Assembly: GCA_040377305.1 (NCBI GenBank) | Contig: JBEIPA010000034.1 | Coordinates: forward strand, 1-54,916 | DNA length: 54,916 bases | DNA from: Flavobacteriales bacterium | Lineage (GTDB): Bacteria > Bacteroidota > Bacteroidia > Palsa-965 | Direction: 5' to 3' | Notes under the pieces: model-generated | The model's database searches: none | What the model was told of the DNA's origin: nothing | The model's input: only the letters and a program-made list of their open reading frames with translations | Position numbers and translations under genes: made by a program | Part shown: piece after piece, positions 1 through 54,916 of the stretch | Layout of the letters: each line of letters opens with the position of its first letter | Position numbering within the stretch: the first letter of the stretch is position 1

Positions 1-59
1 GTTTGACAGTCCGTTGCTGATAACGGTCACTGAAGGAATCAAATAACGTTGTCATTTTT

Positions 60-119
60 ACCACTAAGTTCACGAAGACACAAAGTCAATTTTCTTTGTG
101 CCTTCGTGAACTTAGTGGT
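60..119. repeat. Palindromic element (26-bp arms, ACCACNAAG..CACGAAGACACAAAG family)
   Basis: Arms 60-85 and 94-119 are reverse complements with 1 mismatch; related copies at 45243-45268 and 49874-49937. Confidence 0.85.
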
Positions 120-149
120 GGGATTTTGACCCAATCCAATGGTTTTCAC

Positions 150-157
150 TACCTTTG
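150..157 (+). promoter_or_regulatory. Bacteroidota -7 promoter element (TACCTTTG) for thrS
   Basis: Matches TAnnTTTG consensus; lies downstream of ORF start 139, which favours ATG 205. Confidence 0.6.
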
Positions 158-204
158 GGGCTATAACAAACAGCCCTGCGTTGTATGCAGGCCCAAAACC
201 ATTA

Positions 205-2157
205 ATGATAAAAATTACTCTACCAGACGGTGCCGTTCGGGAATACGAAAAAGGCACCTCCGCGTTACAGATTGCACAATCTATCAGTGAAGGACTCGCG
301 AGAAATGTCCTGTCAGCCAAAGTAAATGGTGAAGTTTGGGATGCAACACGCCCAATCAATTCCGACTCCAGCTTACAACTTCTTACATGGAACGATACCT
401 CTGGTAAAGAAACCATGTGGCACTCCTCTGCTCACTTGATGGCAGAAGCGCTCGAAGCCATGTATCCCGGAGTGAAATTCGGAATTGGTCCTGCCATTGA
501 AAACGGTTTTTACTACGACGTCGACCTGAACGGGCACGCACTTACGCCTGATGATCTTCCGAAAATCGAGAAGAAAATCATGGAGCTTGCTCAGCAGAAA
601 AACGAATACAAGCGCAAAGAGATTTCGAAGAACGAAGCACTTGCATTTTTCACTGAGAAAGGTGATGAATACAAACTTGATCTTCTCCAGGATCTTGAAG
701 ACGGAACGATCACCTTCTACGAACAAGGAAAGTTCACGGACCTTTGTCGCGGGCCTCATATTCCGAATACGGGATTTGTAAAAGCAGTGAAGCTGCTCAA
801 CATCGCCGGTGCTTACTGGCGCGGTGATGAAACGAAGAAGCAGCTTACGCGCATTTACGGAATCACTTTTCCAAAACAGAAAGAGCTCGACGAATATCTC
901 GTAATGCTTGAAGAAGCGAAGAAACGCGATCACCGTAAACTCGGACGCGAACTCGATCTCTTCACATTCTCGGATAAAGTTGGAATGGGATTGCCATTGT
1001 GGTTACCTGCAGGTGCTGCATTGCGCGATCGTCTTCAGCAATTCTTACAGAAAGCACAAGTGAAAGCAGGATATCTTCCTGTAATCACGCCGCATATCGG
1101 CAACAAACAACTTTACATTACTTCCGGTCACTACGAGAAGTACGGTAAAGATTCTTTCCAGCCGATCAAGACTCCGCAGGAAGGAGAAGAGTTCTTCCTG
1201 AAACCGATGAATTGTCCGCACCACTGCGAGATTTATAAGAGCCGTCCGCGTTCGTACAAAGACTTACCGATTCGTTTTGCTGAATTCGGAACAGTGTATC
1301 GTTACGAACAAAGCGGCGAGCTTCATGGTCTCACACGTGTACGTGGATTCACACAAGACGATGCGCATTTGTTCTGTCGCCCGGAACAGGTGAAAGAAGA
1401 ATTCTGCAAAGTAATCGATCTCGTGTTGTACGTTTTCCGTGCACTTGGATTCGAAAACTACACAGCGCAGATTTCCTTGCGCGATAAAGTTGATCGTGCG
1501 AAGTACATCGGTTCTGAAGAGAACTGGGAGAAAGCCGAACAATCTATTATCGACGCCGCTGGTGAGAAAGGTCTGAAAACCGTTATCGAATACGGTGAGG
1601 CAGCTTTCTACGGACCAAAGCTCGATTTCATGGTGAAAGATGCAATCGGTCGTAAGTGGCAGCTCGGAACCATCCAGGTTGACTACAATTTACCGGAGCG
1701 TTTCGAACTGGAGTATACCGGTTCGGATAACCAGAAACATCGTCCGGTAATGATTCACCGTGCGCCGTTTGGTTCTATGGAGCGGTTCGTTGCGGTTCTT
1801 ATTGAGCACTGTGCCGGGAAGTTCCCGTTGTGGTTGACTCCTGAACAGGTAGCAATACTTCCGGTCAGCGATCGTTTTAATGAGTATGCACAATCGGTAT
1901 TGGACGAATTAAAAAATTCCGATATTCGTGGATACGTGGATGATCGCAGCGAGAAAGTGGGCAAGAAAATCCGCGACAACGAATTGAAGAAAGTTCCTTA
2001 CATGTTAATTGTTGGTGAGGACGAATTTGCGGCACGGAGTGTGAGTGTGAGAAAGCAAGGAGAAGCGGATGGTGATAAAGGGAAGATGAGCATTCAGGAG
2101 TTCGCGAACTTGATCAACAGTGAAGTGAACGAGCGACTTGCTTCTATCGCACAGTAA
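205..2157 (+). CDS. thrS: Threonyl-tRNA synthetase
   Basis: TGS N-terminus (MIKITLPDG), [10 protein letters not shown] editing motif, [25 protein letters not shown]; upstream of infC. Start moved from 139 to ATG 205. Confidence 0.98.
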
Positions 2158-2160
2158 AAT

Positions 2161-2196
2161 GATTTGCAGATATGCAGATGTGCCGATTTGCAGATG
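2161..2196. repeat. Degenerate 8-bp tandem array (GATNTGCM x4)
   Basis: gatttgca gatatgca gatgtgcc gatttgca gatg directly after the thrS stop. Confidence 0.7.
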
Positions 2197-2250
2197 ACAA
2201 AACAGAACACGAGTAACAATAAATAAACAGAAGTAGCACAAACTCGTCAG

Positions 2251-2275
2251 CCTTCGACTCCGCTCAGTCTGACAA
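2251..2275. repeat. Single REP-like unit (CCTTCGAC-NNN-GCTCAGTCTGACAA family)
   Basis: ccttcgactccgctcagtctgacaa, nearly identical to the left arm at 13334-13359. Confidence 0.8.
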
Positions 2276-2334
2276 GTATTGAGAATCAAGTAGCGGAACA
2301 TTAGAAGTAGTACAAACTAAAAACGGAGGTTACA

Positions 2335-2958
2335 ATCGCAGCTCCATTTAACAAGAAGCCCTTTGGCACTGGTCCTGGAAGACCATTCACACCGGGCGGA
2401 TCACGTCCACCATTTAATCGTGGACCACGCACACCACGCGTAAAAGAAGAATTGCACCGCATCAACGAAAAAATTCGTGATGTAACTCAGGTGCGTGTTG
2501 TAGGCGAAGGCATTGAGCCTGGCGTTTACGCAATCTCAAAGGCACTCGAGATGGCTAAAGAAGCCGAACTCGACCTTGTGGAGATAGTAGCCGGAGCAGA
2601 TCCTCCCGTATGTCGTATTGTCGACTACAAGAAGTTTCTTTACGAACAGAAGAAGAAACAGAAGGAGATCAAGTCTAAGGCACAAAAAGTGGTCGTGAAA
2701 GAAATCCGATTCGGTCCACAAACCGATGATCACGATTTCAATTTCAAGAAAAATCACGCGCTCCGCTTCCTTGAAGAAGGTGCGAAAGTGAAAGCATATG
2801 TAATGTTCCGCGGCCGATCAATCGTGTTCAAGGAACAAGGTGAAATTCTTTTGCTGCGTTTTGCACAGGAGTTGGAAGAGTTCGGGAAAGTTGAAGGACT
2901 TCCACAGCTCGAAGGCAAGCGTATGCAGATGATGATTGCGCCTAAAAAGAAAAAGTAA
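2335..2958 (+). CDS. infC: Translation initiation factor IF-3, probable non-canonical ATC start
   Basis: IF3 motifs ([40 protein letters not shown]). The frame is open upstream of the track's TTG 2452 to ATC 2335, which follows GGAGGT. Confidence 0.95.
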
Positions 2959-3090
2959 TTCGAAGATTCGAAAATTTGAAGATTTGAACGTGGACCCGGC
3001 TAAATAAGTCGGGTCCTTCTTTTTTGCGGAAATTCGGGCAATATCACCAGTATTTCCTCGAATTTTCAAATCTTCAAATCTTCGAATTTT
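2959..3090. repeat. Inverted pair of degenerate 8-bp arrays (TTYGAARA) enclosing a terminator
   Basis: ttcgaaga ttcgaaaa tttgaaga tttgaa at 2959-2988; reverse-complement array at 3058-3090. Confidence 0.75.
2992..3025 (+). terminator. Intrinsic terminator after infC
   Basis: ggacccggc-taaataa-gtcgggtcc followed by ttctttttt. Confidence 0.8.
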
Positions 3091-3122
3091 AGCGTAAATC
3101 TTGTTTTTAAGAAGAAAATAAC

Positions 3123-3130
3123 TACTTTTG
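3123..3130 (+). promoter_or_regulatory. -7 promoter element (TACTTTTG) for rpmI-rplT
   Basis: Matches TAnnTTTG; lies after the infC terminator. Confidence 0.65.
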
Positions 3131-3172
3131 CAGCCCTCTTCGAATGTCCGGAGAGTATTAAACAAGTGCTTT

Positions 3173-3367
3173 ATGCCAAAGATGAAAACCAATTCCAGCG
3201 CTAAGAAGAGATTCGTAGTAACTGGATCGGGGAAAATCAAGCGTAAACATGCGTTCAAGCGTCACATTCTTACAAAGAAGTCGACTCAACGTAAGCGTGC
3301 CCTCACCAAGTCTGGATTAGTCAGCAAGGCGGATACGAACAACGTGAAAGCGATGCTTTGTATTTAA
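3173..3367 (+). CDS. rpmI: 50S ribosomal protein L35
   Basis: [14 protein letters not shown]...HILTKK; start trimmed to ATG 3173. Confidence 0.97.
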
Positions 3368-3467
3368 GACGGGAACAAGTGTAAACCAGGTTTCAACCGA
3401 AGTTAAACCCGGTGTCCAGTAGTAAGTTTCTCACGCGAGAACGCTGAACACCAAAACAAAAAACAAA

Positions 3468-3818
3468 ATGCCAAGAAGTGTAAACAACGTAGCATCCCGC
3501 GCAAAGCGTAAGAAGGTGCTAAAGCGTACCAAAGGTTATTGGGGCGCAGCAGGCAACGTTTGGACAGTTGCTAAAAACATTCACGAAAAAGGTCTCACGT
3601 ACGCATACCGCGATCGCAAACAGAAGAAGCGTAATTTCCGCTCACTCTGGATTCAGCGTATCAACGCAGGTGTTCGCGAGCACGGACTTTCTTATTCTCA
3701 GTTCATGGACCTCGTTCACAAACAAGGAATGGAACTGAACCGCAAGACGCTTGCCGATCTTGCAATGAATCACCCGGAAGCTTTTAAAGCGGTGATTGAT
3801 TCGGTGAAGAAGAAGTAA
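3468..3818 (+). CDS. rplT: 50S ribosomal protein L20
   Basis: MPRSVN..., [33 protein letters not shown]. Confidence 0.98.
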
Positions 3819-3871
3819 GATAGACTACAGTCGACAGACTACAGACGGGAGTAAAATCCTGTGAAAAATAG

Positions 3872-3903
3872 AGAGAGCCGTTCCGAGAGGGGCGGCTTTT
3901 TTG
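3872..3903 (+). terminator. Intrinsic terminator after rplT
   Basis: gagccgttcc-gaga-ggggcggctt followed by a T run. Confidence 0.75.
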
Positions 3904-3964
3904 TTGGGGTGGTCTCAAGATTCGATGGACTACTTTACCTTAGAGTTCCAACTTATTCTGAGAC

Positions 3965-5557
3965 ATGGATCATCACGATTTGTACAAGTGTGTTGAATTA
4001 CTACGACACAAATCAAAAGGCATGTTTCAACGTGAGAAAATTGAGGAGAAATCAAAGTGCCTGGATCTAATCTCCCAATTTGGTAAACCCTATCATATTG
4101 CATATGTTTCAGAGTTTCTCCAACACAGTAACGCTTTAATTCGTGACAAGACAGCCGAAGTAATCATAAAATTATTCAAACAGATTAGGGGTAAGAAGAA
4201 TTTATACCAAAGCTTGCGGCATTGTCATATTCCCTTGAGCTGGATAGATCGTTTCAAGATTGATTTTGGTTTACACGAGTCTCATTATCTACTGGCGATC
4301 GCAAGCCTTAATGGTAACGGATATGTTCGCCAACGCGCAGTCAGGGAACTTGGTACTATTGCCAATCCAAATTCTATTCCATTCATTATTTTTCGTTTAG
4401 GTGATTGGGTCAAAGAAGTTCGAACTGAAGCCTCTGCAGCAATCCGTTGTTATTTTAAACCAGAATATTTTGAAGATTTTTTGCGGCAGTTAATACTCTT
4501 CGATTGGATACTGCGAGTCGAGCGTATCGATCTAAAAAACATATACGACGAAATCTATAGCTACATTTTTAGCTTTGAGTTGGACGCGAACCTTTGCTCG
4601 CGTATCAATAACCTGGAAGACAAAACCAGATTCCAGTACTTCAAAGCATACGCGAAGCGCTTCAAGATCAGTTCTCAACTCGCACAATTAATTGTAAAGG
4701 ATAAGTCATATCTCGTGCGAGAACAGGTTGTAGAATCTCTTGAAAACTTCAACACAAATGATCAGAAGATGTTCATCAGTACTTTACTGAGCGATCCTTC
4801 CTCCTCCATCAGAGTTCAGGCTCTTCGACATACGGCCAAGTTTGAGACTGAGTTCAATCAGCAAAGATTGGTAATGCTATCGGACGAAGCAGCTGCAGTG
4901 AGGGAATTGGCACGGTTCCTTTTGAGAAATACTCAACTGGATGTTCGTGAAATTTACAAGTCCCGAATTAAACAAAAAGTACAATTAGAAGGAAGCATAT
5001 TGGGCTTGTCAGATGTTGGTGTCTCAGACGATCTGCCGTACCTCGAGGAATTTATCAATAGCAAAAAGAAGAATATAAAATTAGCATGTCTTAAAGCAAT
5101 TCAGAAAATGAATCCTCCTCGTGCCAAAGAATACGCATTGCAATTTTTGAGTCATGATTTGAGAAGTATAAGAAACGCGTGTATAGTGATTCTCCGGAAC
5201 AATTCCGACCAAGATGTTTTGAACAAAGCGCGTGAAATGTACGCTACCGGAAACTGCGAGGAAAGAAAAACCGCACTGAAACTTTTCAATCAAATTGGCG
5301 GCTGGAGTGTTATTGGTGACATCTTGATTGGCATTCGCGATATCGATATGGGATTACAGGAAATTTCATGGCAATTTCTTCAAATCTGGAAATTACAAGC
5401 TACTTCACTTTTCACGAAACCGGAGGATTCTGAAATTGCCAGGGCTCGTGAAATTTATCTGGATACAACTAGGGCTAATATAGAAATGAGTTATCCGAGA
5501 GAAATTCTGTGGAATGATCTGCCGTTTTTCCTCGGTATTGATTCAGTGAAATCATAA
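3965..5557 (+). CDS. HEAT/ARM-repeat protein, function unknown
   Basis: Repeated helical motifs (NGYVRQRAV, DWVKEVR, SYLVREQ, DPSSSIRVQAL, DEAAAVRELA). Confidence 0.75.
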   Translation: MDHHDLYKCVELLRHKSKGMFQREKIEEKSKCLDLISQFGKPYHIAYVSEFLQHSNALIRDKTAEVIIKLFKQIRGKKNLYQSLRHCHIPLSWIDRFKIDFGLHESHYLLAIASLNGNGYVRQRAVRELGTIANPNSIPFIIFRLGDWVKEVRTEASAAIRCYFKPEYFEDFLRQLILFDWILRVERIDLKNIYDEIYSYIFSFELDANLCSRINNLEDKTRFQYFKAYAKRFKISSQLAQLIVKDKSYLVREQVVESLENFNTNDQKMFISTLLSDPSSSIRVQALRHTAKFETEFNQQRLVMLSDEAAAVRELARFLLRNTQLDVREIYKSRIKQKVQLEGSILGLSDVGVSDDLPYLEEFINSKKKNIKLACLKAIQKMNPPRAKEYALQFLSHDLRSIRNACIVILRNNSDQDVLNKAREMYATGNCEERKTALKLFNQIGGWSVIGDILIGIRDIDMGLQEISWQFLQIWKLQATSLFTKPEDSEIARAREIYLDTTRANIEMSYPREILWNDLPFFLGIDSVKS

Positions 5558-5582
5558 TTAATTGTTACCTGCATTCAAGCAC

Positions 5583-5621
5583 GCGTAACCCTACGAGGGT
5601 TTAACCCTTGCAGGGTTACGC
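5583..5621. repeat. REP-like doublet (two AACCC-loop-GGGTT hairpins in inverted orientation)
   Basis: gcgtaaccctacgagggttt / aacccttgcagggttacgc. Confidence 0.75.
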
Positions 5622-5651
5622 ATGACACTTCCTTCTCCTATCTTCGTTACA

Positions 5652-6133
5652 ATGAAATTACTCTACCGCTGCTTATTTGTGATTGTTGTAGCAGGTGCGC
5701 TTTTCTCCTGTACTGAAACCAGTCATGACAAACGTGCGGAGATTGTGTCCCTGATCAAACGGCACACAAATCTCGACGTATCGGGTTTTGGATTTTCAAT
5801 TGTCAAGGATGATATTGGTGAATTCAACGATACATTTCTCTGCTACACACGTGTTGTCAACCTGCAATTTGAAAGAGCCGATCTGATCCTGATTCAAAAA
5901 CAAATTCAGGCTACGCCTCATTACAATAAAGTCAGCATGGATGATATAGGAATACACGGCGCTGGAATGATAGTGCACCAAACGCTTCTGGACTTTGGAC
6001 GCATTTTTACAGGGCTGATCATTATTTCAGACATCCTGATAAATACCTAAAAGATGAGGTGTTGCACATCAGAGTTGATTCTTTGTCAAGTGCCATCCAT
6101 TTTGAATACGCAGATTACCGGGGAGAATACTGA
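5652..6133 (+). pseudogene. Putative lipoprotein with an apparent frameshift near 5945-5965
   Basis: Signal peptide II (MKLLY...ALFSC). A second frame open from 5945 to TGA 6131-6133 reads RWNDSAPNASGLWTHF...IRVDSLSSAIHFEYADYRGEY and fills the spacer. Confidence 0.55.
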
Positions 6134-6176
6134 TTTAACCCGCGTTAACATCTGATTCAGTTATCTTCAATGCTTC

Positions 6177-7247
6177 ATGAAAATATTCTACTGTTTTTCC
6201 TTTGTACTTACGATCACCGGTGCACTCCTCTCCTGCTCCACCTCTCCAAAACCAGCCGCTCAGAACGACACAAGTGCTACTGACACGCTTCCACCACAAC
6301 CCACACTTACCCGCTTCACCCCCGACGCCAACTGGGTCACTCCCTCCGAAACCGTTTCACAATACGGACCGTCCGGAATTTTGCGCGATGTGGTTATTGA
6401 TCGCGATGGAATTATCTGGCTTGCTGCATGGGATGGTGTTGTGAGTTACGATGGCAAACAGTTCACCAATCACACACTGAAAGATGGATTGTCGCACCAC
6501 CGTGTGTATAGCGGGATGGAAGACAGCAAAGGGAATATGTGGTTTGGAACCATGGGCGCGGGTGCGTACAAATACGATGGAACCACATTCACCAACCTGA
6601 GTACGAATAAGGGAATGATTCATAATGTGGTGTTCGATTTATTCGAAGACTCGAAAGGCAACATCTGGTTTGCGACTACGGAAGGTGTAAGCATGTACAA
6701 TGGACAAACGTTCATGAATCTCGATTCGGCAGATGGATTGAATCAGGAAGTTTATGCGATCTCACAAGACTTTTATGGTACCATGTGGTTTGGCGGTGAA
6801 GCAGGACTCTTTCAATTCAATCCAGACACAGATTCCGTTGCAACAGAAATTATGACTGAACAAGGAACACATTATGCCAATGTGCGCGACTTGTGTTGGA
6901 GTAACGGGTCGATGTACATCGGGGCGTCGCGCGGATTATACGTTTCAAAACCACTAAGCCATGTGCCGCTAAAAATCACACCGCTGACAAACGAATTCAC
7001 AAGCTACATCCACACGAACAGTGCTGGCAATCTCTTGCTCACGACCGCTGGAATATATTATTACGATATCATGCGGCTTTCAACGGCAGACGATGCTTAC
7101 GACAGAATGAATCCGATAGTTAGAGACAAAAGCAGTCTCGGCATTTTCGGAGCACGTGAAGCCATAGACGGCACGATCTGGTACGGTGCAATGGATGGAC
7201 TACATTCTGTGAAAGATGGGAATGATGTGAGTTACAAGAAGCCGTAA
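6177..7247 (+). CDS. Lipoprotein with two-component-regulator-type beta-propeller (Reg_prop) repeats
   Basis: LLSC lipobox; repeated EDSKGNMWFGT / EDSKGNIWFAT and DGL..N.V motifs. Confidence 0.8.
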   Translation: MKIFYCFSFVLTITGALLSCSTSPKPAAQNDTSATDTLPPQPTLTRFTPDANWVTPSETVSQYGPSGILRDVVIDRDGIIWLAAWDGVVSYDGKQFTNHTLKDGLSHHRVYSGMEDSKGNMWFGTMGAGAYKYDGTTFTNLSTNKGMIHNVVFDLFEDSKGNIWFATTEGVSMYNGQTFMNLDSADGLNQEVYAISQDFYGTMWFGGEAGLFQFNPDTDSVATEIMTEQGTHYANVRDLCWSNGSMYIGASRGLYVSKPLSHVPLKITPLTNEFTSYIHTNSAGNLLLTTAGIYYYDIMRLSTADDAYDRMNPIVRDKSSLGIFGAREAIDGTIWYGAMDGLHSVKDGNDVSYKKP

Positions 7248-7424
7248 ACTGCTGCTCACCAACGCAGACGTCATAGAATCGAGGATTTGGTTGCACGTTT
7301 CGGATGATATACGATTACACGACCGGAATGATCTGCAATCTTCGCAAGTCGCGTGTCTACTCCTTTCCGAATTCTTATCTTTAATGTGGCAAATTTTTAC
7401 ATACCTACAAAACCAATATTCAGA

Positions 7425-9779
7425 ATGAAAAAACTCTACTCAGCAATTCGTGCTAAGGTTATGCTCGCGTGTCTCGGCACATTCTTTTCTATCTCTTCTT
7501 TTGGACAAACCGATGTTCTCGTTTGCGGTGCATCTTCTCCACAGTCGTGGCTCGATGATGTAGTCAATAAACTGGTTGCAACCGGGAGCTTCAATACGGT
7601 AACCAGCTACAACATTTATTCGACCGGCACTCCTTCCCTTGCACAACTGCAGATGTATGACGCCGTTCTTGTTTTCACCGATTACAGCGCGATGGATCCC
7701 GTGACAATGGGTAATAACCTTGCGCTCTATGTTGACGGTGGTGGTGCAGTAGTAAGCGCAACATTCGCTAACGCAAGTGTGCTTCTAGGTGGTAACTGGA
7801 ATACGTCTACATATCAGGTATGCATTCCAAATAACGGACAGAACTCGAGTCCACAACTAACGCTTGGAACAGTTAATCCTTGCAGCGGAATCATGACCGG
7901 CATCACATCATTTGATGGAGGATCCAGTTCGTACCGTTCCAGCAGTTCTTCATTCGTAGCGGGATCAACAACTGAAGCAAGCTGGAGTAATGGTGAGTGG
8001 CTTGTTGCTACACGTCAGAACGTAGGTCCAATGAATGCGCGTCGTGCCGATCTTAATTTCTACCCGCCATCAAGTACTGTTCGCAGTGACTTCTGGCAGT
8101 CAGGAACACAAGGTGGAATGCTTATGGCGCGTGCATTGTTATGGGCTGCTGGTGTAATTAATAACGCTGCAGCACCTACTGCACCTGCATCAGTAAGCGG
8201 AACAAATACTTTCTGCGCAGGCTCATCATCATCATTCACCGCTGCGTCTGTAGTTGGCGCAACGTCTTACACGTGGTCAGTTCCTGTTGGAATGACTATC
8301 ACAAGCGGACAAGGAACAATCACGATCAACGTAAACTCAACTGCAGTTAGCGGAAACGTAACCGTTACTGCAGACAATGCATGTGGTTCGAGCACACCAA
8401 CAACTTATGCGGTTACTGTAAATCCACAACCCACTGTAGGTTCTACAGCTTCTCCATCAGTTACGGTTTGTAGTGGCACTCCTGTTACTTTAAGCGGAAC
8501 AGGAGCTTCAATGTATGCATGGACTGGTGGTGTAGTAGACGGTGTTCCATTTACACCTGTCATGAGTGGAACATATACCGTAACAGGTACAGATGCTAAC
8601 GGATGTACGAATACATCTACTTCTTCTATCACGGTTAATGCACTTCCTTCAGTTGTTGCGAATACAACTGCTTCTGCGGTGTGTACTGGTAACGCGGTTA
8701 CGCTTAGCGGATCGGGCGCGGCTAACTATACTTGGACAGGTGGTGTAATGGATGCAGTTCCGTTCACTCCGGCTTCAACAGACACTTACACGGTTACAGG
8801 AACAGATGCGAACGGTTGTTCAAACACAGCTTCAGTAATGGTAACGGTGAATGCGCTGCCGATTGTAGTTGCGAATACTTCAGCTTCTGCAGTGTGTGCC
8901 GGCGATCAGGTTACACTTTCAGGTTCAGGAGCATCAAGCTACGTGTGGACAGGCGGCGTAATGGATGCAGTTGCGTTTACTCCGGTTTCAACAGACACAT
9001 ACACGGTTACAGGGACGGATGCGAACGGTTGTTCGAACACGGCTAATGTAATGGTAACGTTGAACGCTCTTCCAACTGTTGGAAGCAATCCTTCTTCTGC
9101 TACTGTATGTGAAGATGGTCAGGTTACATTGAGCGGAACAGGTGCAGCAATGTACATGTGGATGCCGATGATTACAGATGCATCACCATTTACTCCGGCA
9201 ATAAGCGACACGTACACTGTAACAGGAACTGATGCAAACGGATGTTCAAATACTGCAACAGTATCAGTTACTGTAAACGCTAATCCTATTGTTACAGGTT
9301 CTGCACCGGTTTCAATTGCTTGTTTGGATGATGCGGCAATCACGCTTTCAGAATCTCCTGCGGGCGGTATCTGGACAGGACCTGGCATGTCAGGAAGTGT
9401 TTTCACTCCGATGACGGCTGGTAACGGAACACATCAGTTGATTTATTCTTACTCTGATGCAAATTCATGTGTTGCTTCGGATACAGTTTCAATCCAGGTT
9501 GATCTTTGTCTCGGACTTGCAGACAACGCAACAAACAACTTCAATGTGTACCCGAATCCAAACAACGGAACATTCACACTTGCAATCAATAAAAACGCAG
9601 GTGACGTGGTGATCGAAATGGTTGATCTTGCAGGACGTGTTGTTTACTCTGCAAATGAGAACAACGTTCAATCAGGATTCACAACTCAGATCGTTACTGA
9701 AAACCTCGCGGCTGGTTCGTATGTGCTGCGTGTGACTTCTGCGAATGAGCAGAATGTTGTTCGTGTTAACGTTCAGTAG
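7425..9779 (+). CDS. T9SS type-A cargo protein with Ig-like/PKD repeats (paralog 1)
   Basis: Signal peptide; TYTVTGTDANGC repeats with about 71-aa period; C-terminal VYPNPNNG...LAAGSYVLRV domain. Start trimmed to match the paralog. Confidence 0.88.
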   Translation: MKKLYSAIRAKVMLACLGTFFSISSFGQTDVLVCGASSPQSWLDDVVNKLVATGSFNTVTSYNIYSTGTPSLAQLQMYDAVLVFTDYSAMDPVTMGNNLALYVDGGGAVVSATFANASVLLGGNWNTSTYQVCIPNNGQNSSPQLTLGTVNPCSGIMTGITSFDGGSSSYRSSSSSFVAGSTTEASWSNGEWLVATRQNVGPMNARRADLNFYPPSSTVRSDFWQSGTQGGMLMARALLWAAGVINNAAAPTAPASVSGTNTFCAGSSSSFTAASVVGATSYTWSVPVGMTITSGQGTITINVNSTAVSGNVTVTADNACGSSTPTTYAVTVNPQPTVGSTASPSVTVCSGTPVTLSGTGASMYAWTGGVVDGVPFTPVMSGTYTVTGTDANGCTNTSTSSITVNALPSVVANTTASAVCTGNAVTLSGSGAANYTWTGGVMDAVPFTPASTDTYTVTGTDANGCSNTASVMVTVNALPIVVANTSASAVCAGDQVTLSGSGASSYVWTGGVMDAVAFTPVSTDTYTVTGTDANGCSNTANVMVTLNALPTVGSNPSSATVCEDGQVTLSGTGAAMYMWMPMITDASPFTPAISDTYTVTGTDANGCSNTATVSVTVNANPIVTGSAPVSIACLDDAAITLSESPAGGIWTGPGMSGSVFTPMTAGNGTHQLIYSYSDANSCVASDTVSIQVDLCLGLADNATNNFNVYPNPNNGTFTLAINKNAGDVVIEMVDLAGRVVYSANENNVQSGFTTQIVTENLAAGSYVLRVTSANEQNVVRVNVQ

Positions 9780-9810
9780 ATAGTCTGTAAGTTTCTAACT
9801 TATATGTCAG

Positions 9811-9838
9811 AAGCCGATCCGTAATGGGTCGGCTTTTG
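9811..9838 (+). terminator. Intrinsic terminator
   Basis: aagccgatcc-gtaat-gggtcggctttt; duplicated at 12313-12345. Confidence 0.75.
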
Positions 9839-10137
9839 ACTTTGGCATTAGTGTCGACGAAGTACCAACCGATAAAACCCGGGCCAAACAAACGAGCCTG
9901 CACCCTCGAAGCTGATCCTCAAATTTCGTCGATGAACGCGGTGTTGCTGTCTATTGACCTGAGAAAAATGCCTGCGATCTGCAAATCTGAGGCAAAAACC
10001 AAAATGCATTCTCTTTCCTTTCAAATGCATTATCGGATGAATATTGCTGTTATATGGGTGGTGCAGACGCTGTAAGTCGTTGACGATTTCTTATCTTTCG
10101 TACGGCAGTTATTACACACGTACAAAACCAAAATCGG

Positions 10138-12282
10138 ATGAAAAAACTCTACACAGCAATTCGTGCAAAGATTGTGCTCGCTTGTCTCGGCATTTTCTTG
10201 TCAACCTCTTCATTTGCGCAGACCGATGTCCTCGTTTGTGGCGCATGTTCACCTCAATCGTGGCTCGATGATGTAGTCAACAAACTCATTGCTACAGGCA
10301 GTTTCAACAGTGTAACCGGCTACAACATTTACCTCACAGGCACACCTACGCTTGCCCAGTTGCAAGCTTATGATGCTGTCATGGTTTTCACGGATTACCA
10401 GGCTGCAGATCCTACAACTTTCGGTGACAACCTCGCGATGTACATCGATGGTGGTGGTGGTGTAGTAAACAGCACGTTCGCCAATGCCAGCGTACTTCTT
10501 GGCGGGAATTTCAATACTGCAACCTATCAGGTTTCCATTCCTGCATTCGGACAATTCGGAAGCCCGCAGTTAACGCTCGGCTCTATCCTTGATCCTTGCA
10601 GTCCGATCATGGACAACGTTACAACCTTTAATGGCGGATCAAGTTCTTACCGTTCGAACGCAACAACATTCGTCCCGGGCTCAGTAACAGTTTCAAACTG
10701 GAGTAACGGAGAATGGCTCGTTGCAACACGCACAAACGTTGGACCATTAAACGCACGTCGTTGCGACCTTAACTTCTACCCTCCTTCAAGCGATGTGCGT
10801 AGCGACTTCTGGCAATCGTCAACAAACGGTGCAACACTGATGGCCAATGCACTTCTGTGGGTAGCAGGTGTAACCAATAGCGCTTCAACTCCTACTCCGC
10901 CCGCTTCTGTAACCGGTGCACCAGTTTTCTGTGCAGGTTCTGTTTCTTCATTCACGGCTGCAGCTGTGGTGGGAGCTACATCTTACACATGGACAGTTCC
11001 AGTTGGAATGACAATCACAAGCGGACAGGGTACAATCACAATCAATGTAAACTCAACTGCGCAGACGGGAACCGTATCAGTTACAGCGAACAATTCCTGT
11101 GGTTCAAGCACTCCTACCACTTATTCATTTAGTGTGAATCCTCAGCCAACTGTTGGATCTACAGCAGCACCATCGATGGCAATATGTAACGGCTCTCCAA
11201 TTACACTGAACGGTACGGGTGCAGTTTCCTACACATGGTCGGGTGGTATTTTTGATGGTGTTGCTTTTACACCACCATCCAGCACGTCTTATATTGTGAC
11301 CGGTACTGATGCAAACGGATGTACGAATACTGCAACAGCAAACGTTACTGTGAACCCACTTCCAAACGTTGGCGCAACTACAACAGCTACTAGCATTTGT
11401 GCAGGTGGTTCAGTTACGCTGAATGGAACCGGGGCTACTTCTTACACCTGGAGCCACAGTGTGATAGACAATACACCATTCAATCCAACGGTAACAACTA
11501 CTTACACCGTAACTGGTACAGATGCAAATGGATGCACAGATCAGGGAGTGGTTACAGTGAACGTATTTAATTCACTCAACGTAGGTAGCAACCCGCCATC
11601 TGCAAGTGTTTGTAACGGCGGTACCGTTACACTCTCAGGAACAGGTGCATCTTCTTACAGCTGGTCACCTGCAATTACCAATGGTCAACCTTTCACTCCA
11701 ACAGTAAGCGGCACGTACACAGTTACAGGTACTGCTTCAAACGGATGTTTTGACACGGCTACTGTTCTGGTCACTGTTGATTCATTCCCAACTGTTACGG
11801 CTACGGCTCCAGTTACAATTGCATGTCTTAACGATGCGTCGTTTACTATCACAGGTAATCCTGCTGGTGGATTGTGGACTGGTCCTGGCGTTGCAAGCAG
11901 TACGTTCAATCCTGCAGGTGCTGGAATTGGCTCGCACATGTTGATTTACGGTTACATGAATGCTGCAGGATGTGCGGCTCAGGATACAATTTTCATGACT
12001 GTTGATCTCTGCCTTGGAATTACAGACAACACGTCAAATAATTACAACGTTTATCCTAACCCGAACAACGGAACATTCACACTTGCTATCAACAGCAATC
12101 CAGGTGATGTAGTAATCGAAATGGTTGATCTAACAGGACGTGTTGTTTACTCAGCTAATGAGAACAACGTTCAGTCAGGATTCACTACACAGATTGTTAC
12201 AGAAAACCTTGCTGCCGGAGCTTATATGCTACGTGTTACTTCTGCAAATGATCAGCAGGTAATCCGTATCAACGTACAGTAA
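10138..12282 (+). CDS. T9SS type-A cargo protein with Ig-like/PKD repeats (paralog 2)
   Basis: Collinear with 7425-9779 but one Ig repeat shorter; VYPNPNNG C-terminal domain. Confidence 0.88.
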   Translation: MKKLYTAIRAKIVLACLGIFLSTSSFAQTDVLVCGACSPQSWLDDVVNKLIATGSFNSVTGYNIYLTGTPTLAQLQAYDAVMVFTDYQAADPTTFGDNLAMYIDGGGGVVNSTFANASVLLGGNFNTATYQVSIPAFGQFGSPQLTLGSILDPCSPIMDNVTTFNGGSSSYRSNATTFVPGSVTVSNWSNGEWLVATRTNVGPLNARRCDLNFYPPSSDVRSDFWQSSTNGATLMANALLWVAGVTNSASTPTPPASVTGAPVFCAGSVSSFTAAAVVGATSYTWTVPVGMTITSGQGTITINVNSTAQTGTVSVTANNSCGSSTPTTYSFSVNPQPTVGSTAAPSMAICNGSPITLNGTGAVSYTWSGGIFDGVAFTPPSSTSYIVTGTDANGCTNTATANVTVNPLPNVGATTTATSICAGGSVTLNGTGATSYTWSHSVIDNTPFNPTVTTTYTVTGTDANGCTDQGVVTVNVFNSLNVGSNPPSASVCNGGTVTLSGTGASSYSWSPAITNGQPFTPTVSGTYTVTGTASNGCFDTATVLVTVDSFPTVTATAPVTIACLNDASFTITGNPAGGLWTGPGVASSTFNPAGAGIGSHMLIYGYMNAAGCAAQDTIFMTVDLCLGITDNTSNNYNVYPNPNNGTFTLAINSNPGDVVIEMVDLTGRVVYSANENNVQSGFTTQIVTENLAAGAYMLRVTSANDQQVIRINVQ

Positions 12283-12312
12283 GTAGTCAGGAAGTTTTTA
12301 AGTCATTAAGTC

Positions 12313-12345
12313 AAAAGCCGATCCTTAGTGGGTCGGCTTTTGTTT
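12313..12345 (+). terminator. Intrinsic terminator
   Basis: aaaagccgatcc-ttagt-gggtcggcttttgtttt. Confidence 0.78.
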
Positions 12346-12526
12346 TGGCGATCCTTGTAAGATCAACTCAGTGTTGCGCTTGCGGTTCTATGCCACACAT
12401 TCACAGATTTCTCAGATTGCGCAAATTATTTTTTATAGTATAACCCATCTTAGGTAAACTCAGAAATCGGTGTAATCTGAGCATCTACATCAAAAGAAAA
12501 ACGTTTCTATTGGGTAACTTCGTACT

Positions 12527-13966
12527 GTGAACCTTCCTCCTTCACATCTCGAGTCTCTCAAGCAATCGCTCGGCGAAGAGTTTGATGCGTTTGCGAAAGC
12601 GTATGAGACGACCGGGCCTACATCGATTCGCATCAACACACTAAAATGGACAGGTGAACAACCAACTGATCAGATCAGGTGGAACAATACAGGTTACTAC
12701 CTCGCAGAACGCCCTTCCTTCACCCACGATCCGCTTTTTCACGGAGGATTGTATTACGTGCAGGAAGCGAGCTCTCAGTTTTTATCACATGTGGCGAAAA
12801 CTGTTTTCCCCAAAGATGTTCCACTAAAAGTTCTTGACTTGTGTGCAGCTCCGGGAGGAAAGTCAACCTTGTTGTTGAGTGAATTGAATGACGATTCACT
12901 TTTGGTGAGCAACGAAGTCATTCGAACTCGATCACACATTCTCGCAGAAAATATTGCGAAGTGGGGAAAACCAAACGTTGTTGTTTCGAATAACGATCCC
13001 GAACAATTCGAAAAACTGAAAGGCTTCTTCGATGTGATTGTTGTCGACGCTCCGTGTTCGGGCGAAGGACTATTTCGTCGCGATCCTGAACTGACCAGTG
13101 AATGGAGCGAAAGCAACGTGGACTTGTGTTCCGCGCGACAGAAACGAATTGTGATGGACATCTGGCCGTCTTTGAAAGAAGGTGGACTGCTTGTGTACTC
13201 GACGTGTACGTTTAACACGAAGGAGAATGAGGAGAATTTGCAGTGGCTATCGACGCAGATTGGATTTGAGTCGGTGAAGCTGGATGTGCCGGAGGAATGG
13301 AATATTGTGGAAACGTCATCCTCCGCATTGTCAACCTTCGACTACGCTCAGTCTGACAAAGATCGCGGCGCAAGTGACGTTGTCAGACTGAGCGTAGCCG
13401 AAGTAGACAACGGGACAGAGTCTTTGTTTGGCTACCGATTCTATCCTCACCGCGTCAAAGGCGAAGGCTTCTTCATTTCCGTCTTACGAAAAACCGAACC
13501 GCAAACTTCTTCTTCCCACAAAGAAAAAACGCTCTTCCCACCTGCTCCATCGAAAGAGAAGAATGAAGTTGCTCCGTGGCTGAAGAATGCAGAGCAATTC
13601 GATTTCGTTCGTCGTGGCGATCACGTGCTGGCGATTCAAAAACAACATACAGATATCGTGCATCGTTTATCGCGCACATTAAACTGTGTGCAGTATGGAA
13701 TTCCGGTTGCAGATGCCGGCAAAGGAATGAAACCGCTGCACGAACTGGCATTGAGTGTACATTTAAATAAAGATGCGTTTCATCAGACCGCGCTCACGAA
13801 AGAAGAAGCTCTGAAATTTCTTGCCAAAGAAGATTTCAAAGTGAACGATACGCACAAAGGAATTTCGTTGATGACGTTTGAAGGTGTGCCGCTTGGATGG
13901 ATGAATTTACTCGGCAATCGGGCAAACAATCTCTATCCAAAAGAATGGAGGATTCGTAGATTGTAA
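12527..13966 (+). CDS. RsmB/NOP2-family (RsmF-like) RNA m5C methyltransferase carrying an in-frame palindrome insertion
   Basis: YYVQEASS, VLDLCAAPGGKST, VDAPCSGEG, YSTCT, GEGFF, C-terminal NNLYPKEWRIR. Confidence 0.92.
   Translation: MNLPPSHLESLKQSLGEEFDAFAKAYETTGPTSIRINTLKWTGEQPTDQIRWNNTGYYLAERPSFTHDPLFHGGLYYVQEASSQFLSHVAKTVFPKDVPLKVLDLCAAPGGKSTLLLSELNDDSLLVSNEVIRTRSHILAENIAKWGKPNVVVSNNDPEQFEKLKGFFDVIVVDAPCSGEGLFRRDPELTSEWSESNVDLCSARQKRIVMDIWPSLKEGGLLVYSTCTFNTKENEENLQWLSTQIGFESVKLDVPEEWNIVETSSSALSTFDYAQSDKDRGASDVVRLSVAEVDNGTESLFGYRFYPHRVKGEGFFISVLRKTEPQTSSSHKEKTLFPPAPSKEKNEVAPWLKNAEQFDFVRRGDHVLAIQKQHTDIVHRLSRTLNCVQYGIPVADAGKGMKPLHELALSVHLNKDAFHQTALTKEEALKFLAKEDFKVNDTHKGISLMTFEGVPLGWMNLLGNRANNLYPKEWRIRRL
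13328..13410. mobile_element. Intragenic REPIN-like inverted repeat (about 31-bp arms, 20-nt spacer)
   Basis: ttgtcaaccttcgactacgctcagtctgacaa ... ttgtcagactgagcgtagccgaagtagacaa; same family as 2251, 13967, 18475 and 23180. Confidence 0.8.
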
Positions 13967-14026
13967 CCTTGTCAGACCGAGCACTTCGACTGCGCTCAGT
14001 ATGAACTTCGTCGAGGGCTGGCAAGG
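13967..14026. repeat. Nested REP-like element
   Basis: ttgtcagaccgagc[acttcgactgcgctcagtatgaac]ttcgtcgagggc. Confidence 0.75.
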
Positions 14027-14170
14027 CGAATAATCTGTATCCGAAAGAGTGGCAGATCCGGAGGCTGTAAAAGCAATCCGAGCGATTTTCGGGGCGTTTT
14101 TAGTTCCTTATTTTACGTCTGGAGATATTAATAATCAGACGTTTAACAAATTACTCAATGTATTGAGTAA

Positions 14171-14419
14171 TTTGTTAATGCATCACCATAACGTGATTTC
14201 AACGTTTCCTATTGGAGAAACCGCAACGAAGAAATTGATTTTGTGATCGAAAAACGAGGCACAGTTATCGGTCTTGAAATTAAAAGCGCTAATACCCAAC
14301 GTGCTTCCGGCATGAGTGCATTCGCGAGACAGATGAAGCCCGATAAAATTCTGATGGTTGGCAAAAGCGGAATGCCGTGGAAGGAGTTTTTGAAAGTGAA
14401 TCCGGTGGAGTTGTTTTGA
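14171..14419 (+). pseudogene. 3' remnant of an AAA+ ATPase (DUF4143-type C-terminal domain)
   Basis: Not in the ORF track. Translates as FVNASP*RDFNVSYWRNRNEEIDFVIEKRGTVIGLEIKS...MPWKEFLKVNPVELF*; the YWR..E.DF...EIKS signature is present, with no N-terminal part. Confidence 0.7.
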
Positions 14420-14464
14420 GTGGTCGAATAATTTGATTCGTAAGTACTGGAGAATTCGAAGCCT

Positions 14465-17149
14465 TTAAGGATTTCCACAAGTCGCATCGACCTTCGCCTG
14501 AGTAGCAGAGATTGCATTTTTCTCAGCTGCATCTGCATTGGCTTTAGATCTTGCATTCGCGTCATCAGCTGTCTTTCGCATAGAATCGGCGGCGGCTTTC
14601 TTCGCAGCTTTCTCTAAGGGATTCTTATAGCTCTTCTCTACTCTATCCGCTTCAGCGTAAGCAGCTGTTTTTGCATCGTCCGCAGTCTTGTATGCTGCAG
14701 CTTTCAGAATGCCTGCATTTGTTTTCGCAGCGGCCAACTGTTTTCTGGCTTCATCGCATCCCACATCGCTAACTACGACCTTTGTGGCTGTATCACTACT
14801 ATTTGCGGGCTTCACATCCTGAAAGGCGCCATAGAACGGGAAAATAACTTCCATGATTTGTCTGTCGATCTCTGCCTGTTGTTTCGCTTTCTCCTGTCTT
14901 ACCTCATAAGCACGAGTCTCCTTCATATAATTCACTTCCGTATCGAATTCCGATCCGACTTTTCCAGCGAACAATCCATTCAATGAATTTCTCAACGACG
15001 ATTCATCAGTTGCAATCAAAGTCACATTCACAGACCCAGGTGTTACCGTTGGTGTTGTCGACGAAAACCAAGTCCCATCTTTTTCTGCCATCACCACCAA
15101 ACTGTAATCAAGAAGTTCATTCAGTTTTTCGGAATACGCTCCATTTACTTCATTAACTCGCATAAAACAAGGCAAGCTATCAGTTACGAGATAAACCATG
15201 ACTTGATTGTAAGTTGCTGCATCCGGAATGTTGATTTGCAGTTCTTCATACCTGATCACCGCTGTCCTTCCGGTAGTCGGATCTGTGTAATCTAAAGTTG
15301 TGCGGTTAACAGTCGACTCCCATACAAATGCATCGACATTTTTCCAGCCGGTGGTTTCTACCTGAAGACCATACGATTCTCCACCTCCTCCACCTTGGTA
15401 TTCAACTTTTGCAGTACGGGAGATCCCTAGTTGTTCATAAGCTTCACGAATATTGATTTCATACTCGGCACGTAGGTTTTCACCGTACTGATCAATCTTA
15501 TCTATCTCCCGTTCATATTGACCGGCGAAATAAATACTATCCTGCTTTCTCTGTTCATCTGTTCTACCGTTATATGTTCTCTCACTTGCAGTTCGAGCCG
15601 CTTCTTGTTTCTTCTGGTAATATTCCTGAAGCTCTTTCATGTGCGATTGAGAAACAGCAACGCCTCCATCATGACGAGCATAAAACCCCCGAAACTGTTC
15701 TCCTCCAGCCATGTTCATAGCCATGCTGTCGATCTGGTACAACTTCTTATCCAGATTGTTTACATACAAGTCGAGCATTCCGGGATTTCCGAGTGAGAAA
15801 ATTACCTGAAGGCGTTCTTCAAATTCTTTTGTGGCGATCAATGTGTTTTGAAATTCTGCTGTGTGAATTGCTGCGATTCTTGCTGGATCAATTTCCATTC
15901 CGTATGGTTTTCCTCCGTGATCAGCGTAAGCAAGAATGGCATCTATTTCTGCATTGGTGAGTCTTGGAAACGCAGTCATTACACTTTTGTTCTGTTGATA
16001 TAGTTTGTTAGCGTAAGGTTCCCCTGATTTAACCACAGCAGATGGATTGTGTACATAATCATACTTCCAATCTCCACCTGGTATTCTGCTCAACACCCCT
16101 TTAAGACCTGAACCGGTGCTTCGTTGTTCCGTTGTTGTATGACACGAAGCACAATTTGCATTGAACAGCTTTTCGCCATCCACACTGATTTCATTTGAAT
16201 AGAATACTTGTGATCTTAATGTATCCATTTCAGAATAAATTTCCTCCATAGGTTGCAGGAACTGTTGCTGTCTCCCCGCATACGAATAATAAATACTATC
16301 CGTCACCGTACTGTCGTTCGCATCAAAACCCAGCTCCGCAACTTTCTCCAGAAAACCATCCGGATAAAAATTCAGCGAGAAAATATCCACCGGAATCAAT
16401 TGCTTCTCCATGGGTTTTGGATTCACCCAGTTGATGCCGCCATCTGCGGTGCGTTCTCCTTCGAAGAGCTGCATGCCGGGACGGATTTCATTCGTTGGTA
16501 CGTTCGCGTATACCGGCTTATCCGGATTGATCTTCAGAGATGCTTCCCCGTTGCGCGCGTTCAGATAAAACATTCCACCCGTTTCGAGTAATTCACCGTT
16601 GCTGGTTGTTGAAAGTCCGGCTTTCATGATGTCCATTGGTGTGAGTGCTTCACGGATTTCGAGTGTGAACTGATCTCCGGCGTTGAGGAATGCACCTGCA
16701 GGAATCGCGAAAACAATTCCACCCATCGTTTCAATTACGGTGTCTTTCGCCGGATTGATCTCGAACAGTTGAGTCGGCAGATTACGATCTGCATCTGCCC
16801 AATTAGTTCCACCTTCTTCGTTGGTAGCAGGAAGTTCGTATGTAATTTCCGCTCCGTCGGTTGTTGTCGAAGTTGTTGTCGCGAGATAAGCAGAAGTTGC
16901 GATCGCAGCAACCGCTAAAGTCGCAATGCCCCACTTGTATAACTTATTTTTCAGCGTAATCTTCTTGAATGTCTGCGCAGTTGCCGCTTTCATTCCGATG
17001 CGCTCAATTCCCGCTCGGAGGTTGCGTTGCGTGTTCACCTGGTCGAGCAAAGAAGCATCGCTGTTCATCTTCGCCTCAAACGAAGCTGAATCTTCTGCAT
17101 TCATTGTACCGTCGAGGTACGCGTCTATCTGATCGATGAGATTGTTCAT
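14465..17149 (-). CDS. Putative single-pass anti-sigma factor with a periplasmic c-type cytochrome domain
   Basis: N-terminal IDAYLDGTM...FEAKM anti-sigma-like segment, one hydrophobic helix, CASCH at 16139-16153 with a likely distal Met (VMTAFP); overlaps the sigma gene (ATGA). Confidence 0.75.
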   Translation of the reverse strand: MNNLIDQIDAYLDGTMNAEDSASFEAKMNSDASLLDQVNTQRNLRAGIERIGMKAATAQTFKKITLKNKLYKWGIATLAVAAIATSAYLATTTSTTTDGAEITYELPATNEEGGTNWADADRNLPTQLFEINPAKDTVIETMGGIVFAIPAGAFLNAGDQFTLEIREALTPMDIMKAGLSTTSNGELLETGGMFYLNARNGEASLKINPDKPVYANVPTNEIRPGMQLFEGERTADGGINWVNPKPMEKQLIPVDIFSLNFYPDGFLEKVAELGFDANDSTVTDSIYYSYAGRQQQFLQPMEEIYSEMDTLRSQVFYSNEISVDGEKLFNANCASCHTTTEQRSTGSGLKGVLSRIPGGDWKYDYVHNPSAVVKSGEPYANKLYQQNKSVMTAFPRLTNAEIDAILAYADHGGKPYGMEIDPARIAAIHTAEFQNTLIATKEFEERLQVIFSLGNPGMLDLYVNNLDKKLYQIDSMAMNMAGGEQFRGFYARHDGGVAVSQSHMKELQEYYQKKQEAARTASERTYNGRTDEQRKQDSIYFAGQYEREIDKIDQYGENLRAEYEINIREAYEQLGISRTAKVEYQGGGGGESYGLQVETTGWKNVDAFVWESTVNRTTLDYTDPTTGRTAVIRYEELQINIPDAATYNQVMVYLVTDSLPCFMRVNEVNGAYSEKLNELLDYSLVVMAEKDGTWFSSTTPTVTPGSVNVTLIATDESSLRNSLNGLFAGKVGSEFDTEVNYMKETRAYEVRQEKAKQQAEIDRQIMEVIFPFYGAFQDVKPANSSDTATKVVVSDVGCDEARKQLAAAKTNAGILKAAAYKTADDAKTAAYAEADRVEKSYKNPLEKAAKKAAADSMRKTADDANARSKANADAAEKNAISATQAKVDATCGNP

Positions 17150-17697
17150 GCTTCGTTCTGTTTTAGCGTTAAATAATATTCACGCGCTTTTTCGAGACAG
17201 CGGTACTTCTGGTTTTTCGCAACGCGTTCATTGGCTAAACCAATACGCGTGGCAATCACTTTAAAATCCAGCTTCTCGAAATAAAACAGTCGCAACAGAT
17301 CACGGCACTTCTCTCCTACTTTCAGCAAAGCTTCTTCCGCCGTTTTAAATTTCGATTCTTCCTCAATGAAAGAAGAATACGTTTCAATATGTGCGGAATC
17401 GATTTCACGTTCAAAATCGCCAACGGATATTTTTCGCTTGCGTAACTCACCCAACCACTGAAAGCGACAAATGCCGATCAGGAATGTAGAAAGTGAACTC
17501 GTGAGTTTGAAATCCGGTTCTTTGATTTTGCGGAAAAGGATGATGAGCGCTTCCTGGTAAATATCTTCAGCATCCTGTTTGCTTCCACTGTTCTTCATTA
17601 CCAAACCGCGAACGGTTGAATAATGTTTGTACAGTGCTTTGATTGCTGAAGTGTATTGCCCGGCTTTCAGTTCCTGTATGATCTGCTCGTCTGTCAT
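17146..17697 (-). CDS. ECF-type RNA polymerase sigma-70 factor
   Basis: DAEDIYQEA region 2, LSTFLIGICRFQW, region 4 CRDLLRLFYF...IA...KNQKYRCL. Confidence 0.92.
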   Translation of the reverse strand: MTDEQIIQELKAGQYTSAIKALYKHYSTVRGLVMKNSGSKQDAEDIYQEALIILFRKIKEPDFKLTSSLSTFLIGICRFQWLGELRKRKISVGDFEREIDSAHIETYSSFIEEESKFKTAEEALLKVGEKCRDLLRLFYFEKLDFKVIATRIGLANERVAKNQKYRCLEKAREYYLTLKQNEA

Positions 17698-17887
17698 ACG
17701 CTTGTTTAATATGAATGCCGGGAAAGCAGAAAGGTCATCATCGGAAAGTGAAAATAACAGAAATTGAGCAGAAATAGCTGAAATACAGCCTAATTATGAT
17801 GAGATGATCTGACGATAGAATGATGGGATGGCAAAAAATGTGAAGAGGTGCGTATCATCATAACATTCCGCATAAATTGCAAACCAC

Positions 17888-18430
17888 ATGATTTGCAAAT
17901 CTGCATTCTCCATTCTAATCTGCCTGATCTGTTTTAGTCCGATGATCAGTCAGACCAATAATCAAACGATTTACTTCTACAATGAAGATTCAGTAGTACT
18001 GTCCTTACCCGACTTCAGACTCAAGAATGACAGCGTGAAGAATTACATCCTTCGTGCAGATTCAGCACTCGTAGCAATGCGTAAGGTCTATTCTAAAGAA
18101 AAGCACTTTCAGGATTCAATTCACCTTGCTTATGGTGGTTGCCCAACCATTCGCTGTCACCATATTACTGATTCAGCAGAAAGTGAACAACAATACAGAG
18201 CACTGGTCCAGGAAGAAGCCCGTCTCATTGATTCAATCCTGACTGAAAACATCCGCGATACGATCAATGTGTATGCTTCACAATTTGCGCGATCAAAAAA
18301 GTACAAGCGGGTGATAGAAGAGAAACAGATGATCACACTTCCTCTTGAAGGTGCGGAACATGAAACGATGGACGTTACACGGGAATTAATCGCTTACATG
18401 AACCAGAAACGAAAGACGCAACCTCGTTAG
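17888..18430 (+). CDS. Secreted protein, possibly OmpH/Skp-like
   Basis: Signal peptide; IYFYNEDSVVLSLPDF start and DVTRELIAYM end resemble Skp. Confidence 0.5.
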   Translation: MICKSAFSILICLICFSPMISQTNNQTIYFYNEDSVVLSLPDFRLKNDSVKNYILRADSALVAMRKVYSKEKHFQDSIHLAYGGCPTIRCHHITDSAESEQQYRALVQEEARLIDSILTENIRDTINVYASQFARSKKYKRVIEEKQMITLPLEGAEHETMDVTRELIAYMNQKRKTQPR

Positions 18431-18497
18431 CAGATTATCAAATTAGCAGATTATCAAATTAGCAGATTATCACACCTGTGCTGAGCCGGCCGGAAGG
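18427..18497. repeat. 16-bp tandem repeat x3 followed by a degenerate REP unit
   Basis: (ttagcagattatcaaa) x about 3 at 18427-18472; cctgtgctgagccggccggaagg at 18475-18497. Confidence 0.8.
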
Positions 18498-20633
18498 TTA
18501 TTCAGCCTTCACCCAAACACGCTGCCCATCCTTCTCCAGATGATGTCCCTTCTCCGGACTATATCCCCGACTGCTGTCATAAATACAAGGTATCACTTCC
18601 TTCCCTTCTGAATTCACGTACCCGATCTTGCCGTTGCGCCGGACTTCGACCAGTGAATCATGACCCCATTCGTGACCTACAAAATCGTATTCAAACTTTA
18701 CAACGAGTTTATTTTCGCGATCAATGAAACCCCATTTATCATTCAACATGACTCCGGTAATTGCTGACTCAAACCGACGTACTTCTTCATACTGAGGTGC
18801 GATAATAACTGATGCGTTCGTATCAAGGAATCCCCATTCGTTTTTTTCCTTGAATGCGACCAAACCGTTTTCAAATTCGCCCTGAAATTGTTCGTAACGA
18901 AAAGGTATTACTGTATTACCCTCGCGGTCGATGAATCCGTACAATGAATCCTTCAAAGCCATAGCCCGACCGCTTACGAATCGATGAATCTGTTTGTACT
19001 CAGCCGGAATCTGTATCTGTCCGGTCGTGTCCATTACACCCACCTTCCCATCAAGATAGAAGGTAAAATAATCGTCGTCGTATCCGGTTCCAATGCCTTC
19101 ATAAATACAGGGAACCACAAGTTTGTAATTCCTGTCAACCACACCCCAATGTGTTTCGTCCTTCTTCACCACGCGAAAACCTGCTGCTGTAGGATAATCC
19201 GCGACCAACTCATACTCGAACGGCAACAACACTTCACCTGAAGTACTCACAATTCCCCACTGGTCATTAGGATATTGCTTAGCAAGGAAAACATCAGGCA
19301 CCGGGCCTACTGTCTTTCCATGCCCGGGAATCTTTGGTGGAATGAAAGTGATAAGCGGCCGTATCATGGCGTAAACCGGAGGTATAACGAATTGACTCGC
19401 TTTATCAATCAGGCCATAGCCAGTGCCCGTTTGTACCACTTGCAACTCGCCGATAAATGTAGCGTCCCGATTGTTTCTCCACGGCTCAGGCCGAACAGCT
19501 GTTATATCCAGCAGCTTTCCGTCTTTGTCAACGTTTCTGAACTCGCCGTTGTGCTGAACCACGCCAACTCCTTTCCGAAAATATTCCACATACGTATAAA
19601 TGCAAGGAATAATTTCCTTCCCCGACCGATCGAGGTAGCCGAACTTTTTATCGCGACTGCAAACTGCTCTGTCCTCAACGTAACCACCAATGTAGTCGTA
19701 CAAAGCAGGTGTGATTACTTCATAATTGTTGTCAAGCAAACCGGTCTTCCCGTCCTTGCGGAACGGATAATTTACATATTGGTAGGTAGCAGTCGGGTTA
19801 TAACGATCGTAATGCATAGCATCAAACGAAATGTGGTCGTACCCATCCACCTTATACATTGAATCCTTGTACATCGCGTAGATCAGATAAATTTTCACTT
19901 CACGATAAAATACAAGTTCATCCTGCGCGGCGAAATTGTAATTGTCATACTCCATCGGTACTACGGCGTTCTTTTGCTTATCAATGATTCCGCAAAGGCT
20001 GTCTTTTACAATAAGGATATCATTCTTCACCGGGATGATATTATCGTATTCTGTATTCAGGAAATAGTTTCCGAATGAATCGATTAAACCCACTTTGCCG
20101 GAACGACCTACGGTTCCTGCGCGAGTGAGGTAATTCATTCCAGTTGCGACCGTATCGTACACGAGATAAAATCCGTCGAAGTCAATCATGCGCGAATGAT
20201 AATCAGCCCAACCGGAATGATATTTCCCGGTATGCTTTCCACCCGTTAGTACATGCGCGATATCAGACGACTTCTTGTTCAGTGGTACTTTCCTGAAATC
20301 CATGGTTAGTTGCCACAGAGGTGTACTGGAATTAAACGCTTTTACGATTTCTCCCGAAGTGTCGCGGAAGAGATAAACATTGGGAAAGGGTCCGGGAATT
20401 AACATACTCCACGAAAGTGCACGGGGTTGTGACATCTCATGAAAGTTCACGTTAGCTTCCCAATAACCGACATTATCGATCTCGATCATCTGTACGTTAT
20501 TGTAAAACGGATAGTACAATGTGTCAACCTTTACTGGTCGTGTGGGACGAAATAAAGTGAGTTCATTGTCCTGAGCGGAAACATGCAGATACGAGGACGC
20601 GGCAATCAAAACGATGAAAAAGCGGAATAGCAT
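18498..20633 (-). CDS. WG-repeat (KWG/WG_beta_rep) secreted protein
   Basis: Many KWGFID / KFGYLD...G..IIP..Y repeats; signal peptide from ATG 20633. Confidence 0.88.
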   Translation of the reverse strand: MLFRFFIVLIAASSYLHVSAQDNELTLFRPTRPVKVDTLYYPFYNNVQMIEIDNVGYWEANVNFHEMSQPRALSWSMLIPGPFPNVYLFRDTSGEIVKAFNSSTPLWQLTMDFRKVPLNKKSSDIAHVLTGGKHTGKYHSGWADYHSRMIDFDGFYLVYDTVATGMNYLTRAGTVGRSGKVGLIDSFGNYFLNTEYDNIIPVKNDILIVKDSLCGIIDKQKNAVVPMEYDNYNFAAQDELVFYREVKIYLIYAMYKDSMYKVDGYDHISFDAMHYDRYNPTATYQYVNYPFRKDGKTGLLDNNYEVITPALYDYIGGYVEDRAVCSRDKKFGYLDRSGKEIIPCIYTYVEYFRKGVGVVQHNGEFRNVDKDGKLLDITAVRPEPWRNNRDATFIGELQVVQTGTGYGLIDKASQFVIPPVYAMIRPLITFIPPKIPGHGKTVGPVPDVFLAKQYPNDQWGIVSTSGEVLLPFEYELVADYPTAAGFRVVKKDETHWGVVDRNYKLVVPCIYEGIGTGYDDDYFTFYLDGKVGVMDTTGQIQIPAEYKQIHRFVSGRAMALKDSLYGFIDREGNTVIPFRYEQFQGEFENGLVAFKEKNEWGFLDTNASVIIAPQYEEVRRFESAITGVMLNDKWGFIDRENKLVVKFEYDFVGHEWGHDSLVEVRRNGKIGYVNSEGKEVIPCIYDSSRGYSPEKGHHLEKDGQRVWVKAE

Positions 20634-20763
20634 ACCGGTATTACACTCCAAACTAAACTTGGTTCACCTTACCCGAAAGAAAAATAACCCTGGCGAATTT
20701 GGGTCTTATAGCTACCACATCTGGAGATAAAAGTACTTCCGGAAATAATCGAGTGCCGTTGCC

Positions 20764-21444
20764 TCACTTCTTTTTCCTATTGTCAAACACATCCAAATAC
20801 TCCGGATAGTGCGACTCTTTGAACTGAAAAACGGCCGGGTCAATTGGCTTGTTGATCTGAACATAGTCAAACTTCACTGAAATGGAAGTTCCATCCGGCT
20901 TATACATCGTCTGCTCAATCAACCGATACGTTCGGACATCAATGCGCTGCACGACCTTTGCCACTTTGAGTTTGCTCGCCGCATGAATGGGAATCAAAGT
21001 CAGCACTGCAATAGAGTCTCCAAACATGGTATCCAACACTGGTTTCTGGAATCCGCTACGACCGACATTAAAGGTCCCGTCCAACCTGTTCTCAGTCGTG
21101 GAAAGATTTGCATCCACAATCTGAACGTCGTTGCGCTGACCATTGTAAATCCAGAAAGTGTCGCCCACCTGAATAAACCTGTTTGCAAGAAAACCGGTAT
21201 TCACAGAATCATAAAAGGACATGATTACATGATCTCTTTTCCATGAGAACATTCCATACGATCGTTCTGTTTTTCCATTACGCAATGATGTCATTACAAT
21301 CCTGGCTTCCCGCGTTGAATCGGAATCGGCGACCCGAAGCGTACGTGCAAGAATGGAATCGGCTGTCAATTTACTTGTCTGTGCACTGCTTGTTAGAACT
21401 ACTAACAAGCACAACAGTGTCAATAAAATTCCTTTCTTTCTCAT
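20764..21444 (-). CDS. LolA-like periplasmic protein
   Basis: Signal peptide; GDTFWIYN...VQI and C-terminal INKPIDPAVFQF motifs. Confidence 0.65.
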   Translation of the reverse strand: MRKKGILLTLLCLLVVLTSSAQTSKLTADSILARTLRVADSDSTREARIVMTSLRNGKTERSYGMFSWKRDHVIMSFYDSVNTGFLANRFIQVGDTFWIYNGQRNDVQIVDANLSTTENRLDGTFNVGRSGFQKPVLDTMFGDSIAVLTLIPIHAASKLKVAKVVQRIDVRTYRLIEQTMYKPDGTSISVKFDYVQINKPIDPAVFQFKESHYPEYLDVFDNRKKK

Positions 21445-21472
21445 CCTATCATCAAATCATCAAATCATCTGA

Positions 21473-22210
21473 TCATAAATACTGCCTCAGCTTCGACAGC
21501 GGCTTTCTGATCAACGTCAACGCACCCGGCTTCAAATCATTCACCAACCACGCGCGTTTGTCTTCCCTATTAGCCTTGATGCGGTTCTTCAGCGATTTGT
21601 TGCTCACGCCGCCAACACGCATTTTCACCAGCACTTCCGGAACGTATGCGATCGATACACCGAGTTTGTGAATCATGCGTAACATGAGTTCGTAGTCAGC
21701 GGCAGTTTTGAATGTTGTATCGAATAAACCAAACTGATCGTAACACTTCTTCTTCAGAAAGAAAGTTGGATGAGGGGGCATCCAACCTTTGCGAAACATG
21801 CCAGGCCGATATTCTTTGGACTTCCAGTTGCGAATGACTTTGTTGGTGTTTGTACGATGTACGTATTGCAAGTCGCCATATACTGCATCCACAAGTTTCA
21901 TCTTCTCCGCTACAGATGCAAGCACAAAGTTGCTGTTGTACATATCATCGGCGTGGAGAATTCCGATGATGTCACCGGTCGCAAGCTGGATTCCTTTATT
22001 GAGCGCGAAATAAATTCCATTGTCCTTTTCAGAAACAACTTTCGCAATGCGCGATGAATATTCGTTGATGATGGAAAGTGTTGCGTCGGTTGACTTGCCG
22101 TCGATGATGATGTACTCGATATCCGGATGCCCTTGTGACAGGACAGATTCAATCGTGTCGCGAATGGTGGCGGCAGAATTGAAACAGGCAGTGATGATCG
22201 AGACTTTCAC
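21473..22210 (-). CDS. Glycosyltransferase family 2 (WcaE-like)
   Basis: KVSIITACFN, IIIDGKSTD, GIYFALNKG, LHADD, PPHPTFF. Confidence 0.92.
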   Translation of the reverse strand: MKVSIITACFNSAATIRDTIESVLSQGHPDIEYIIIDGKSTDATLSIINEYSSRIAKVVSEKDNGIYFALNKGIQLATGDIIGILHADDMYNSNFVLASVAEKMKLVDAVYGDLQYVHRTNTNKVIRNWKSKEYRPGMFRKGWMPPHPTFFLKKKCYDQFGLFDTTFKTAADYELMLRMIHKLGVSIAYVPEVLVKMRVGGVSNKSLKNRIKANREDKRAWLVNDLKPGALTLIRKPLSKLRQYL

Positions 22211-22252
22211 GCCCTAAAGATACTAAACAAGAACAAGGCTTAATAGTACGCG

Positions 22253-22270
22253 TCCCGATAGCTATCGGGA
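22253..22270. repeat. Perfect 18-bp palindrome TCCCGATAGCTATCGGGA
   Basis: Exact palindrome; second copy with 1 mismatch at 25877-25894. Confidence 0.85.
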
Positions 22271-22297
22271 GAGCGGATCAGGCGGACAAAAAAAGGA

Positions 22298-23167
22298 TTA
22301 ACGTTTGGCAACAACAAACCGATCCTTTCCCTGCATGTCCTGTTTGAGTTGAACATCGCTAAGTCCGGCTTTCTGGAAAACAATGCACGTTTCAATTCCC
22401 AACGCTTCATTGATTTCCACAAACACCTTCCCTCCCGGCTTCAGCCTCAGCATCGCAAACTCTGCAATGGCTTTGTAAAAAACCAAAGCATCATCATCCG
22501 GAACAAATAACGCAGCATGCGGTTCATGATCTTTCACGCGGTCAAGCATGCTTGCTGATTCACTCGCTTTCACGTAAGGCGGATTACTTACAATCACAGA
22601 CACCAACGGCAACTTTTCCCATTTCGATTTATCAAGAAAATCAACGTGCATGAACTTTACATCTGCATTCAGTTTTGTTGCATTTTGTTGAGCGACAGCT
22701 AGTGCATCCTGAGAAACATCGAGTGCATACACATGCGTGCGTGGCTTTTTTAGTTTCACGCTTATGGGAATACAACCACTGCCTGTTCCAATGTCGATTA
22801 CCGAAACAGTTTCGTCGTGCAACATCAGTTCGTCAATAACCAACTGTGTGAGCTCTTCTGTTTCAGGTCTGGGAATGAGCACCGATTCATTTACATCGAA
22901 CTCGTGACTCATGAACCATGCCGTCCCTAAGATGTATTGGATCGGTCGACCCCTTTTCAGGTCTTTCACCGCAAAGTTGTACTTGAGTAAATCCGATTCA
23001 CTGACCGTTTTGTCGGGATTGAGCAACAAATCCTTTTTGCGAATGTCATTGAATTCTTCGAAGCAATAGCCCGCGAGAATATCAATTTCTTCCGCTTCAT
23101 ATTTCGATTTGAGTTCTGAACGGAAAAAATTGAGAATGTCTCCAACCTTATTTGTCGGAATTCTCAT
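22298..23167 (-). CDS. prmC: Release factor glutamine methyltransferase
   Basis: PIQYILG, VLIPRPETEEL, DIGTGSGCI, VSNPPY. Confidence 0.95.
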   Translation of the reverse strand: MRIPTNKVGDILNFFRSELKSKYEAEEIDILAGYCFEEFNDIRKKDLLLNPDKTVSESDLLKYNFAVKDLKRGRPIQYILGTAWFMSHEFDVNESVLIPRPETEELTQLVIDELMLHDETVSVIDIGTGSGCIPISVKLKKPRTHVYALDVSQDALAVAQQNATKLNADVKFMHVDFLDKSKWEKLPLVSVIVSNPPYVKASESASMLDRVKDHEPHAALFVPDDDALVFYKAIAEFAMLRLKPGGKVFVEINEALGIETCIVFQKAGLSDVQLKQDMQGKDRFVVAKR

Positions 23168-24692
23168 CGTCTTTTTCTTTTGTCAGACCGAGCCCTTCGA
23201 CTTCGCTCTGGACAGGCTCCGTCGAGGGCGACTTTACAGGAAGAACTTCCGGATTCGGTTGCTCATATCCTGAAACAGGAACGAAACCTTCCTTCTCTCC
23301 TTCGGCAATCATAACTTTCCACGCGCTTGCACGTTCATTCGGTATAATTCCGTCGAGAATAGCTTCGCGGATTGCATCTTTAATATTGCCGACTTTCTTC
23401 GAAGGTTCAATTGCAAATGCCGCCATAATATCTTCACCAGTCACCGGTGGTTGCCAATTGCGGACCTGATCTTTCTCTTCTACACTTTTCAGCTTCTCGC
23501 GAACAGTCTGAAAGTTCTTCAGGTATTTCTGAACTTTCTCTTCCTGTTTCGAAGTGATATCGCATTCACACAAAGTCATGAGATCTTCAATATCATCTCC
23601 GGCTTCGAACAACAAACGACGAATTGCAGAATCAGTAATCTCCGTTTTAGCGAGAACAATTGGACGCAAATGCAGCATCACGAGCTTCTGCACATACTTC
23701 ATGTGTTCGTTCAACGGCAACTTCAATGCAGTGAAAATCTTCGGCACCATGCGCGCCCCACGATCTTCGTGTCCGTGGAATGTCCAGCCGTGACCTTCTT
23801 CGTATCGTTTCGTTGCAGGCTTCGCAATATCATGCAGAATAGCAGCCCAACGTAACCAAAGATTGTTAGTTTTCACTGCAACATTGTCGAGGACTTGCAA
23901 GGTGTGATAGAAATTGTCCTTATGCGCGTGACCTTTGATGACATCAACACCCTGAAGCGCCTTCATTTCAGGAAATATGAATTTCAGCAATCCTGAATTG
24001 TACAGCAGCTTGAATCCAACCGATGGAACTTTAGCAAGAATGATCTTGTTCAGTTCATCAGTGATTCTCTCCTTAGAAATGATCTTGATACGCTCAACGT
24101 TACGCGAAATCGATTTGAACGAGTCATCTTCGATTGTATAATTCAGTTGCGTCGCAAAACGAATCGCACGCATCATGCGCAAAGGATCGTCGCTGTAAGT
24201 TACATCCGGTGCTAATGGTGTACGAATCAGCTTGCGTTCTATATCTCCGATACCATCGAACGGATCGAGTAACTCTCCGTATGATTTCGGATTGAGACTA
24301 ATCGCCATCGCGTTGATCGTAAAATCGCGACGATCCTGATCGTCTTTCAACGAGCCATCTTCCACAATAGGTTTGCGTGAATCGCGACTGTAAGACTCTT
24401 TACGCGCACCAACGAATTCAACGTCCCAAGCTTCGAGTCTGATTTGCGCAGTGCCGAAATTTCTGAAAACATTGACTTGCAATTTCAATCGTTTCCCGAC
24501 AGCCTCTGCAAGACGGATTCCCACAGCTTTCATTTCCCCACTGTGATCAACAGCAACAATGTCGATGTCCTTGCACGGGCGACCGAGAATGCTGTCGCGT
24601 ACAAATCCGCCAATCACGTATGCGTCCACACCGATGCGTGCTGATTCTTCAGAAACAACAGTGAAAACGGGGTGAGTGAGGAACTTTTGCAT
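23148..24692 (-). CDS. CCA tRNA nucleotidyltransferase / poly(A) polymerase family with HD domain
   Basis: GGFVRD, DIDI, RRDFTINAMA, DDPLRMMRAIRF, LHDIAK; the C-terminal extension contains a REP element. Confidence 0.93.
   Translation of the reverse strand: MQKFLTHPVFTVVSEESARIGVDAYVIGGFVRDSILGRPCKDIDIVAVDHSGEMKAVGIRLAEAVGKRLKLQVNVFRNFGTAQIRLEAWDVEFVGARKESYSRDSRKPIVEDGSLKDDQDRRDFTINAMAISLNPKSYGELLDPFDGIGDIERKLIRTPLAPDVTYSDDPLRMMRAIRFATQLNYTIEDDSFKSISRNVERIKIISKERITDELNKIILAKVPSVGFKLLYNSGLLKFIFPEMKALQGVDVIKGHAHKDNFYHTLQVLDNVAVKTNNLWLRWAAILHDIAKPATKRYEEGHGWTFHGHEDRGARMVPKIFTALKLPLNEHMKYVQKLVMLHLRPIVLAKTEITDSAIRRLLFEAGDDIEDLMTLCECDITSKQEEKVQKYLKNFQTVREKLKSVEEKDQVRNWQPPVTGEDIMAAFAIEPSKKVGNIKDAIREAILDGIIPNERASAWKVMIAEGEKEGFVPVSGYEQPNPEVLPVKSPSTEPVQSEVEGLGLTKEKDDENSDK
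23180..23229. repeat. Nested REP-like element inside the CCA gene 3' end
   Basis: ttgtcagaccgagc[ccttcgacttcgctctggacagg]ctccgtcgagggc; outer parts identical to the 13969-14018 copy. Confidence 0.8.
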
Positions 24693-24711
24693 TGCGCGGC
24701 AAAGGTAAACA

Positions 24712-24830
24712 ATATGCGTACGATAGGCTTACGGTATGTATACGATATGCGTACGAAATGATTATGCTTCTAGTAAAATGATTCTGCTTTTCCACCGCAG
24801 AGGCGCGGAGGCGCAGAGGCAACGCAGAGG
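24712..24830. repeat. 11-bp tandem array x4 plus 8-bp CGCRGAGG array x4
   Basis: atatgcgtacg ataggcttacg gtatgtatacg atatgcgtacg (24712-24755); cgcagagg cgcggagg cgcagagg caa cgcagagg (24796-24830). Confidence 0.75.
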
Positions 24831-24832
24831 AA

Positions 24833-25822
24833 TTATGGGATACGAAGTGCCACTTTCTTCACATCAATATTCAGCGCACAACGGAAATGTACTTCCGGAC
24901 AAGATTCGTATCCATGAATTCCGCAGGGACGACAATAAAGTTCTACATCAATTTCTTCTACGGCTGAATTTTCAGACAGTGGACCAAATCCAAACTTCGG
25001 AACCGTGGAACAAAAAATCGCAGTCACTGGCGCATTCATTGCAGAAGCAAAATGTAGCGGAGCAGAATCATTCACGAAATTCATTTTCGCATCGCGCATC
25101 AAAGAAGCGGATTGCAAAAAAGTTAGTTGTCCGCATAGGTTGGTCGTGTTTTCTCTACCTGCGCGGCGAATGATATCATCACAAACAGGACGATCGCCGG
25201 GCGCTCCCAGTAAGCACACTTGATAAGAAGTCGGAACCAGTTTGATCAGTTCGACCCATTTCTCTAGCGGCCACTGCTTCGTAAACCAAACAGAAGTAGG
25301 CGCGATACAGATGTACGGTCCTTTCGATTTATGAAACGAAACCATTTTCTCATCTGTTTCGCTCGGATAGAGCTTCGGCATTTCTGCACGCATGTCGGAG
25401 AGATGTTCAATGAGCTCAAGATTGCGACGTGTTTCGTGTTTGCCATTTCCGATTTCATGCGTCACCTTTTTCGTGTAGCGAAATGAAAACGGATTCTTGT
25501 CAAATCCAACACGCTCTTTCGCCCCAGAAAATCCTGCAAGAAATCCAGATGATCCGAACCGATGCATATTCACAACGAGATCGTATTTCTTTTTACGAAT
25601 CGCTTTACGCAAACGCAACAACTCTCCTACTTTGCCCTTCTTCTTATCGAAGATCAGCACCTCACGAATTTTGGGATGACCAATTAACAATCCTTCATTC
25701 CCTTTCTTCAACAGAAAGTCAATCGCAGCATCCGGATAATAATGTTTCAGCTTCTCGATAAGCGGAGTAGCCAGGACAACATCACCGGTGAATGCGGTTT
25801 GAATGAGGAGGATTTGGTTCAC
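24833..25822 (-). CDS. Glycosyltransferase family 9 (LPS heptosyltransferase-like)
   Basis: IQTAFTGDVVL, TKQWP, NLCGQL, NDSAPLHFASA, CRPC. Confidence 0.92.
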   Translation of the reverse strand: MNQILLIQTAFTGDVVLATPLIEKLKHYYPDAAIDFLLKKGNEGLLIGHPKIREVLIFDKKKGKVGELLRLRKAIRKKKYDLVVNMHRFGSSGFLAGFSGAKERVGFDKNPFSFRYTKKVTHEIGNGKHETRRNLELIEHLSDMRAEMPKLYPSETDEKMVSFHKSKGPYICIAPTSVWFTKQWPLEKWVELIKLVPTSYQVCLLGAPGDRPVCDDIIRRAGRENTTNLCGQLTFLQSASLMRDAKMNFVNDSAPLHFASAMNAPVTAIFCSTVPKFGFGPLSENSAVEEIDVELYCRPCGIHGYESCPEVHFRCALNIDVKKVALRIP

Positions 25823-25840
25823 TATTCAAAGATAACGAAA

Positions 25841-25900
25841 CAGTAGGCAGTTGGGCATCCGCCGCGGCGGAGTGCATCCCGACAGCTATCGGGAGGCAGT
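25841..25900. repeat. Two palindromes (14 and 18 bp) embedded in a GGCAG-type short array
   Basis: cagtaggcagttgggca[tccgccgcggcgga]gtgca[tcccgacagctatcggga]ggcagt. Confidence 0.75.
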
Positions 25901-25904
25901 CGAA

Positions 25905-27074
25905 TTATTGCCAGCGGTATGAAATTTCCACAATCTCCTTTGGAACGAACACACTCTTCTTCTTCATGTCTTCGAAAAGAAAAGTTGTGATTTCGCGTGA
26001 CTTAATTCTTCCTTCTGCATCGTACGAACGGACATCCCGGGAATACTCGCGCATCATCGTAGACTTCTTAGATTCAATTCTTTCTGAGTACACAATGCTA
26101 TCTGGTTGTGTGTACTTTCCATAGTAATACTTTGCGACAATCATGGAAGGAGTAATGTCGTTGCCGAAAACTTCAGAATCTACCTTTCCCAAATAGTCGT
26201 ATTGATAAACGAGATTATACGAAGGCAAATTCCGATAAAAATAACTCGTGTCGGCATCGTTGTAATCTGAATATGAAAGAATATTACCCGAGTAAGTAGA
26301 CCGTGTTTTCATCTCAAGCGTAATCCAATGGTCAGATCCGGAAATTTTAATCTTGTGAGTTACCTGCTGCACCGAGTTAAGTGGCACAGCATATTCAATT
26401 GTATCAGTGCAAAGAATCGCTCCGGACGCCGTGGTAAAACAACGACGGATCAGTTGATTGTTATTGTTGTATTCATAAGTGTATGCACCCAAAAGTGGAC
26501 CATACATCATATAAGTTGCGACTATCATTCTTCCGCGGGAATCATACATGCGATTTCCTACAGTGGTCACATCATTAGTCACGTCGACAACGTGTCGTTT
26601 CCAGTTGCTTATCCATCCCGAACGATTGTATGAATACTTCAATGTATCCGGAGCAATATTCTCGTGTTCGTTTCGAAGGGTAATCGTAGAAATTTTCCTC
26701 CCGGTTAAATATTCTATACGGGTGTCCTTGATCGAGAGGTCTCCATCCGGACTGTAAAATGCGTGTCTCGTCAATCTGCCTTCTGCATCCCACGTCATTC
26801 TTTCTTCATGAAGATTGATAGACTCAATAGCCTTTTCACTCACCGTTCGCAACTTCACAATCTTATGCAACTTCGCATTTTTCAGGTCGGCGTTAAACAC
26901 ATCTTCTGCAACTGAATCGGGAATGGTAAGTGTATACGGTTCGCCTTGAACGGGAAGCAGATAATCAAATGTAGCTGCGTACCGGAAGAAAACGGAAGTG
27001 TCGTTTCCTTGTGCGAACACGATCGCGCCGAAACAACAACTCAACAGTGTAAATATAACTCGTGGCATCATCAT
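25905..27074 (-). CDS. Secreted hypothetical protein with YD-like beta-hairpin repeats
   Basis: Signal peptide; WDAEGR, YDSRGR, YTYEYN, YDAEGR motifs. Confidence 0.7.
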   Translation of the reverse strand: MMMPRVIFTLLSCCFGAIVFAQGNDTSVFFRYAATFDYLLPVQGEPYTLTIPDSVAEDVFNADLKNAKLHKIVKLRTVSEKAIESINLHEERMTWDAEGRLTRHAFYSPDGDLSIKDTRIEYLTGRKISTITLRNEHENIAPDTLKYSYNRSGWISNWKRHVVDVTNDVTTVGNRMYDSRGRMIVATYMMYGPLLGAYTYEYNNNNQLIRRCFTTASGAILCTDTIEYAVPLNSVQQVTHKIKISGSDHWITLEMKTRSTYSGNILSYSDYNDADTSYFYRNLPSYNLVYQYDYLGKVDSEVFGNDITPSMIVAKYYYGKYTQPDSIVYSERIESKKSTMMREYSRDVRSYDAEGRIKSREITTFLFEDMKKKSVFVPKEIVEISYRWQ

Positions 27075-28348
27075 CTGCGTTCCTGTACGATTTTGATTAC
27101 ACCTTCGAACTGACGATCCGCAATTCTATATCTCGAATCCGGCATCAGATCGAACAAAACATCCTCAATTGAAACCGAAGTTGGCAACTCACCTTCTGAA
27201 TTGGATTTGTAGTTGAAATTTGTTGTCATGTACAAATTATCATGTCCTGTTGCTATTGGAGGTGCCGGCCCATACTTTTCGTAGTCATAAATACCTGCAG
27301 AGGAACTTGAAGTTAAAACACCTTTACTATCGTAACTAAAAGCAAGTTCAAACAGAAGCGTATCCGTTGGACTGTAAATGGACTTATTGATCAAACGGCT
27401 TCCTGCGTCATAAGTCATTCTCACGTCCAAAGGGCCCGTGACCTTTCGGATAAAATTGTACTTGTCCGGCAGGAACAACAGATATCTTAATTCATTCCCC
27501 GTCGTTCGGTTTACAATGAGCATGTCAACGTTCACTCTCATTTGCGGATCTCCAACAATTGACCAGTGATCGATTGTATCGGCAATATCTCCTTCTATCC
27601 AGGCGAGACTATCAGTTCGTGCTGAATACTTGTTAGCAGCTATTTGCTTAATCATGATTGGACGTCCTTTTGCATCATACGTGTATTCATGCGTAAAACC
27701 AGAAGAACTTTTGCTGGTCATGCGTCCACTTACATCATACTTATACGTTGTCTTGGCAACCAGGTAATCCGATTTTACACCATTGTCCCGAATTACAGCA
27801 AACCGCGACTCTTCGATAAGGTGGTTCGAAGCGTCATACTTAAACAATACACTATCGCCTGAAATATTCCATTTCCCTTTCTCATTTATTTCGAATTCCA
27901 ATGCGCAATAAATACTGAGAGATCCTTTCGCGTTGTATTTCCATCGGTGTACAAGACTATCTCCGGTTGCGGTCACAGCTGCTGAGGTTTGCTGAACTTT
28001 ACCCGACTCATCATACCATGTGTAATACAGAACAGGTGGATTTTCATATCCTTTTTCCGTCTCAGCTCTGAAATAGCATTTTGCTAAGCGATTGGCTGCT
28101 CTTACAGAATCCGGAGTTTCTGCATAGATGTCGTCGCTCGGTTCATAAAATGCAAACGGATTCAGCAATTCGTCAATGGTCACAACAGCGGAATTCAGCC
28201 ATTCAAGATTTCGCTGAAATACCTCGTCATCCTCCTCTTCAATAAACATCATTGGAGGAGGTGGTGGTGGTGGTGGAGGTGGTGTTTGCGCCTCCAATTG
28301 TCCTGCAAGTAAGGCAAGAACACAAATGAGTCTAAACTGCAACATCAT
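27071..28348 (-). CDS. Secreted hypothetical protein with poly-Pro linker and YD-like repeats
   Basis: Signal peptide, P10 run, YDESGK, YKYDVSGR, YTYDAKGR, YDSKG. Confidence 0.7.
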   Translation of the reverse strand: MMLQFRLICVLALLAGQLEAQTPPPPPPPPPPMMFIEEEDDEVFQRNLEWLNSAVVTIDELLNPFAFYEPSDDIYAETPDSVRAANRLAKCYFRAETEKGYENPPVLYYTWYDESGKVQQTSAAVTATGDSLVHRWKYNAKGSLSIYCALEFEINEKGKWNISGDSVLFKYDASNHLIEESRFAVIRDNGVKSDYLVAKTTYKYDVSGRMTSKSSSGFTHEYTYDAKGRPIMIKQIAANKYSARTDSLAWIEGDIADTIDHWSIVGDPQMRVNVDMLIVNRTTGNELRYLLFLPDKYNFIRKVTGPLDVRMTYDAGSRLINKSIYSPTDTLLFELAFSYDSKGVLTSSSSAGIYDYEKYGPAPPIATGHDNLYMTTNFNYKSNSEGELPTSVSIEDVLFDLMPDSRYRIADRQFEGVIKIVQERR

Positions 28349-29144
28349 ATTCTCTCAACGCATTATTGAGTGAAGTTTTCAGGTCTGTACTTTCCTTTCG
28401 CTGACCGATGATTAACGCACATGGTACATTGTAATCGCCTGCAGCAAATTTCTTAGAATAGCTTCCGGGAATGACAACCGAACGTGGAGGAACGTACCCT
28501 TTGTACTCGACAGGAGTTGCACCCGTGACATCGATGATTTTCGTAGAGCCGGTTAACACCACATTCGCACCGAGGACGGCTTCTTTCGCAACGTGAACAC
28601 CTTCTACAACAATGCAACGTGAACCGATGAAACAACCGTCTTCGATAATAACCGGAGCAGCCTGAACGGGTTCAAGTACACCACCGATTCCGACTCCACC
28701 ACTGAGGTGAACGTCTTTACCGATTTGCGCACACGATCCAACCGTTGCCCACGTATCAACCATGGTTCCGGAATCAACGTACGCACCAATGTTTACGTAG
28801 CTTGGCATCATGATCACACCTTTCGCAAGAAACGCGCCATAGCGTGCCACTGCGTGAGGTACAACACGAACTCCAAGTGCTGCATACCCTTTCTTCAGCG
28901 CCATCTTATCGTGAAACTCCATCGGGCCCACTTCTATTGTTTCCATCTGGCGAATCGGGAAATACATGATCACGGCTTTCTTCACCCAATCGTTTACTTT
29001 CCATTTGCCTGTGTCGCCATCCGGTTCTGCAGTGCGCAGTTTTCCTTTATCGAGAAGCTCAATTACTTCTTCTATGACTTTCTTTACTTCTGGCTTTTGG
29101 AGCAGCGTGCGGTCGTTCCAGGCTTGTTCGATGATGTCTTGCAT
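28332..29144 (-). CDS. dapD: Tetrahydrodipicolinate N-succinyltransferase
   Basis: WVKKAV, MPSYVNIGAYVD, VDTWATVGSCAQIG, GGVLEP; start trimmed to ATG 29144. Confidence 0.96.
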   Translation of the reverse strand: MQDIIEQAWNDRTLLQKPEVKKVIEEVIELLDKGKLRTAEPDGDTGKWKVNDWVKKAVIMYFPIRQMETIEVGPMEFHDKMALKKGYAALGVRVVPHAVARYGAFLAKGVIMMPSYVNIGAYVDSGTMVDTWATVGSCAQIGKDVHLSGGVGIGGVLEPVQAAPVIIEDGCFIGSRCIVVEGVHVAKEAVLGANVVLTGSTKIIDVTGATPVEYKGYVPPRSVVIPGSYSKKFAAGDYNVPCALIIGQRKESTDLKTSLNNALREYDVAV

Positions 29145-29229
29145 AATGAGAAAATATACGGCGAAGTTAATCGGAAACGGGATAATGTGAGCGCGACACC
29201 TATGGTGAAGCGCGGTCTTTAAAAAGGGT

Positions 29230-29432
29230 GAGGGTGCTGCCTTTGGCAACACATGTTTTGTCCCTACAGGACAAGTTGTGACATCGGGATTTACGCCGTG
29301 AAATTATTTCCGGAGTGATTTTACGGAAGTCAGAAACGGCCATCTCGTCTCACTTTCCCGTGCATCACAATTTACGTTCTCACAATGGCCTCCAATAGAG
29401 GCCAAACATGTGTTGCCAAAGGCAGCACCCTC
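29230..29432. mobile_element. MITE/REPIN-like element with perfect 29-bp terminal inverted repeats
   Basis: gagggtgctgcctttggcaacacatgttt (29230-29258) and its exact reverse complement (29404-29432), each with an internal small hairpin. Confidence 0.7.
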
Positions 29433-29488
29433 TACCCCCCTTTTTCCTTCGACGCCGAAGGCGTCGAACATCACCCTATCTTTGGCGC

Positions 29489-29899
29489 ATGGCAAGAATC
29501 CTCGCAGTCGATTACGGAACCAAACGCTGCGGCATTGCTGTAACCGACTCAATGCAGATCATTGCCACAGGCTTAACCACCGTTCACAGCAAAGACATCA
29601 TCGACTTCCTGAAGAAATACATGGAGAAGGAATCCGTGGAGTGCATTGTAGTTGGCGAACCGAAAGATCTCCGTGGCGGACGCACCGATGCCAGCGAACA
29701 TGCGGATGGATTCGTGACCTCACTCAAACGCAACTTCCCCGGAATGAAAATCGCACGAGTCGATGAGCGATTCACTTCGAAGATGGCGACCAAAACTATT
29801 CTCGACTCGGGCATGAAGAAAAAAGATCGTCAGAATAAGGAGCTGGTTGATGAAGTATCCGCAACGATACTGCTGCAGCATTTTATGGGAATGGTTTAG
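29489..29899 (+). CDS. ruvX: YqgF/RuvX pre-16S rRNA nuclease
   Basis: ILAVDYGTKRCGIAVTD, VDERFTS, VDEVSATILLQ; start trimmed to ATG 29489. Confidence 0.94.
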   Translation: MARILAVDYGTKRCGIAVTDSMQIIATGLTTVHSKDIIDFLKKYMEKESVECIVVGEPKDLRGGRTDASEHADGFVTSLKRNFPGMKIARVDERFTSKMATKTILDSGMKKKDRQNKELVDEVSATILLQHFMGMV

Positions 29900-29954
29900 C
29901 TTTTCCGGGTTCTCTCCTATGGAGAGTTAGAGAGACGCGGAAAAGCTAAACCAT
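29891..29954. repeat. Inverted repeat (17-bp perfect arms) overlapping the ruvX stop
   Basis: atggtttagcttttccg ... cggaaaagctaaaccat, with inner ctctcc-tat-ggagag. Confidence 0.75.
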
Positions 29955-30025
29955 CCACACAGGTAGCTGCAAATTTTTTCTTCGACTGCCTCCTTCACTA
30001 CTGCCAAACTGCCTACTTTTGCCCC

Positions 30026-30601
30026 ATGATTCTTCCAATTGTAGCTTTTGGCGACCCCGTACTCAAGAAAGTAGCGGTTGATATTGACCCCAGCTATCCC
30101 GACTTACAAGAGCTGATTGCAAATATGTTCGACACCATGAGCAACGCAAAAGGTGTTGGTCTGGCTGCACCACAAATCGGTAAGTCAATACGTTTGTTCG
30201 TTGTAGATGCTACTCCATTCAGTGTTGATGCCGAGAATGACGAAGAAGCGGCACTCGCTGGTTTCCGCCGCGTCATTATAAACGCAAAAATCACCGACGA
30301 GAACGGAAAAGAATGGGCTTTCAACGAAGGTTGTCTGAGTATTCCCAAAATCCGCGAAGACGTGATGCGTAAGCCGAATGTGACGATCGAGTACGTCGAC
30401 GAAAATTTCAAACCAAAGAAAGAAAAATTCAAAGGTCTTGCTGCGCGAATTATCCAGCACGAATACGATCACATCGAAGGAAAATTATTCACAGACCGCA
30501 TCAGTGCACTGAGAAAACGTTTGCTGCTGACTAAGCTCAACAATATTTCAAAAGGTCGCGTGGAAGTTGATTATAGAATGCGTTTCCCAAATAAAAAATG
30601 A
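30026..30601 (+). CDS. def: Peptide deformylase
   Basis: GVGLAAPQIG, EGCLS, QHEYDH. Confidence 0.97.
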   Translation: MILPIVAFGDPVLKKVAVDIDPSYPDLQELIANMFDTMSNAKGVGLAAPQIGKSIRLFVVDATPFSVDAENDEEAALAGFRRVIINAKITDENGKEWAFNEGCLSIPKIREDVMRKPNVTIEYVDENFKPKKEKFKGLAARIIQHEYDHIEGKLFTDRISALRKRLLLTKLNNISKGRVEVDYRMRFPNKK

Positions 30602-31167
30602 TGAATAAGCTCCTACTATTCTTAAGCACGATTACAATCGCAGGTTTGATTTCTTGTGGTGGTGGTGAAACAACCGGCAAAGTCGACACGCAAGCTGTGA
30701 TGGCTGCGAAAATTGATTCGCTCTATGTAAAAATGGGACAAAGTCAGCAGTATGACCAGGCGGAAGCGATGAATGCTATGCGGATGTACGTGGAATATTC
30801 TACAAAGTATCCGACAGATTCATTGACACCTGAGTTTCTTTTCCGCGCATCAGACATTGCTCAAGGATCCGGAAATTACCAGCAGGCAGCAGAATTTCTC
30901 GAAACCATTCTGGAGAAACACACGATGTACACGAAGTATCCGGATGTATTATTTTCTGCGGCGTTGGTTTACGATAACTATCTTGAAAACGTCAACCACG
31001 GCGATGATCGTGCGATTCAATTGTACGATGTAATCATTTCGAAATATCCGGAGTCAAACTACGCGGAACAATCAAAGGTGCTCAAGACGTATGTTGGAAA
31101 ACCGGATAGCGTTTTCTATAATGATATTCGTCGCAAGGCTGACTCAATCGAGGCTCAGAAAAAGTAA
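30598..31167 (+). CDS. TPR-containing lipoprotein
   Basis: LISC lipobox; YPTDSLTPEFLF, A..LY..II.KYPES TPR-like motifs. Confidence 0.8.
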   Translation: MMNKLLLFLSTITIAGLISCGGGETTGKVDTQAVMAAKIDSLYVKMGQSQQYDQAEAMNAMRMYVEYSTKYPTDSLTPEFLFRASDIAQGSGNYQQAAEFLETILEKHTMYTKYPDVLFSAALVYDNYLENVNHGDDRAIQLYDVIISKYPESNYAEQSKVLKTYVGKPDSVFYNDIRRKADSIEAQKK

Positions 31168-31353
31168 CGCGGATTTTGATATCCTAAACTTGTTAGGCGT
31201 TCTCTCGGATGTCTGCGGTAAATTGAATATTACGTAATCGGATTTTATGAGATAAGCCCAAACGTATCTCATAAAATCAAATAACTACTTTTCATAGTCA
31301 GTAGGCTAATCCGAAGGTAGAAGTAGAAAACAACGGACATAAAAATCCGCGTT
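31166..31353. repeat. 188-bp rod-like palindromic element, copy 1
   Basis: Ends aacgcggatttt / aaaatccgcgtt; central stem gattttatgagata / tatctcataaaatc. Confidence 0.85.
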
Positions 31354-31380
31354 CTCAATTAAGTGAGGGGTAGAAAAAGT

Positions 31381-31568
31381 AACGCGGATTATGATATTCT
31401 AAACTTGTTAGACGTTCCCTCGGATGTCTGCGGTAACTTGAATATTTCGTAATCAGATTTTATGAGATAAACTCAAGCCTCTCTCATAAAATCAAATAAC
31501 CGCTTTTCGTGTTCAGTAGAATGATCCGGGCGAAGGAATAGAAAACAACGGACATAAAAATCCGCGTT
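31381..31568. repeat. 188-bp rod-like palindromic element, copy 2
   Basis: Diverged direct repeat of 31166-31353, period 215 bp, with stems conserved. Confidence 0.85.
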
Positions 31569-31572
31569 CCAA

Positions 31573-32370
31573 TTACGCTTCCGTCAAATGCTTTTCGAGA
31601 TAAGCCTTCAACTCTTCCGCTGATAAATTCGCCTGCATCTCCCCGTCTTTCGCCACTGCAATTTCCCCGGTTTGTTCCGAGACAATAATCGCGAGGCAAT
31701 CTGCATTTTCTGTTACGCCTACAGCCGCGCGGTGACGCATACCCAAGTGCGCCGGGAAGTCCGTATTCTCTGTAACAGGAAGTACACAACGTGCTGCACG
31801 GATTGTATTATTGGATATAATCACAGCACCATCGTGCAACGGACTGTTCTTATAGAAAATACTTTCGAGCATGCGTACCGAAACTTTCGCATCGATAGGA
31901 TCACCAGTGTTCGTGTAGAATTTCAGATCGTTGTTGCGGGTGATGACGATGATCGCTCCCGTATTTGTATCGGCCATGTTCTTGCATGAACGAACAACTG
32001 CAGCAATATCCAGGGAAGTATGCTTACTCTCTCCTCCCCAATTGAAAAGCGCTTTCGTAAATCGTTGTCCGCCCACCACATTGTAGCTGCCGACAAACAA
32101 GAAGAAACGTCGCAACTCCTGCTGAAACACGATCAGCAGTGCAATTACACCTACATCAATGAACTTCTCGAGAATGCTGGAGAACAAATCCATCTCCGCA
32201 ACGCGAACAAGGCGGTAAAAAAGATAAACAAACGCCACCCCGATGAAAATGTTGAGTGCCGCAGTTCCTTTCACCAGGCGATAAAGCTGGTACATAAGGA
32301 CCGCGACCAGAACGATGTCCAGAGCATCTTTCCACTGAAATTGCAAGAATAAAACGACTAAGGAATGCAT
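31573..32370 (-). CDS. cdaA: Diadenylate cyclase CdaA/DacA
   Basis: 3 N-terminal TM helices, IVFQQELRR, SPLHDGAVI, GMRHRAA, IVSEQTG; start trimmed to ATG 32370. Confidence 0.93.
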   Translation of the reverse strand: MHSLVVLFLQFQWKDALDIVLVAVLMYQLYRLVKGTAALNIFIGVAFVYLFYRLVRVAEMDLFSSILEKFIDVGVIALLIVFQQELRRFFLFVGSYNVVGGQRFTKALFNWGGESKHTSLDIAAVVRSCKNMADTNTGAIIVITRNNDLKFYTNTGDPIDAKVSVRMLESIFYKNSPLHDGAVIISNNTIRAARCVLPVTENTDFPAHLGMRHRAAVGVTENADCLAIIVSEQTGEIAVAKDGEMQANLSAEELKAYLEKHLTEA

Positions 32371-32414
32371 TGCCGTAAAAATACACATACCGTGTGAATG
32401 TGCCACGTGTCAAT

Positions 32415-32565
32415 ATTCAACCCCTTCAGGGTTGTTCTACATTGAACTTTTTCTTTCTACCGAAATTGAATCCCTTCAGGATTCCTGTGCACGAAGAACT
32501 CCGGAGGAGTTCAATTTCGGTAGAAAGAAAAAACGTGTGGTGACCCGACCCTGAAGGGGTCGAAT
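32415..32565. mobile_element. Composite REPIN/BIME-like element (four small hairpins within nested inverted repeats)
   Basis: Outer arms 32415-32434 / 32546-32565; perfect 23-bp inner arms 32448-32470 / 32510-32532. Confidence 0.75.
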
Positions 32566-32568
32566 TTT

Positions 32569-33408
32569 TCATTGGCACATCTGGTGGATCCGGATACATT
32601 CCACTGCTTCCTTGACATCATGCACCCTGAGTATTGTTGCCCCACGGTCAAGCGCAATCATGTGTACAGCCGTGGTTCCGTTCAGTGCGTCATCTTTCGT
32701 CACATCAAGTAGTCGCGTGATCATGGATTTTCTCGAAACACCTACGAGCAATGGCTTTTCGAATCGGGAAAAAGTCTCGAGATGTTTCAGTAACTGATAG
32801 TTGTGATGCACTTCTTTCCCGAAACCAAATCCGGGATCAAGAATTACGTTTTCTACACCCGCATTGTGAAGCGCTCTGGTTTTCTCAGCGAAGAAAGTTG
32901 TAAGCTCTTTCACCACATCATCGTATTGCGGACTCTTCTGCATCGTCTCGGGCGTTCCCTGCATGTGCATGCACACGTAAGCAAGCGAGTGTTTCGCAAT
33001 GGTCGTGTACATTTTCGGATCGAGATTACCTCCCGAAATATCGTTGATGATATTTGCTCCACGGTCTGCAGCACGCTGAGCAATTTCACTTCTGTAAGTG
33101 TCAATTGAAACGAGTATAGACGGAAACGCACCGCGAATTTCTTCGAGAACCGGTCTCAGTCTCTCCCACTCTTCTTCGACTGTAGGTTGCGCTGCTCCCG
33201 GGCGAGTCGAAACTGCACCGAGATCCAGAATCGTTGCGCCTTGTTCCAGCATTTGCTCGGCACGCATCATGGCCTCCTGTGGAACCTGATACTTGCCACC
33301 GTCATAAAATGAATCCGGAGTAACGTTGAGAATTCCCATAACAACCGGAGTCGATATGTCGAGTTCCAGGTAGCCGCATTGCAAATGAAAGTGCTTATCT
33401 TGTGCCAT
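32569..33408 (-). CDS. folP: Dihydropteroate synthase
   Basis: VMGILNVTPDSFYDGG, STRPGA, SIDT, DPGFGFGK, SRKS, LRVHDV. Confidence 0.97.
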   Translation of the reverse strand: MAQDKHFHLQCGYLELDISTPVVMGILNVTPDSFYDGGKYQVPQEAMMRAEQMLEQGATILDLGAVSTRPGAAQPTVEEEWERLRPVLEEIRGAFPSILVSIDTYRSEIAQRAADRGANIINDISGGNLDPKMYTTIAKHSLAYVCMHMQGTPETMQKSPQYDDVVKELTTFFAEKTRALHNAGVENVILDPGFGFGKEVHHNYQLLKHLETFSRFEKPLLVGVSRKSMITRLLDVTKDDALNGTTAVHMIALDRGATILRVHDVKEAVECIRIHQMCQ

Positions 33409-33418
33409 TCAAAAATGT

Positions 33419-33958
33419 ATGAGCAATACCTCCGCTGAATACGACGCAAGTATAGCCATCTGCAGGGATATCTTTTCGAGAAAACTGCAGGATTACGGCA
33501 CATCATGGCGTCTCTTTCGCATCTCCAGTATAACCGACCAGGTTTTCATCAAGGCGCAACGCGTCCGTACACTCGAGTCGAAAGGCGTGAGCAAAGTGGG
33601 CGATGGTATCCGCGGGGAATATCTCGGTATCGTCAACTATTCCATCATCGCACTCGTGCAACTCGAACTCAAAGGCGACAAACGCATTGAACTTCCGTTG
33701 GATGAATGCATGGGCCTTTACGACAAGTATGCCAAAGCAGCAAAGTCGCTGATGGAAGACAAAAATCACGACTACGGCGAAGCCTGGAGAGATATGCGGG
33801 TTAGTAGCCTCACCGACATGATTTTGGTCAAATTATTGCGGATAAAGCAGATAGAAGACAACGAAGGGCAAACGGTGGCTTCGGAGGGTATCGATGCTAA
33901 CTACTTCGATATCATCAATTACGCTATCTTTGCTTTAATACGCACTTCTGGCAAATAA
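33419..33958 (+). CDS. DUF1599 (nucleotide-modification associated) protein
   Basis: K..DYG..WR duplicated (KLQDYGTSWR, KNHDYGEAWR), D..NY; usual neighbour of folP and DoxX in Bacteroidota. Confidence 0.85.
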   Translation: MSNTSAEYDASIAICRDIFSRKLQDYGTSWRLFRISSITDQVFIKAQRVRTLESKGVSKVGDGIRGEYLGIVNYSIIALVQLELKGDKRIELPLDECMGLYDKYAKAAKSLMEDKNHDYGEAWRDMRVSSLTDMILVKLLRIKQIEDNEGQTVASEGIDANYFDIINYAIFALIRTSGK

Positions 33959-33962
33959 CCTT

Positions 33963-35546
33963 ATGAATTTCCTTAAAAGCCGCGTTTTTCGCCTGATTCT
34001 ATCATTAGGCGCTGCTGCACTTTTGTTCGCGATCTGGCCTCCATGCTTTTCCAGGATGACACTCCTGTGGGTAATGGCGCTGCTATTGATCATCATTAAC
34101 CTCGACCAGTACATCGCCAAGGTTAAGATCCTGACTCATCTTACACGGATTGCAGTTGGCGGACTATTCATCTTCTCCGGTTTCATTAAAGCAAATGATC
34201 CTGCTGGGTTCAGTTACAAACTCAACGAATATTTTGAAGTTTTTGGGCAAGGATTCAGTTGCGAGATGAAAGTTGCTGCTGACGGAACTGCGGGCTGTCC
34301 CTGCACTCCGGAACCAAAAGCAATAGAAGTAACGGTTGGTGATTACCATGTAGTCGTTCCAGCCGATGCTTATGTTGATATCAATGGCGACAGTATTATT
34401 GACGCATCCGATTCTTCATCGGTGTACAACAAATATGACGAGAAAGCTTATCAGGATGCATACGCAGCTGCTGTTGCGGCGGCGACTCCGAAAGTGGAAG
34501 TGCACGAGAGTTCACTCAAGCCCATGTGGGAATTCTTCGCAGAGCATTCATTGCTTCTCGCCATTCTCATTTGCGGTGTTGAAATCGTTCTCGGTATTTT
34601 CCTTTTGATCGGATGGCAAGTACGACTTTCCTTGTGGCTCTTCTTAGGAATGATCGTCTTTTTCAGCTTCCTTACATTCTACAGCGCTTGCTGTAATAAA
34701 GTAACCAGCTGCGGATGTTTCGGTGATGCAATTCCGCTTACACCTTGGGAGTCATTCTGGAAAGATCTGATTCTGCTCATCCTCATCGCAGTTCTCTTCG
34801 CCGGAAAAGACAATATCAGGAAGATTTCTTCCAACAGCATTTTGATGGCTACACTTATTGGAATCGGAACATTCCTTTCGTTTGCGTTGCCGGTTTACAC
34901 GTATCGTCACTTGCCATTGATCGACTTCCGTCCGTATGCAATTGGAACGAACATATACGATGCAACACACTACAAAGACCCAGTGACAACAGGTTGTGTT
35001 TCTGATTCTGTTGTATACGAGTTCTACATGTTCCAGAATCCGGCAGACAGTGCAGCAGGAAAATTCACAGCATTCTCGATCGATAATTATCCGGACAGCA
35101 CGTGGTCTTACTATTGCCGCTTCGATAGGAAAGTGCGCGTAGGAAATTGTGCCGCAACCATTCTCGATTTCAACTTGAGCGACCCAACGTCAGGCGGAAA
35201 CATGAACGATTCTATCTTGCTCATGAAGGGCGTTCAGTTCTTCATCGTGATGTACGATATCGAAAAAGCGGAAACAGACGCGATGGCTGAAGTGAATACA
35301 TTTTACGACAACGCATCTGCGGCAAACACTCCGGTGAATGCACTCGTGAATGTTGGTCCGGACAAAATTGAATTATTCAAAACACAAACAGGTGCGAAGT
35401 ATCCGTTCCTCATGGTCGATCAAACTGCGTTGAAGACGGTGATCCGTTCGAATCCGGGGCTTGTCATGTTACGCGACGGAGTTGTTGTCGGCATGTGGCA
35501 CTACAACGATTGGCCGACGTACGCAGAAGCAATGGAAACAAAGTAG
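33963..35546 (+). CDS. DoxX/MauE-like membrane protein (BT_3928 type) with C-terminal thioredoxin-like region
   Basis: FIFSGFIKANDP, CGCFGDAIPLTPWESFWKD, DFRPYAIG, LKTVIRSNPG. Confidence 0.85.
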   Translation: MNFLKSRVFRLILSLGAAALLFAIWPPCFSRMTLLWVMALLLIIINLDQYIAKVKILTHLTRIAVGGLFIFSGFIKANDPAGFSYKLNEYFEVFGQGFSCEMKVAADGTAGCPCTPEPKAIEVTVGDYHVVVPADAYVDINGDSIIDASDSSSVYNKYDEKAYQDAYAAAVAAATPKVEVHESSLKPMWEFFAEHSLLLAILICGVEIVLGIFLLIGWQVRLSLWLFLGMIVFFSFLTFYSACCNKVTSCGCFGDAIPLTPWESFWKDLILLILIAVLFAGKDNIRKISSNSILMATLIGIGTFLSFALPVYTYRHLPLIDFRPYAIGTNIYDATHYKDPVTTGCVSDSVVYEFYMFQNPADSAAGKFTAFSIDNYPDSTWSYYCRFDRKVRVGNCAATILDFNLSDPTSGGNMNDSILLMKGVQFFIVMYDIEKAETDAMAEVNTFYDNASAANTPVNALVNVGPDKIELFKTQTGAKYPFLMVDQTALKTVIRSNPGLVMLRDGVVVGMWHYNDWPTYAEAMETK

Positions 35547-35579
35547 TAGGCATAAAGTCATTAAGTAGTTAAGTCTGGA

Positions 35580-36662
35580 ATGGGAAAATTTATTCTGAAG
35601 CGCGTACTGTATGGTTTCCTCGTCCTATTTGGCGTGGTGACAGTTGTGTTTTTCCTGTTCAACGTTTTGCCGGGCGATCCAATTCGTATGCGAATGGGCC
35701 AGCACACGGATCAGAAATCTATCGACGTGATCAAAGCCGATCTTGGCCTCGATCAGCCTTTGCATGTGCAGTACACGATGTTCCTGAACGATTTGTCGTT
35801 CGTTTCATTCCACGATGCTGATTCGCCAGATAGTCGTTACTACCTCGATCCGAAAAAGTATGGAGATCCAGCGCGACTACTCGAATACGGTGATGGAAAA
35901 GTAGTTGTATGGAAAACACCATACCTGCGACGGTCTTACATCAACCAGCGACCTGTGTGGGATTTGGTGAGTTCGACACTGCCTGAAACGGTTGTGCTCG
36001 CAATCACCGCAATCATATTCGCATCCATACTTGGAATTATTCTCGGAATTCTCACGGCCGTTTACAAGAACTCCTGGCTCGATCGCATCGTCAGCGTCTT
36101 CTCTACTTTGGGAATGGCGGTTCCGTCCTTCTTCTCGGCTTTGATCATTGCGTGGCTGTTCGGTTATCTCTGGCGCGATGTCACGGGATTAAAAAACATC
36201 GGCAGTTTGTATACCACAGATGTTTACACCGGCAATGAGTATCTCGACATCAAGAACCTGATTCTACCCGCGTTCACACTCGGAATTCGTCCTTTAGCGT
36301 TGATCATTCAATTAACGCGCAGCTCCATGTTAGAAGTAATGACGCTCGATTATGTCCGAACAGCGAAAGCAAAAGGACTTCACAGCTTCCGCGTTATCGC
36401 AAAACACGAATTGAAGAATGCACTCAACCCTGTAATCACTGCAATCTCCGGCTGGTTCGCAGGATTGCTCGCCGGAGCTGCATTCGTTGAAGCCGTGTTC
36501 GACTGGAAAGGAATCGGAGGCGCTGTTGTAGACGCACTCCAGAATTACGATTTGCCTGTAGTAATGGGCAGTACACTTGTATTCGCAACATGTTTCGTTG
36601 TGATCAACATCATTGTAGACGTCGTGTACGGACTTCTCGATCCACGCGTACGACTCGCATAA
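35580..36662 (+). CDS. Peptide/nickel ABC transporter permease (OppB/DppB family)
   Basis: LPGDP, LGLDQPL, RSSMLEV..DYVRTAKAKG, LDPRVR. Confidence 0.92.
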   Translation: MGKFILKRVLYGFLVLFGVVTVVFFLFNVLPGDPIRMRMGQHTDQKSIDVIKADLGLDQPLHVQYTMFLNDLSFVSFHDADSPDSRYYLDPKKYGDPARLLEYGDGKVVVWKTPYLRRSYINQRPVWDLVSSTLPETVVLAITAIIFASILGIILGILTAVYKNSWLDRIVSVFSTLGMAVPSFFSALIIAWLFGYLWRDVTGLKNIGSLYTTDVYTGNEYLDIKNLILPAFTLGIRPLALIIQLTRSSMLEVMTLDYVRTAKAKGLHSFRVIAKHELKNALNPVITAISGWFAGLLAGAAFVEAVFDWKGIGGAVVDALQNYDLPVVMGSTLVFATCFVVINIIVDVVYGLLDPRVRLA

Positions 36663-36672
36663 CTATTCTCCC

Positions 36673-37452
36673 ATGCGTAAGAAAATTATTGCCGGTAACT
36701 GGAAAATGAACAAGTCAGCGAACGACGCGGCTGCATTGGCGCAAGAGTTCGCAGTACAGATTCGCATGAATCCGCATGAGAAAGTCGACACAATCATCGC
36801 TCCTGCGTTTCCATTTCTTGCGCAGTGCGCACGCAACATCAACGGAGTTCATGGATTATTTGTCGCTGCACAGAATTGTAATGCCGCGCCTGAAGGAGCA
36901 TTCACCGGTGAAGTTTCCATTCCCATGTTGCAGTCGTGCGGAATTACTCACGTGATTATCGGACACTCAGAACGTCGCGCCTACTACGGCGAAACAGATG
37001 CGAGTGTCAATGAAAAGCTACACGCAATTCTGAGTGCTGGCCTCACTCCTATTCTTTGCTGCGGCGAAACACTGACAGAAAGAAATAATCACGAACAAGC
37101 ACTTGTCATCTCGCGACAGATTGAATCTACGTTGCACACGTTGAGCAACGAGCAAGTGAAGAAAACGATTGTTGCTTACGAACCGGTGTGGGCCATCGGA
37201 ACGGGATTGACTGCAACACCGGAGCAAGCTCAAGAGATGCATGCGCTGATTCGTAATCTCATTGCAAACCGATACGGACATGTTGTTGCGGAATACGTTT
37301 CCATTCTTTACGGCGGAAGTTGCAATCCTTCTAACGCTTCAGGCTTGTTTGCGTGCAATGATGTTGACGGTGGATTAATTGGTGGCGCTTCTCTGAAAGC
37401 TTCCGACTTTATAGCAATCCGAAACGCAATGATCGAACATATCAATGGATAA
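36673..37452 (+). CDS. tpiA: Triosephosphate isomerase
   Basis: AGNWKMN, GAFTGEVS, GHSERR, AYEPVWAIGTG, YGGS, GGASL. Confidence 0.98.
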   Translation: MRKKIIAGNWKMNKSANDAAALAQEFAVQIRMNPHEKVDTIIAPAFPFLAQCARNINGVHGLFVAAQNCNAAPEGAFTGEVSIPMLQSCGITHVIIGHSERRAYYGETDASVNEKLHAILSAGLTPILCCGETLTERNNHEQALVISRQIESTLHTLSNEQVKKTIVAYEPVWAIGTGLTATPEQAQEMHALIRNLIANRYGHVVAEYVSILYGGSCNPSNASGLFACNDVDGGLIGGASLKASDFIAIRNAMIEHING

Positions 37453-37517
37453 CATAGTCATGGCGAGTTCGTCTAACCATGGCATGAGATATGCAATAAC
37501 CTACTAAATTCAATTTC

Positions 37518-38297
37518 ATGAAGAGCTTCATATTCGCAGTAACACTTCTTTTTACCGGAATTTCTGCATTTGCACAACCCAACATGGCATGTTATCGCGA
37601 CACGGCTATGGTTGACGAACAAATCTTCAAGAAAGACACGGTATACGTTGTAAAGCACAACTACCAGCAAGGCGACTGGAACTTGTACTACGACTACGCC
37701 TTAACAAAAATTAAGTCGGAGTCCCACTATACTGATGCGGGTGTGAAAACCGGAATCTGGAAAGAGTACTTCAAAGGTGGTGTTGTTCGTTCTGAGTGGG
37801 ATTACAACAAGCCATTGGTTCCGTTGTTTCCTCCTGGAAAAGAATGGCACAGTAACGGCAAGCTTGCGATTGAACGTACCCAGACGGCAGACACAGTTAC
37901 AGAAACAAAATATTCCGCAGCCGGGAAAATGAGTTCCTTAAAGAAGTGGGACAAAAACGGAATGTGGGTATTGCATCGCGAGTGGTGCGATGGTGGTCAG
38001 CTTACTGCCGATTACAATCCTACTGCGTCAACTCCGCAAGCTGTGAAAAAATATCACTGCAACGGAAATCTGAAAGCGGAATATAACTGGTATGTTTTCG
38101 GATTCACGGGTGTGTACAAAGAGTATCACTCCAATGGGAAAGTTTATATTGAAGGTCAGTACACCGAAAAACCTGCTGATCAGTCGGTATTCATGGCGCG
38201 CAAAACCGGCACGTGGACATTCTACGACGACAAAGGAAAAGTGACTAAGAAAGAAAAGTGGGACAACGGAAAGCTCGTATCCACTGAAAAGCAGTAG
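37518..38297 (+). CDS. Secreted MORN/YwqK-like repeat protein
   Basis: Signal peptide; GIWKEYFKGG, KEYHSNGK, KTGTWTFYDDKG. Confidence 0.78.
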   Translation: MKSFIFAVTLLFTGISAFAQPNMACYRDTAMVDEQIFKKDTVYVVKHNYQQGDWNLYYDYALTKIKSESHYTDAGVKTGIWKEYFKGGVVRSEWDYNKPLVPLFPPGKEWHSNGKLAIERTQTADTVTETKYSAAGKMSSLKKWDKNGMWVLHREWCDGGQLTADYNPTASTPQAVKKYHCNGNLKAEYNWYVFGFTGVYKEYHSNGKVYIEGQYTEKPADQSVFMARKTGTWTFYDDKGKVTKKEKWDNGKLVSTEKQ

Positions 38298-38411
38298 ACC
38301 ATGATGTTGTCGTAAGCAGCATCTATACACTGTGACCGATCCGCTCCCATGCTGTTCCGCTGTAATTAAGATCAAAATCAATTTTCCGTAAATTAGATTT
38401 TGCTTTCACAC

Positions 38412-38798
38412 ATGAAACCCACTGGGCAAGTCTACAAAGTCTACTTCCAGCCGCTTACAGCAACCGTTGTTATGGAATGGAAAGATTACGCTACAAGCGA
38501 ACAGTTCCGTGCGGGCACAGAGCTAATGCTCGAGATTCTGGTTCAGAATAAGTCACACAAGGTGCTTGCCGACATTGAAGACATGACCATCATCGGCATT
38601 GAAGATCAGAAATGGCTGGAGAATAATTTTATGCCACGTGCTATCGGTGCAGGATTCCGTCAACTGGCAATTGTTACACCGAAATCGTATTTCAATAAAG
38701 TTGCTGTTGAAAGTGTTTCGTACAAACTGGCCAGCGATAAGTTCACGATTTCCTTTTTCAGTTCGCGGGAAGAAGCTGAAAAACATCTGAGCACGTGA
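38412..38798 (+). CDS. Small STAS/SEC14 (SpoIIAA-like) domain protein
   Basis: W..YATSEQFR, KVLAD, DQKWL...P.AI.AG...AIV, FFSSREEAEK pattern. Confidence 0.6.
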   Translation: MKPTGQVYKVYFQPLTATVVMEWKDYATSEQFRAGTELMLEILVQNKSHKVLADIEDMTIIGIEDQKWLENNFMPRAIGAGFRQLAIVTPKSYFNKVAVESVSYKLASDKFTISFFSSREEAEKHLST

Positions 38799-39454
38799 TC
38801 CGCATACACATCATACCCGGTTTGTTGCTTCTTGCGCTTATTGTCGCATGCGGAGATGACGGTGAGTCGCAAATGATCGATACAACCACCACGTCTGAGT
38901 TGCGCAAAGATTCAATCGACACACTATATCGATTCGATGGTTATCAAAGAATTATTCTGGAAATAAGGAAGCATGGTCAACTTGTTTCGACACGCGAATT
39001 CAGAATTTCAGAAGAAAAGCGATTTGATTCGAACAGTGCTTTGGAATGGTCACACGAGTATCTACGCGGTAACGAGCAGGAAAATTACAAGTCGTATTAT
39101 CCGAACGGAAAAGTGTCACAAAACCATTACGTCTACTCGCGTGATGCAATGGGGGGCACTCAAGGTGAAAGAATCTATTACGACTCAATCGGCAACCTGG
39201 ACTCTGTGTTGACCAATGTGGACTACATTCCAGAGGGCGCGACTGGTCATCTTGACATTTGCGGAACGGTAACAAGCCGGTACTATGTACACGGAATATT
39301 ACAGCGGGTTACGCGCTACGATATAAAATATGAAGCACTATCCCAGTGTCCATGTGGGAGCTGGGAGTATTACGATAGTACAGGGAAATTACTTCGAACC
39401 GAGAAATACAAAACGTGCGGTGATGGAAAGACCGATTGCGAGTATGTTAATTAA
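38795..39454 (+). CDS. Putative lipoprotein with MORN/YwqK-like motifs
   Basis: LIVAC lipobox; YYPNGK, YYDSIG, GSWEYYDSTGK. Confidence 0.65.
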   Translation: MIRIHIIPGLLLLALIVACGDDGESQMIDTTTTSELRKDSIDTLYRFDGYQRIILEIRKHGQLVSTREFRISEEKRFDSNSALEWSHEYLRGNEQENYKSYYPNGKVSQNHYVYSRDAMGGTQGERIYYDSIGNLDSVLTNVDYIPEGATGHLDICGTVTSRYYVHGILQRVTRYDIKYEALSQCPCGSWEYYDSTGKLLRTEKYKTCGDGKTDCEYVN

Positions 39455-39520
39455 ACACGTCGAAATCGAGACTTTCACTTCACGCCAATAAGAGATTTCC
39501 CAAGGAGGAAATCCAATTCT

Positions 39521-39724
39521 CTAGTCGATTACTCGAACATTCTCTGCCTGCGGACCTTTTGCTCCGTCAACGATGTCGAATGTAACTTTGTCGTCTTTGT
39601 TCAACGTTTTGAATCCGTCGTTCTGAATCGCTGAAAAGTGCACGAAAAGGTGCTTCCCGTCTGCGGTGTCGATAAATCCGTACCCTTTATCAGGGTTAAA
39701 TGATACTACAATTCCTTCTGCCAT
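39521..39724 (-). CDS. Cold-shock domain protein
   Basis: RNP1 KGYGFI, RNP2 [13 protein letters not shown]. Confidence 0.95.
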
Positions 39725-39898
39725 GTTGTTTAGTTATTCCGTGAAGATCGTGTTTTAAATTCGATAAATGAATGACAATGCTCAGTTCACCCCAAGTTAA
39801 TCTGCCAAATGGTCGGAAAACGGAGACTTGCACGACTTTGGAGATTGTCAATTATCAAAGTTTGATTTTTTACCTTCACCACACTAACAAATCAACTC

Positions 39899-40921
39899 AT
39901 GCACGCCGGTAAGAATTACTCCTTCCGTGAAGTCGTTGTCTGGACCAGACGCGATATCTATTTCCTGACCCTCGCTTCTGCAATTCCAACATTTCTGTAT
40001 GCCTATTTTGACCTGAAGTGGCTTTCGATTCCCTGGCTACCGATTGCATTACTGGGAACTGCTGTGGCATTTGCCGTAGGATTCAGAAACAACGCCTCGT
40101 ACGACCGAATGTGGGAAGCACGAAAAGCCTGGGGTGCAATTGTCAACGCGAGCAGAAGCTGGGGTATGATGGTCAATGACTACGTGACGAATGATCGCAC
40201 AGCTATTTCATTGAGCACGGAGGAAATGAAGTTCGAGAAAATGCGCTTCATGAAACGTCATTTCGCATGGCTCACTGCATTACGTTTTCAGTTACGGGAG
40301 CCGCGCACATGGGAGGCCGTTTACAAAAAGTACAATCAGGAATACAAAAACAAGTGGTTCACGGTGAATGAACATACTGAAAAGCTGGAAAAAACACTTG
40401 AACAATATCTGACTCCGGAAGAATTGAAAACGGTAATGTCAAAGTCGAACAAAGCCGCTCAAATTATCAGTCTGCAATCCAATGCACTTCGCGAATTACA
40501 CAACAAAGGCTTGATCGATAATTTCCGGCATATTGAACTGGAGAAGATGCTGGTCGAATTCCTGAATCAGCAAGGTGTGTCAGAACGAATTAAGAATTTC
40601 CCTTACCCGCGACAATATGCAACGCTGAATATGTACTTCATCAAGATTTTTGTAATTCTTGTTCCATTGGGAATGCTCAAAGAATTCAACGCACTTGGAG
40701 AGAATATGGTTTGGCTTACAATTCCGTTCGGCGCATTATCTACCTGGATATTCACAACCATGGAGAAGATTGGTGAGTCAACTGAAAGCCCTTTCGAAGG
40801 AAGCGCAAATGATGTGCCGATTACTGCGATGAGTCGCGCGATTGAAATTGATTTGCGCGAAATATTCGAGGACCAGGAAATACCTGCTCCGCTTAAGCCT
40901 GAAAATAATATTCTTGTCTAG
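39899..40921 (+). CDS. Bestrophin-family (YneE-like) anion channel
   Basis: GFRNNASYDRMWEARKAWGAIVNASR, ERIKNFPYP, PFEG..NDVP. Confidence 0.9.
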   Translation: MHAGKNYSFREVVVWTRRDIYFLTLASAIPTFLYAYFDLKWLSIPWLPIALLGTAVAFAVGFRNNASYDRMWEARKAWGAIVNASRSWGMMVNDYVTNDRTAISLSTEEMKFEKMRFMKRHFAWLTALRFQLREPRTWEAVYKKYNQEYKNKWFTVNEHTEKLEKTLEQYLTPEELKTVMSKSNKAAQIISLQSNALRELHNKGLIDNFRHIELEKMLVEFLNQQGVSERIKNFPYPRQYATLNMYFIKIFVILVPLGMLKEFNALGENMVWLTIPFGALSTWIFTTMEKIGESTESPFEGSANDVPITAMSRAIEIDLREIFEDQEIPAPLKPENNILV

Positions 40922-40923
40922 CT

Positions 40924-41550
40924 ATGAAAATTGAACAGGTATTTACCAATAATCAGAAGTGGATTCAGGAAAAATTAAATCAGAATCCGAAATACTTCGA
41001 GAATCTTTCCAAAGGTCAGGCGCCGGAATTTTTATACATCGGTTGTTCTGATAGTCGCGTTACTGCCGAGGATATTATGGGCGTACAACCCGGAGAAGTC
41101 TTCGTGCATCGGAACATTGCCAATCTGGTGAACAATACAGATCTCAGCGTGATGTCGGTAATAAACTACGCTGTACGTCATCTCAAAGTTCAGCATGTAG
41201 TTGTTTGCGGACATTATAACTGTGGTGGTGTTAAGGCCGCAATGCAGTCTGCCGATCTTGGAATTCTGAATCCGTGGCTCCGGAATATTCGCGATGTATA
41301 CCGACTTCACAAAACCGAACTGAATGCGATCACCGACGAAAATGTGCGCTACAACCGACTCATCGAACTCAATGTTCAGGAACAGTGCATCAATCTGATT
41401 AAGACAGCAGCCATTCAGCAAGCATACAAAGAACGCGGGCTACTTGTTCACGGTTGGATCTTTGAAGTGGGTACCGGAAAACTGATCGACCTAAAGATTG
41501 ACTTTCCAAAGATTCTGAATGATATAATGGAAATCTACCGATTGGAATAA
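40924..41550 (+). CDS. can: Beta-class carbonic anhydrase
   Basis: IGCSDSRV, FVHRNIAN, CGHYNCGG zinc ligands. Confidence 0.95.
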   Translation: MKIEQVFTNNQKWIQEKLNQNPKYFENLSKGQAPEFLYIGCSDSRVTAEDIMGVQPGEVFVHRNIANLVNNTDLSVMSVINYAVRHLKVQHVVVCGHYNCGGVKAAMQSADLGILNPWLRNIRDVYRLHKTELNAITDENVRYNRLIELNVQEQCINLIKTAAIQQAYKERGLLVHGWIFEVGTGKLIDLKIDFPKILNDIMEIYRLE

Positions 41551-41564
41551 TTGCTACGTGCGAA

Positions 41565-41903
41565 ATGAACCATCAGGATAGCTTTAGTCAACAACAACAA
41601 TCCAGAATTCCGTATTCATTCTGGATATTCATGATCAACGTTGCATTGATCGCAGCAGGTTTCATTGTGAGCTCCATTGCATCTCAAACTCGGGCAAGCA
41701 TCACCTATGCTGTATTGATTAACGTTCCAATGATTTTGGGATTTACACTATTGTCATCCGGAGTGTATGCTGGATGGAATTACAAGGCGTCGGATCTGCG
41801 ACGACACCGACTCAATAAGATAGGACTTTGGGGTAACGGGATTCTTTATGGATTAATTATTATCGGGTTAATTGGCTCATTAGTCTCTAGAGCACTACCG
41901 TAA
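41565..41903 (+). CDS. Small membrane protein (about 3 TM)
   Basis: Three hydrophobic stretches; fills the spacer. Confidence 0.6.
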   Translation: MNHQDSFSQQQQSRIPYSFWIFMINVALIAAGFIVSSIASQTRASITYAVLINVPMILGFTLLSSGVYAGWNYKASDLRRHRLNKIGLWGNGILYGLIIIGLIGSLVSRALP

Positions 41904-41924
41904 ACACTGATAACGTTGCGAATC

Positions 41925-43379
41925 TCACATCTCCGCAATCGCCACCAAAACCTTCTCCAGTTTCTTCTTCATCTCCGTCGGCGTACACGTGTAGTTATTC
42001 GCGAGAATAGAAAAGCAGACATTCCTTCCACTCTTCGTTTTCACATAACCTGCATAACCGCGGGCGCGATTGATGTAACCCGTTTTCGCACGCATATTGT
42101 TCTCCGCACAAGTTCCTTTGCATAGCGAAGACATCGAACCTTCTTTGCCCGCAACCGGAAGTGAAGCATCGAATTCCGCAAACCATGTCATCTTACTGAT
42201 CTTGTAAAGTATCATGGCTTGTTGCTTCGTCGTTACAAGATTAGAGCGCGACAACCCACTGCCATCCATCACATACATTCCACCAACATCAACTCCTTGT
42301 GTTGACCAATAATCGCGCACAACGCTGGTGCCGGCTTCAGTAGTTCCGTCACTACCTTTCAATGCACCCAGAGTACGCAGCAATTGTTCTGCGTAAATAT
42401 TGTCGCTGCGTTTGTTGGTGACTTCAATGATTTCGCTCAACGTAGGTGACGTGAAACTCATCAACGTCTTTCGCACAAATGGTTTTGCATTTCGCTGATC
42501 GTTTCTGTTCCACGATTTTGGTGCGCCACCCACAATGATTCCGCGCCTGATACATGCATTGTACACATCTTCCGCGCATGTCAACGCAGGATCCGGATTC
42601 GATGCTTCTACTTCGTACTCTTTCTTTCCCGCAGGAATACTACCGAAGATCATGTAATTGCTTCCGTTCAGTGAGCCATACACGTACGCTTCGTCTTTCT
42701 TTCCATCGGCAGTAACGAATGTCGTGTATTTGATTCCCTTCGGATACGGTTTCACTTCTGTCAACCGACCCGAATCGCCTTTCATGGAATTGAAATACAG
42801 CACAACCTTATTGTCTTTGTAATCAAGTCCGGAAGTTCCTGCGCCGTAGTATTGACCAAGATCGCCCCAAGTCCAGCCATCAGGAATCGGATTATCGCTG
42901 AAGAAAGTTTTATCTCCGTAAATATTTCCTTCAATGATCTTAATTCCCATTTCCTTCAGCTTCTTGGGAAGACCCGCAAATCCGTTCGTTGTATCGGAAG
43001 GAAAGTGCGACGACTCCAACGTTGGATCTCCCGTTCCGCGTATGTAGATATTACCGTGAATAATTCCCGCGGCAATGTCGTACACTCCATCGTATTCAAT
43101 GAAAGTTGAGAAGCGGTAATCTTTGCCAAGCAAACCCATGGCTGCACCAGTCGTAAGGACTTTCATCGTACTCGCGGGAATCATACTGCGATCAGGATCA
43201 TTCGAAGCAATTACTTTTCCGCTGTCCATGTCAATCACACACAATCCCCAGGAGCCGTGCGTTAACGCTAAGTCTTTGTTGAGTGTGTTGATCTCCGTTT
43301 GCAAACGCGCCGGAACTCCCGCTGCGAAAACAACGAAAGCAAACAGAATGATCAGCGGTATGTGAATTCTGGATTTCAC
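41925..43379 (-). CDS. dacB: D-Ala-D-Ala carboxypeptidase/endopeptidase (PBP4, peptidase S13)
   Basis: PASTMK (SxxK), GDPTL, SDN, DGSGLSR, KTG. Confidence 0.95.
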   Translation of the reverse strand: MKSRIHIPLIILFAFVVFAAGVPARLQTEINTLNKDLALTHGSWGLCVIDMDSGKVIASNDPDRSMIPASTMKVLTTGAAMGLLGKDYRFSTFIEYDGVYDIAAGIIHGNIYIRGTGDPTLESSHFPSDTTNGFAGLPKKLKEMGIKIIEGNIYGDKTFFSDNPIPDGWTWGDLGQYYGAGTSGLDYKDNKVVLYFNSMKGDSGRLTEVKPYPKGIKYTTFVTADGKKDEAYVYGSLNGSNYMIFGSIPAGKKEYEVEASNPDPALTCAEDVYNACIRRGIIVGGAPKSWNRNDQRNAKPFVRKTLMSFTSPTLSEIIEVTNKRSDNIYAEQLLRTLGALKGSDGTTEAGTSVVRDYWSTQGVDVGGMYVMDGSGLSRSNLVTTKQQAMILYKISKMTWFAEFDASLPVAGKEGSMSSLCKGTCAENNMRAKTGYINRARGYAGYVKTKSGRNVCFSILANNYTCTPTEMKKKLEKVLVAIAEM

Positions 43380-43621
43380 TTCTTGTATCGTGCGTATATT
43401 TTTTCAATAGATGCGGCGAGCTTACGATCAAGATCCGTAACTACATCACCGGCATCGTGTGTGTTCAGCTTTATACGGACTGTATTCCAAACATTGTTCC
43501 AATCAGGATGGTGATTCATTCGTTCGGCTTCGAAAGCAACTTCAGCCATGAATGCGAATGCCTGCTTGAAATCAGTGAATTTGAATTCGGCGAATAGATG
43601 GTTGTCTTGCTCAGTAAACAT
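43376..43621 (-). CDS. Pterin-4-alpha-carbinolamine dehydratase
   Basis: F.DFKQAFAFM, NHHPDW, THDAG. Confidence 0.93.
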   Translation of the reverse strand: MFTEQDNHLFAEFKFTDFKQAFAFMAEVAFEAERMNHHPDWNNVWNTVRIKLNTHDAGDVVTDLDRKLAASIEKIYARYKK

Positions 43622-43640
43622 GACCTAATTTACGGAAAAA

Positions 43641-43734
43641 GGAATGGAGATTGAGGGATTAGGGGAATAAGGGATTAGGGGATTCAGGCCAACTTCATGC
43701 CCAAATCCCCTAATCCCTTAATTCCTTAATCCCT
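43641..43734. repeat. Inverted pair of degenerate 8-bp arrays (GGGATTAG / CTAATCCC)
   Basis: gggattag gggaataa gggattag gggatt ... aaatcccc taatccct taattcct taatccct. Confidence 0.8.
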
Positions 43735-43737
43735 GTT

Positions 43738-45171
43738 TTATTGCTTCACAAACGTAGACGAAGTCTTCCCGTCCGCACCCACAATCTCCCAAACGTATGT
43801 TCCCGCCGGAAGTTCGTTCAATTCCATTGTAAAGAATCCAGTCTGACCGCCGTTCACAATTTGCTCCGATTTCACCAGTTTCCCTTGCGCATCATAAATA
43901 CTGAATGTGTTTACACCCGTTGCAATTTCTTCGAGACGAACATTGATGAAACGCGTCGTTGGATTCGGGAATACAGACACAGCAGATGTGTTTGCATCGT
44001 CCATTCCGAGTGGATAGTACGACACGCCGATTTCATCGAGGTAAAGCTCGCTACCCAAATTAATTCCATTGTAGTTTTCAAAATTGCTCGATGCAAATGC
44101 GATTGCCAACGTATCCGGATTCGGGAAACCGTTGTAAGTCATATTCACTTCGAAATAAGTCCACGTCGAAGTTGCAGTCAACCAGATATACTGTTCTTCA
44201 ACCTGCATTGCAGAATCTCCAATCACATCCCAGCGTGTTGACCATCCACCTGCAATTGCCGTGTCGTTTCCAACGGGAGTGTATTTGTAATAGCCTGTAA
44301 TCTTCTGTGGATTCTGGTACACCGCCATTCCACCACCCGGTCCGTTTGGTCCATTGAAGTTTCCATTGGTGATATAACCAATGGTGTCGCCCCATTCAGA
44401 AACGGTGGTTTTGATCTTACAATCGTACAAGCCCATGTAAGCTCCGTTGTCTGGAGTAACGGAATAATTTCCATCATAAATGTTCGCGAAGTTCAATGTT
44501 GTCCAGCCAATCGGTTCCACTACCATAGCTGATTGCCACACTTCGAAGTATGGGTTCGTCAATTGCTGAGTTGCATTGATGAGTTGAATGTTGTCGATCT
44601 CCAGCAAGCTTCCGGGAATTCCAACAGTTTCGTTGAAAAGATCATTCGTCGTGATTATGCAGCAAATCGAATCAGGGTTCATTGGCCCAAAATAACTGAA
44701 AGGAGTACTGATTCGCACCCAACCACCACTAGTGCCGCTTAGGTTGCGTATTGCGTACCCTAAAATGTTGTTCATGAATTCAACACCAACAAGCACACTG
44801 CCGGAATCGTTCGGCATAAACGCATAATTCGCATAGAACACCAATGAATCCGGACGCTCATTATACGGAGAGCCGTTCGTGAATCCATTTATATCAGGAA
44901 TACCGTGAAACATGGCGCCGTAAATGGTGTCAGTACCATTCGACACGGTTTCAAGGTGTGCAGCACTTAGGCCTTGCACCGGACTTGGAACAGAGTATAC
45001 GTTCCCCGTTCCAACCGTATAATAAGATTGGAGGCTTGTTGCAACGTAAGGTGCACAATCCATGTACAAGGTTTGACCGGTCCAGTTTTCAAATCCACCA
45101 TTCTGAGGCTGTTGAGCCACTGCGGAAATTGAAATGCACGAAATTGCTAAGAGAGTAAACGTTCTTTTCAT
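43738..45171 (-). CDS. T9SS type-A cargo protein with two carbohydrate-binding-like (PCMD-like) domains
   Basis: Duplicated N.GFE.W...GS.L.ID architecture; VFPNP C-terminal domain. Confidence 0.8.
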   Translation of the reverse strand: MKRTFTLLAISCISISAVAQQPQNGGFENWTGQTLYMDCAPYVATSLQSYYTVGTGNVYSVPSPVQGLSAAHLETVSNGTDTIYGAMFHGIPDINGFTNGSPYNERPDSLVFYANYAFMPNDSGSVLVGVEFMNNILGYAIRNLSGTSGGWVRISTPFSYFGPMNPDSICCIITTNDLFNETVGIPGSLLEIDNIQLINATQQLTNPYFEVWQSAMVVEPIGWTTLNFANIYDGNYSVTPDNGAYMGLYDCKIKTTVSEWGDTIGYITNGNFNGPNGPGGGMAVYQNPQKITGYYKYTPVGNDTAIAGGWSTRWDVIGDSAMQVEEQYIWLTATSTWTYFEVNMTYNGFPNPDTLAIAFASSNFENYNGINLGSELYLDEIGVSYYPLGMDDANTSAVSVFPNPTTRFINVRLEEIATGVNTFSIYDAQGKLVKSEQIVNGGQTGFFTMELNELPAGTYVWEIVGADGKTSSTFVKQ

Positions 45172-45242
45172 AGAGTTGATTTTGTAAAGCGAAGATAGAA
45201 ATTTGCGTTCCTAATTAGACTAAGCCTGAAACCAAAAGTTTA

Positions 45243-45268
45243 ACCACGAAGTGCACGAAGACACAAAG
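45243..45268. repeat. Single arm of the CACGAAG palindrome family
   Basis: accacgaagtgcacgaagacacaaag. Confidence 0.7.
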
Positions 45269-45337
45269 TTTTGGACAGTTTGTTCAGAGTAGAACCGTGA
45301 TCTGAACTTACTAACGTTGAACTAGTAGTCTGGAAAC

Positions 45338-46393
45338 TTAGTTCTTCTTTCTGTAGAATTCCGAAAGAGTCGCGGTGAGTGTAAACGTATTCGTTCCGCC
45401 TGCGATGTGATAGCGCGCGTGTGCGTAGCTGAAATGGAATTTGTAAACACGGAACCCCACTCCGAATGAGAATCCGGTCATGCCACGACGTGTATCAACG
45501 AGCATTTCTTTGCGACGCTGATAATTGTAACCCAGGCGGATTGAAAATGCTTTACCGATGAGAATTTCTCCTCCGAAAACCATGTGACGTGCGAGTTTAT
45601 CGCCGAAGGTTTTGAATTTGCTGACTTTGATTGAATCGCCTGTGAGCGGATCAACGAGTTGTGGCGGATTATTCGGATCTGTGTAGGTCAAATCCCATTG
45701 CTGTAAATGCTGCAGTCCCAATGAAAAGCGGAACGGCATGTGTTCCGGCTTGAACGAGAATCCTGACTCAATTTCAAAAGGAAGTTTCTCGTCATTGCCT
45801 GCTGTGTATTGCTTCATCACAAAACCAATGTTGCGAATGAGGAAGCTAACGGAGAAATTTTTTGCTGGCAAATTGTAATTCAATCCGAGATCCATGGCCA
45901 GTGCATTTGCATTCCACAAATACATGTTCGACTGCATGAATTTCAGATTCGCACCCACGCTGAAGTTGCTGTCAATCTGACGACCGTAGCCGAGATTGAT
46001 TCCGTATTCACCGGCAGTAAATTCTCCCAGAATATTTCCAGACTCATCGGTCTCGCGGAACGTTCCATAGTCAATACGCGTTGCAAAAACAGAAAATGTG
46101 CTTTTGCTATCGAAGCTCCAAGCTCCACCTGCATAACCGTATTTAATGTCGGAGAAATAATCCGCAAAACTGATTGCCAGCTGGCTCGTCATTTCCGGAC
46201 GAAGCAAAGCCGGATTCCAGATCGCTAGGTTCAGATCATTGTCGTTGATGCCACACGATTTTCCGCCCAAGGCAGCCATACGTGCCGACATGGGTAGATC
46301 AAGAGAAACAAAAATAGAAGATCCTCCAATCTGCGCCGAAAGGCCAGAAAAAGTCAGGAAAACGATAGCAATCGAAAGAAGTCGTCTCTTCAT
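45338..46393 (-). CDS. porQ: Type IX secretion system protein PorQ
   Basis: SARMAALGG, NPALL, DYGTF..TDE.G...G.F, HMPFRFS, LGYNYQRR; downstream of lon. Confidence 0.88.
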   Translation of the reverse strand: MKRRLLSIAIVFLTFSGLSAQIGGSSIFVSLDLPMSARMAALGGKSCGINDNDLNLAIWNPALLRPEMTSQLAISFADYFSDIKYGYAGGAWSFDSKSTFSVFATRIDYGTFRETDESGNILGEFTAGEYGINLGYGRQIDSNFSVGANLKFMQSNMYLWNANALAMDLGLNYNLPAKNFSVSFLIRNIGFVMKQYTAGNDEKLPFEIESGFSFKPEHMPFRFSLGLQHLQQWDLTYTDPNNPPQLVDPLTGDSIKVSKFKTFGDKLARHMVFGGEILIGKAFSIRLGYNYQRRKEMLVDTRRGMTGFSFGVGFRVYKFHFSYAHARYHIAGGTNTFTLTATLSEFYRKKN

Positions 46394-46507
46394 GGTGTGC
46401 GTTCCAAAGATAGTGTAGACCGCTTAAAAACGAAGGGAAAAGGGAAATATTGTGCTCCGGAGGAGACTTCGGTCAAGTGGCAGTTGCAGTCAGTTTTCAG
46501 GTCACAT

Positions 46508-46592
46508 TCGGGAGCAAACGCTTACAAATGTTTACAAACGACTACAAACGTTTACAAATACTTACAATCGACTATAAACGTTTGTCTCCCGA
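46508..46592. repeat. 7 x 10-bp tandem array clamped by TCGGGAG/CTCCCGA
   Basis: caaacgctta caaatgttta caaacgacta caaacgttta caaatactta caatcgacta taaacgtttg (46515-46584). Confidence 0.88.
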
Positions 46593-46624
46593 CTATTCCA
46601 ATTAACGTGAGATATGTTTGCTGC

Positions 46625-47017
46625 ATGGAAAATAAATACAATGGCTATGAGAGTCTGATGGCATATCAGAAGGCCTGGAAACTAGCAAACGAACTTTATG
46701 CGCTCTCCAAATCGTTCCCCGAAGAAGAAAAGTACTCGCTTACCGATCAGGTCCGACGATCATCGAGATCTGTTTGCACCAATATTGGTGAAGGCTATCG
46801 GAAACGTCGGTATCCAAAACATTTTGTCAGTAAAATGAGTGACGCAGACGGAGAAATGACCGAAACACAAATATGGATCAACTTCGCGTTTGAATGCAAA
46901 TACATCAATGTAACGAAGTACAACGATTTGAGCGACCAAGCTGCACAAGCCGGTAAACTCATCGGATTTATGATCGACAATCCTGGAAAATTCGGATGTC
47001 CTCCAGAGAAAGATTAG
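46625..47017 (+). CDS. Four helix bundle protein (23S rRNA intervening-sequence protein / bAvd-like family)
   Basis: L.AYQKA, FPEEEKYSLTDQVRRSSRSVCTNIGEG, E..ETQ.W..FA..C.YI; start trimmed to ATG 46625. Confidence 0.93.
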   Translation: MENKYNGYESLMAYQKAWKLANELYALSKSFPEEEKYSLTDQVRRSSRSVCTNIGEGYRKRRYPKHFVSKMSDADGEMTETQIWINFAFECKYINVTKYNDLSDQAAQAGKLIGFMIDNPGKFGCPPEKD

Positions 47018-47025
47018 GTAATATC

Positions 47026-47069
47026 AAAGGGAGAAACTTGACAACCCAAATTTCTCCCTTTATTTTTTT
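47026..47069 (+). terminator. Intrinsic terminator after the four-helix gene
   Basis: aaagggagaaa ... tttctcccttt followed by a T run. Confidence 0.7.
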
Positions 47070-47120
47070 ACTGCCCGCTGACTGCAACTGCAACTGCGAC
47101 TGCCACTATTCCGTGGTTTT

Positions 47121-49601
47121 CTAGTCCACCTTCTTCAACTTCGACTCCTCCGGCACAATCACATTAATCGCCGACTTCACCTTCTCTTTAAGCAACGCAT
47201 GCGTCAACACATCGCCCATCTTACGGACATAATGGAACGTCAAACCTTTCAGGTAATCCTGTTTGATTTCCTGAACGTCCTTGCGGTTGTCTTCACAGAG
47301 AATGATTTCTTTGATGCCGGCACGTTTTGCTGCGAGAATTTTTTCGCGGATACCACCCACTGCGAGTACTTGTCCGCGTAAAGTGATTTCGCCGGTCATG
47401 GCTAAGTGCTTTTTCACTTTGCGTTGGGTGAATGCACTTGCAATCGCAGTCAGCATTGTGATTCCTGCCGACGGACCATCTTTCGGTGTTGCGCCTTCGG
47501 GAACGTGAACGTGTACATTCCAGTGATCGAACAGCATCGGGTTGATTCCGAATTCGTCACCGTGAGCACGCAGATATTCTACAGCAAGTACAGCAGATTC
47601 TTTCATCACTTCACCGAGATTTCCAGTGAGTGTGAGCTTTCCTTTTCCTTTGCTGAGACTTGTTTCTACGAAGAGAATATCTCCGCCAACTGCAGTCCAT
47701 GCAAGTCCTGTAACTACACCAGCAACATCATTGCCCTGATAACGGTCTTTTTCGTGAGCAGGTCCGAGAATCTTTTGCAAATCATCAGAAGATGGTTTCA
47801 CAACGTACTTCTTCTTCATCGCAATGTTCTTCGCTGCATAACGAATCACTTTACCAATGAGTTTCTCGAGTCCGCGCACACCTGATTCGCGTGTGTAGTT
47901 CTCGATCATATATTCGAGTACAGTATCGCTAATGGCAATCTGGCTTTTCTTCACGCCGTGATCGTCCATCTGTTTCGGAATCAAATGTCGTTTCGCGATT
48001 TCGAGTTTCTCTTCGGTAGTGTAGCCGGTTACTTCGATAATCTCGAGACGATCGCGCAATGCAGGCTGAATGGTAGAAAGCGAATTCGCTGTTGCAATGA
48101 ACATCACATTCGACAAATCGTAATCGAGTTCCACATAGTTGTCGTAGAATGTGCTGTTCTGCTCCGGATCCAAAACTTCAAGCAATGCAGAAGACGGATC
48201 ACCGTGCCAGTCGTTTCCAACCTTATCAATTTCATCAAGTACAAATACCGGATTCGATGTTCCCGACTTTTTGATGTTCTGCAGGATACGTCCGGGCATT
48301 GCACCAATGTAAGTTTTGCGGTGACCACGAACTTCAGATTCATCTTTCAATCCGCCGAGCGACATGCGCACATATTTTCTTCCGAGCGATTCAGCAATCG
48401 ATTTTCCAAGCGACGTCTTCCCTACTCCCGGAGGTCCGTAAAGACAGAGAATTGGTGAGCGCTTCATATCGCCTTTCAATTTGATCACGGCGAGATATTC
48501 GAGAATGCGTTCTTTCACTTTCTCCATTCCGTAGTGATCGCGATCAAGAATGGTTTGAGCTTTGCGCAGGTCGAAACGATCTTTCGTCATTTCGCCCCAC
48601 GGCAAATCGAGAAGAAGCTCGAGGTAATTGATGAGTACCGAATACTCTGCAGCATTCGGATTCATTCGCTCTAGCTTGGCAATATCTTTTGTAAACGCAG
48701 CACCAACAGGCGCAGGCCAAATCTTATTTTTCGCTTTCACTTTCAGCTCAGCAATCTCCTGCTCCATCGGGTTGCCACCCAATTCTTCCTGAATCGTTTT
48801 GATCTGCTGGTGAAGGAAATATTCGCGCTGTTGTTTGTCGAGATCGACTTTCACTTTCGACTGAATCTGATTCTTCAGTTCCAGCATCTGAAATTCTTTC
48901 GTGAGCTGCCCGAGCACTTCAATTGAACGCGCTTTCAGATCACCGATCTCGAGAATTTTTTGTTTCTCCGCCGACTCGGCATTCAGATTGGAAGAAATGA
49001 AATTGATCAGAAATCCTGGGCTATCGATATTCTTGATCGCCATCTGTGCTTCCTGTGGTATCTGTGGATTGATCTGAATAATCCGCTGCGCCATATCCTT
49101 CACAGAAGAAATGATCGCAGAAAATTCTTTGTCGCTCTTTGCCGGCTTCGTGTCTGGAAATGCAGTGATCGTTGCCTTCATGTACGGCTCACTCTGCGTT
49201 TCGTTACCAAGTACGAACCGACGTTTTCCCTGCATGATCACCGTCGTGTTTCCATCGGGCATGCGCAACATTTTGATAATGTATGCAACCGTTCCGACTT
49301 TATGGAGTTCATCAATTTTCGGATCTTCAGTCGCGTCATTCAGCTGTGCTACAACTCCAATTGTGCGATTCGATTTGTGCGCGTCTTTAATGAGCTTAAT
49401 AGATTTGTCACGACCAACCGTAATTGGAATCACAACACCGGGAAAAAGAACTGTATTTCGGAGTGGAAGTATCGGTAATTCTTCAGGCAGCTTCTCATTA
49501 TTCATCTGCTCCTCATCCTCACTACTCATCAACGGAATAAACTCCGTTTCTTCTTCTATCGGTGAAAAATTCAACATATCAGGGAATTGCTTGTTGTTCA
49601 T
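47121..49601 (-). CDS. lon: ATP-dependent protease La
   Basis: [34 protein letters not shown], catalytic Lys in GGIREK. Confidence 0.98.
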
Positions 49602-49750
49602 CAGAATAAATTTAGTGCTTTGAATTGTGTAACCCTGACTTTAAACGTCAGGGTTCATAGGGTCAAAATGTCAGATCAATAATAAGAGTGTCGGATTTCC
49701 AGCAGATTTATTGGGGGCTAAGGACAAATTCCGAGCGTCACTATAATGGT

Positions 49751-49765
49751 TCAACCTTTGTGCCA
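49751..49765 (-). promoter_or_regulatory. Putative sigma54-type promoter for lon
   Basis: Minus strand TGGCAC-AAAGG-TTGA matches -24/-12 spacing. Confidence 0.5.
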
Positions 49766-49873
49766 TCGGGTCAAACATGACTTAATGGCAAAACGGGCTA
49801 CAAAGTTCCTGTTTTTTGATGAAAAAGCAGAGATATTAATCGAATACTGGCTGAACCTGCAACTTCTTTTTCT

Positions 49874-49937
49874 ACCACGAAGAGCACCAAGACACAAAGG
49901 TTTAGCCGTTTCTTAGTGTCTTCGTGAACTTTGTGGT
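49874..49937. repeat. CACGAAG-family palindromic element
   Basis: accacgaagagcaccaagacacaaag ... cttagtgtcttcgtgaactttgtggt. Confidence 0.8.
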
Positions 49938-49942
49938 CAAAT

Positions 49943-51148
49943 TTATGTGCGGAGTTTTTTCGTTTCGTCGAATACCTGCTTCAGCGCAGCCTGTTCCTGT
50001 TCCGAAAGTGTCTTGCTTCTACGCTTGTAAACATTCTGCACCATCTCTACGAATTTGTCAAAGTGAAACTCCACAACTCCGCTTTCACCGCCCCACGCAA
50101 AATCAGGAACAAACTTCTTCGGAAATCCTCCTCCAAAAATATTCGCACCGACTCCGACTACAGTGCCCGTGTTGAACATGGTATTGATTCCGCATTTCGA
50201 ATGATCGCCCATGATTAGGCCGTGAAACTGCATCCCGCTATTTTGACTTGCTCCAATAGCGTAATTGTAAACCGAAACTTCTCCGTAGTTGTTCTTGAGG
50301 TTCGATGTGTTTGTATCTGCACCGAGATTACACCACTCACCAATTACGCTGTTGCCAACATAACCGTCGTGTGCTTTGTTGGAGTTCGCGAAGAAAACCG
50401 AATTGGTAATCTCACCTCCAACTTTACATCCGGGACCAATGGTTGTGTCTCCGTAAATCTTTGCACCCATTTTTATCTGTGCACCGTCGCAAATAGCAAG
50501 AGGTCCGCGCAACATGGAACCTTCCATAATTTCTACGTTCTCTCCAATGTAAATCGGGCCTTTGGTCGTATTGAAGATGCAGCCTTCAGCCACAGAAGTT
50601 TTCATCATAATTACTTCATGCGAACCAATGAATTGATTGAATGAAGGAAGCAAAGGACGCTTCGGATTCATCAGTGCGATATCTGCAACAATCTGTGCTC
50701 CGTTGTTTGTGAAAATATCTGCAATGCGGTGAATGACTTCTGCATGCACTTTAGATTCTTTCACACCAAAATCGCCAGTGAGATGATCTTTGCTATCGAC
50801 ACGATAACGTTCAACGCTATTTCCGCAATTGAAGGCAACGAGCAAATCACCCTTGATGAGTGCATCTCCGCGTTTCAAAGAAACTACTTCCGTACACAAT
50901 TCCGGATTCGGCAAAACACGTGAATTAATCCACAGGTGATTTTTCGTAGCGTCAAGTGCAAACGGCGAATGCCACTGCTCGAGATGAGGTACTGTTGCAT
51001 TCGTTGACTCTGCCTTCAGATGTTTCTCCCACTTTTCGCGAATGGTGAGAATACCAATTCTGAAATCACAAACAGGACGCGTTGATGAAAGCGGTTTGAG
51101 CGCTTCACGATACGAATCATCGAACATCACAAGCTGAATCGCCGACAT
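49943..51148 (-). CDS. GlmU-related putative sugar nucleotidyltransferase with hexapeptide repeats
   Basis: TRPV.DFRIGILTIREKW, NKAHDGYVGNSVIGEWCNLGADTNTSNLKN. Confidence 0.9.
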   Translation of the reverse strand: MSAIQLVMFDDSYREALKPLSSTRPVCDFRIGILTIREKWEKHLKAESTNATVPHLEQWHSPFALDATKNHLWINSRVLPNPELCTEVVSLKRGDALIKGDLLVAFNCGNSVERYRVDSKDHLTGDFGVKESKVHAEVIHRIADIFTNNGAQIVADIALMNPKRPLLPSFNQFIGSHEVIMMKTSVAEGCIFNTTKGPIYIGENVEIMEGSMLRGPLAICDGAQIKMGAKIYGDTTIGPGCKVGGEITNSVFFANSNKAHDGYVGNSVIGEWCNLGADTNTSNLKNNYGEVSVYNYAIGASQNSGMQFHGLIMGDHSKCGINTMFNTGTVVGVGANIFGGGFPKKFVPDFAWGGESGVVEFHFDKFVEMVQNVYKRRSKTLSEQEQAALKQVFDETKKLRT

Positions 51149-51150
51149 AA

Positions 51151-52605
51151 TTATTGTTTGATTAAGGGTAAGCTTGTTTTGTTTCCTTCTTCAGTCGTGA
51201 TTACCACGCTGTAACTTCCACGGACAAAGCTTTCAATGTTGATGTTGTTTCCGGAAATAACATTGAGCTGCTGAACAACAAGTTCACCATTCATGTTGTA
51301 AATAGAAACAGTGCATTTACCGGTGATGTTGCTGATCGTGAAAGATTCTTTCGCCGGTACCGGAAAAATCAACGGATGTGTTTGCGATGTGTGTTCCGCA
51401 ACACTAAGTCCGCCACCGATTGTTGCCGTGCGATACATGACGATTCCAGTAGCACCGTTTTGGTAAACGATGTGCATTAAGTCACCTTCTAACGCAACAT
51501 GTGGTGTTTGTTGGGTTCCGGTTTCTGCGGTGCCAATTGTATCGTTGAGAATGAATGGTGCGGTAATCTGATGCGCACCGTTACCGACAATCGAGATATA
51601 ACAATCGTAATTCGTTGTACGTCTATCATCCCACAGGAAGATTACGGTATCTCCAATTGTAGAGACAACAGGATGTTTCTGCAATACCGATGCTGCCAAT
51701 GAAGGCTCAAGCAGATTATCAGGACCCGTTGCTCCTGTTGCATTGTGACCGCAACCGTAGTATAATTTATTCGTGCTCTTCCACACAATCAAAATCGAAT
51801 CGCGGTAAAATGCTGCTTCTGCTCCGGCAGTTGGACAAGAACTGATGGTCCAGTTTGTTTGGTCAACTTCAGAAACGGTGGTGAACGTCATTCCACTATC
51901 TGATGACATCGTCATTACGATATCACGGCGATTATTGTCGTTGTTGCGATAGATGACGTATGCGTTTTCATCTTTGTTCAGGAAAGTCGGCGGACAACAT
52001 TCACAAGGAACTCCACTCACACTCAGGTGTGCAGGTTGCTCCATCGTGAATGTATTTCCCCCATCATAAGAACGGCAAACCATAATTTCTGCGTTCGCCA
52101 TTGACATATCAGCCATTTCGAACGCGATAACCGGATTGCCATTGCGATCAATCTCTACATTCGGTGTGTATGCGTGATTCATTACCTGATGATCAATACG
52201 TACAGTGTCGCTCCAGGTTAATCCGGCATCATACGAGTGTACACTGTAGCATTCAGACGAAGCGGTAAAAAATACGATGTACGCTGTATCGCCACGGGCA
52301 GCAATGTCACCGCCTTCTTCTGCGCTGCAATACACATCAATTCCCGAAGGAGAAATCTGAACCGGCGTTCCGAATCCACTGCCATTCCATCGTGCAACAT
52401 AAACGATTCCTGCAGGTGGACCGAGTTTCACCCAGGTTACAATCGGAATACTGTCCTGCACAAGTGCAATGCGAGGACGTGTACTTCCGGTAACATTCGT
52501 TGGCGTTACCTGTATGAACGGACCGAACACGGGAACTAATTCCTGAGCAGTCAACAAGAATCCGCCGAACAAAATCAGCAATGAGAGGAAAGTTCTTTTA
52601 CTCAT
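51151..52605 (-). CDS. T9SS cargo protein with BNR/Asp-box repeats
   Basis: SYDAGLTW, SYDGGNTF, SSDSGMTF; CECC and W....CP motifs; IFPVPA...GSYSV C-terminal domain. Confidence 0.8.
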   Translation of the reverse strand: MSKRTFLSLLILFGGFLLTAQELVPVFGPFIQVTPTNVTGSTRPRIALVQDSIPIVTWVKLGPPAGIVYVARWNGSGFGTPVQISPSGIDVYCSAEEGGDIAARGDTAYIVFFTASSECYSVHSYDAGLTWSDTVRIDHQVMNHAYTPNVEIDRNGNPVIAFEMADMSMANAEIMVCRSYDGGNTFTMEQPAHLSVSGVPCECCPPTFLNKDENAYVIYRNNDNNRRDIVMTMSSDSGMTFTTVSEVDQTNWTISSCPTAGAEAAFYRDSILIVWKSTNKLYYGCGHNATGATGPDNLLEPSLAASVLQKHPVVSTIGDTVIFLWDDRRTTNYDCYISIVGNGAHQITAPFILNDTIGTAETGTQQTPHVALEGDLMHIVYQNGATGIVMYRTATIGGGLSVAEHTSQTHPLIFPVPAKESFTISNITGKCTVSIYNMNGELVVQQLNVISGNNINIESFVRGSYSVVITTEEGNKTSLPLIKQ

Positions 52606-52685
52606 GTGTTATTCCTTTCGGCTTTGAATTCGTGACCCACACTGACACAAACCGTCGGAGCGCGTTCATAGTTTCTATAAAAATA

Positions 52686-52723
52686 GAAAAGCCCCGACAA
52701 CATTCGTCGTCGGGGCTTTTATT
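52686..52723 (-). terminator. Intrinsic terminator after rpmE2 (possibly bidirectional)
   Basis: aaaagccccgac ... gtcggggctttt. Confidence 0.8.
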
Positions 52724-52745
52724 TCTAACAGTTCTTGTGAACTGA

Positions 52746-52991
52746 TTATTTCTTGTTGTAACGGTTGCGGAACTTGTCGATACGACCTGCAGTGTCCACA
52801 AGCTTCATCTTACCAGTATAGTACGGGTGCGATGTGTTTGAAATCTCCATCTTGATGAGTGGGTATTCCACTCCTTCAATTGTGATTGTATCTTTTGTGT
52901 CAGCGCAAGAACGTGTAATGAACGTTTCTTCGTTTGACATGTCCTTGAATGCTACAAGGCGATAATTTTCCGGGTGAATTCCTGCTTTCAT
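52746..52991 (-). CDS. rpmE2: 50S ribosomal protein L31 type B
   Basis: MKAGIHPENY, SHPYYTGK, DTAGRIDKF; lacks the four-Cys zinc motif. Confidence 0.96.
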   Translation of the reverse strand: MKAGIHPENYRLVAFKDMSNEETFITRSCADTKDTITIEGVEYPLIKMEISNTSHPYYTGKMKLVDTAGRIDKFRNRYNKK

Positions 52992-53321
52992 GACTTTCTA
53001 TTTAAGCCGTAACGATTTAAACTTGGTTGTTACGGGGTCGCAAAGATAGGAATTTACTTTAAAAACAAGCAAATTTATCCTTGTGAGGAGGCAAAATAGG
53101 CAGAAATGGCACTTTTCGCGCTAAGAGTACCTTGAAAATTCGCGGTTTTGACTTCTTCACTTGCGGTATTTGTCGTCGGACTTATTGCATTCAACCGTGG
53201 CGTCAGTTCGTAAATGCCGCTGAAGTTCATGTAAGTACACAATAAACCCGATCGATTGGCGTAATTGTACCTGATTATTGTTCGCACATCAATCAACACT
53301 TAGCGATTATCTTTGCAACAC

Positions 53322-54719
53322 ATGCGTTATTTACTTACCCTTCTCGGAATCCTTTTTGTTGCCGCCACATTCAATTCGTGTCGCCGCGATTTACAACTTG
53401 ACCAGGATCCGGATGCACAACTCCTCTTCTCCCGCGATACAATAGTATTTGACACGGTCTTCACTACCGTTGGTTCCACCAGCCGCATTTTTAAAGTTTA
53501 CAACACGAGCAGTAAAGCGGTAAACATAGAATCCATTGATCTCGCAGGCGGATCGATGTCGCCATTCCGGATTAACGTCGATGGTGTTCCACTGGTTTCA
53601 ACCGGCAATATTCTTCTTCGTGGAGGCGACAGTATGTTTGTGTTCGTAGATGTAACACTCGATCCAAACAACGGAACGAATCCGCTGATGATTGAAGATT
53701 CTATCATCTTCTACACAAACGGAAATCGCCAGAGTGTAATTCTGAATGCTGTCGGACAAGATGCGTATTTCCACTACCGTGAAATTTCAACTTGCGGTGA
53801 AATCTGGGCAACTGACAAACCACACGTTGTGTTCAATTATGTCATCGTTCCAACGGGATGCACACTTACAATTCCTGCAGGAGCAGATGTTTATCTCCAT
53901 CACAATTCGATTATTGCGGCTGACAGTGCAGCAACGTTACTCGTCTTGGGAACTGCGGCGTCCAAAGTTAAATTCCAGGGCGACAGGCTCGAACCAGAGT
54001 ACGAAAACGAACCGGGTCAATGGGGTTACATCTGGCTTTCAACATTGAGCAGAAACAGCCGCATTGAGTGGGCCGAAATCAAGAATGGAACAATCGGTGT
54101 GTTGTGCGACAGCTTTGGCGGTTCAGCAAATCCAACCGTGCGAATTTCAAACACAACAATTCGCAACATGACCCTTGCAGGTGTGTTTGCACGTTGCAGC
54201 AGCATTGAAGGCGATAATCTGGAAATCGTAAACTGTGCTCAGTATTGCGCTGCTATTGCTTATGGTGGAAGCTGTCAGTTTCGTCACTGCACATTCGGCA
54301 ATTACTGGAACATTTCGAATCGATCTACACCATCTGTTGTCGTAAACAACTGGTACGAGGTAGATGAATTCACCAATGAAGTCCGTGATCTCACCTCCGC
54401 GAACTTTTACAATTGCATCATTTGGGGCGATAAGGACAATGAGTTGGTGTTGGATTCAATCACGACCGGCGGAGAGCAGTTCAATTGTGTTTTCGGATAC
54501 AGTCTGATCAAAACTGATGAACCTACAACCTCGTTCGCTCATTTTCAGTTCAACGTGTACAATACAGATCCATTGTTCACGGACGGGTATCGTTTATCAG
54601 CAAGTTCACCTGCCAGAGATATAGGCAGTTCCTTTCACGCCGCATTTGTACCACTGGATTTAGACGGCTGGGATCGCACGCTGGGTGTTCCGGATGCGGG
54701 ATGCTACGAACAGCATTGA
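53322..54719 (+). CDS. Lipoprotein with Ig-like and right-handed beta-helix regions
   Basis: FNSC lipobox, FSRDTIVFDTVFTT, F.GDRLE...PGQWG, C-terminal L...SPA.D.G...DLDG..R...PDAGCYE. Confidence 0.82.
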   Translation: MRYLLTLLGILFVAATFNSCRRDLQLDQDPDAQLLFSRDTIVFDTVFTTVGSTSRIFKVYNTSSKAVNIESIDLAGGSMSPFRINVDGVPLVSTGNILLRGGDSMFVFVDVTLDPNNGTNPLMIEDSIIFYTNGNRQSVILNAVGQDAYFHYREISTCGEIWATDKPHVVFNYVIVPTGCTLTIPAGADVYLHHNSIIAADSAATLLVLGTAASKVKFQGDRLEPEYENEPGQWGYIWLSTLSRNSRIEWAEIKNGTIGVLCDSFGGSANPTVRISNTTIRNMTLAGVFARCSSIEGDNLEIVNCAQYCAAIAYGGSCQFRHCTFGNYWNISNRSTPSVVVNNWYEVDEFTNEVRDLTSANFYNCIIWGDKDNELVLDSITTGGEQFNCVFGYSLIKTDEPTTSFAHFQFNVYNTDPLFTDGYRLSASSPARDIGSSFHAAFVPLDLDGWDRTLGVPDAGCYEQH

Positions 54720-54823
54720 TCATCCCTCGGTACGTCCAAGACTATTCTGAATAACTGCTCCGCAGATTTTTCCGACTACTCCTTTAGACTTGTGGTTAAT
54801 TCAGAACTTGCCAACAAAAAGCT

Positions 54824-54895
54824 AAACAGGTAAAGCTACCTAACAGTTTACTCTAGGATTCGAGCCTAGAGACCGATTCAGTGCTTTACCTGTTT
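54824..54895. repeat. Nested inverted repeat (13-bp outer and 7-bp inner stems)
   Basis: aaacaggtaaagc / gctttacctgttt enclosing ctctagg / cctagag. Confidence 0.65.
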
Positions 54896-54916
54896 TCTTC
54901 AAGTGATGCTCAAATA

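Follow-up and report, generated by a model that had tools for sequence, protein, structure and literature searches.

We have found that the gene for an RsmF-type 16S rRNA m5C methyltransferase, located in the 54,916-nt stretch of Flavobacteriales DNA analysed here (the window), contains within its reading frame an 84-nt hairpin element, and that this element is a head-to-head dimer of a repeat unit dispersed through the same genome. The family lies in frame in at least 10 further genes with Pfam support, which agrees with the proposal in the initial annotation of this DNA that such an element is a parasite of coding sequences and a source of new loops, and gives it a broader reach than was then noticed. 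We hold with high confidence that the insert is a copy of the repeat family which the host protein tolerates as a loop. The explanation as a whole, in which the family is in addition tied to a small GIY-YIG nuclease, we regard as probable.

The host gene occupies positions 12527..13966 on the + strand and encodes 479 amino acids from a GTG start, as judged from the list of open reading frames and from Pfam, which gave the RsmF-type architecture PF17125 + PF01189 + PF13636. The solved structures nearest to the protein by sequence match were 3m4x, 3m6u and 2frx, and the matches to all 3 are interrupted across the insert interval. We observed an inverted repeat with 24-nt arms at 13336-13359 and 13380-13403, which are 96% complementary (23 of 24 positions) and have 20 nt between them; outer pairs of the form TTGTC.../...GACAA widen the element to 13328..13411 on the + strand. 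The element is 84 nt long, or exactly 28 codons, and not 83 nt as first annotated, although its recognition as an in-frame inverted repeat was correct. Codons 268 to 295 correspond exactly to 13328-13411 and encode LSTFDYAQSDKDRGASDVVRLSVAEVDN. The earlier statement that 28 residues lie between WNIVET and GYRFYPH with the frame unbroken is right as to the translation, but SSSA and GTESLF also lie between those 2 motifs. The left unit (13328..13359, + strand) consists of TTGTCAAC followed by the 24-nt arm, has an exact arm match, fits the unit consensus and reads LSTFDYAQSD. The right unit (13380..13411, - strand) is inverted, has an arm match with 1 mismatch and reads VRLSVAEVDN on the + strand. 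The 20-nt spacer at the hairpin tip (13360..13379, + strand), which reads KDRGASD(V), was found in this copy alone, other dimers of the genome having different spacers; in the orthologous gene of a near relative, G015, it is identical at 18 of 20 positions. Here and below, G000 denotes the genome to which the window belongs, and other G numbers denote metagenome-assembled genomes (MAGs) of its relatives.

The whole stretch is spanned by a contig from X1, the run from which it probably derives, and positions 12900-13430 are spanned, with 15 substitutions and no gap, by a contig from another study (run X2). Because the independent X2 contig crosses the insert without a gap, the insert is real DNA and not an assembly artefact. 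One could suppose that a repeat was misjoined into the gene during assembly or binning, given that the unit core is present at 3 of 120 contig ends and that repeats break the assembly elsewhere. We give this idea virtually no credence, since, in addition to the gap-free contig from the other study, the insert is present in the orthologue from G015 and in several metagenome proteins of independent origin, and the frame is open.

The initial annotation had also placed a copy of the arm between genes at 2251-2275, and we located this match at 2252-2275 with 1 mismatch; any match was present in 0 of 100 shuffled versions of the window. The corresponding single unit (2244..2275, + strand) begins about 90 nt past the stop of the ORF at 139..2157 and is intergenic, because it lies between that ORF and the ORF at 2452..2958; a frame scan revealed no long ORF across it. 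In the genome as a whole, the arm gave 63 matches when 3 mismatches were allowed and 74 when 4 were, whereas reversed-pattern controls gave none. The consensus derived from the 74 genomic copies is a unit of about 32 nt, TTGTCAnC-CTTCGACTCCGCTCAGTCTGACAA; the 5' ends are mostly TTGTCA and in some cases CGTCA, and GTAG is present only inside an 'A' variant of the arm, as the reverse strand of CTAC. The 171 matches to a 13-nt core at up to 2 mismatches were obtained without a control and are not taken as a copy number. Eleven head-to-head pairs can be read off the list of 74 units, with a typical arm-start offset of about 44 nt and with spacers that are not conserved.

Using a stop-to-stop frame scan together with Pfam, we detected 14 units in frame in 11 Pfam-supported genes. 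The genes for RsmF, shikimate dehydrogenase and a UvrD-type helicase contain 2 such units each, and one unit is present in each of the genes for LeuRS, MetRS, NAD synthase, a HisC-type aminotransferase, a dTDP-glucose-dehydratase-type enzyme, an S8 peptidase, an HTH+S24 repressor and a sigma factor. One further unit lies inside a 430-aa ORF with no Pfam match, and another is found in the open frame of ArgRS, 9 codons after it opens, where it may be upstream of the true start codon. Three readings are in use, which we designate by the peptides FDSAQSD (7 units), PSTPLGLT (3 units) and VRLSGVEGD (4 units); the last type is that of the right unit in the RsmF gene and recurs in LeuRS, in shikimate dehydrogenase and in a sigma-factor gene. 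The 2 frames that contain TGA are unused, so that only stop-free frames are represented, and units are found on either strand relative to the host gene. The intragenic share of the units is 19%, or about a fifth. Relative to a typical bacterial coding density of about 88%, units are depleted within genes; to our knowledge they are still far more often genic than classical REPs, REPINs being essentially extragenic.

The dispersed units also form local clusters. At positions 43206-44288 of contig C48 (670-1760 of the extracted locus L023), six units are present within 1.1 kb around an uncharacterised 193-aa ORF, and downstream of this ORF are BIME-like tandem blocks of about 143 bp, made up of dimers with a common 36-nt spacer. 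In the interior of some units a short palindrome is nested, either TCCCGATAGCTATCGGGA or a shorter version (contig C38, positions 16-60 and 175-220; contig C48, positions 1430-1465 of L023). Visual examination of the C48 and C38 clusters, with a view to an autonomous IS that would have the units as its terminal repeats, revealed no transposase-like ORF.

We compared the insertion site in RsmF both with database homologues and with orthologues from the genomes of relatives. An alignment of the query with 84 homologues, from 120 listed by database search, showed a tight turn at the insert site in all 49 homologues of 62% identity or less, 2 of which have extra residues elsewhere in the region shown. 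The short linker that the initial annotation had suggested for homologues was thus found, as was the alignment gap that it expected; compared with distant homologues, the protein has a net 32 additional residues here, rather than 28. In the 36 close sequences of the alignment the site region is 28 to 68 residues long, with at least 11 extra residues in 24 of them, and many carry unit-derived peptides in several frames (FDYAQSD...VRLSVAE, SPSTxLSLT, LSDRAEPRGD). In proteins P0023, P0024 and P0026, an 8-residue insert is nested inside the unit-coded peptide. Among 17 orthologues from relatives' genomes, that of G015 (83% identity) has a dimer of identical type in frame at the site, that of G010 has one unit (FGFAQSD), those of G014 and G007 have 8-10 extra residues, and the insert is absent from 11 more distant genomes. 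At the same turn, the G013 protein (locus L033) has a different, palindromic-looking insert of about 24 residues. The 24-nt arm of this G013 insert has 4 matches in G013 and none in G000, the control also giving none; because the arm recurs in G013 and not in G000, a second repeat family uses the same turn of RsmF.

An AlphaFold2 model built on the same alignment had a mean pLDDT of 90 and a pTM of 0.89, and the sole segment with pLDDT below 50 was residues 267-295, between strands 261-264 and 301-305. The initial annotation had suggested such modelling to look for a surface loop; the 28-residue loop is predicted to be disordered, and its position in RsmF, the protein examined, is predicted to be tolerated by the host fold as a surface loop.

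The manner in which the insert is conserved bears on what is being retained. A comparison of G000 with G015 gave, for the insert, 91.7% nucleotide identity overall and 92.9% at third codon positions, as against 78.4% and 60.4%, respectively, for the remainder of the gene; amino-acid identity is 82% in both parts. For the third positions of the insert, the binomial P is 1.3e-4, a value that is approximate in that it assumes independence of sites. Similarly, a unit shared by the UvrD genes of these 2 genomes is identical at 29 of 30 nucleotides and at 10 of 10 third positions, as compared with 55.8% for the rest of the gene. These observations show that the units are conserved at the nucleotide level beyond the needs of coding, and because silent positions are far more conserved than elsewhere, it is a DNA or RNA motif and not the peptide that is kept.

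Two other explanations for the retention of the insert can be weighed against these results. The first is that RsmF has co-opted the insert as a functional loop, for example as an RNA-contact or interaction surface. Such a role might be suggested by its maintenance in frame in 2 species and in the metagenome proteins P0001, P0003, P0006 and P0010, and by its location, which on the pattern of class I methyltransferases would be the beta6-beta7 turn on the substrate side. Yet the insert is not better conserved in amino acids than the remainder of RsmF, whereas its silent positions are much more conserved. In close relatives, moreover, the site is occupied by units in another frame, by one unit, by a repeat of another family or by next to nothing, and the modelled pLDDT is below 50 over the whole insert; we consider a functional loop very improbable. 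The second is that the hairpin acts in the mRNA, as a translational pause, an RNase site or a stability signal, which would explain conservation at the level of nucleotides rather than codons. As RNA, the 84-nt element is calculated to fold very stably, at -52.8 kcal/mol (z -8.1), a stability matched by 0 of 200 shuffles; as DNA, it folds at -29.2 kcal/mol (z -7.8). However, most intragenic copies are single units, which fold weakly (-2 to -5 kcal/mol as DNA, z +0.5 to -2.2, with an interior of roughly 20 nt), and units occur on either strand of host genes. Nor did any Rfam family reach the gathering score, the sub-threshold matches, which resemble microRNA precursors, being generic hairpins. 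We judge an RNA-level function to be improbable, and favor the reading that a copy of the repeat family has been tolerated by its host protein.

We also surveyed the distribution of the units and their turnover among species. Within the GTDB genus the arm was detected in 10 of 27 genomes and is abundant only in the clade around G000; the genus survey gave 163 arm matches in G007, 107 in G015, 106 in G013 and 71 in G000. In a sample of the phylum, at least one arm match was present in 49 of 401 genomes and 30 of 180 genera, with all controls at 0. Among the orthologues compared, a 16-residue insert in NAD synthase and a unit in MetRS were each found in G000 alone. LeuRS has 2 sites: at site A, G000 has VRLSGVEGDN, G015 has FGSAQDD in the opposite orientation, and G014 and G010 have no unit, whereas at site B, a unit is present in G014, G010 and G015 and absent from G000. 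In AroE, HisC and RfbB, units of other orientation or frame occupy the same protein sites in other species. To account for opposite orientations at one site, either units have inserted repeatedly at a few permissive sites, or ancestral dimers have lost different arms. DNA alignments of filled and empty orthologous sites revealed no target-site duplication or clean empty site, some being too diverged, and several of the apparent insertions in them resemble replacements of similar length. In the same set of genes, LeuRS of G010 (locus L087, alignment columns about 600-795) has an in-frame insert of about 200 residues that is missing in the other species. Part of it, lying between proline- and serine-rich repeats, is what we take by eye to be a DUF559/Vsr-type endonuclease domain, and the insert may represent a nuclease cassette lodged in a gene that is essential.

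The initial annotation spoke of a REP family, and this is apt insofar as the 74 units make up a dispersed repeat family, but the family is not a strict RAYT-associated REP. In the explanation that this term implies, a classical REP/REPIN family is mobilised in trans by a RAYT (Y1/HUH) protein, and the RsmF dimer is a REPIN that inserted as a single-stranded hairpin. The architecture of the units does resemble that of REPINs as described by Bertels and Rainey (2011, cited in PMC6006769), with inverted doublets that have a short spacer and form long hairpins, many singletons and clusters, and G000 has 10 PF01797 matches, 7 of them strong. Unlike REPINs, however, about a fifth of the units are intragenic, and a unit is found within 300 nt of none of 33 Y1 loci (10 in G000 and 23 in G007, G015, G013 and G010), only 3 of which have one within 1.5 kb. 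Moreover, Y1 genes are equally present in genomes of the genus that are free of units, and the one Y1 gene whose sequence was inspected, on contig C38, has the motif YI..NQ..HH (YI..NQEEHH) of subclass 1.2 in the scheme of Quentin et al. (2018, PMC6006769), a subclass reported to lack REPs. We therefore see very little likelihood of RAYT mobilisation. As a separate observation, 5 of the 10 Y1_Tnp (IS200-like) matches in G000 lie less than 3 kb from a contig end (contigs C1, C3, C19, C38 and C46), which suggests that these are multi-copy elements that break the assembly.

A different candidate for a partner of the repeats emerged from a survey of GIY-YIG genes in 5 unit-rich genomes, comprising 19 small and 11 large loci. 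Units were present within about 250 nt of 4 of the 19 small loci (twice in G015, once in G007 and once in G439, a genome of another family), and near none of the 11 large ones. When the G015 nuclease was used as a query across the genus, unit-type repeats were found beside the gene at 9 of 12 loci, a count that rests on 14-nt matches between flanking repeats taken without a shuffle control and that becomes 8 of 11 if the locus from the unpublished genome G012 is left out. Eight of the 9 loci have inverted repeats on both flanks; in G010 the repeat is downstream only, since the contig ends upstream. Exact repeats flanking genes of the G015 type reach 30-32 nt. Small single-domain GIY-YIG genes bracketed by units are present in G015 (2 copies), G007, G014 and G439, and the arrangement recurs in variant form in G011, G018, G008, G019 and G012. 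The proteins of the 2 cassettes in G015 are 88% identical to each other. The G015 nuclease matches Pfam PF01541, its nearest PDB chains are the UPF0213 proteins 1zg2 and 1ywl, and NCBIfam has no family for it.

None of the 8 GIY-YIG matches in G000 itself has a unit within 3 kb, and its closest counterpart of the G015 nuclease shares only 41% identity with that protein and has a different repeat, tagged CGTCAT, on its flanks. Because no close homologue of the nuclease was found in the G000 assembly, the units of G000 may be orphans. Similarly, no GIY-YIG gene adjoins a unit in G013 (106 units, 82% complete) or in G383 (58 units). From the bracketed loci, we think it rather likely that the nuclease is the cognate protein of the units; that it also moves them is possible but doubtful.

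The arrangement at the bracketed loci resembles the NTS-ssnA-NTS organization of the Ssn nuclease and its NTS/SRM repeats, as given by Chenal et al. (2025, PMC11893778), in that the small GIY-YIG gene of the relatives lies between inverted repeats. The 2 systems also differ: the units fall outside the published SRM pattern, which has 9 matches in G000 that overlap 0 of the 74 units; the nuclease is nearest to UPF0213 structures; and no cognate gene was found in G000. Overall, a tie between the family and an Ssn-like nuclease is plausible. If it behaves as SsnA does with its NTS repeats, the nuclease would recognize the unit as single-stranded DNA, and the family might spread or be maintained through interaction with the nuclease or by gene conversion between copies. 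The RsmF gene probably acquired the dimer before this species and its nearest relative diverged, and the host protein is predicted to tolerate it because it forms a disordered loop on the surface, where a beta-hairpin turns; selection would retain only insertions that are free of stops, are multiples of three and lie in loops or linkers. A broader conjecture, which we put forward as unlikely, is that small, Ssn-like GIY-YIG nucleases copy hairpin units into coding DNA and that the nucleotide-level conservation of units in essential genes reflects their upkeep as targets of the nuclease. The units could then serve as marks governing whether single-stranded DNA is taken up or recombined between related strains, and the same engine would underlie RPE-type insertions in Rickettsia, CPR bacteria and Bacteroidota.

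Rickettsia palindromic elements (RPEs) are the established case of in-frame insertion (Ogata et al. 2000 Science, 2002 Genome Res, cited in the MITE review PMC10969869). As they are described in that review, the likeness is close in that a dispersed palindromic repeat lies in frame in unrelated housekeeping genes, is absent from orthologues and is compatible with the fold. In contrast, RPEs are about 150 bp long, whereas the unit found here is about 32 nt (11 residues) and its dimer 84 nt; also, the present family belongs to Bacteroidota that are free-living by the look of the genome, and it uses three reading frames. There is no reason to expect sequence homology to RPE-1 through RPE-10, the likeness being one of functional class. 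Intragenic GTAG/CGTC REPs (PMC3733652) are also similar, occurring as singles and dimers inside genes, often those for tRNA synthetases and UvrD-type helicases, where they encode 20-30 residues and are argued to occupy loops or linkers. Those REPs are tagged stem-loops, however, while the units described here have a 5' tag that is mostly TTGTCA and form only a weak hairpin when single. Bacteroidetes are named only once in that paper (Di Nocera et al. 2013, PMC3733652), for CGTC repeats, and neither 'Bacteroid' nor 'intragenic' occurs in the main text of PMC11893778. Searches of the literature on Bacteroidetes with in-frame REP insertion and on SsnA with repeats yielded only the RPE, GTAG/CGTC-REP and Ssn papers; their scope was the papers themselves, and supplementary tables may list Bacteroidota families. 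The family is a new Bacteroidota member of the RPE or intragenic-REP kind.

The survival of short selfish repeats in essential genes is a rare and direct route to new peptide segments, known best from Rickettsia. Here, the same process is seen in a free-living lineage of Bacteroidota, in which units come and go quickly at the few loop sites that each protein permits. With a tiny GIY-YIG nuclease as the candidate enzyme, the old question of how such elements enter genes becomes accessible to experiments at the bench. In practical terms, the units inflate and fragment alignments of marker proteins such as LeuRS, MetRS and RsmF, and they break assemblies.

Some additional features of the nuclease and transposase loci may be recorded. 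In G000, a small GIY-YIG gene on contig C56 (71489-71734, within the interval 71326-71970) is accompanied by 19-nt inverted repeats that begin ACCGTCAT, and this locus constitutes a second, CGTC-tagged pair of nuclease and repeat. In G015, the region immediately upstream of each unit-flanked GIY-YIG gene contains a motif of the form AAACATAAACGTTTGAAAACGGCT (positions 1395-1440 of loci L236 and L241). A similar stretch, made up of AAACGTTT repeats, is found upstream of a Y1 transposase-like gene on contig C38 of G000 (positions 2340-2400 of locus L003).

Follow-up and report, generated by a model that had tools for sequence, protein, structure and literature searches.

Does a covalently bound heme set the activity of an ECF sigma factor? 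The question is raised by two genes in a stretch of 54,916 nucleotides (the window) from a Flavobacteriales bacterium. A gene for an ECF sigma factor, P0002 (183 amino acids, 17146..17697), overlaps by ATGA a gene for a putative anti-sigma factor, P0001 (894 amino acids, 14465..17149), recognized by its open reading frame (ORF), its structural model and its pairing with the sigma gene. These two genes, and all features below, are on the minus strand. The first-pass annotation, made from the letters alone, had reported both ORFs and their overlap, as we found them, and proposed that a periplasmic cytochrome in P0001 reads redox state or electron flow. The sensor parts of anti-sigma factors are usually fixed within a family. 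In the receptor described here, entire periplasmic domains related to respiratory and envelope proteins of the host are swapped more quickly than the flanking sequence changes.

The sigma gene and its pairing with P0001

P0002 scored 67.4 bits against TIGR02937 (sigma70-ECF; cut-off, 42.9). It matched PF04542 above the cut-off and sigma4 weakly; sigma2 and sigma4 are its only sigma regions, as in other ECF factors. In our family survey, a sigma gene was upstream in 132 of 132 genes that carried the N-terminal domain of P0001 and had enough flanking sequence, and in none of nine complete genes that lacked it. The sigma neighbour is therefore strongly conserved. Joint loss of the sigma gene and the N-terminal domain, which may each time be a single deletion, was seen in about five lineages. 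Other genes around the pair showed no conservation across the family.

The family looks patchy among the genomes searched, because a draw of 300 genomes from the phylum gave one other carrier (E<=1e-30). No paper in the literature searched, whose coverage omits most subscription journals, described this sigma/anti-sigma family. Groups ECF03, 120, 214, 231, 274 and 275 were considered for the sigma factor; the portion of the PMC7826278 supplement consulted contained no TGACC, GACCTT or CATTAA.

The whole window is covered without a single difference by a contig of a public assembly, although this DNA may itself derive from that run. Small-share runs (X2-X4) contained pieces of relatives only. 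Misassembly of P0001 is unlikely, because the inserts keep the reading frame and their identity to host genes is 59-78%, not close to 100%.

N-terminal domain and membrane helix

Residues 1-68 (16946..17149) form a helical, anti-sigma-like domain on the cytoplasmic side that lacks zinc ligands, as judged from model helices and family profiles. The model has helices at residues 2-12 and 18-30 and one long helix at 32-73; class I anti-sigma domains (ASDI) have an N-terminal bundle of three helices and a fourth helix. The anti-sigma profile NF052375 matched 22 of 32 family members at E<=0.1, and zf-HC2 matched 14 of the 32 at the same level. In P0001 itself, anti-sigma profiles matched only below the cut-off, and a profile search of the PDB returned no significant match of this domain to an anti-sigma factor. 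The helices of the earlier description are seen in the model, and its anti-sigma part stays below threshold for this protein. The HxxxCxxC motif of zinc-binding anti-sigma (ZAS) proteins was present in 0 of 247 members, which sets the family apart from that class.

A single transmembrane helix with the N-terminus inside is predicted at residues 73-92 (16874..16933) from family hydropathy and charge bias. In P0001 the Kyte-Doolittle peak there is weak (1.48, residues 74-92), and the higher one at residues 137-155 is a beta strand in the model. Across the 247 members the helix is clear (median peak 1.93), with a net charge of +5 ahead of it and -0.6 behind it. The one helix counted earlier is thus borne out by the family, as in single-pass ASDI anti-sigma factors, even though it is weak in P0001 alone.

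Rather than an inhibitor, the 894-residue protein might be a pro-sigma factor or the output of the sigma factor, namely an effector made for the periplasm when needed. The lack of conserved neighbours and the weak anti-sigma profile matches would fit such a role. We nevertheless consider it very improbable: the N-terminal domain strictly co-occurs with the sigma gene, and a paralogous sigma has downstream partners in which this type of N-terminal domain is joined to other, shorter periplasmic parts. Moreover, inhibitor and effector roles are compatible, as exemplified by RsiV in the part of PMC5014341 consulted.

Cytochrome c domain

Residues 322-410 (15920..16186) are an ActA-type class I monoheme cytochrome c, as indicated by PDB match, Pfam, ligands and tree. 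CxxCH is at residues 333-337 (16139-16153) and the distal class I ligand, Met391, at 15977-15979. Pfam Cytochrom_C matched residues 323-408 above the cut-off, and the fold of the domain matches 3cp5 and 2l4d. With the quoted motifs and C333, C336, H337 and M391 all present, this is the complete class I domain that had been claimed. The resemblance to ActA noted earlier was right, because 6btm_A, the alternative complex III protein ActA, was the best PDB sequence match (E 5e-20).

The heme ligands are well kept in the family. CxxCH was retained in 139 of 141 matches to a profile made from CxxCH-bearing domains, the other two being partial, and none of the 141 was a decayed full-length domain. 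The distal Met was kept in 125 of 133 cytochromes and replaced by Gln or Glu in eight. Such conservation is what one would expect of a modular redox sensor. Heme-bearing alleles would then exchange electrons with alternative complex III or a terminal oxidase, and the oxidation state would control anti-sigma proteolysis; alleles without heme would sense other cues, as RsgI paralogues carry different carbohydrate-binding modules. In the part of PMC8552683 consulted, the ActA domain is proposed to carry electrons to cytochrome aa3 as a mobile shuttle, and heme c sensor domains are described, in the portions of the sources consulted, for other receptor classes. Still, we regard this reading as possible and rather doubtful, for reasons that come from the distribution of the domain.

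The variable slot and exchange of modules

The cytochrome lies in a variable slot (residues 291-419; 15893..16279), delimited by allele comparison, behind a conserved left border (residues 284-290; 16280..16300) at which identity to the allele of a related genome, G015, collapses. The alleles of the host genome (G000) and G015 were 92% identical over residues 1-292 and 20-75% identical per window from 281 to 760; for comparison, the housekeeping PpiD proteins of the two genomes were 78% identical. Four alleles, 92-97% identical in the N part and 96-100% in the C part, had three module combinations: near-identical scaffolds (92-100%) hold cytochrome c alone, a PpiD-type parvulin alone or the two together. 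The two parvulin-only inserts were different sequences. To judge from these alignments, content at the fixed border is exchanged much faster than the flanks change.

Among the 118 genes that are paired with a sigma gene and have a closed loop, the slot held a cytochrome in 47, a short linker in 60 and another long insert in nine; the remaining two had a cytochrome at the C-terminus. Other modules in the family were parvulin, DsbD-N, TonB-C, PKD and PASTA. The scaffold can evidently work without a plug-in, because the 60 genes with none keep their sigma gene. A Paraflavitalea strain has one of the short-slot alleles. The cytochrome, for its part, occurs at either of two positions, loop or C-terminus, and is retained in members without a sigma link.

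These results bear on the heme proposal. A dedicated heme-redox anti-sigma family, or heme as its conserved mechanism, is disfavoured by the absence of a cytochrome from most paired genes, by its swapping with parvulin between near-identical alleles, by its use at either position and by its retention in sigma-less members. Heme is not central to the sigma/anti-sigma system. Redox sensing by the heme-bearing alleles is possible. Support for the original interpretation comes from the conserved, co-transcribed sigma/anti-sigma-like pair, the intact ActA-type domain and two genes in the host genome, one for a cytochrome c assembly/maturation protein (PF01578) and one for an M50 (site-2) protease; heme as the mechanism of the family is not supported.

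Catalytic tuning of the modules looks dispensable: the parvulin was degenerate in nine of 41 close homologues, and eight of the 133 cytochromes lack the distal Met. The module is likely a borrowed bait or docking handle, and not an obligatory redox sensor, because close relatives carry another domain or none.

Another explanation is that the scaffold senses one shared envelope signal and that its loop tolerates mobile periplasmic domains with side activities or none. The many short linkers agree with it, and exchange at a fixed border at such a rate argues against it. We think it unlikely; further evidence on both sides comes from the origin of the modules.

Origin of the modules

The P0001 cytochrome was 59-61% identical to the host ActA copy. 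In the family, 16 of 25 cytochrome copies were closest to the ActA of their own genome, and the cytochrome tree contained ten starred same-genome cherries; for the P0001 cytochrome itself, its own ActA ranked third of 25. Such tracking of host lineage would also fit docking on host redox partners, as expected of a redox sensor. A single origin of the cytochrome copies was rejected (p-AU 4.5e-8, with four long rows dropped), and the cytochrome state changed sixteen times on a scaffold tree of 69 rows. By these trees, the cytochrome has been gained repeatedly in the family. That of P0001 was likely copied from actA.

Own ActA also ranked first for seven of 14 cytochrome domains of unrelated lipoproteins and CcoP-like proteins, so that the ActA-type domain may simply be mobile. 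This receipt of ActA-like copies by unrelated, non-signalling genes is in line with a passenger in a tolerant loop, as is the wide range of identity of the parvulin copies to PpiD, from 75% down to about 30%. Intact parvulin inserts (in the parvulin-plus-cytochrome alleles and P0042) were 63-75% identical to host PpiD. On the other side, a small set of domains was acquired again and again, and the heme ligands were kept despite near-saturated synonymous sites.

A second host-like segment, a helical hairpin at residues 792-891 (14477..14776), is 78% identical to the C-terminus of an AsmA-family protein of the host (G000:C15). A single origin of the AsmA tails was not rejected (p-AU 0.25). Recent copying at the DNA level was rejected for both modules: synonymous sites of the cytochrome copies and own ActA were near saturation (195/553 = 0.35, vs 0.32 when shuffled), and those of the tail and own AsmA were indistinguishable from chance (10/32, p 0.19). 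Module copying is therefore old. We found no capture mechanism for host domains and, in G000, no silent cassette copies of the anti-sigma gene. Host-derived domains have been integrated repeatedly at one site, as in the integrated decoys discussed below.

Fold of the scaffold

Residues 125-250 (16400..16777) are probably a ZU5/GAIN-like beta sandwich, a fold taken from a paralogue, to whose family this region aligned at 99.5% in HHalign. The model of the paralogue, P0382, matched ankyrin ZU5 (Z 9.8, rmsd 3.6, 125 aligned) and CD97 GAIN (Z 9.1); Z ranged from 7.4 to 9.8 for ankyrin, CD97 and UNC5b and from 5.7 to 6.6 for NLRP1/CARD8. Full-length P0001, in contrast, retrieved only cytochromes and generic helical hairpins in structure searches. 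From the ESM Atlas came three Bacteroidota clusters without names (0.91-0.94) and, as a weak lead, FAM171 (0.76).

Beyond the slot, a conserved helical domain with a long helix (residues 420-590; 15380..15892) is seen by conservation and in the model. The motif G-W-x-N-x-D follows (residues 601-606; 15332..15349) and, by motif, would be the strand that closes the ZU5-like fold; its register is inferred, and the P0001 model does not place the segment as a strand. It was present in 234 of 259 proteins, with the consensus [IV]-x-x-T-G-W-x-N-x-D, and W-x-N-x-D is invariant in the paralogue family. The His-x-Ser/Thr autoproteolysis site before the last strand is absent, Gly being found in 233 of the 234, in a register set by motif rather than by residue-level superposition. 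We discounted self-cleavage at an Asn/Asp-Pro bond by the right border of the slot, because Glu and Ser occur at that position. A second beta domain (transthyretin/carboxypeptidase-regulatory-like) with closing helices (residues 615-775; 14825..15307) is indicated by the model and structure matches. Scaffold paralogues also exist as stand-alone lipoproteins and as an OmpA-type fusion (labelled by eye), which would suit a scaffold with its own signal and passive inserts.

Promoter and regulon

An autoregulatory promoter is predicted from motif conservation ahead of the sigma gene. Its -35 element, GATGACCTTT (17730..17739), was located by ACCTTT conservation and a matrix, and its -10 element, CATTCA (17712..17717; family consensus CATTAA), by motif conservation and the matrix; the latter is 12 nt past the -35 box and about 14 nt ahead of the ATG. 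ACCTTT was present upstream of sigma in 104 of 115 regions, with six expected from shuffles. With a matrix derived from relatives, the operon's own promoter was the top-scoring site in the genome. G000 has no other clear site of that promoter subtype, as would be expected if P0001 were the output of its sigma factor.

Genome-wide, the matrix found no more sites than its reversed control did (31 vs 57 at score 15). In 40 genomes, a strict pattern returned 37 rows, compared with five for the control; 16 of the 37 were the sigma's own promoter, the source of that pattern. The remaining sites, of the GGTTAC type, were ahead of vWA/T9SS and other exported proteins. They were not assigned to this sigma factor, because sites related to them are also present in G011, G020, G021 and G022, genomes in which we detected the paralogous sigma but not this one. 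No respiratory gene was among the translated promoter matches, which speaks against a redox sensor.

A model for the receptor and its significance

With a little less than even confidence, we read the system as a conserved sigma factor and membrane anti-sigma factor with swappable host envelope domains, the cytochrome being one plug-in that serves as bait or docking handle. The N-terminal helices would keep the sigma factor inactive. The plug-in, inserted so as to interrupt the ZU5/GAIN-like fold ahead of its last strand, would mimic the surface of a host protein and so meet the partners or attackers of the original. When it is bound, cleaved or pulled, or fails to mature, the scaffold may loosen; proteolysis, with an RseP-type cut last, would then free the sigma factor, and its own operon would be transcribed more. 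The heme would be required for folding of the mimic and might carry electrons, without its redox change being the obligatory signal of the family.

A bolder form of this reading, speculative and rather doubtful, makes the system a bacterial counterpart of plant integrated-decoy receptors by analogy: captured ActA, PpiD, DsbD-N, TonB-C and AsmA baits would report attack on, or failure of, the machines to the ECF sigma factor and would be swapped between strains at the fixed border.

Should the modules determine the input, the system is a natural plug-and-play sensor of the envelope and may be a bacterial parallel to integrated-decoy immunity; it would also be a ready chassis for sensor building. 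If the heme allele reads electron flow, alternative complex III would be linked to transcription. The predicted promoter and the natural allele series make the competing readings directly testable with a single reporter.

Comparison with known systems

As in the ASDI pairs SigK-RskA, SigW-RsiW and RpoE-RseA, the sigma gene is followed by that of a co-transcribed single-pass protein with non-zinc N-terminal helices and is preceded by an autoregulatory promoter, here predicted by motif. The added domains of ASDI groups are typically well conserved within a group, according to the part of PMC7406223 consulted; here they differ between near-identical alleles.

SigI-RsgI of Clostridium thermocellum is similar in that a conserved core in the periplasm carries distal modules that diverge (PMC10328401, in part). 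In RsgI the modules bind polysaccharides outside the cell and the core cuts itself at Asn-Pro, whereas the modules here resemble host envelope proteins, lie within a loop and interrupt a ZU5/GAIN-like core with no evident nucleophile. The fold of the paralogue model is shared with ZU5, GAIN and MAIN domains (ankyrin, UNC5b, NLRP1 FIIND, adhesion GPCRs, microbial MAIN); unlike the cleaving members, which have Ser/Thr, this family has Gly before the conserved Trp. In the part of the MAIN preprint consulted (10.64898/2026.05.12.724683), anti-sigma factors appear only as an RsgI analogy, and neither "cytochrome" nor "ZU5" occurs.

Integrated domains of plant NLRs are loosely similar: in a receptor clade, host domains were integrated repeatedly and independently beside a conserved motif (PMC5819176, in part). 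The proteins are unrelated, and the likeness is one of analogy. The cytochrome is of the same domain family as the N-terminal monoheme domain of Flavobacterium johnsoniae ActA (6BTM), but P0001 has neither the pentaheme part nor an act operon and carries the domain inserted in an unrelated scaffold. With the chemoreceptor heme c sensors (GSU0582/GSU0935, Cache_heme), as far as the sources consulted describe them, P0001 shares a covalent heme, here by motif, in a periplasmic receptor. Those sensors have PAS/Cache folds and chemotaxis or kinase outputs, whereas P0001 has a respiratory class I His/Met domain on a putative anti-sigma factor.

Anatomy of the gene pair

The first-pass annotation had described an ECF sigma gene overlapping by ATGA a putative anti-sigma gene; they lie on the minus strand at 17697-17146 (183 aa) and 17149-14465 (894 aa; product P0001). 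Both ORFs, the overlap and the quoted motifs are present in the sequence, and the small gene does encode an ECF sigma. Residues 322-410 of P0001 are a class I cytochrome c (CxxCH at 333-337, Met391) whose best match is ActA of alternative complex III, the resemblance noted at first reading. In the AlphaFold2 model, built from 150 sequences (mean pLDDT 86), helices at the N-terminus are followed by a membrane segment of poor prediction quality and a beta domain; next come a helical region with the cytochrome inside it, another beta domain and a hairpin at the end. The single transmembrane helix claimed earlier is weak in P0001 itself but clear family-wide, with a median hydropathy of 1.93 (n = 247 members) and positive charge N-terminal of the helix. 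With their N-terminal domain, 22 of 32 members matched the NCBIfam 'anti-sigma factor' model at E<=0.1, and 14 of the 32 matched zf-HC2; the domain has no zinc ligands.

Just past the 3' end of the anti-sigma gene, and on the other strand, lies a broken gene remnant (14190-14420, +) whose translation resembles the C-terminal portion of a protein of the AAA+ ATPase/DUF4143 type. A short palindromic REP-like element (13968-14000) has partial copies at 23180-23208, on contigs C7 and C14 of the same genome (G000) and on other organisms' contigs. By eye, 7353-9779 and 10138-12282 (+) encode two large exported proteins, paralogous and in tandem, that have Thr-rich repeats and T9SS-like C-termini.

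Conservation of the pairing

A genome scan kept 78 loci of 238 confirmed relatives and a metagenome contig scan 80 of 143, titled mostly Bacteroidia, Flavobacteriales and Chitinophagaceae; removal of duplicates gave 152 genes, with 8 fragments set aside. None of the claims made here draws on the unpublished genome G012. The N-terminal domain was present in 135 of the 152, with the sigma adjacent in 130, one gene upstream in 2, and too little flank in 3. The proposed pairing was thus conserved in all 132 domain-bearing genes with enough flank, while no sigma lay beside any of nine complete genes without the domain (one with a short flank), and domain-less genes are spread over about five lineages. 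Judged from sequence, the pairing of sigma and putative anti-sigma is genuine. Since one deletion could remove both sigma and N-terminal domain, it is an association and not proof of binding. Two loci carry an additional gene between sigma and anti-sigma (L042:1679-2167, L069:5303-5995), and some carry a second scaffold or N-terminal-domain gene no more than a few kb from the first (L058:2-2497, L071:2-1045).

Predicted promoter

Of 115 regions 5' of the sigma, 104 contain ACCTTT (6 expected), with CATTAA or CATTCA some 12 nt further downstream, and the best site genome-wide in G000 is the window's own promoter copy. The sigma is predicted to autoregulate its own operon. Comparison with PMC7826278 led to no ECF group for it. 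No further targets were attributed to it, because sites at vWA/T9SS genes recur where only a paralogous sigma is found; the vWA-domain T9SS genes may form a regulon of this group of sigmas. In several members of the genus such proteins (L299, L300, L302, L303, L308, L311) carry a conserved promoter of the GGTTAC...CATTAA type, and the G000 lipoprotein gene is seemingly split across the ends of contigs C40 and C38. The paralogous sigma at L191:3497-4979 (contig C30 of G000) has a 312-aa partner with the same type of N-terminal domain and back-to-back GGTAAC/GGTTACC boxes upstream; in G011, the gene running divergently from it encodes a scaffold homologue that has no sigma, and its promoter matches.

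Scaffold fold

In HHalign, a 318-aa lipoprotein paralogue from the same genome aligns with the first of the family's beta domains (99.5%). Its model matched ankyrin ZU5 (Z 9.8, rmsd 3.6, 125 aligned), CD97 GAIN (9.1) and UNC5b (7.4); ZU5/GAIN-type entries dominate the top ranks, with middling scores, and a transthyretin-like domain is predicted to follow. By way of this model, the P0001 scaffold appears ZU5/GAIN-like. The helical region and slot precede the closing W-x-N-x-D strand by motif; the P0001 model does not place this strand. The ZU5 cleavage site is His-Phe-Ser. That of GAIN is given as His-Leu-Thr/Ser in PMC10328401. Gly precedes the conserved Trp in 233 of 234 members, so canonical self-cleavage seems unlikely. 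Three sigma-less ZU5-like paralogues occur in G000 (C10:141256-142878, C10:149819-150790, C6:202038-203351), of which two are lipoproteins and the third carries a fused OmpA-like domain; P0382, the one scanned, had no Pfam match.

An optional heme in an exchangeable slot

Residues 1-290 and 420-775 are common to homologues, and the intervening loop differs. It could be delimited in 259 of 261 proteins (CxxCH in 133, a linker of <90 aa in 90, another long insert in 36), a count in which the query favours cytochrome-bearing matches. Among the 118 sigma-paired genes with a closed loop in the locus survey (14 unclosed loops excluded), 47 had a cytochrome, 60 a short loop, 9 another long insert and 2 a C-terminal cytochrome. 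Pfam identified parvulin, DsbD-N, TonB-C, PKD and PASTA as other modules (16 and 40 chosen homologues). In P0205 a segment resembling an AsmA tail (28-30% identity, weak) lies in the slot and not at the C-terminus.

Heme is optional in the family. The cytochrome is intact where carried (139 of 141 profile matches); of 133 distal ligands, 125 are Met and 8 are Gln or Glu. Sigma-less members too retain the cytochrome.

The loop is exchanged fast relative to its flanks. Four alleles (P0012, P0014, P0025, P0028) are 92-97% identical on its N-terminal side and 96-100% past it, with loops holding a degenerate parvulin plus cytochrome, a cytochrome alone, and two different parvulins. Comparison of G000 with G015 gives 92% identity both for the sigma and for residues 1-292; from residue 281 to 760 identity drops to 20-75% per 40-residue window (PpiD, the host parvulin protein, 78%), which points to recombination at the left slot border.

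Kinship of modules to host genes

The slot modules resemble host genes in sequence. ActA was collected from 30 chosen carrier genomes and G000, both domains being obtained for 25; the own-genome ActA was closest to the family cytochrome for 16 of the 25, where chance would give about 1. Ten same-genome cherries are starred in the cytochrome/ActA tree, and with four long rows left out, a tree forcing family cytochromes together was rejected (p-AU 4.5e-8). Intact parvulin inserts are up to 63-75% identical to G000 PpiD (remaining inserts, 30-54%), and the P0001 tail is 78% identical to the G000 AsmA-family protein (ten other genus members <=65%; three loci gave no tail).

Several results argue against capture by a special process. 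In module copies the synonymous sites are near saturation, so the copying is old; for the AsmA tails, a single origin was not rejected; in the ranking for the window's cytochrome, the ActA of its own genome comes third; and the parvulin of G010 is about as close to the PpiD of G000 (48%) as to that of its own genome (49%). Weightiest, of 14 cytochrome domains taken from unrelated genes, 7 likewise rank their own ActA first; by these rankings, mobility or co-adaptation is general for the ActA domain in these bacteria. Those genes (L331-L341) encode small lipoprotein cytochromes or CcoP-like proteins whose monoheme domains are of the ActA type.

Proposed mechanism and known systems

We tentatively favour mimicry by the plug-in, at a little under an even chance, and infer every step past the gene anatomy. 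A copied domain would meet the original's partners or attackers; disturbance of the plug-in would loosen the scaffold, intramembrane proteolysis would then release the sigma, and the operon would amplify itself. The host genome encodes a cytochrome maturation gene and an M50 protease. Redox sensing by heme-bearing alleles and, slightly behind it, a passenger role for the modules are less likely but live alternatives.

No published description of this family was found in the literature searched. The passages of PMC3482391 and the MAIN preprint relevant to bacterial ZU5/GAIN domains do not include it. The role of the ActA domain is described in PMC8552683, and RsiV is presented in PMC5014341 as an anti-sigma that doubles as receptor and inhibitor. 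ECF/class I anti-sigma pairs work like the pair proposed here (PMC7406223), RsgI proteins likewise bear variable distal modules (PMC10328401), and the integrated domains of NLRs resemble the family by analogy only (PMC5819176).

Follow-up and report, generated by a model that had tools for sequence, protein, structure and literature searches.

The window, by which we mean the whole stretch of 54,916 nt that was analysed, carries two tandem copies of a long inverted repeat between the convergent genes for a TPR lipoprotein and the diadenylate cyclase CdaA. In what follows, G000 denotes the genome under study, other G numbers and L numbers denote genomes and loci of its relatives, and C numbers denote places within G000. 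The features of the junction are:

30598..31167, plus strand: TPR lipoprotein gene, BamD/CpoB-like below the family cut-offs (profile matches)
31139..31163, plus strand: left flank within the duplicated unit, the last codons of the TPR gene
31164..31254, plus strand: copy 1 arm, GTGTTAG type, with outer (G)GAACGCGGATTTT, middle CGGAT and inner GGATTTTATGAGATA motifs
31255..31264, no strand: copy 1 central loop, 10 nt, the position of the GxxExxY gene in the master copy
31265..31355, minus strand: copy 1 inverted arm, GTTGTTTTCTA type
31356..31378, no strand: 23-nt spacer, made of a right-flank copy (CAATTA) and a degenerate duplicate of the end of the TPR gene
31379..31469, plus strand: copy 2 left arm
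31470..31479, no strand: copy 2 central loop, 10 nt
31480..31570, minus strand: copy 2 inverted right arm
31573..32406, minus strand: cdaA, diadenylate cyclase (TIGR00159, above cut-off), its stop 2 nt past copy 2

The original prediction of two copies of equal length, at 31166-31353 and 31381-31568, was borne out: they align ungapped at a period of 215 and share 162 of 188 bases (87%). The full element, bounded by the family ends GG..CC, is 192 nt long (31164-31355 and 31379-31570), and the loop of copy 1, taken in the sense of the GxxExxY gene, reads on the minus strand. Both flanking stop codons had been thought to lie within the repeat. This is true of the TPR gene, whose TAA (31165-31167) is overlapped by the left end of copy 1, but not of cdaA, whose stop (31573-31575) is 2 nt outside the element and falls within the duplicated flank. 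The duplicated unit takes in both flanks, and the flank copies held in the 23-nt spacer show that element and flanks were doubled locally. Because a contig of run X2, from a separate study, bridges 31051-31418 with zero differences, the tandem is not an assembly artefact. Substitutions between the two copies affect 21 of 114 variable columns of the family, as against 2 of 66 conserved ones.

The element is absent from this junction in all 24 relatives, 17 of which keep the convergent gene pair in the stretch examined, and in four of them the junction is only about 6-20 nt long. Several others have different palindromes there, three of which resemble GxxExxY-type arms. Across L028-L050, differing palindrome families occupy the junction in many species of the genus; it is a hot spot for repeat exchange across the genus.

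Both copies fold significantly better than their shuffled counterparts (z -5.8 and -3.5 for copies 1 and 2, with none of 200 shuffles as good for each). The closing stem that had been described is present (19 nt, 89% in copy 1), as is the apical stem (19-21 nt, 84-86%). The continuous end-to-end rod is not: copy 1 has a multibranched minimum-free-energy structure, much of copy 2 stays unpaired in its centroid, and the consensus structure of the family retains the outer and apical stems only. The change from cctaa..ttagg to tctaa..ttaga, read as compensatory, does exist in the sequence, but the hairpin occurs in only these 2 of 53 copies. Selection on paired stems fared no better, since none of 24 consensus pairs (18 copies) is altered on both sides and the variable columns have a deficit of mirror pairing, described below. 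The mutual information among columns is mostly signal from neighbouring columns and reveals no helix, and the conserved columns give no peak of helical phasing near 10.5 nt. What is conserved in the family is its sequence motifs and their spacing, not pairing.

We also compared the locus with Rfam. No model reached its gathering score within the window, and the best match around the locus, to the L10 leader (E 0.12, 24 bits against a cut-off of 44), is taken as chance. Neither 6S (RF00013) nor 6S-Flavo (RF01685) matches anywhere in G000. The Rfam 6S models also match nothing in G007, G010, G015, G022 or G024, and may therefore miss the 6S RNA of this lineage. A scan for sigma-70 promoters found 2 against 1.8 expected, and the two terminator-like matches are weak and lie inside the arms.

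The tandem pair is real, but it is not a single-locus ncRNA. A search for further copies beyond the pair, using an iterated profile, returned 89 loci in G000, of which 57 cover more than 150 of the 188 positions and 53 are end-to-end copies. Each copy consists of two inverted arms of ~91 nt and a loop of ~10 nt, and every arm carries GGAACGCGGATTTT, CGGAT and GGATTTTATGAGATA at tightly held distances: the outer and middle motifs are 39 +/- 1 nt apart in 120 of the 122 arms scored, and the distance to the inner motif is 78-80 nt in 112 of them. By crude ORF calls, nearly all full copies are intergenic. Pairwise identity within the family averages 66%, the window pair and one other adjacent pair being closest, and nearest-neighbour identity has a median of 75%; because only such local pairs are recent, spreading appears to be slow or old. 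Single arms also form head-to-tail arrays, among the matches listed at C2, C12, C35, C45 and C60. BIME-like mosaic arrays, in which single arms and a TTGTCAGACTGAGCG/CCGATAGCTATCGG repeat alternate, occur at C38:1-322 and C42:3310-3463, and near C7 (about 70900-71090) and C32 (about 3900-4100) there are short-period repeats that open with GGAACGCGGATTT and continue with GCGGAT units, possibly related to the long arm, or ancestral to it, but with short arms.

The family is narrowly distributed. A DNA search of 40 relatives found it in one, G015, and a search for the core pattern found it in 2 of 35 genomes of the taxonomic family, G000 included; these tallies include the unpublished G012, counted solely as a genome without a match. 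The two genomes with the core pattern are the two known to carry the cognate GxxExxY gene. One metagenome assembly contains 7 loci of the arm family, and viral contigs yielded no matches to the arm pattern. Judging by the hits to relatives, the host probably belongs to the Bacteroidota.

At C60:144401-145287 the same arms enclose, where the loop would be, an ORF of 132 aa. Its product is a clear GxxExxY/PDDEXK_3 protein, scoring 131 bits with TIGR04256 (cut-off 35) and 134 bits with PF13366 (cut-off 22), its only profile matches. The same cassette occupies the same junction in G015 (protein 79% identical) and at the metagenome locus L185 (78%), and in all three lineages it adjoins the same neighbouring gene or genes; the master gene stays at one locus. 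Between G000 and G015, 37 codons of the gene are the same, 64 differ synonymously and 23 non-synonymously. Among four more distant relatives, the genes flanking the master are adjacent in two, with no cassette there: the junction is about 30 nt long in G022 and holds another palindrome in G007. At C11:90407-90701 a further copy still has the final 22 codons of such a gene between its arms (16 of 26 residues identical, E 5e-10), and the loops of gene-less copies resemble, by eye, the joined inner flanks of the masters.

This arrangement extends to other members of the gene family. Inverted repeats bracket all eight full GxxExxY genes of G000, every gene having its own arm sequence, and five of the other seven paralogues have 8-17 gene-less pairs. 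Inverted flanks accompany 74 of 92 related GxxExxY loci, as against 7 of 200 random small ORFs. The 92 are the 96 fetched less one redundant, one without a match and two with short flanks; many are from related Flavobacterium genomes and hence not independent, and for two of the 74 the flanks were mis-cut, which makes 72 of 90 the cleaner figure. In most of these relatives the arms are far shorter and consist of 8-10-nt units, whereas the C60 subfamily has arms of ~91 nt with the same kind of terminal motif; a full-length arm match was found only at the G015 orthologue among the other GxxExxY loci tested. The GxxExxY/PDDEXK_3 family is widespread and is present in 21 of 27 genomes of the genus.

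The PD-(D/E)XK motif is the basis for assigning catalytic residues in such proteins. E33, D72, E82 and K84 are invariant or nearly so, and from this motif we infer that they have a catalytic role. With a pLDDT of 92, the predicted structure resembles restriction-endonuclease-like folds (the best match at Z 8.0 and an rmsd of 3.1 over 96 aligned residues), and Foldseek gives the Cas4 protein SSO0001 at E 4e-4; because many folds tie, Holliday-junction resolvases and Cas4 among them, no specific fold can be assigned. These matches are generic, no solved structure is related to the C60 protein by sequence, and nuclease function is predicted only. PDDEXK_3 is listed with function unknown in the available part of PMC3424549, "GxxExxY" is mentioned in passing in that of 10.1101/2021.01.26.428298, and the term also retrieves PMC12085832. 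A literature search of the main text of openly accessible papers found nothing that linked GxxExxY/PDDEXK_3 to repeats.

Copies sit mainly behind genes. Of 62 element ends that face the 3' end of a gene, 55 are within 30 nt of the stop and 49 within 15 nt (crude ORF calls), and convergent junctions are enriched (16 of 52, against 179 of 1118; P 0.012). Polarity is unrelated to host transcription (17 versus 13), and loops and whole copies are found in both orientations; relative to the outer asymmetry, the loops of the 53 copies point one way in 22, the other in 23 and are unclear in 8. Direct repeats of 2, 3, 4 and 5 nt flank 9, 4, 2 and 0 of the 53 copies and are no commoner than inverted ones, giving no sign of a target duplication.

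Comparison with G015 shows presence and absence of the element between relatives. Of 23 full G015 copies, drawn from 30 loci and not all that it has, 12 correspond to an element at the equivalent position in G000; the other 11 lack such a counterpart, three of them mapping by one flank or to two contigs. We aligned eight unmatched sites and, by eye, among the matches listed, most hold a different palindrome in G000; none is a clean empty-versus-filled junction. At 10 shared sites with full copies, spacer identity (0.555) is hardly higher than among paralogues (0.530), and polarity is opposite at three of the ten.

The arms of a copy pair less well than chance would have it. At 38 variable columns the two arms match in 31.5% of cases; when arms are paired by shuffling the figure is 37.0% (sd 0.9%), which makes a deficit of z about -6 that none of 10,000 shuffles reached in G000. 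The deficit recurs in G015 (33.5 versus 37.8%, P 0.0009, n=23, with about half of these copies at sites common with G000), and the longest-run statistic for pairing is significant in G000 but not in G015. Folded as RNA, native copies are less stable than arm-swapped ones (-64 versus -70 kcal/mol). A single block inversion is not the source, as the deficit persists after re-orientation (columns 48-77, z -4.8); the swap states of columns 48, 61, 68, 73 and 92 are unlinked. Nor is mismatch a general need of GxxExxY arms: it is missing from four families whose spacers measure 23-136 nt (z from -0.1 to +1.8) and confined to the two with spacers mostly below 13 nt (z -7.2 and -3.0), while the C19 family gave no pairs by the rule used and C50 only two arms. 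Because the deficit appears only where the arms nearly touch, we favour the loss of tight perfect palindromes over a need of recognition. SbcD is the usual agent of palindrome loss, and it has no match above cut-off in G000, although this genome is almost complete and has many long palindromes. This counts against such an account of the mismatched arms, as does the failure of the longest-run statistic to reach significance in G015 as it does in G000. The accessible part of PMC7999016 held nothing usable on mismatched arms.

The window and genome hold other repeats. Between cdaA and folP, at 32412-32568, is a 150-nt REPIN-like palindrome with ACCCCTTCAGGGTT ends, whose family has 16 loci in G000, 15 of them near full. 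Its arms do covary (0.49 versus 0.33, z +6.2, n=15), the opposite of the GxxExxY-arm family, and because its motif flanks 2 of the 10 Y1_Tnp genes (C8 and C46) it is probably a true REPIN-RAYT family. Gene-less palindromes at 56-119, 45220-45272 and 49851-49947 have the arms (ACCACGAAG..CACAAAG) of the GxxExxY gene at C10:11482, a family of 45 arms and 14 pairs that has a pairing deficit too. The CTTCGACTCCGCTCAGTCTGACA palindrome at 13336-13403, with related ends at 2252, 13969 and 23180, belongs to a family of 45 loci in G000 that may be linked to GIY-YIG genes. Palindromes of 8-9-nt tandem units lie at 43654-43734 and 2942-3111 (GGGATTAG and TTCGAAGA types, 37 and 7 loci) and may be linked to four-helix-bundle genes; a small ORF at C11:25401-25769 is flanked by a TTCGAAGA-type repeat. 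Two long inverted repeats surround a ruvX-like gene (29230-29432, with 42-nt arms overlapping the gene ends, and 29874-29971), each with 2 loci in G000. At 7425-12219 two large paralogous genes contain 213-nt repeats within their coding sequence, likely repeated surface-protein domains.

We believe that the hairpins at the TPR-cdaA junction are likely gene-less mobile DNA and not a 6S-like RNA, because there are dozens of genomic copies and the same arms bracket a nuclease gene. The foldback mobile element offered in the original prediction is in this way supported and made specific: the shared arms and the master locus point to a gene-less derivative of the GxxExxY cassette. The best reading of the family is as a REPIN-like non-autonomous element with a PD-(D/E)XK nuclease as its master, the binding, cutting and movement that we infer for this enzyme being proposed as follows. 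Gene-less copies would be the cassette minus the GxxExxY gene, between the same two inverted arms. The predicted nuclease probably reads the conserved motifs of the arms, and probably acts in trans to spread and reshuffle gene-less copies, in the way that RAYT is supposed to act on REPINs. It may cut at or near arms extruded as a hairpin or cruciform, and host repair might then copy the element into a new junction with no target duplication. We give a probability of about 0.6 to this as the likeliest mechanism: an enzyme that recognises its arm motifs, drives in trans the copying and inversion of elements that lack the gene, and leaves completion to host repair. We propose that copies persist mainly just behind stops because insertion is tolerated there, and that spacer bases, though free, are likely kept mismatched because perfect palindromes of such length and tight spacing would not survive.

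Copies might instead act mainly as RNA, as 3'-UTR hairpins that protect or end the mRNA or affect translation and that the host retains for this purpose, the nuclease being responsible only for their origin. The proximity of gene-facing ends to stops and the enrichment at convergent junctions fit this well, as do the unrelated palindromes that fill the same junctions in relatives and the effect on translation of REPs within 15 nt of a stop, as given in the available part of PMC12306157. Any stable hairpin would do for such a purpose, yet specific motifs and spacings are conserved; in addition, native folds are weaker than arm-swapped ones, and four relatives manage with a TPR-cdaA junction of about 6-20 nt. 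We consider an RNA role unlikely to be the main one, although it may be compatible with the nuclease explanation. It is distinctly unlikely that another enzyme, whether a RAYT or host recombination and repair, moves the palindrome and that the GxxExxY gene is a passenger captured in the loop. G000 does have 10 Y1_Tnp matches, the GxxExxY gene itself does not move, and host recombination alone can yield loop inversion and tandem arrays; but none of the 10 is within 2 kb of an arm, each of the eight paralogues has its own arm type, five of the other seven with gene-less pairs, and related loci have inverted arms far more often than the controls.

A stand-alone structured ncRNA such as 6S RNA, present in many copies, is very improbable, even though the length of ~190 nt, the closing stem, open middle and apical stem and the significant folding suggested it, and no Rfam 6S model finds another candidate in G000 or five relatives. 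The locus has no Rfam match; the family has 89 loci, is limited to 2 of 35 genomes and is missing at the same junction in 24 of 24 relatives; there is no covariation, with no changes on both sides of a pair; polarity is random and independent of transcription; and in the master a protein-coding gene stands in place of the loop. A simple local duplication of neutral intergenic DNA explains the doubling, as the pair is doubled with its flanks and is 87% alike against the family mean of 66%. As an explanation of the element it is refuted: the unit recurs across the genome, its motifs are conserved, and one copy, the master, codes for a protein.

Beyond the nuclease-driven palindrome at this locus, we tentatively suggest, at somewhat less than even odds, that GxxExxY nucleases are the masters of a separate REPIN-like class, in which every paralogue, enclosed in a palindrome of its own, keeps up its own family of gene-less copies that insert behind stops, flip in place and replace rival repeats. 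The long-armed family, with its three spaced motifs and mismatched arms, is the clearest substrate for such a class. If the suggestion is true, HUH transposases are not the only enzymes to have been domesticated as masters of palindromic repeats in bacteria. GxxExxY function is directly testable here, because one gene pairs with a 53-copy family, a deletion intermediate and seven paralogous gene/arm controls. The case also offers a caution for ncRNA screens: a well-folding rod of 6S size may turn out to be repeated DNA in which selection keeps the arms from pairing.

The family shares much with REPIN-RAYT systems, whose functioning we took from the available part of 10.1101/2021.07.10.451892. 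It has many extragenic palindromic copies that can form hairpins, with two inverted conserved ends and a variable spacer; its cognate gene lies at a fixed, vertically inherited locus beside repeats (G000, G015 and L185); and it forms half-unit arrays and tandem clusters that include flanks, as tandem REPIN clusters do in the accessible part of PMC3116915. Unlike REPIN-RAYT, the cognate gene encodes a PD-(D/E)XK (PDDEXK_3) protein and not an HUH/Y1 transposase, and it sits inside the palindrome loop; no short REP palindrome of ~14 bp was seen within the arms; and the spacers anti-covary, whereas compensatory changes are common in REPINs according to the same part of PMC3116915. On its enzyme and its spacer covariation, the family falls outside REPIN-RAYT.

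MITEs are non-autonomous derivatives of IS elements, and the gene-less copies are like them in being derived by internal deletion from a parent that bears a gene between the same ends; one intermediate still has part of that gene. They differ in that target-site duplication is absent, in that the gene matches only PF13366/TIGR04256 and no DDE transposase is involved, and in that the inverted repeats make up the whole element and the parent gene is apparently not jumping. Enterobacterial REP/BIME sequences likewise lie just behind stops and between convergent genes and form mosaic tandem arrays, but the unit here is five to nine times longer than a REP (20-40 bp in the available part of PMC3733652) and is linked to another enzyme. 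The likeness to 6S RNA (RF00013, RF01685) is one of length, two-stem outline and open middle, in an element that, unlike 6S RNA, matches no model, is multi-copy and lineage-restricted, does not covary and has no fixed strand. Within the GxxExxY family, the C60 gene is a clear member that differs from most of its relatives by its arms of ~91 nt.

Follow-up and report, generated by a model that had tools for sequence, protein, structure and literature searches.

A transposase-less, IVS-like cassette in the lon-porQ spacer of a Flavobacteriales genome: candidate recognition of a repeat word by a four-helix-bundle protein

The spacer between lon and porQ in the genome under study (G000) contains what is best read as a transposase-less cassette resembling the intervening sequences (IVS) of 23S rRNA, in which the gene for an IVP-type four-helix-bundle protein lies between two complementary arrays of short repeat words. 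The cassette is a discrete insertion in this spacer and is absent from it in most relatives. Judged from sequence comparison, the protein probably recognizes a repeat word with a CAGT core, the one that makes up both its own arms and a set of gene-less hairpins; in this reading as a whole we place about even confidence. All coordinates refer to the window, i.e. the whole 54,916-nucleotide stretch that was analyzed (contig JBEIPA010000034.1). The features of the locus are as follows.

45338..46393, minus strand: porQ (T9SS PorQ), the left neighbor, outside the element (NF033711, 7.6e-106, 353.9 bits against a cut-off of 220)
46476..46500, plus strand: left arm, GCAGTN-type hexamer units AGTGGC AGTTGC AGTCAG TTTTCAG (inverted repeats; inner end taken from the alignment of gene-less hairpins)
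46515..46601, plus strand: leader module, a 10-bp-period TTACAAACG-like array and a CCCGACTA box (TRF, period 10, 6.9 copies)
46613..46620, plus strand: predicted -7 promoter box TATGTTTG, 4 nt 5' of the ATG (read directly from the sequence)
46625..47017, plus strand: gene for the IVP / four-helix-bundle protein, intact, 130 aa (PF05635, TIGR02436, PDB similarity, dN/dS)
47026..47068, plus strand: intrinsic-terminator-like hairpin and T run, on the inner side of the right arm (15-nt stem sides, 93% complementary, 6-nt loop)
47069..47107, plus strand: right arm, ACTGCC CGCTGAC TGCAAC TGCAAC TGCGAC TGCCACT (TRF, period 6; inverted repeats)
47121..49601, minus strand: lon protease, the right neighbor, with its stop 14 nt from the right arm (Lon_C 1.5e-80, LON_substr_bdg 9.4e-51, AAA 3.5e-25)

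Proteins of the PF05635/TIGR02436 family are very common in bacteria, and two structures have been solved; to our knowledge, they have no known function apart from that of the DGR helper Avd. An earlier note on this DNA had described a 130-aa, IVP/bAvd-like four-helix gene lying antisense to both lon and porQ. The orientation is as described, and profile searches placed the product above the curated cut-offs of PF05635 (23S_rRNA_IVP; 2.2e-31, 108.6 bits, cut-off 33.8) and TIGR02436 (“four helix bundle protein”; 1.6e-28, 99.1 bits, cut-off 24). Sequence similarity was also detected to PDB entries 2gsc (7.6e-10) and 2rld (1.7e-6), each of which has five chains. In an alignment of seven IVP paralogs, Q42, S49, N53, E56, and E80 were invariant. 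The ortholog in the relative G015 is identical at 115 of 130 residues, and the dN/dS of 0.06 demonstrates strong purifying selection on the lon-porQ protein; the accompanying dS of ca. 1 points to long vertical inheritance of the cassette at this site.

On the coding strand, the CAGT core is in the left arm, and the right arm is the complement of the left-arm words. The core of the arm pair (46476-46493 and 47078-47095) comprises 18 nt that are 94% complementary and 584 nt apart. The hexamer array of the right arm (47081-47107) was scored by TRF as 4.5 copies with 90% matches, and the arm limits were widened to 46500 and 47069 by comparison with gene-less copies. The -7 box of Bacteroidota has the consensus TAnnTTTG; the predicted box is kept with equal spacing in the G015 ortholog, and its position would result in a near-leaderless mRNA. 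The terminator stem (47026-47040/47047-47061) and its T run precede the right arm. In G015, each side of this stem is one G/C shorter, a compensatory change, and each arm is ca. 12 nt longer. The 10-bp-period array itself (46515-46583, ca. seven copies), which the earlier note had missed, follows the left arm and precedes the promoter. Eight more copies of this promoter-like leader module are dispersed in G000, on the 5' side of Y1-transposase-like, SSB, exonuclease, and IVP genes. The array was also considered as an SOS box, and this was rejected, as it does not match the Bacteroidetes motifs GGA-N5-TCC and CTAA-N5-TTAG given in the accessible text of PMC8565304.

When the folding of either strand was predicted, the arms closed both the minimum-free-energy and the centroid structures (z -4.8 and -3.8). 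The earlier note had proposed a self-contained cassette with its own -7 box and terminator, bounded by inverted arrays whose complementary ends could pair; these features were all recovered, and gene and arms form one unit. The predicted IVP transcript, from promoter box to terminator, includes neither arm, so looping-out is possible only in read-through transcripts or in DNA. Neither a transposase in or adjoining the cassette nor an integrase or reverse transcriptase was seen among the ORFs of 42-50 kb, in agreement with the note, and RVT_1 was without a match anywhere in the genome, which is 99.99% complete. Rfam gave no rRNA or other match in 45900-47600 at E values up to 1, and PADLOC likewise gave no match.

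The lon-porQ spacers of 13 relatives were compared. The same cassette was present in one (G015), and seven were short and empty (61-137 nt, without GCAGTN arrays). Gene-less hairpins of other words were located in two (G011 and G024), and other genes in three. The note had named empty sites in relatives as a check on its proposed mobile or excisable element and stable synteny across the family as the contrary outcome; with the cassette in only one of the 13 spacers, the gene is not stably syntenic. Apparent contig joints from 46494/46500 to 47063-47078 were considered as an excised form of the element and rejected: they are paralogous gene-less GCAGTN hairpins of the same organism (at C10, C24, and elsewhere).

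The genome contains nine PF05635 genes. Flanks were scored by the best inverted match between the 250-nt sequences on either side of a gene. A match of at least 15/16 was obtained for seven of the nine paralogs versus 38 of 1873 crudely called control genes, and one of at least 14/16 for eight of nine versus 75 of 1873. The inverted arms around the IVP genes of this genome therefore exceed chance. Each paralog's arm pair has its own word of 6-8 nt (for one paralog, AATGTGCT); paralog C45 has no arms. In G024, all 12 IVP loci for which both flanks were available had inverted periodic arms as judged by eye, and flank scores of at least 13 were found at 25 of 36 IVP loci in the genus sample. Inverted short-period flanks around other paralogs, the presence or absence of which the note had treated as decisive, are thus a recurring property of these genes in both G000 and G024.

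The same words also occur without a gene. A TRF-based census detected 113 gene-less word hairpins with loops under 200 nt in the 5.18 Mb of G000. Because the census missed the short left arm of the lon-porQ cassette and those of paralogs C38 and C46b, the hairpin counts are lower bounds. Two of these hairpins are in the window, neither with an assigned strand.

2958..3087: gene-less word hairpin of the ATTCGAAG family, with a 72-nt loop that includes a terminator-like stem (TRF-based census)
43649..43733: gene-less word hairpin of the GGGATTAG family, with a 15-nt loop (TRF-based census)

The arms of resident IVP cassettes were matched by 63 of the 113 hairpins and those of G024 cassettes by 10; 50 matched no resident cassette. 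Hairpin polarity equaled cassette polarity in 54 of the 55 testable cases. The hairpins at C24, C53, C44, and C10 have nearly identical arms, and the inner ends of these arms are the same as in the lon-porQ cassette. No target-site duplication beyond chance was detected at the 113 hairpins, the ends of which are fuzzy (adjacent direct repeats of 0 nt at 59, 1 nt at 39, 2 nt at 13, and 3 nt at 2). Host genes were also observed between inverted arrays, in three of the eight pairs with loops of 300-600 nt.

The link between protein and arms is indirect: the word follows the protein lineage. Loci for this comparison were collected with a single protein as the query. At loci with at least 53% identity (n = 18, ca. 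10 lineages), the mean count of CAGT upstream plus ACTG downstream was 8.4, versus 0.72 in the control orientation; below 53% (n = 16), the respective means were 1.75 and 1.0. A CAGT-core count of at least 4 was reached at 17 of the 18 loci in the first group and two of the 16 in the second. The CAGT core accompanies the lon-porQ protein lineage across phyla. In a second IVP subfamily, the word GCTAAT was found at three of four loci with at least 61% identity and at none of 53 below, and the words drift stepwise. Within the genus, IVP homologs with 50-54% identity bear other words; the word is therefore lineage-specific and not a simple function of identity.

Hairpins and IVP genes were further compared among genomes of the genus, in which the IVP copy number varies from 0 to 15. 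Four genomes have no IVP gene; three of these are 99-100% complete, and one is 72% complete. The hairpin census covered seven genomes (G000, G002, G004, G006, G016, G024, and G026). In the IVP-less G016, G006, and G004, no hairpins were detected in 400, 313, and 213 kb, respectively (926 kb). One atypical hairpin was present in 384 kb of G026, which has a single IVP gene, and the densities in G002 and G024 were 9 and 44 per 400 kb. At the level of whole genomes, TGCTAAT arrays were absent from all four IVP-less genomes, and all 15 genomes with such arrays have IVP genes. G024, with 52 TGCTAAT-array hits, nevertheless has TGCTAAT arms at none of its 12 examined IVP loci, and 20 of its 44 hairpins match G000 arms, versus 24 of 44 for its own. 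The GCAGTN hexamer gave a noisy pattern across the genus, with control counts of up to 13 and one-mismatch hits even where IVP genes are lacking; it was clearly raised only in G000, G015, G013, G022, and G007, and correlated weakly with the total number of IVP genes (rho 0.27).

The Y1 transposases of the genus were considered as the mobilizer of the hairpins. The number of TGCTAAT arrays correlates with Y1_Tnp copy number (rho 0.62) about as well as with IVP copy number (rho 0.64), and an overall richness in repeats could account for part of the correlation; furthermore, the genomes compared are kin and not independent, and those without IVP genes probably represent only two lineages. Although copy numbers correlate, presence and absence of Y1 and IVP genes are uncoupled: G022 has 13 IVP genes and no Y1 gene, and G004, G005, G006, and G016 have Y1 but no IVP gene. 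Y1 is thus neither necessary nor sufficient, and this candidate was rejected.

Under the reading that we favor, the cassette is a self-contained unit consisting, in order, of a repeat-word arm, promoter module, IVP gene, terminator, and complementary arm. The IVP protein, pentameric by homology, would bind arrays of its word, and such binding may maintain or spread hairpins in the absence of a transposase or reverse transcriptase of their own, a partnership like that of RAYT and REPIN. The gene-less hairpins would be cargo-less copies. In minus-strand transcripts that run from lon to porQ and cross the element, the arms would form a paired stem of ca. 20-25 bp, and RNase III, whose gene (rnc) is present in the genome, may cut this stem as it does in the intervening sequences of 23S rRNA; the proposed cutting would allow the insertion to be tolerated. 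The IVP gene would have an mRNA of its own, running from the cassette's promoter to its terminator and free of both arms. Weighing against this reading are the 50 hairpins of G000 that fit no resident cassette, the discrepancy in G024 between TGCTAAT arrays and IVP arms and the nearly equal match of its hairpins to G000 arms, the correlation of the arrays with Y1_Tnp copy number, the equal complementarity of arms within and between hairpins in two word families, the failure to find target-site duplications, the other words at homologs of 50-54% identity, the armless paralog C45, the host genes between inverted arrays, and a predicted pI of 7.6 for the protein, in contrast to the strongly basic Avd.

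The closest precedent is the ORF-bearing IVS of 23S rRNA (Coxiella and Leptospira; S23p ORF). Its protein and that of the lon-porQ cassette both belong to PF05635, and both elements are sporadically distributed and without a transposase. They are also alike in their terminal inverted repeats, a stem of 20-30 bp, and an ORF-containing loop of ca. 400-600 nt; in the portions of PMC4990558 that were available, the Coxiella IVS is described as having a 28-bp terminal stem at which RNase III cuts, and the S23p protein of Xanthomonas as a homopentamer. The sites differ, the IVS being in a helix of 23S rRNA and the cassette between two protein genes. The cassette is further distinguished by arms that are tandem arrays of short words, by a promoter module and terminator of its own, and by more than 100 gene-less hairpins. 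Finally, its protein is under purifying selection, whereas reductive evolution is reported for the Coxiella ORF (PMC4990558).

This likeness is one argument for a purely RNA-level alternative, which we consider rather unlikely: the arms would fold the insert out of host transcripts as an RNase III site or insulator, the word would go unread, the role of the protein would lie elsewhere, and the gene-less hairpins would be decayed cassettes. The predicted folds of both strands and the presence of rnc accord with it, as do the pseudogenized and truncated IVP genes found inside arms in relatives and the terminator-like stem retained in some gene-less loops. Pairing alone, however, needs neither a conserved word core nor a fixed polarity across phyla. 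Moreover, arms were no more complementary to their own partners than to those of other hairpins in the two tightest word families (16.6 versus 15.4, and 14.8 versus 14.8), the remaining families being too loosely clustered for this comparison; pairing is therefore perhaps not the selected property. Intermediate loop sizes are few in G000, with two loops of 200-400 nt versus the 113 under 200 nt. Of the 113 hairpins, 108 are intergenic, and 34 of these 108 are in divergent spacers, against which there is no bias and in which there is no read-through to be handled.

Alternatively, the hairpins could be terminators, insulators, or mRNA-stability elements of a host regulatory system, with each IVP protein acting in trans on the hairpins of its word to control adjacent genes and lying in one of them for autoregulation. 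The intergenic placement would suit such a role, as would the median distance of 4 nt from the upstream stop in tandem spacers (based on crude gene calls); so would the selection on the protein and the fact that word and protein go together. We nonetheless find this account improbable. Copy number varies from 0 to 15 within one genus, four genomes lack the gene entirely, the lon-porQ spacers of close relatives are empty or contain different words, divergent spacers are not avoided, and many IVP genes are pseudogenes, all of which selfish elements fit better than a regulon.

The order of events could also be reversed, with the hairpins an independent class of repeat and the IVP genes homing into their loops, just as they enter loops of hairpins in 23S rRNA; on this view, the arms would be part of the target and not of the element. 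The excess of gene-less hairpins (113 versus nine cassettes), the location of the lon-porQ cassette, precisely at the tip of a canonical GCAGTN hairpin, and the other-word hairpins in relatives' lon-porQ spacers are in line with this. Against it, the sampled parts of IVP-less genomes yielded no hairpins, the empty lon-porQ sites have no GCAGTN hairpin, and neither a reverse transcriptase nor a coupled Y1 gene offers an evident homing enzyme. The bond between word and lineage across phyla would, moreover, still require a protein that reads the word. We rate this possibility as quite improbable.

Avd (bAvd, PDB 4DWL), the strongly basic partner protein of diversity-generating retroelements, belongs to a homologous four-helix-bundle fold family and likewise serves a selfish element by handling nucleic acid. 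That the lon-porQ gene is an Avd that has lost its partners is scarcely credible: weak bAvd-like similarity exists (PF22296, 4.2e-10; NF033474, 1e-10), but the Avd equivalog score of 41.8 bits is far under the cut-off of 80, PADLOC found no match, the vicinity of the gene showed no template/variable repeat pair, and the lack of any reverse transcriptase in the genome already contradicts it.

For the favored reading, in which the protein would recognize its word, a parallel is the REPIN-RAYT system, which consists of REP-associated tyrosine transposases and their hairpin repeats. In both cases, the repeats that flank the gene are also dispersed as gene-less hairpins, each protein lineage has a repeat of its own, and transmission is mostly vertical, the system being present in some relatives and absent from others. 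However, a RAYT is an HUH/Y1 transposase and the IVP protein a small four-helix bundle without an HUH/Y1 motif; Y1_Tnp genes are present elsewhere in G000 and, within the genus, do not track IVP genes. In addition, a REPIN is one palindrome, whereas the cassette repeats are arrays of 6-9-nt words. MITEs and foldback transposons have terminal inverted repeats built of short tandem repeats and are similar in that arms consist of tandem sub-repeats and that non-coding copies with inverted arms outnumber coding ones; the cassette differs from them in having no transposase gene and no detected target-site duplication.

The locus, the genome, and the genus together tie two puzzles to each other: the PF05635/TIGR02436 proteins and the intergenic arrays of 6-9-nt words, which have been published as repeats without an explanation (GGGAATC of Xanthomonas, the STRR heptamers of cyanobacteria). 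The traits that occur together are a PF05635 gene within inverted arrays of 6-10-nt words, gene-less twins, and a lineage-bound word. The inverted heptamer repeats of Xanthomonas (GGGAATC) and Nostoc (GGGGA(T/C)T) are similarly intergenic short-word arrays in inverted pairs; they were studied as G-quadruplex formers, and 70-75 convergent pairs able to form stem-loops, of a length that varies between close relatives, were described in Xanthomonas (Rehm et al. 2015, PMC4692102, in the text available). The terms “S23” and “intervening” are absent from that text, and so no link to IVP genes is drawn in it; the solved IVP structure 2GSC comes from Xanthomonas campestris. No literature connecting IVP genes to flanking word arrays was found in a search limited to the main text of openly accessible papers.

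A wider reading may be offered tentatively: IVP proteins could be the sequence-reading partners of repeat words, with each lineage specifying a word of 6-9 nt and sustaining a genomic population of foldback hairpins of that word, unaided by any transposase or reverse transcriptase of its own. If the protein reads its word, the pair would constitute a transposase-free, RT-free partnership of protein and repeat comparable to RAYT-REPIN, and the family would comprise small proteins whose sequence specificity has diversified in nature. If the wider reading is true, it would provide a function for a protein family that has gone unexplained for 30 years, and the heptamer and octamer arrays of Bacteroidota, Xanthomonas, cyanobacteria, and many other bacteria would be the footprint of one widespread, undescribed genetic element.

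The IVP gene (23S rRNA intervening-sequence protein, PF05635) is enclosed, together with its own signals, by two inverted arrays of a short word (arms). It is antisense to two co-directional neighbours, since porQ and lon are both on the minus strand. The features are as follows.

45338-46393, minus strand: porQ, left neighbour (NF033711, 7.6e-106)
46515-46583: 10-bp-period array of about seven TTACAAACG-like units, inside the arms and 5' of the promoter box (tandem-repeat search)
4 nt 5' of the ATG: TATGTTTG box, a predicted promoter box
46625-47017, plus strand: intact IVP gene, an ORF of 130 codons (PF05635, 2.2e-31)
47026-47068: terminator-like 15-bp stem plus T run, 3' of the gene and inside the arms
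47121-49601, minus strand: lon, right neighbour (domain profiles)

The inverted arrays that the earlier note had placed around the gene were borne out: positions 46476-46493 pair with 47078-47095 (94% over 18 nt), and a tandem-repeat search returned a hexamer array of 4.5 copies within the right arm. By comparison with gene-less copies in the source genome (G000), the left arm extends to 46500 and the right arm begins at 47069. Between them, the order is 10-bp array (absent from that note's description), TATGTTTG box (resembling the Bacteroidota -7 consensus), gene, and stem with T run. Because the promoter box and the T-run stem are both inside the arms, the predicted IVP transcript would contain neither arm. 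In profile searches, the protein also matched TIGR02436, "four helix bundle protein" (1.6e-28), and the bAvd-like family (4.2e-10). The closest solved structures by sequence similarity were 2GSC (7.6e-10) and 2RLD (1.7e-6), both deposited with five chains.

Nine PF05635 genes were found in G000 (60 contigs, 99.99% complete), eight of which, as judged by eye, are located between mutually inverted short-period arrays, with a different 6-8-nt word for each pair. Arms were scored as the best inverted match of a 16-nt window between the 250-nt flanks. A match of at least 15/16 was reached by 7/9 paralogs vs. 38/1873 control genes, and one of at least 14/16 by 8/9 vs. 75/1873 (the control calls were crude); the inverted short-period flanks that the earlier note had proposed to look for at other paralogs are thus present. 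One paralog (C45) is armless. Inverted periodic arms were seen by eye at all 12 IVP loci of the relative G024 that have both flanks, and 25/36 loci of a genus sample scored at least 13. In other species, a score of 14 was reached in the inverted orientation by 20/35 loci and in the direct orientation by 2/35; the same comparison for metagenome loci of another subfamily gave 26/57 and 10/57. The most divergent paralog (C46b, G000 C46:191307-191900) has extra copies of both arm words downstream, like stacked one-word hairpins. Inverted arrays of one word also enclose ordinary-looking host ORFs (OsmC-like, ca. 140 aa, C46:164687-165318; 188 aa, C7:79399-80016), so genes enclosed by word arrays are not always IVP.

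The word is associated with the protein lineage. A one-genome-per-species scan with the window protein yielded 37 loci. With the ortholog in the relative G015 excluded, CAGT was counted over 200 nt upstream of each gene and ACTG over 200 nt downstream, and the two counts were added. The 18 loci with at least 53% identity, from about ten lineages (including Algoriphagus, several Bacteroidales, Sphingobacteriaceae, Mucilaginibacter and Ignavibacteria), had a mean count of 8.4 vs. 0.72 in the opposite arrangement, with at least 4 in 17/18; below 53% (n = 16), the means were 1.75 and 1.0, with at least 4 in 2/16. Across lineages, the CAGT core and its polarity are constant, while unit length and the remaining letters vary. 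In the subfamily of paralog C46a (word AATGTGCT), the second one traced, GCTAAT was present in 3/4 metagenome loci with at least 61% identity and in 0/53 below, and the words change stepwise with divergence. Homologs from the genus that share 50-54% identity with the window protein have other words; the word therefore marks lineage, not an identity threshold. Residues Q42, S49, N53, E56 and E80 are invariant across seven paralogs.

Spacers between lon and porQ were recovered from 13 relatives. The same cassette was present in one (G015). Seven spacers of 61-137 nt (G018, G009, G017, G004, G005, G006 and, from another family, G055) contained no array of the cassette's word, GCAGTN, and supply the empty sites that the earlier note had suggested seeking. 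Gene-less hairpins (inverted word arrays with no IVP gene in the loop) of other words were found in two (G011, G024), and unrelated genes in three. In three further genomes outside the 13, lon and porQ are 2.7-5.3 kb apart. Small inserts recur in this spacer across the genus, making it a hot spot.

Inserts in lon-porQ spacers of relatives
G013 (L012): two small minus-strand ORFs and unrelated repeat arrays
G024 (L027): 252-aa ORF and CACAGATT hairpin
G019 (L032): 207-aa ORF
G022 (L017): 382-aa membrane acyltransferase-like ORF
G011 (L018): gene-less hairpin

The otherwise empty G018 spacer (L015) ends, within 20 nt of the lon stop, in two GACAACT units, which could be an arm remnant, an arm seed or chance. 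The window protein and its G015 ortholog share 115/130 residues; the dN/dS of 0.06 at a dS of ca. 1 indicates purifying selection, and thus an IVP gene long kept by it. Between the two cassettes, the terminator stem is altered in both of its halves; the left and right arms each show a difference of about two hexamer units, which runs the same way in the two, and the leaders are one 10-nt unit apart. Within the genus, genomes carry 0 to 15 PF05635 copies.

The cassette is a discrete gene-plus-arms unit with gene-less twins of the same polarity. For a hairpin census of G000, arrays were located with Tandem Repeats Finder (period 5-12, score at least 28) and paired at 13/14 or better. Within 3 kb, 130 inverted and 86 direct pairs were obtained, and 113 of the inverted pairs had loops under 200 nt; these counts are lower bounds, as the window cassette and two other paralogs were missed because of low arm scores. 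Eight pairs had 300-600-nt loops, five holding IVP paralogs and three other ORFs. About a dozen word families are represented. Of 55 testable hairpins, 54 had the polarity of the cassettes: the 5' arm carries the word and the 3' arm carries its complement. By crude gene calls, 108/113 were intergenic (spacers tandem 43, divergent 34, convergent 31); no target-site duplication stood out among the hairpins. Two are in the window, both of word families other than the cassette's.

2958-3087: gene-less hairpin, ATTCGAAG family, 72-nt loop with a terminator-like stem
43649-43733: gene-less hairpin, GGGATTAG family, 15-nt loop

At 13/14 or better, 63/113 hairpins matched arms of resident IVP cassettes and 10/113 those of G024; the reverse test was not clean (G024 hairpins matched their own cassettes in 24/44 cases and those of G000 in 20/44), word families being common to both genomes. 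GCAGTN hairpins on contigs C24, C53, C44 and C10 have the inner arm ends of the window cassette but enclose 6-40 nt where the cassette has an interior of 568 nt, and one retains a terminator-like stem. Pseudogenes within arms, loops keeping such a stem, and empty sites without hairpins favour cargo loss as the source of gene-less hairpins; the scarcity of intermediate loop sizes suggests that the short forms also multiply by themselves.

Hairpins are also associated with the gene family between genomes of the genus, to which the same census was applied.

IVP genes and hairpins in sampled genomes
G016: 0 IVP genes; 400 kb sampled; 0 hairpins
G006: 0 IVP genes; 313 kb sampled; 0 hairpins
G004: 0 IVP genes; 213 kb sampled; 0 hairpins
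G026: 1 IVP gene; 384 kb sampled; 1 hairpin (atypical)
G002: 14 IVP genes; 400 kb, from contigs known for IVP genes; 9 hairpins
G024: 13 IVP genes; 400 kb sampled; 44 hairpins
G000: 9 IVP genes; 5.18 Mb; 113 hairpins

TGCTAAT arrays occurred in 15/27 whole genomes (non-independent relatives, as in all genome-level counts), all 15 with IVP genes, and in none of the four IVP-less whole genomes; with G012 left out, 13/15 genomes with at least four IVP genes had them vs. 1/11 with fewer. G012, an unpublished genome, enters tallies alone and supports no claim. The arrays correlated with Y1-transposase copy number (rho 0.62) about as with IVP (0.64). By presence and absence, however, Y1 transposases are uncoupled from IVP: Y1 genes are present in all four IVP-less genomes and were not found in G022 (13 IVP genes). 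G024 has 52 TGCTAAT matches, yet TGCTAAT arms at 0/12 readable IVP loci.

The TTACAAACG array and a CCCGACTA box ca. 22 nt before a TTTG box form a dispersed promoter-like module, with matches in many same-genus genomes.

46515-46601: window copy
G000 copies: C19:139541-139593, C38:2348-2389, C1:519-553, C7:52068-52151
Further G000 copies: C52:107586-107670, C52:210424-210479, C8:23961-24029, C22:26306-26347

Three of the genes 3' of it are IVP genes, two encode SSB and one encodes a PolB-exo-like 3'-5' exonuclease; the others encode Y1 (IS200/RAYT-like) transposases and are in turn flanked on both sides by REP-like palindromes. The module and the arms do not come in the same order in every cassette. 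The module was considered as a Bacteroidetes SOS box and rejected, as it differs from the published one. Tandem ca. 45-nt REP-like palindromes (CCCTGCAGGAGTTAAACGCTTGCAGGGT type) at C8:24760-24982 and C22:26450-26547 adjoin HUH-motif ORFs, which matched no Pfam family at 1e-3; this combination resembles a distinct REPIN-RAYT-like system within G000.

No reverse transcriptase was found in a whole-genome search of G000, and the cassette had no DGR, defence-system or Rfam match. The closest described system is the ORF-bearing IVS of 23S rRNA, from whose defining location the window cassette differs. Inverted heptamer arrays, with 70-75 convergent pairs, are described in Xanthomonas, in a paper that lacks the terms "S23" and "intervening" (PMC4692102). 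The TAACTGA arrays of Beggiatoaceae, cyanobacteria and Bacteroidetes are treated, in the passages covered, without the IVP gene family (PMC4679880). A full-text literature search, with subscription journals and supplements outside its scope, returned no paper tying PF05635 genes to flanking word arrays.

From the earlier proposal of a looping element, the discrete unit stands, as does, in predicted folds, the ability of the arms to pair: for either strand, the arms form the closing stem of both the MFE fold and the centroid fold (z-scores -4.8 and -3.8). In transcripts crossing the element, the arms would fold into this stem. By analogy with the Coxiella IVS, whose 28-bp stem has been shown to be cut by RNase III (PMC4990558), RNase III would cut it; the gene for this enzyme is present in G000. 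With neither a transposase nor the 23S location of an IVS, the window cassette is an IVS-like, REPIN-like element, and a link between the IVP protein and the arms is likely. RAYTs maintain or spread REPINs; in like fashion, the IVP protein probably reads its own word and would thereby maintain or spread the hairpins.
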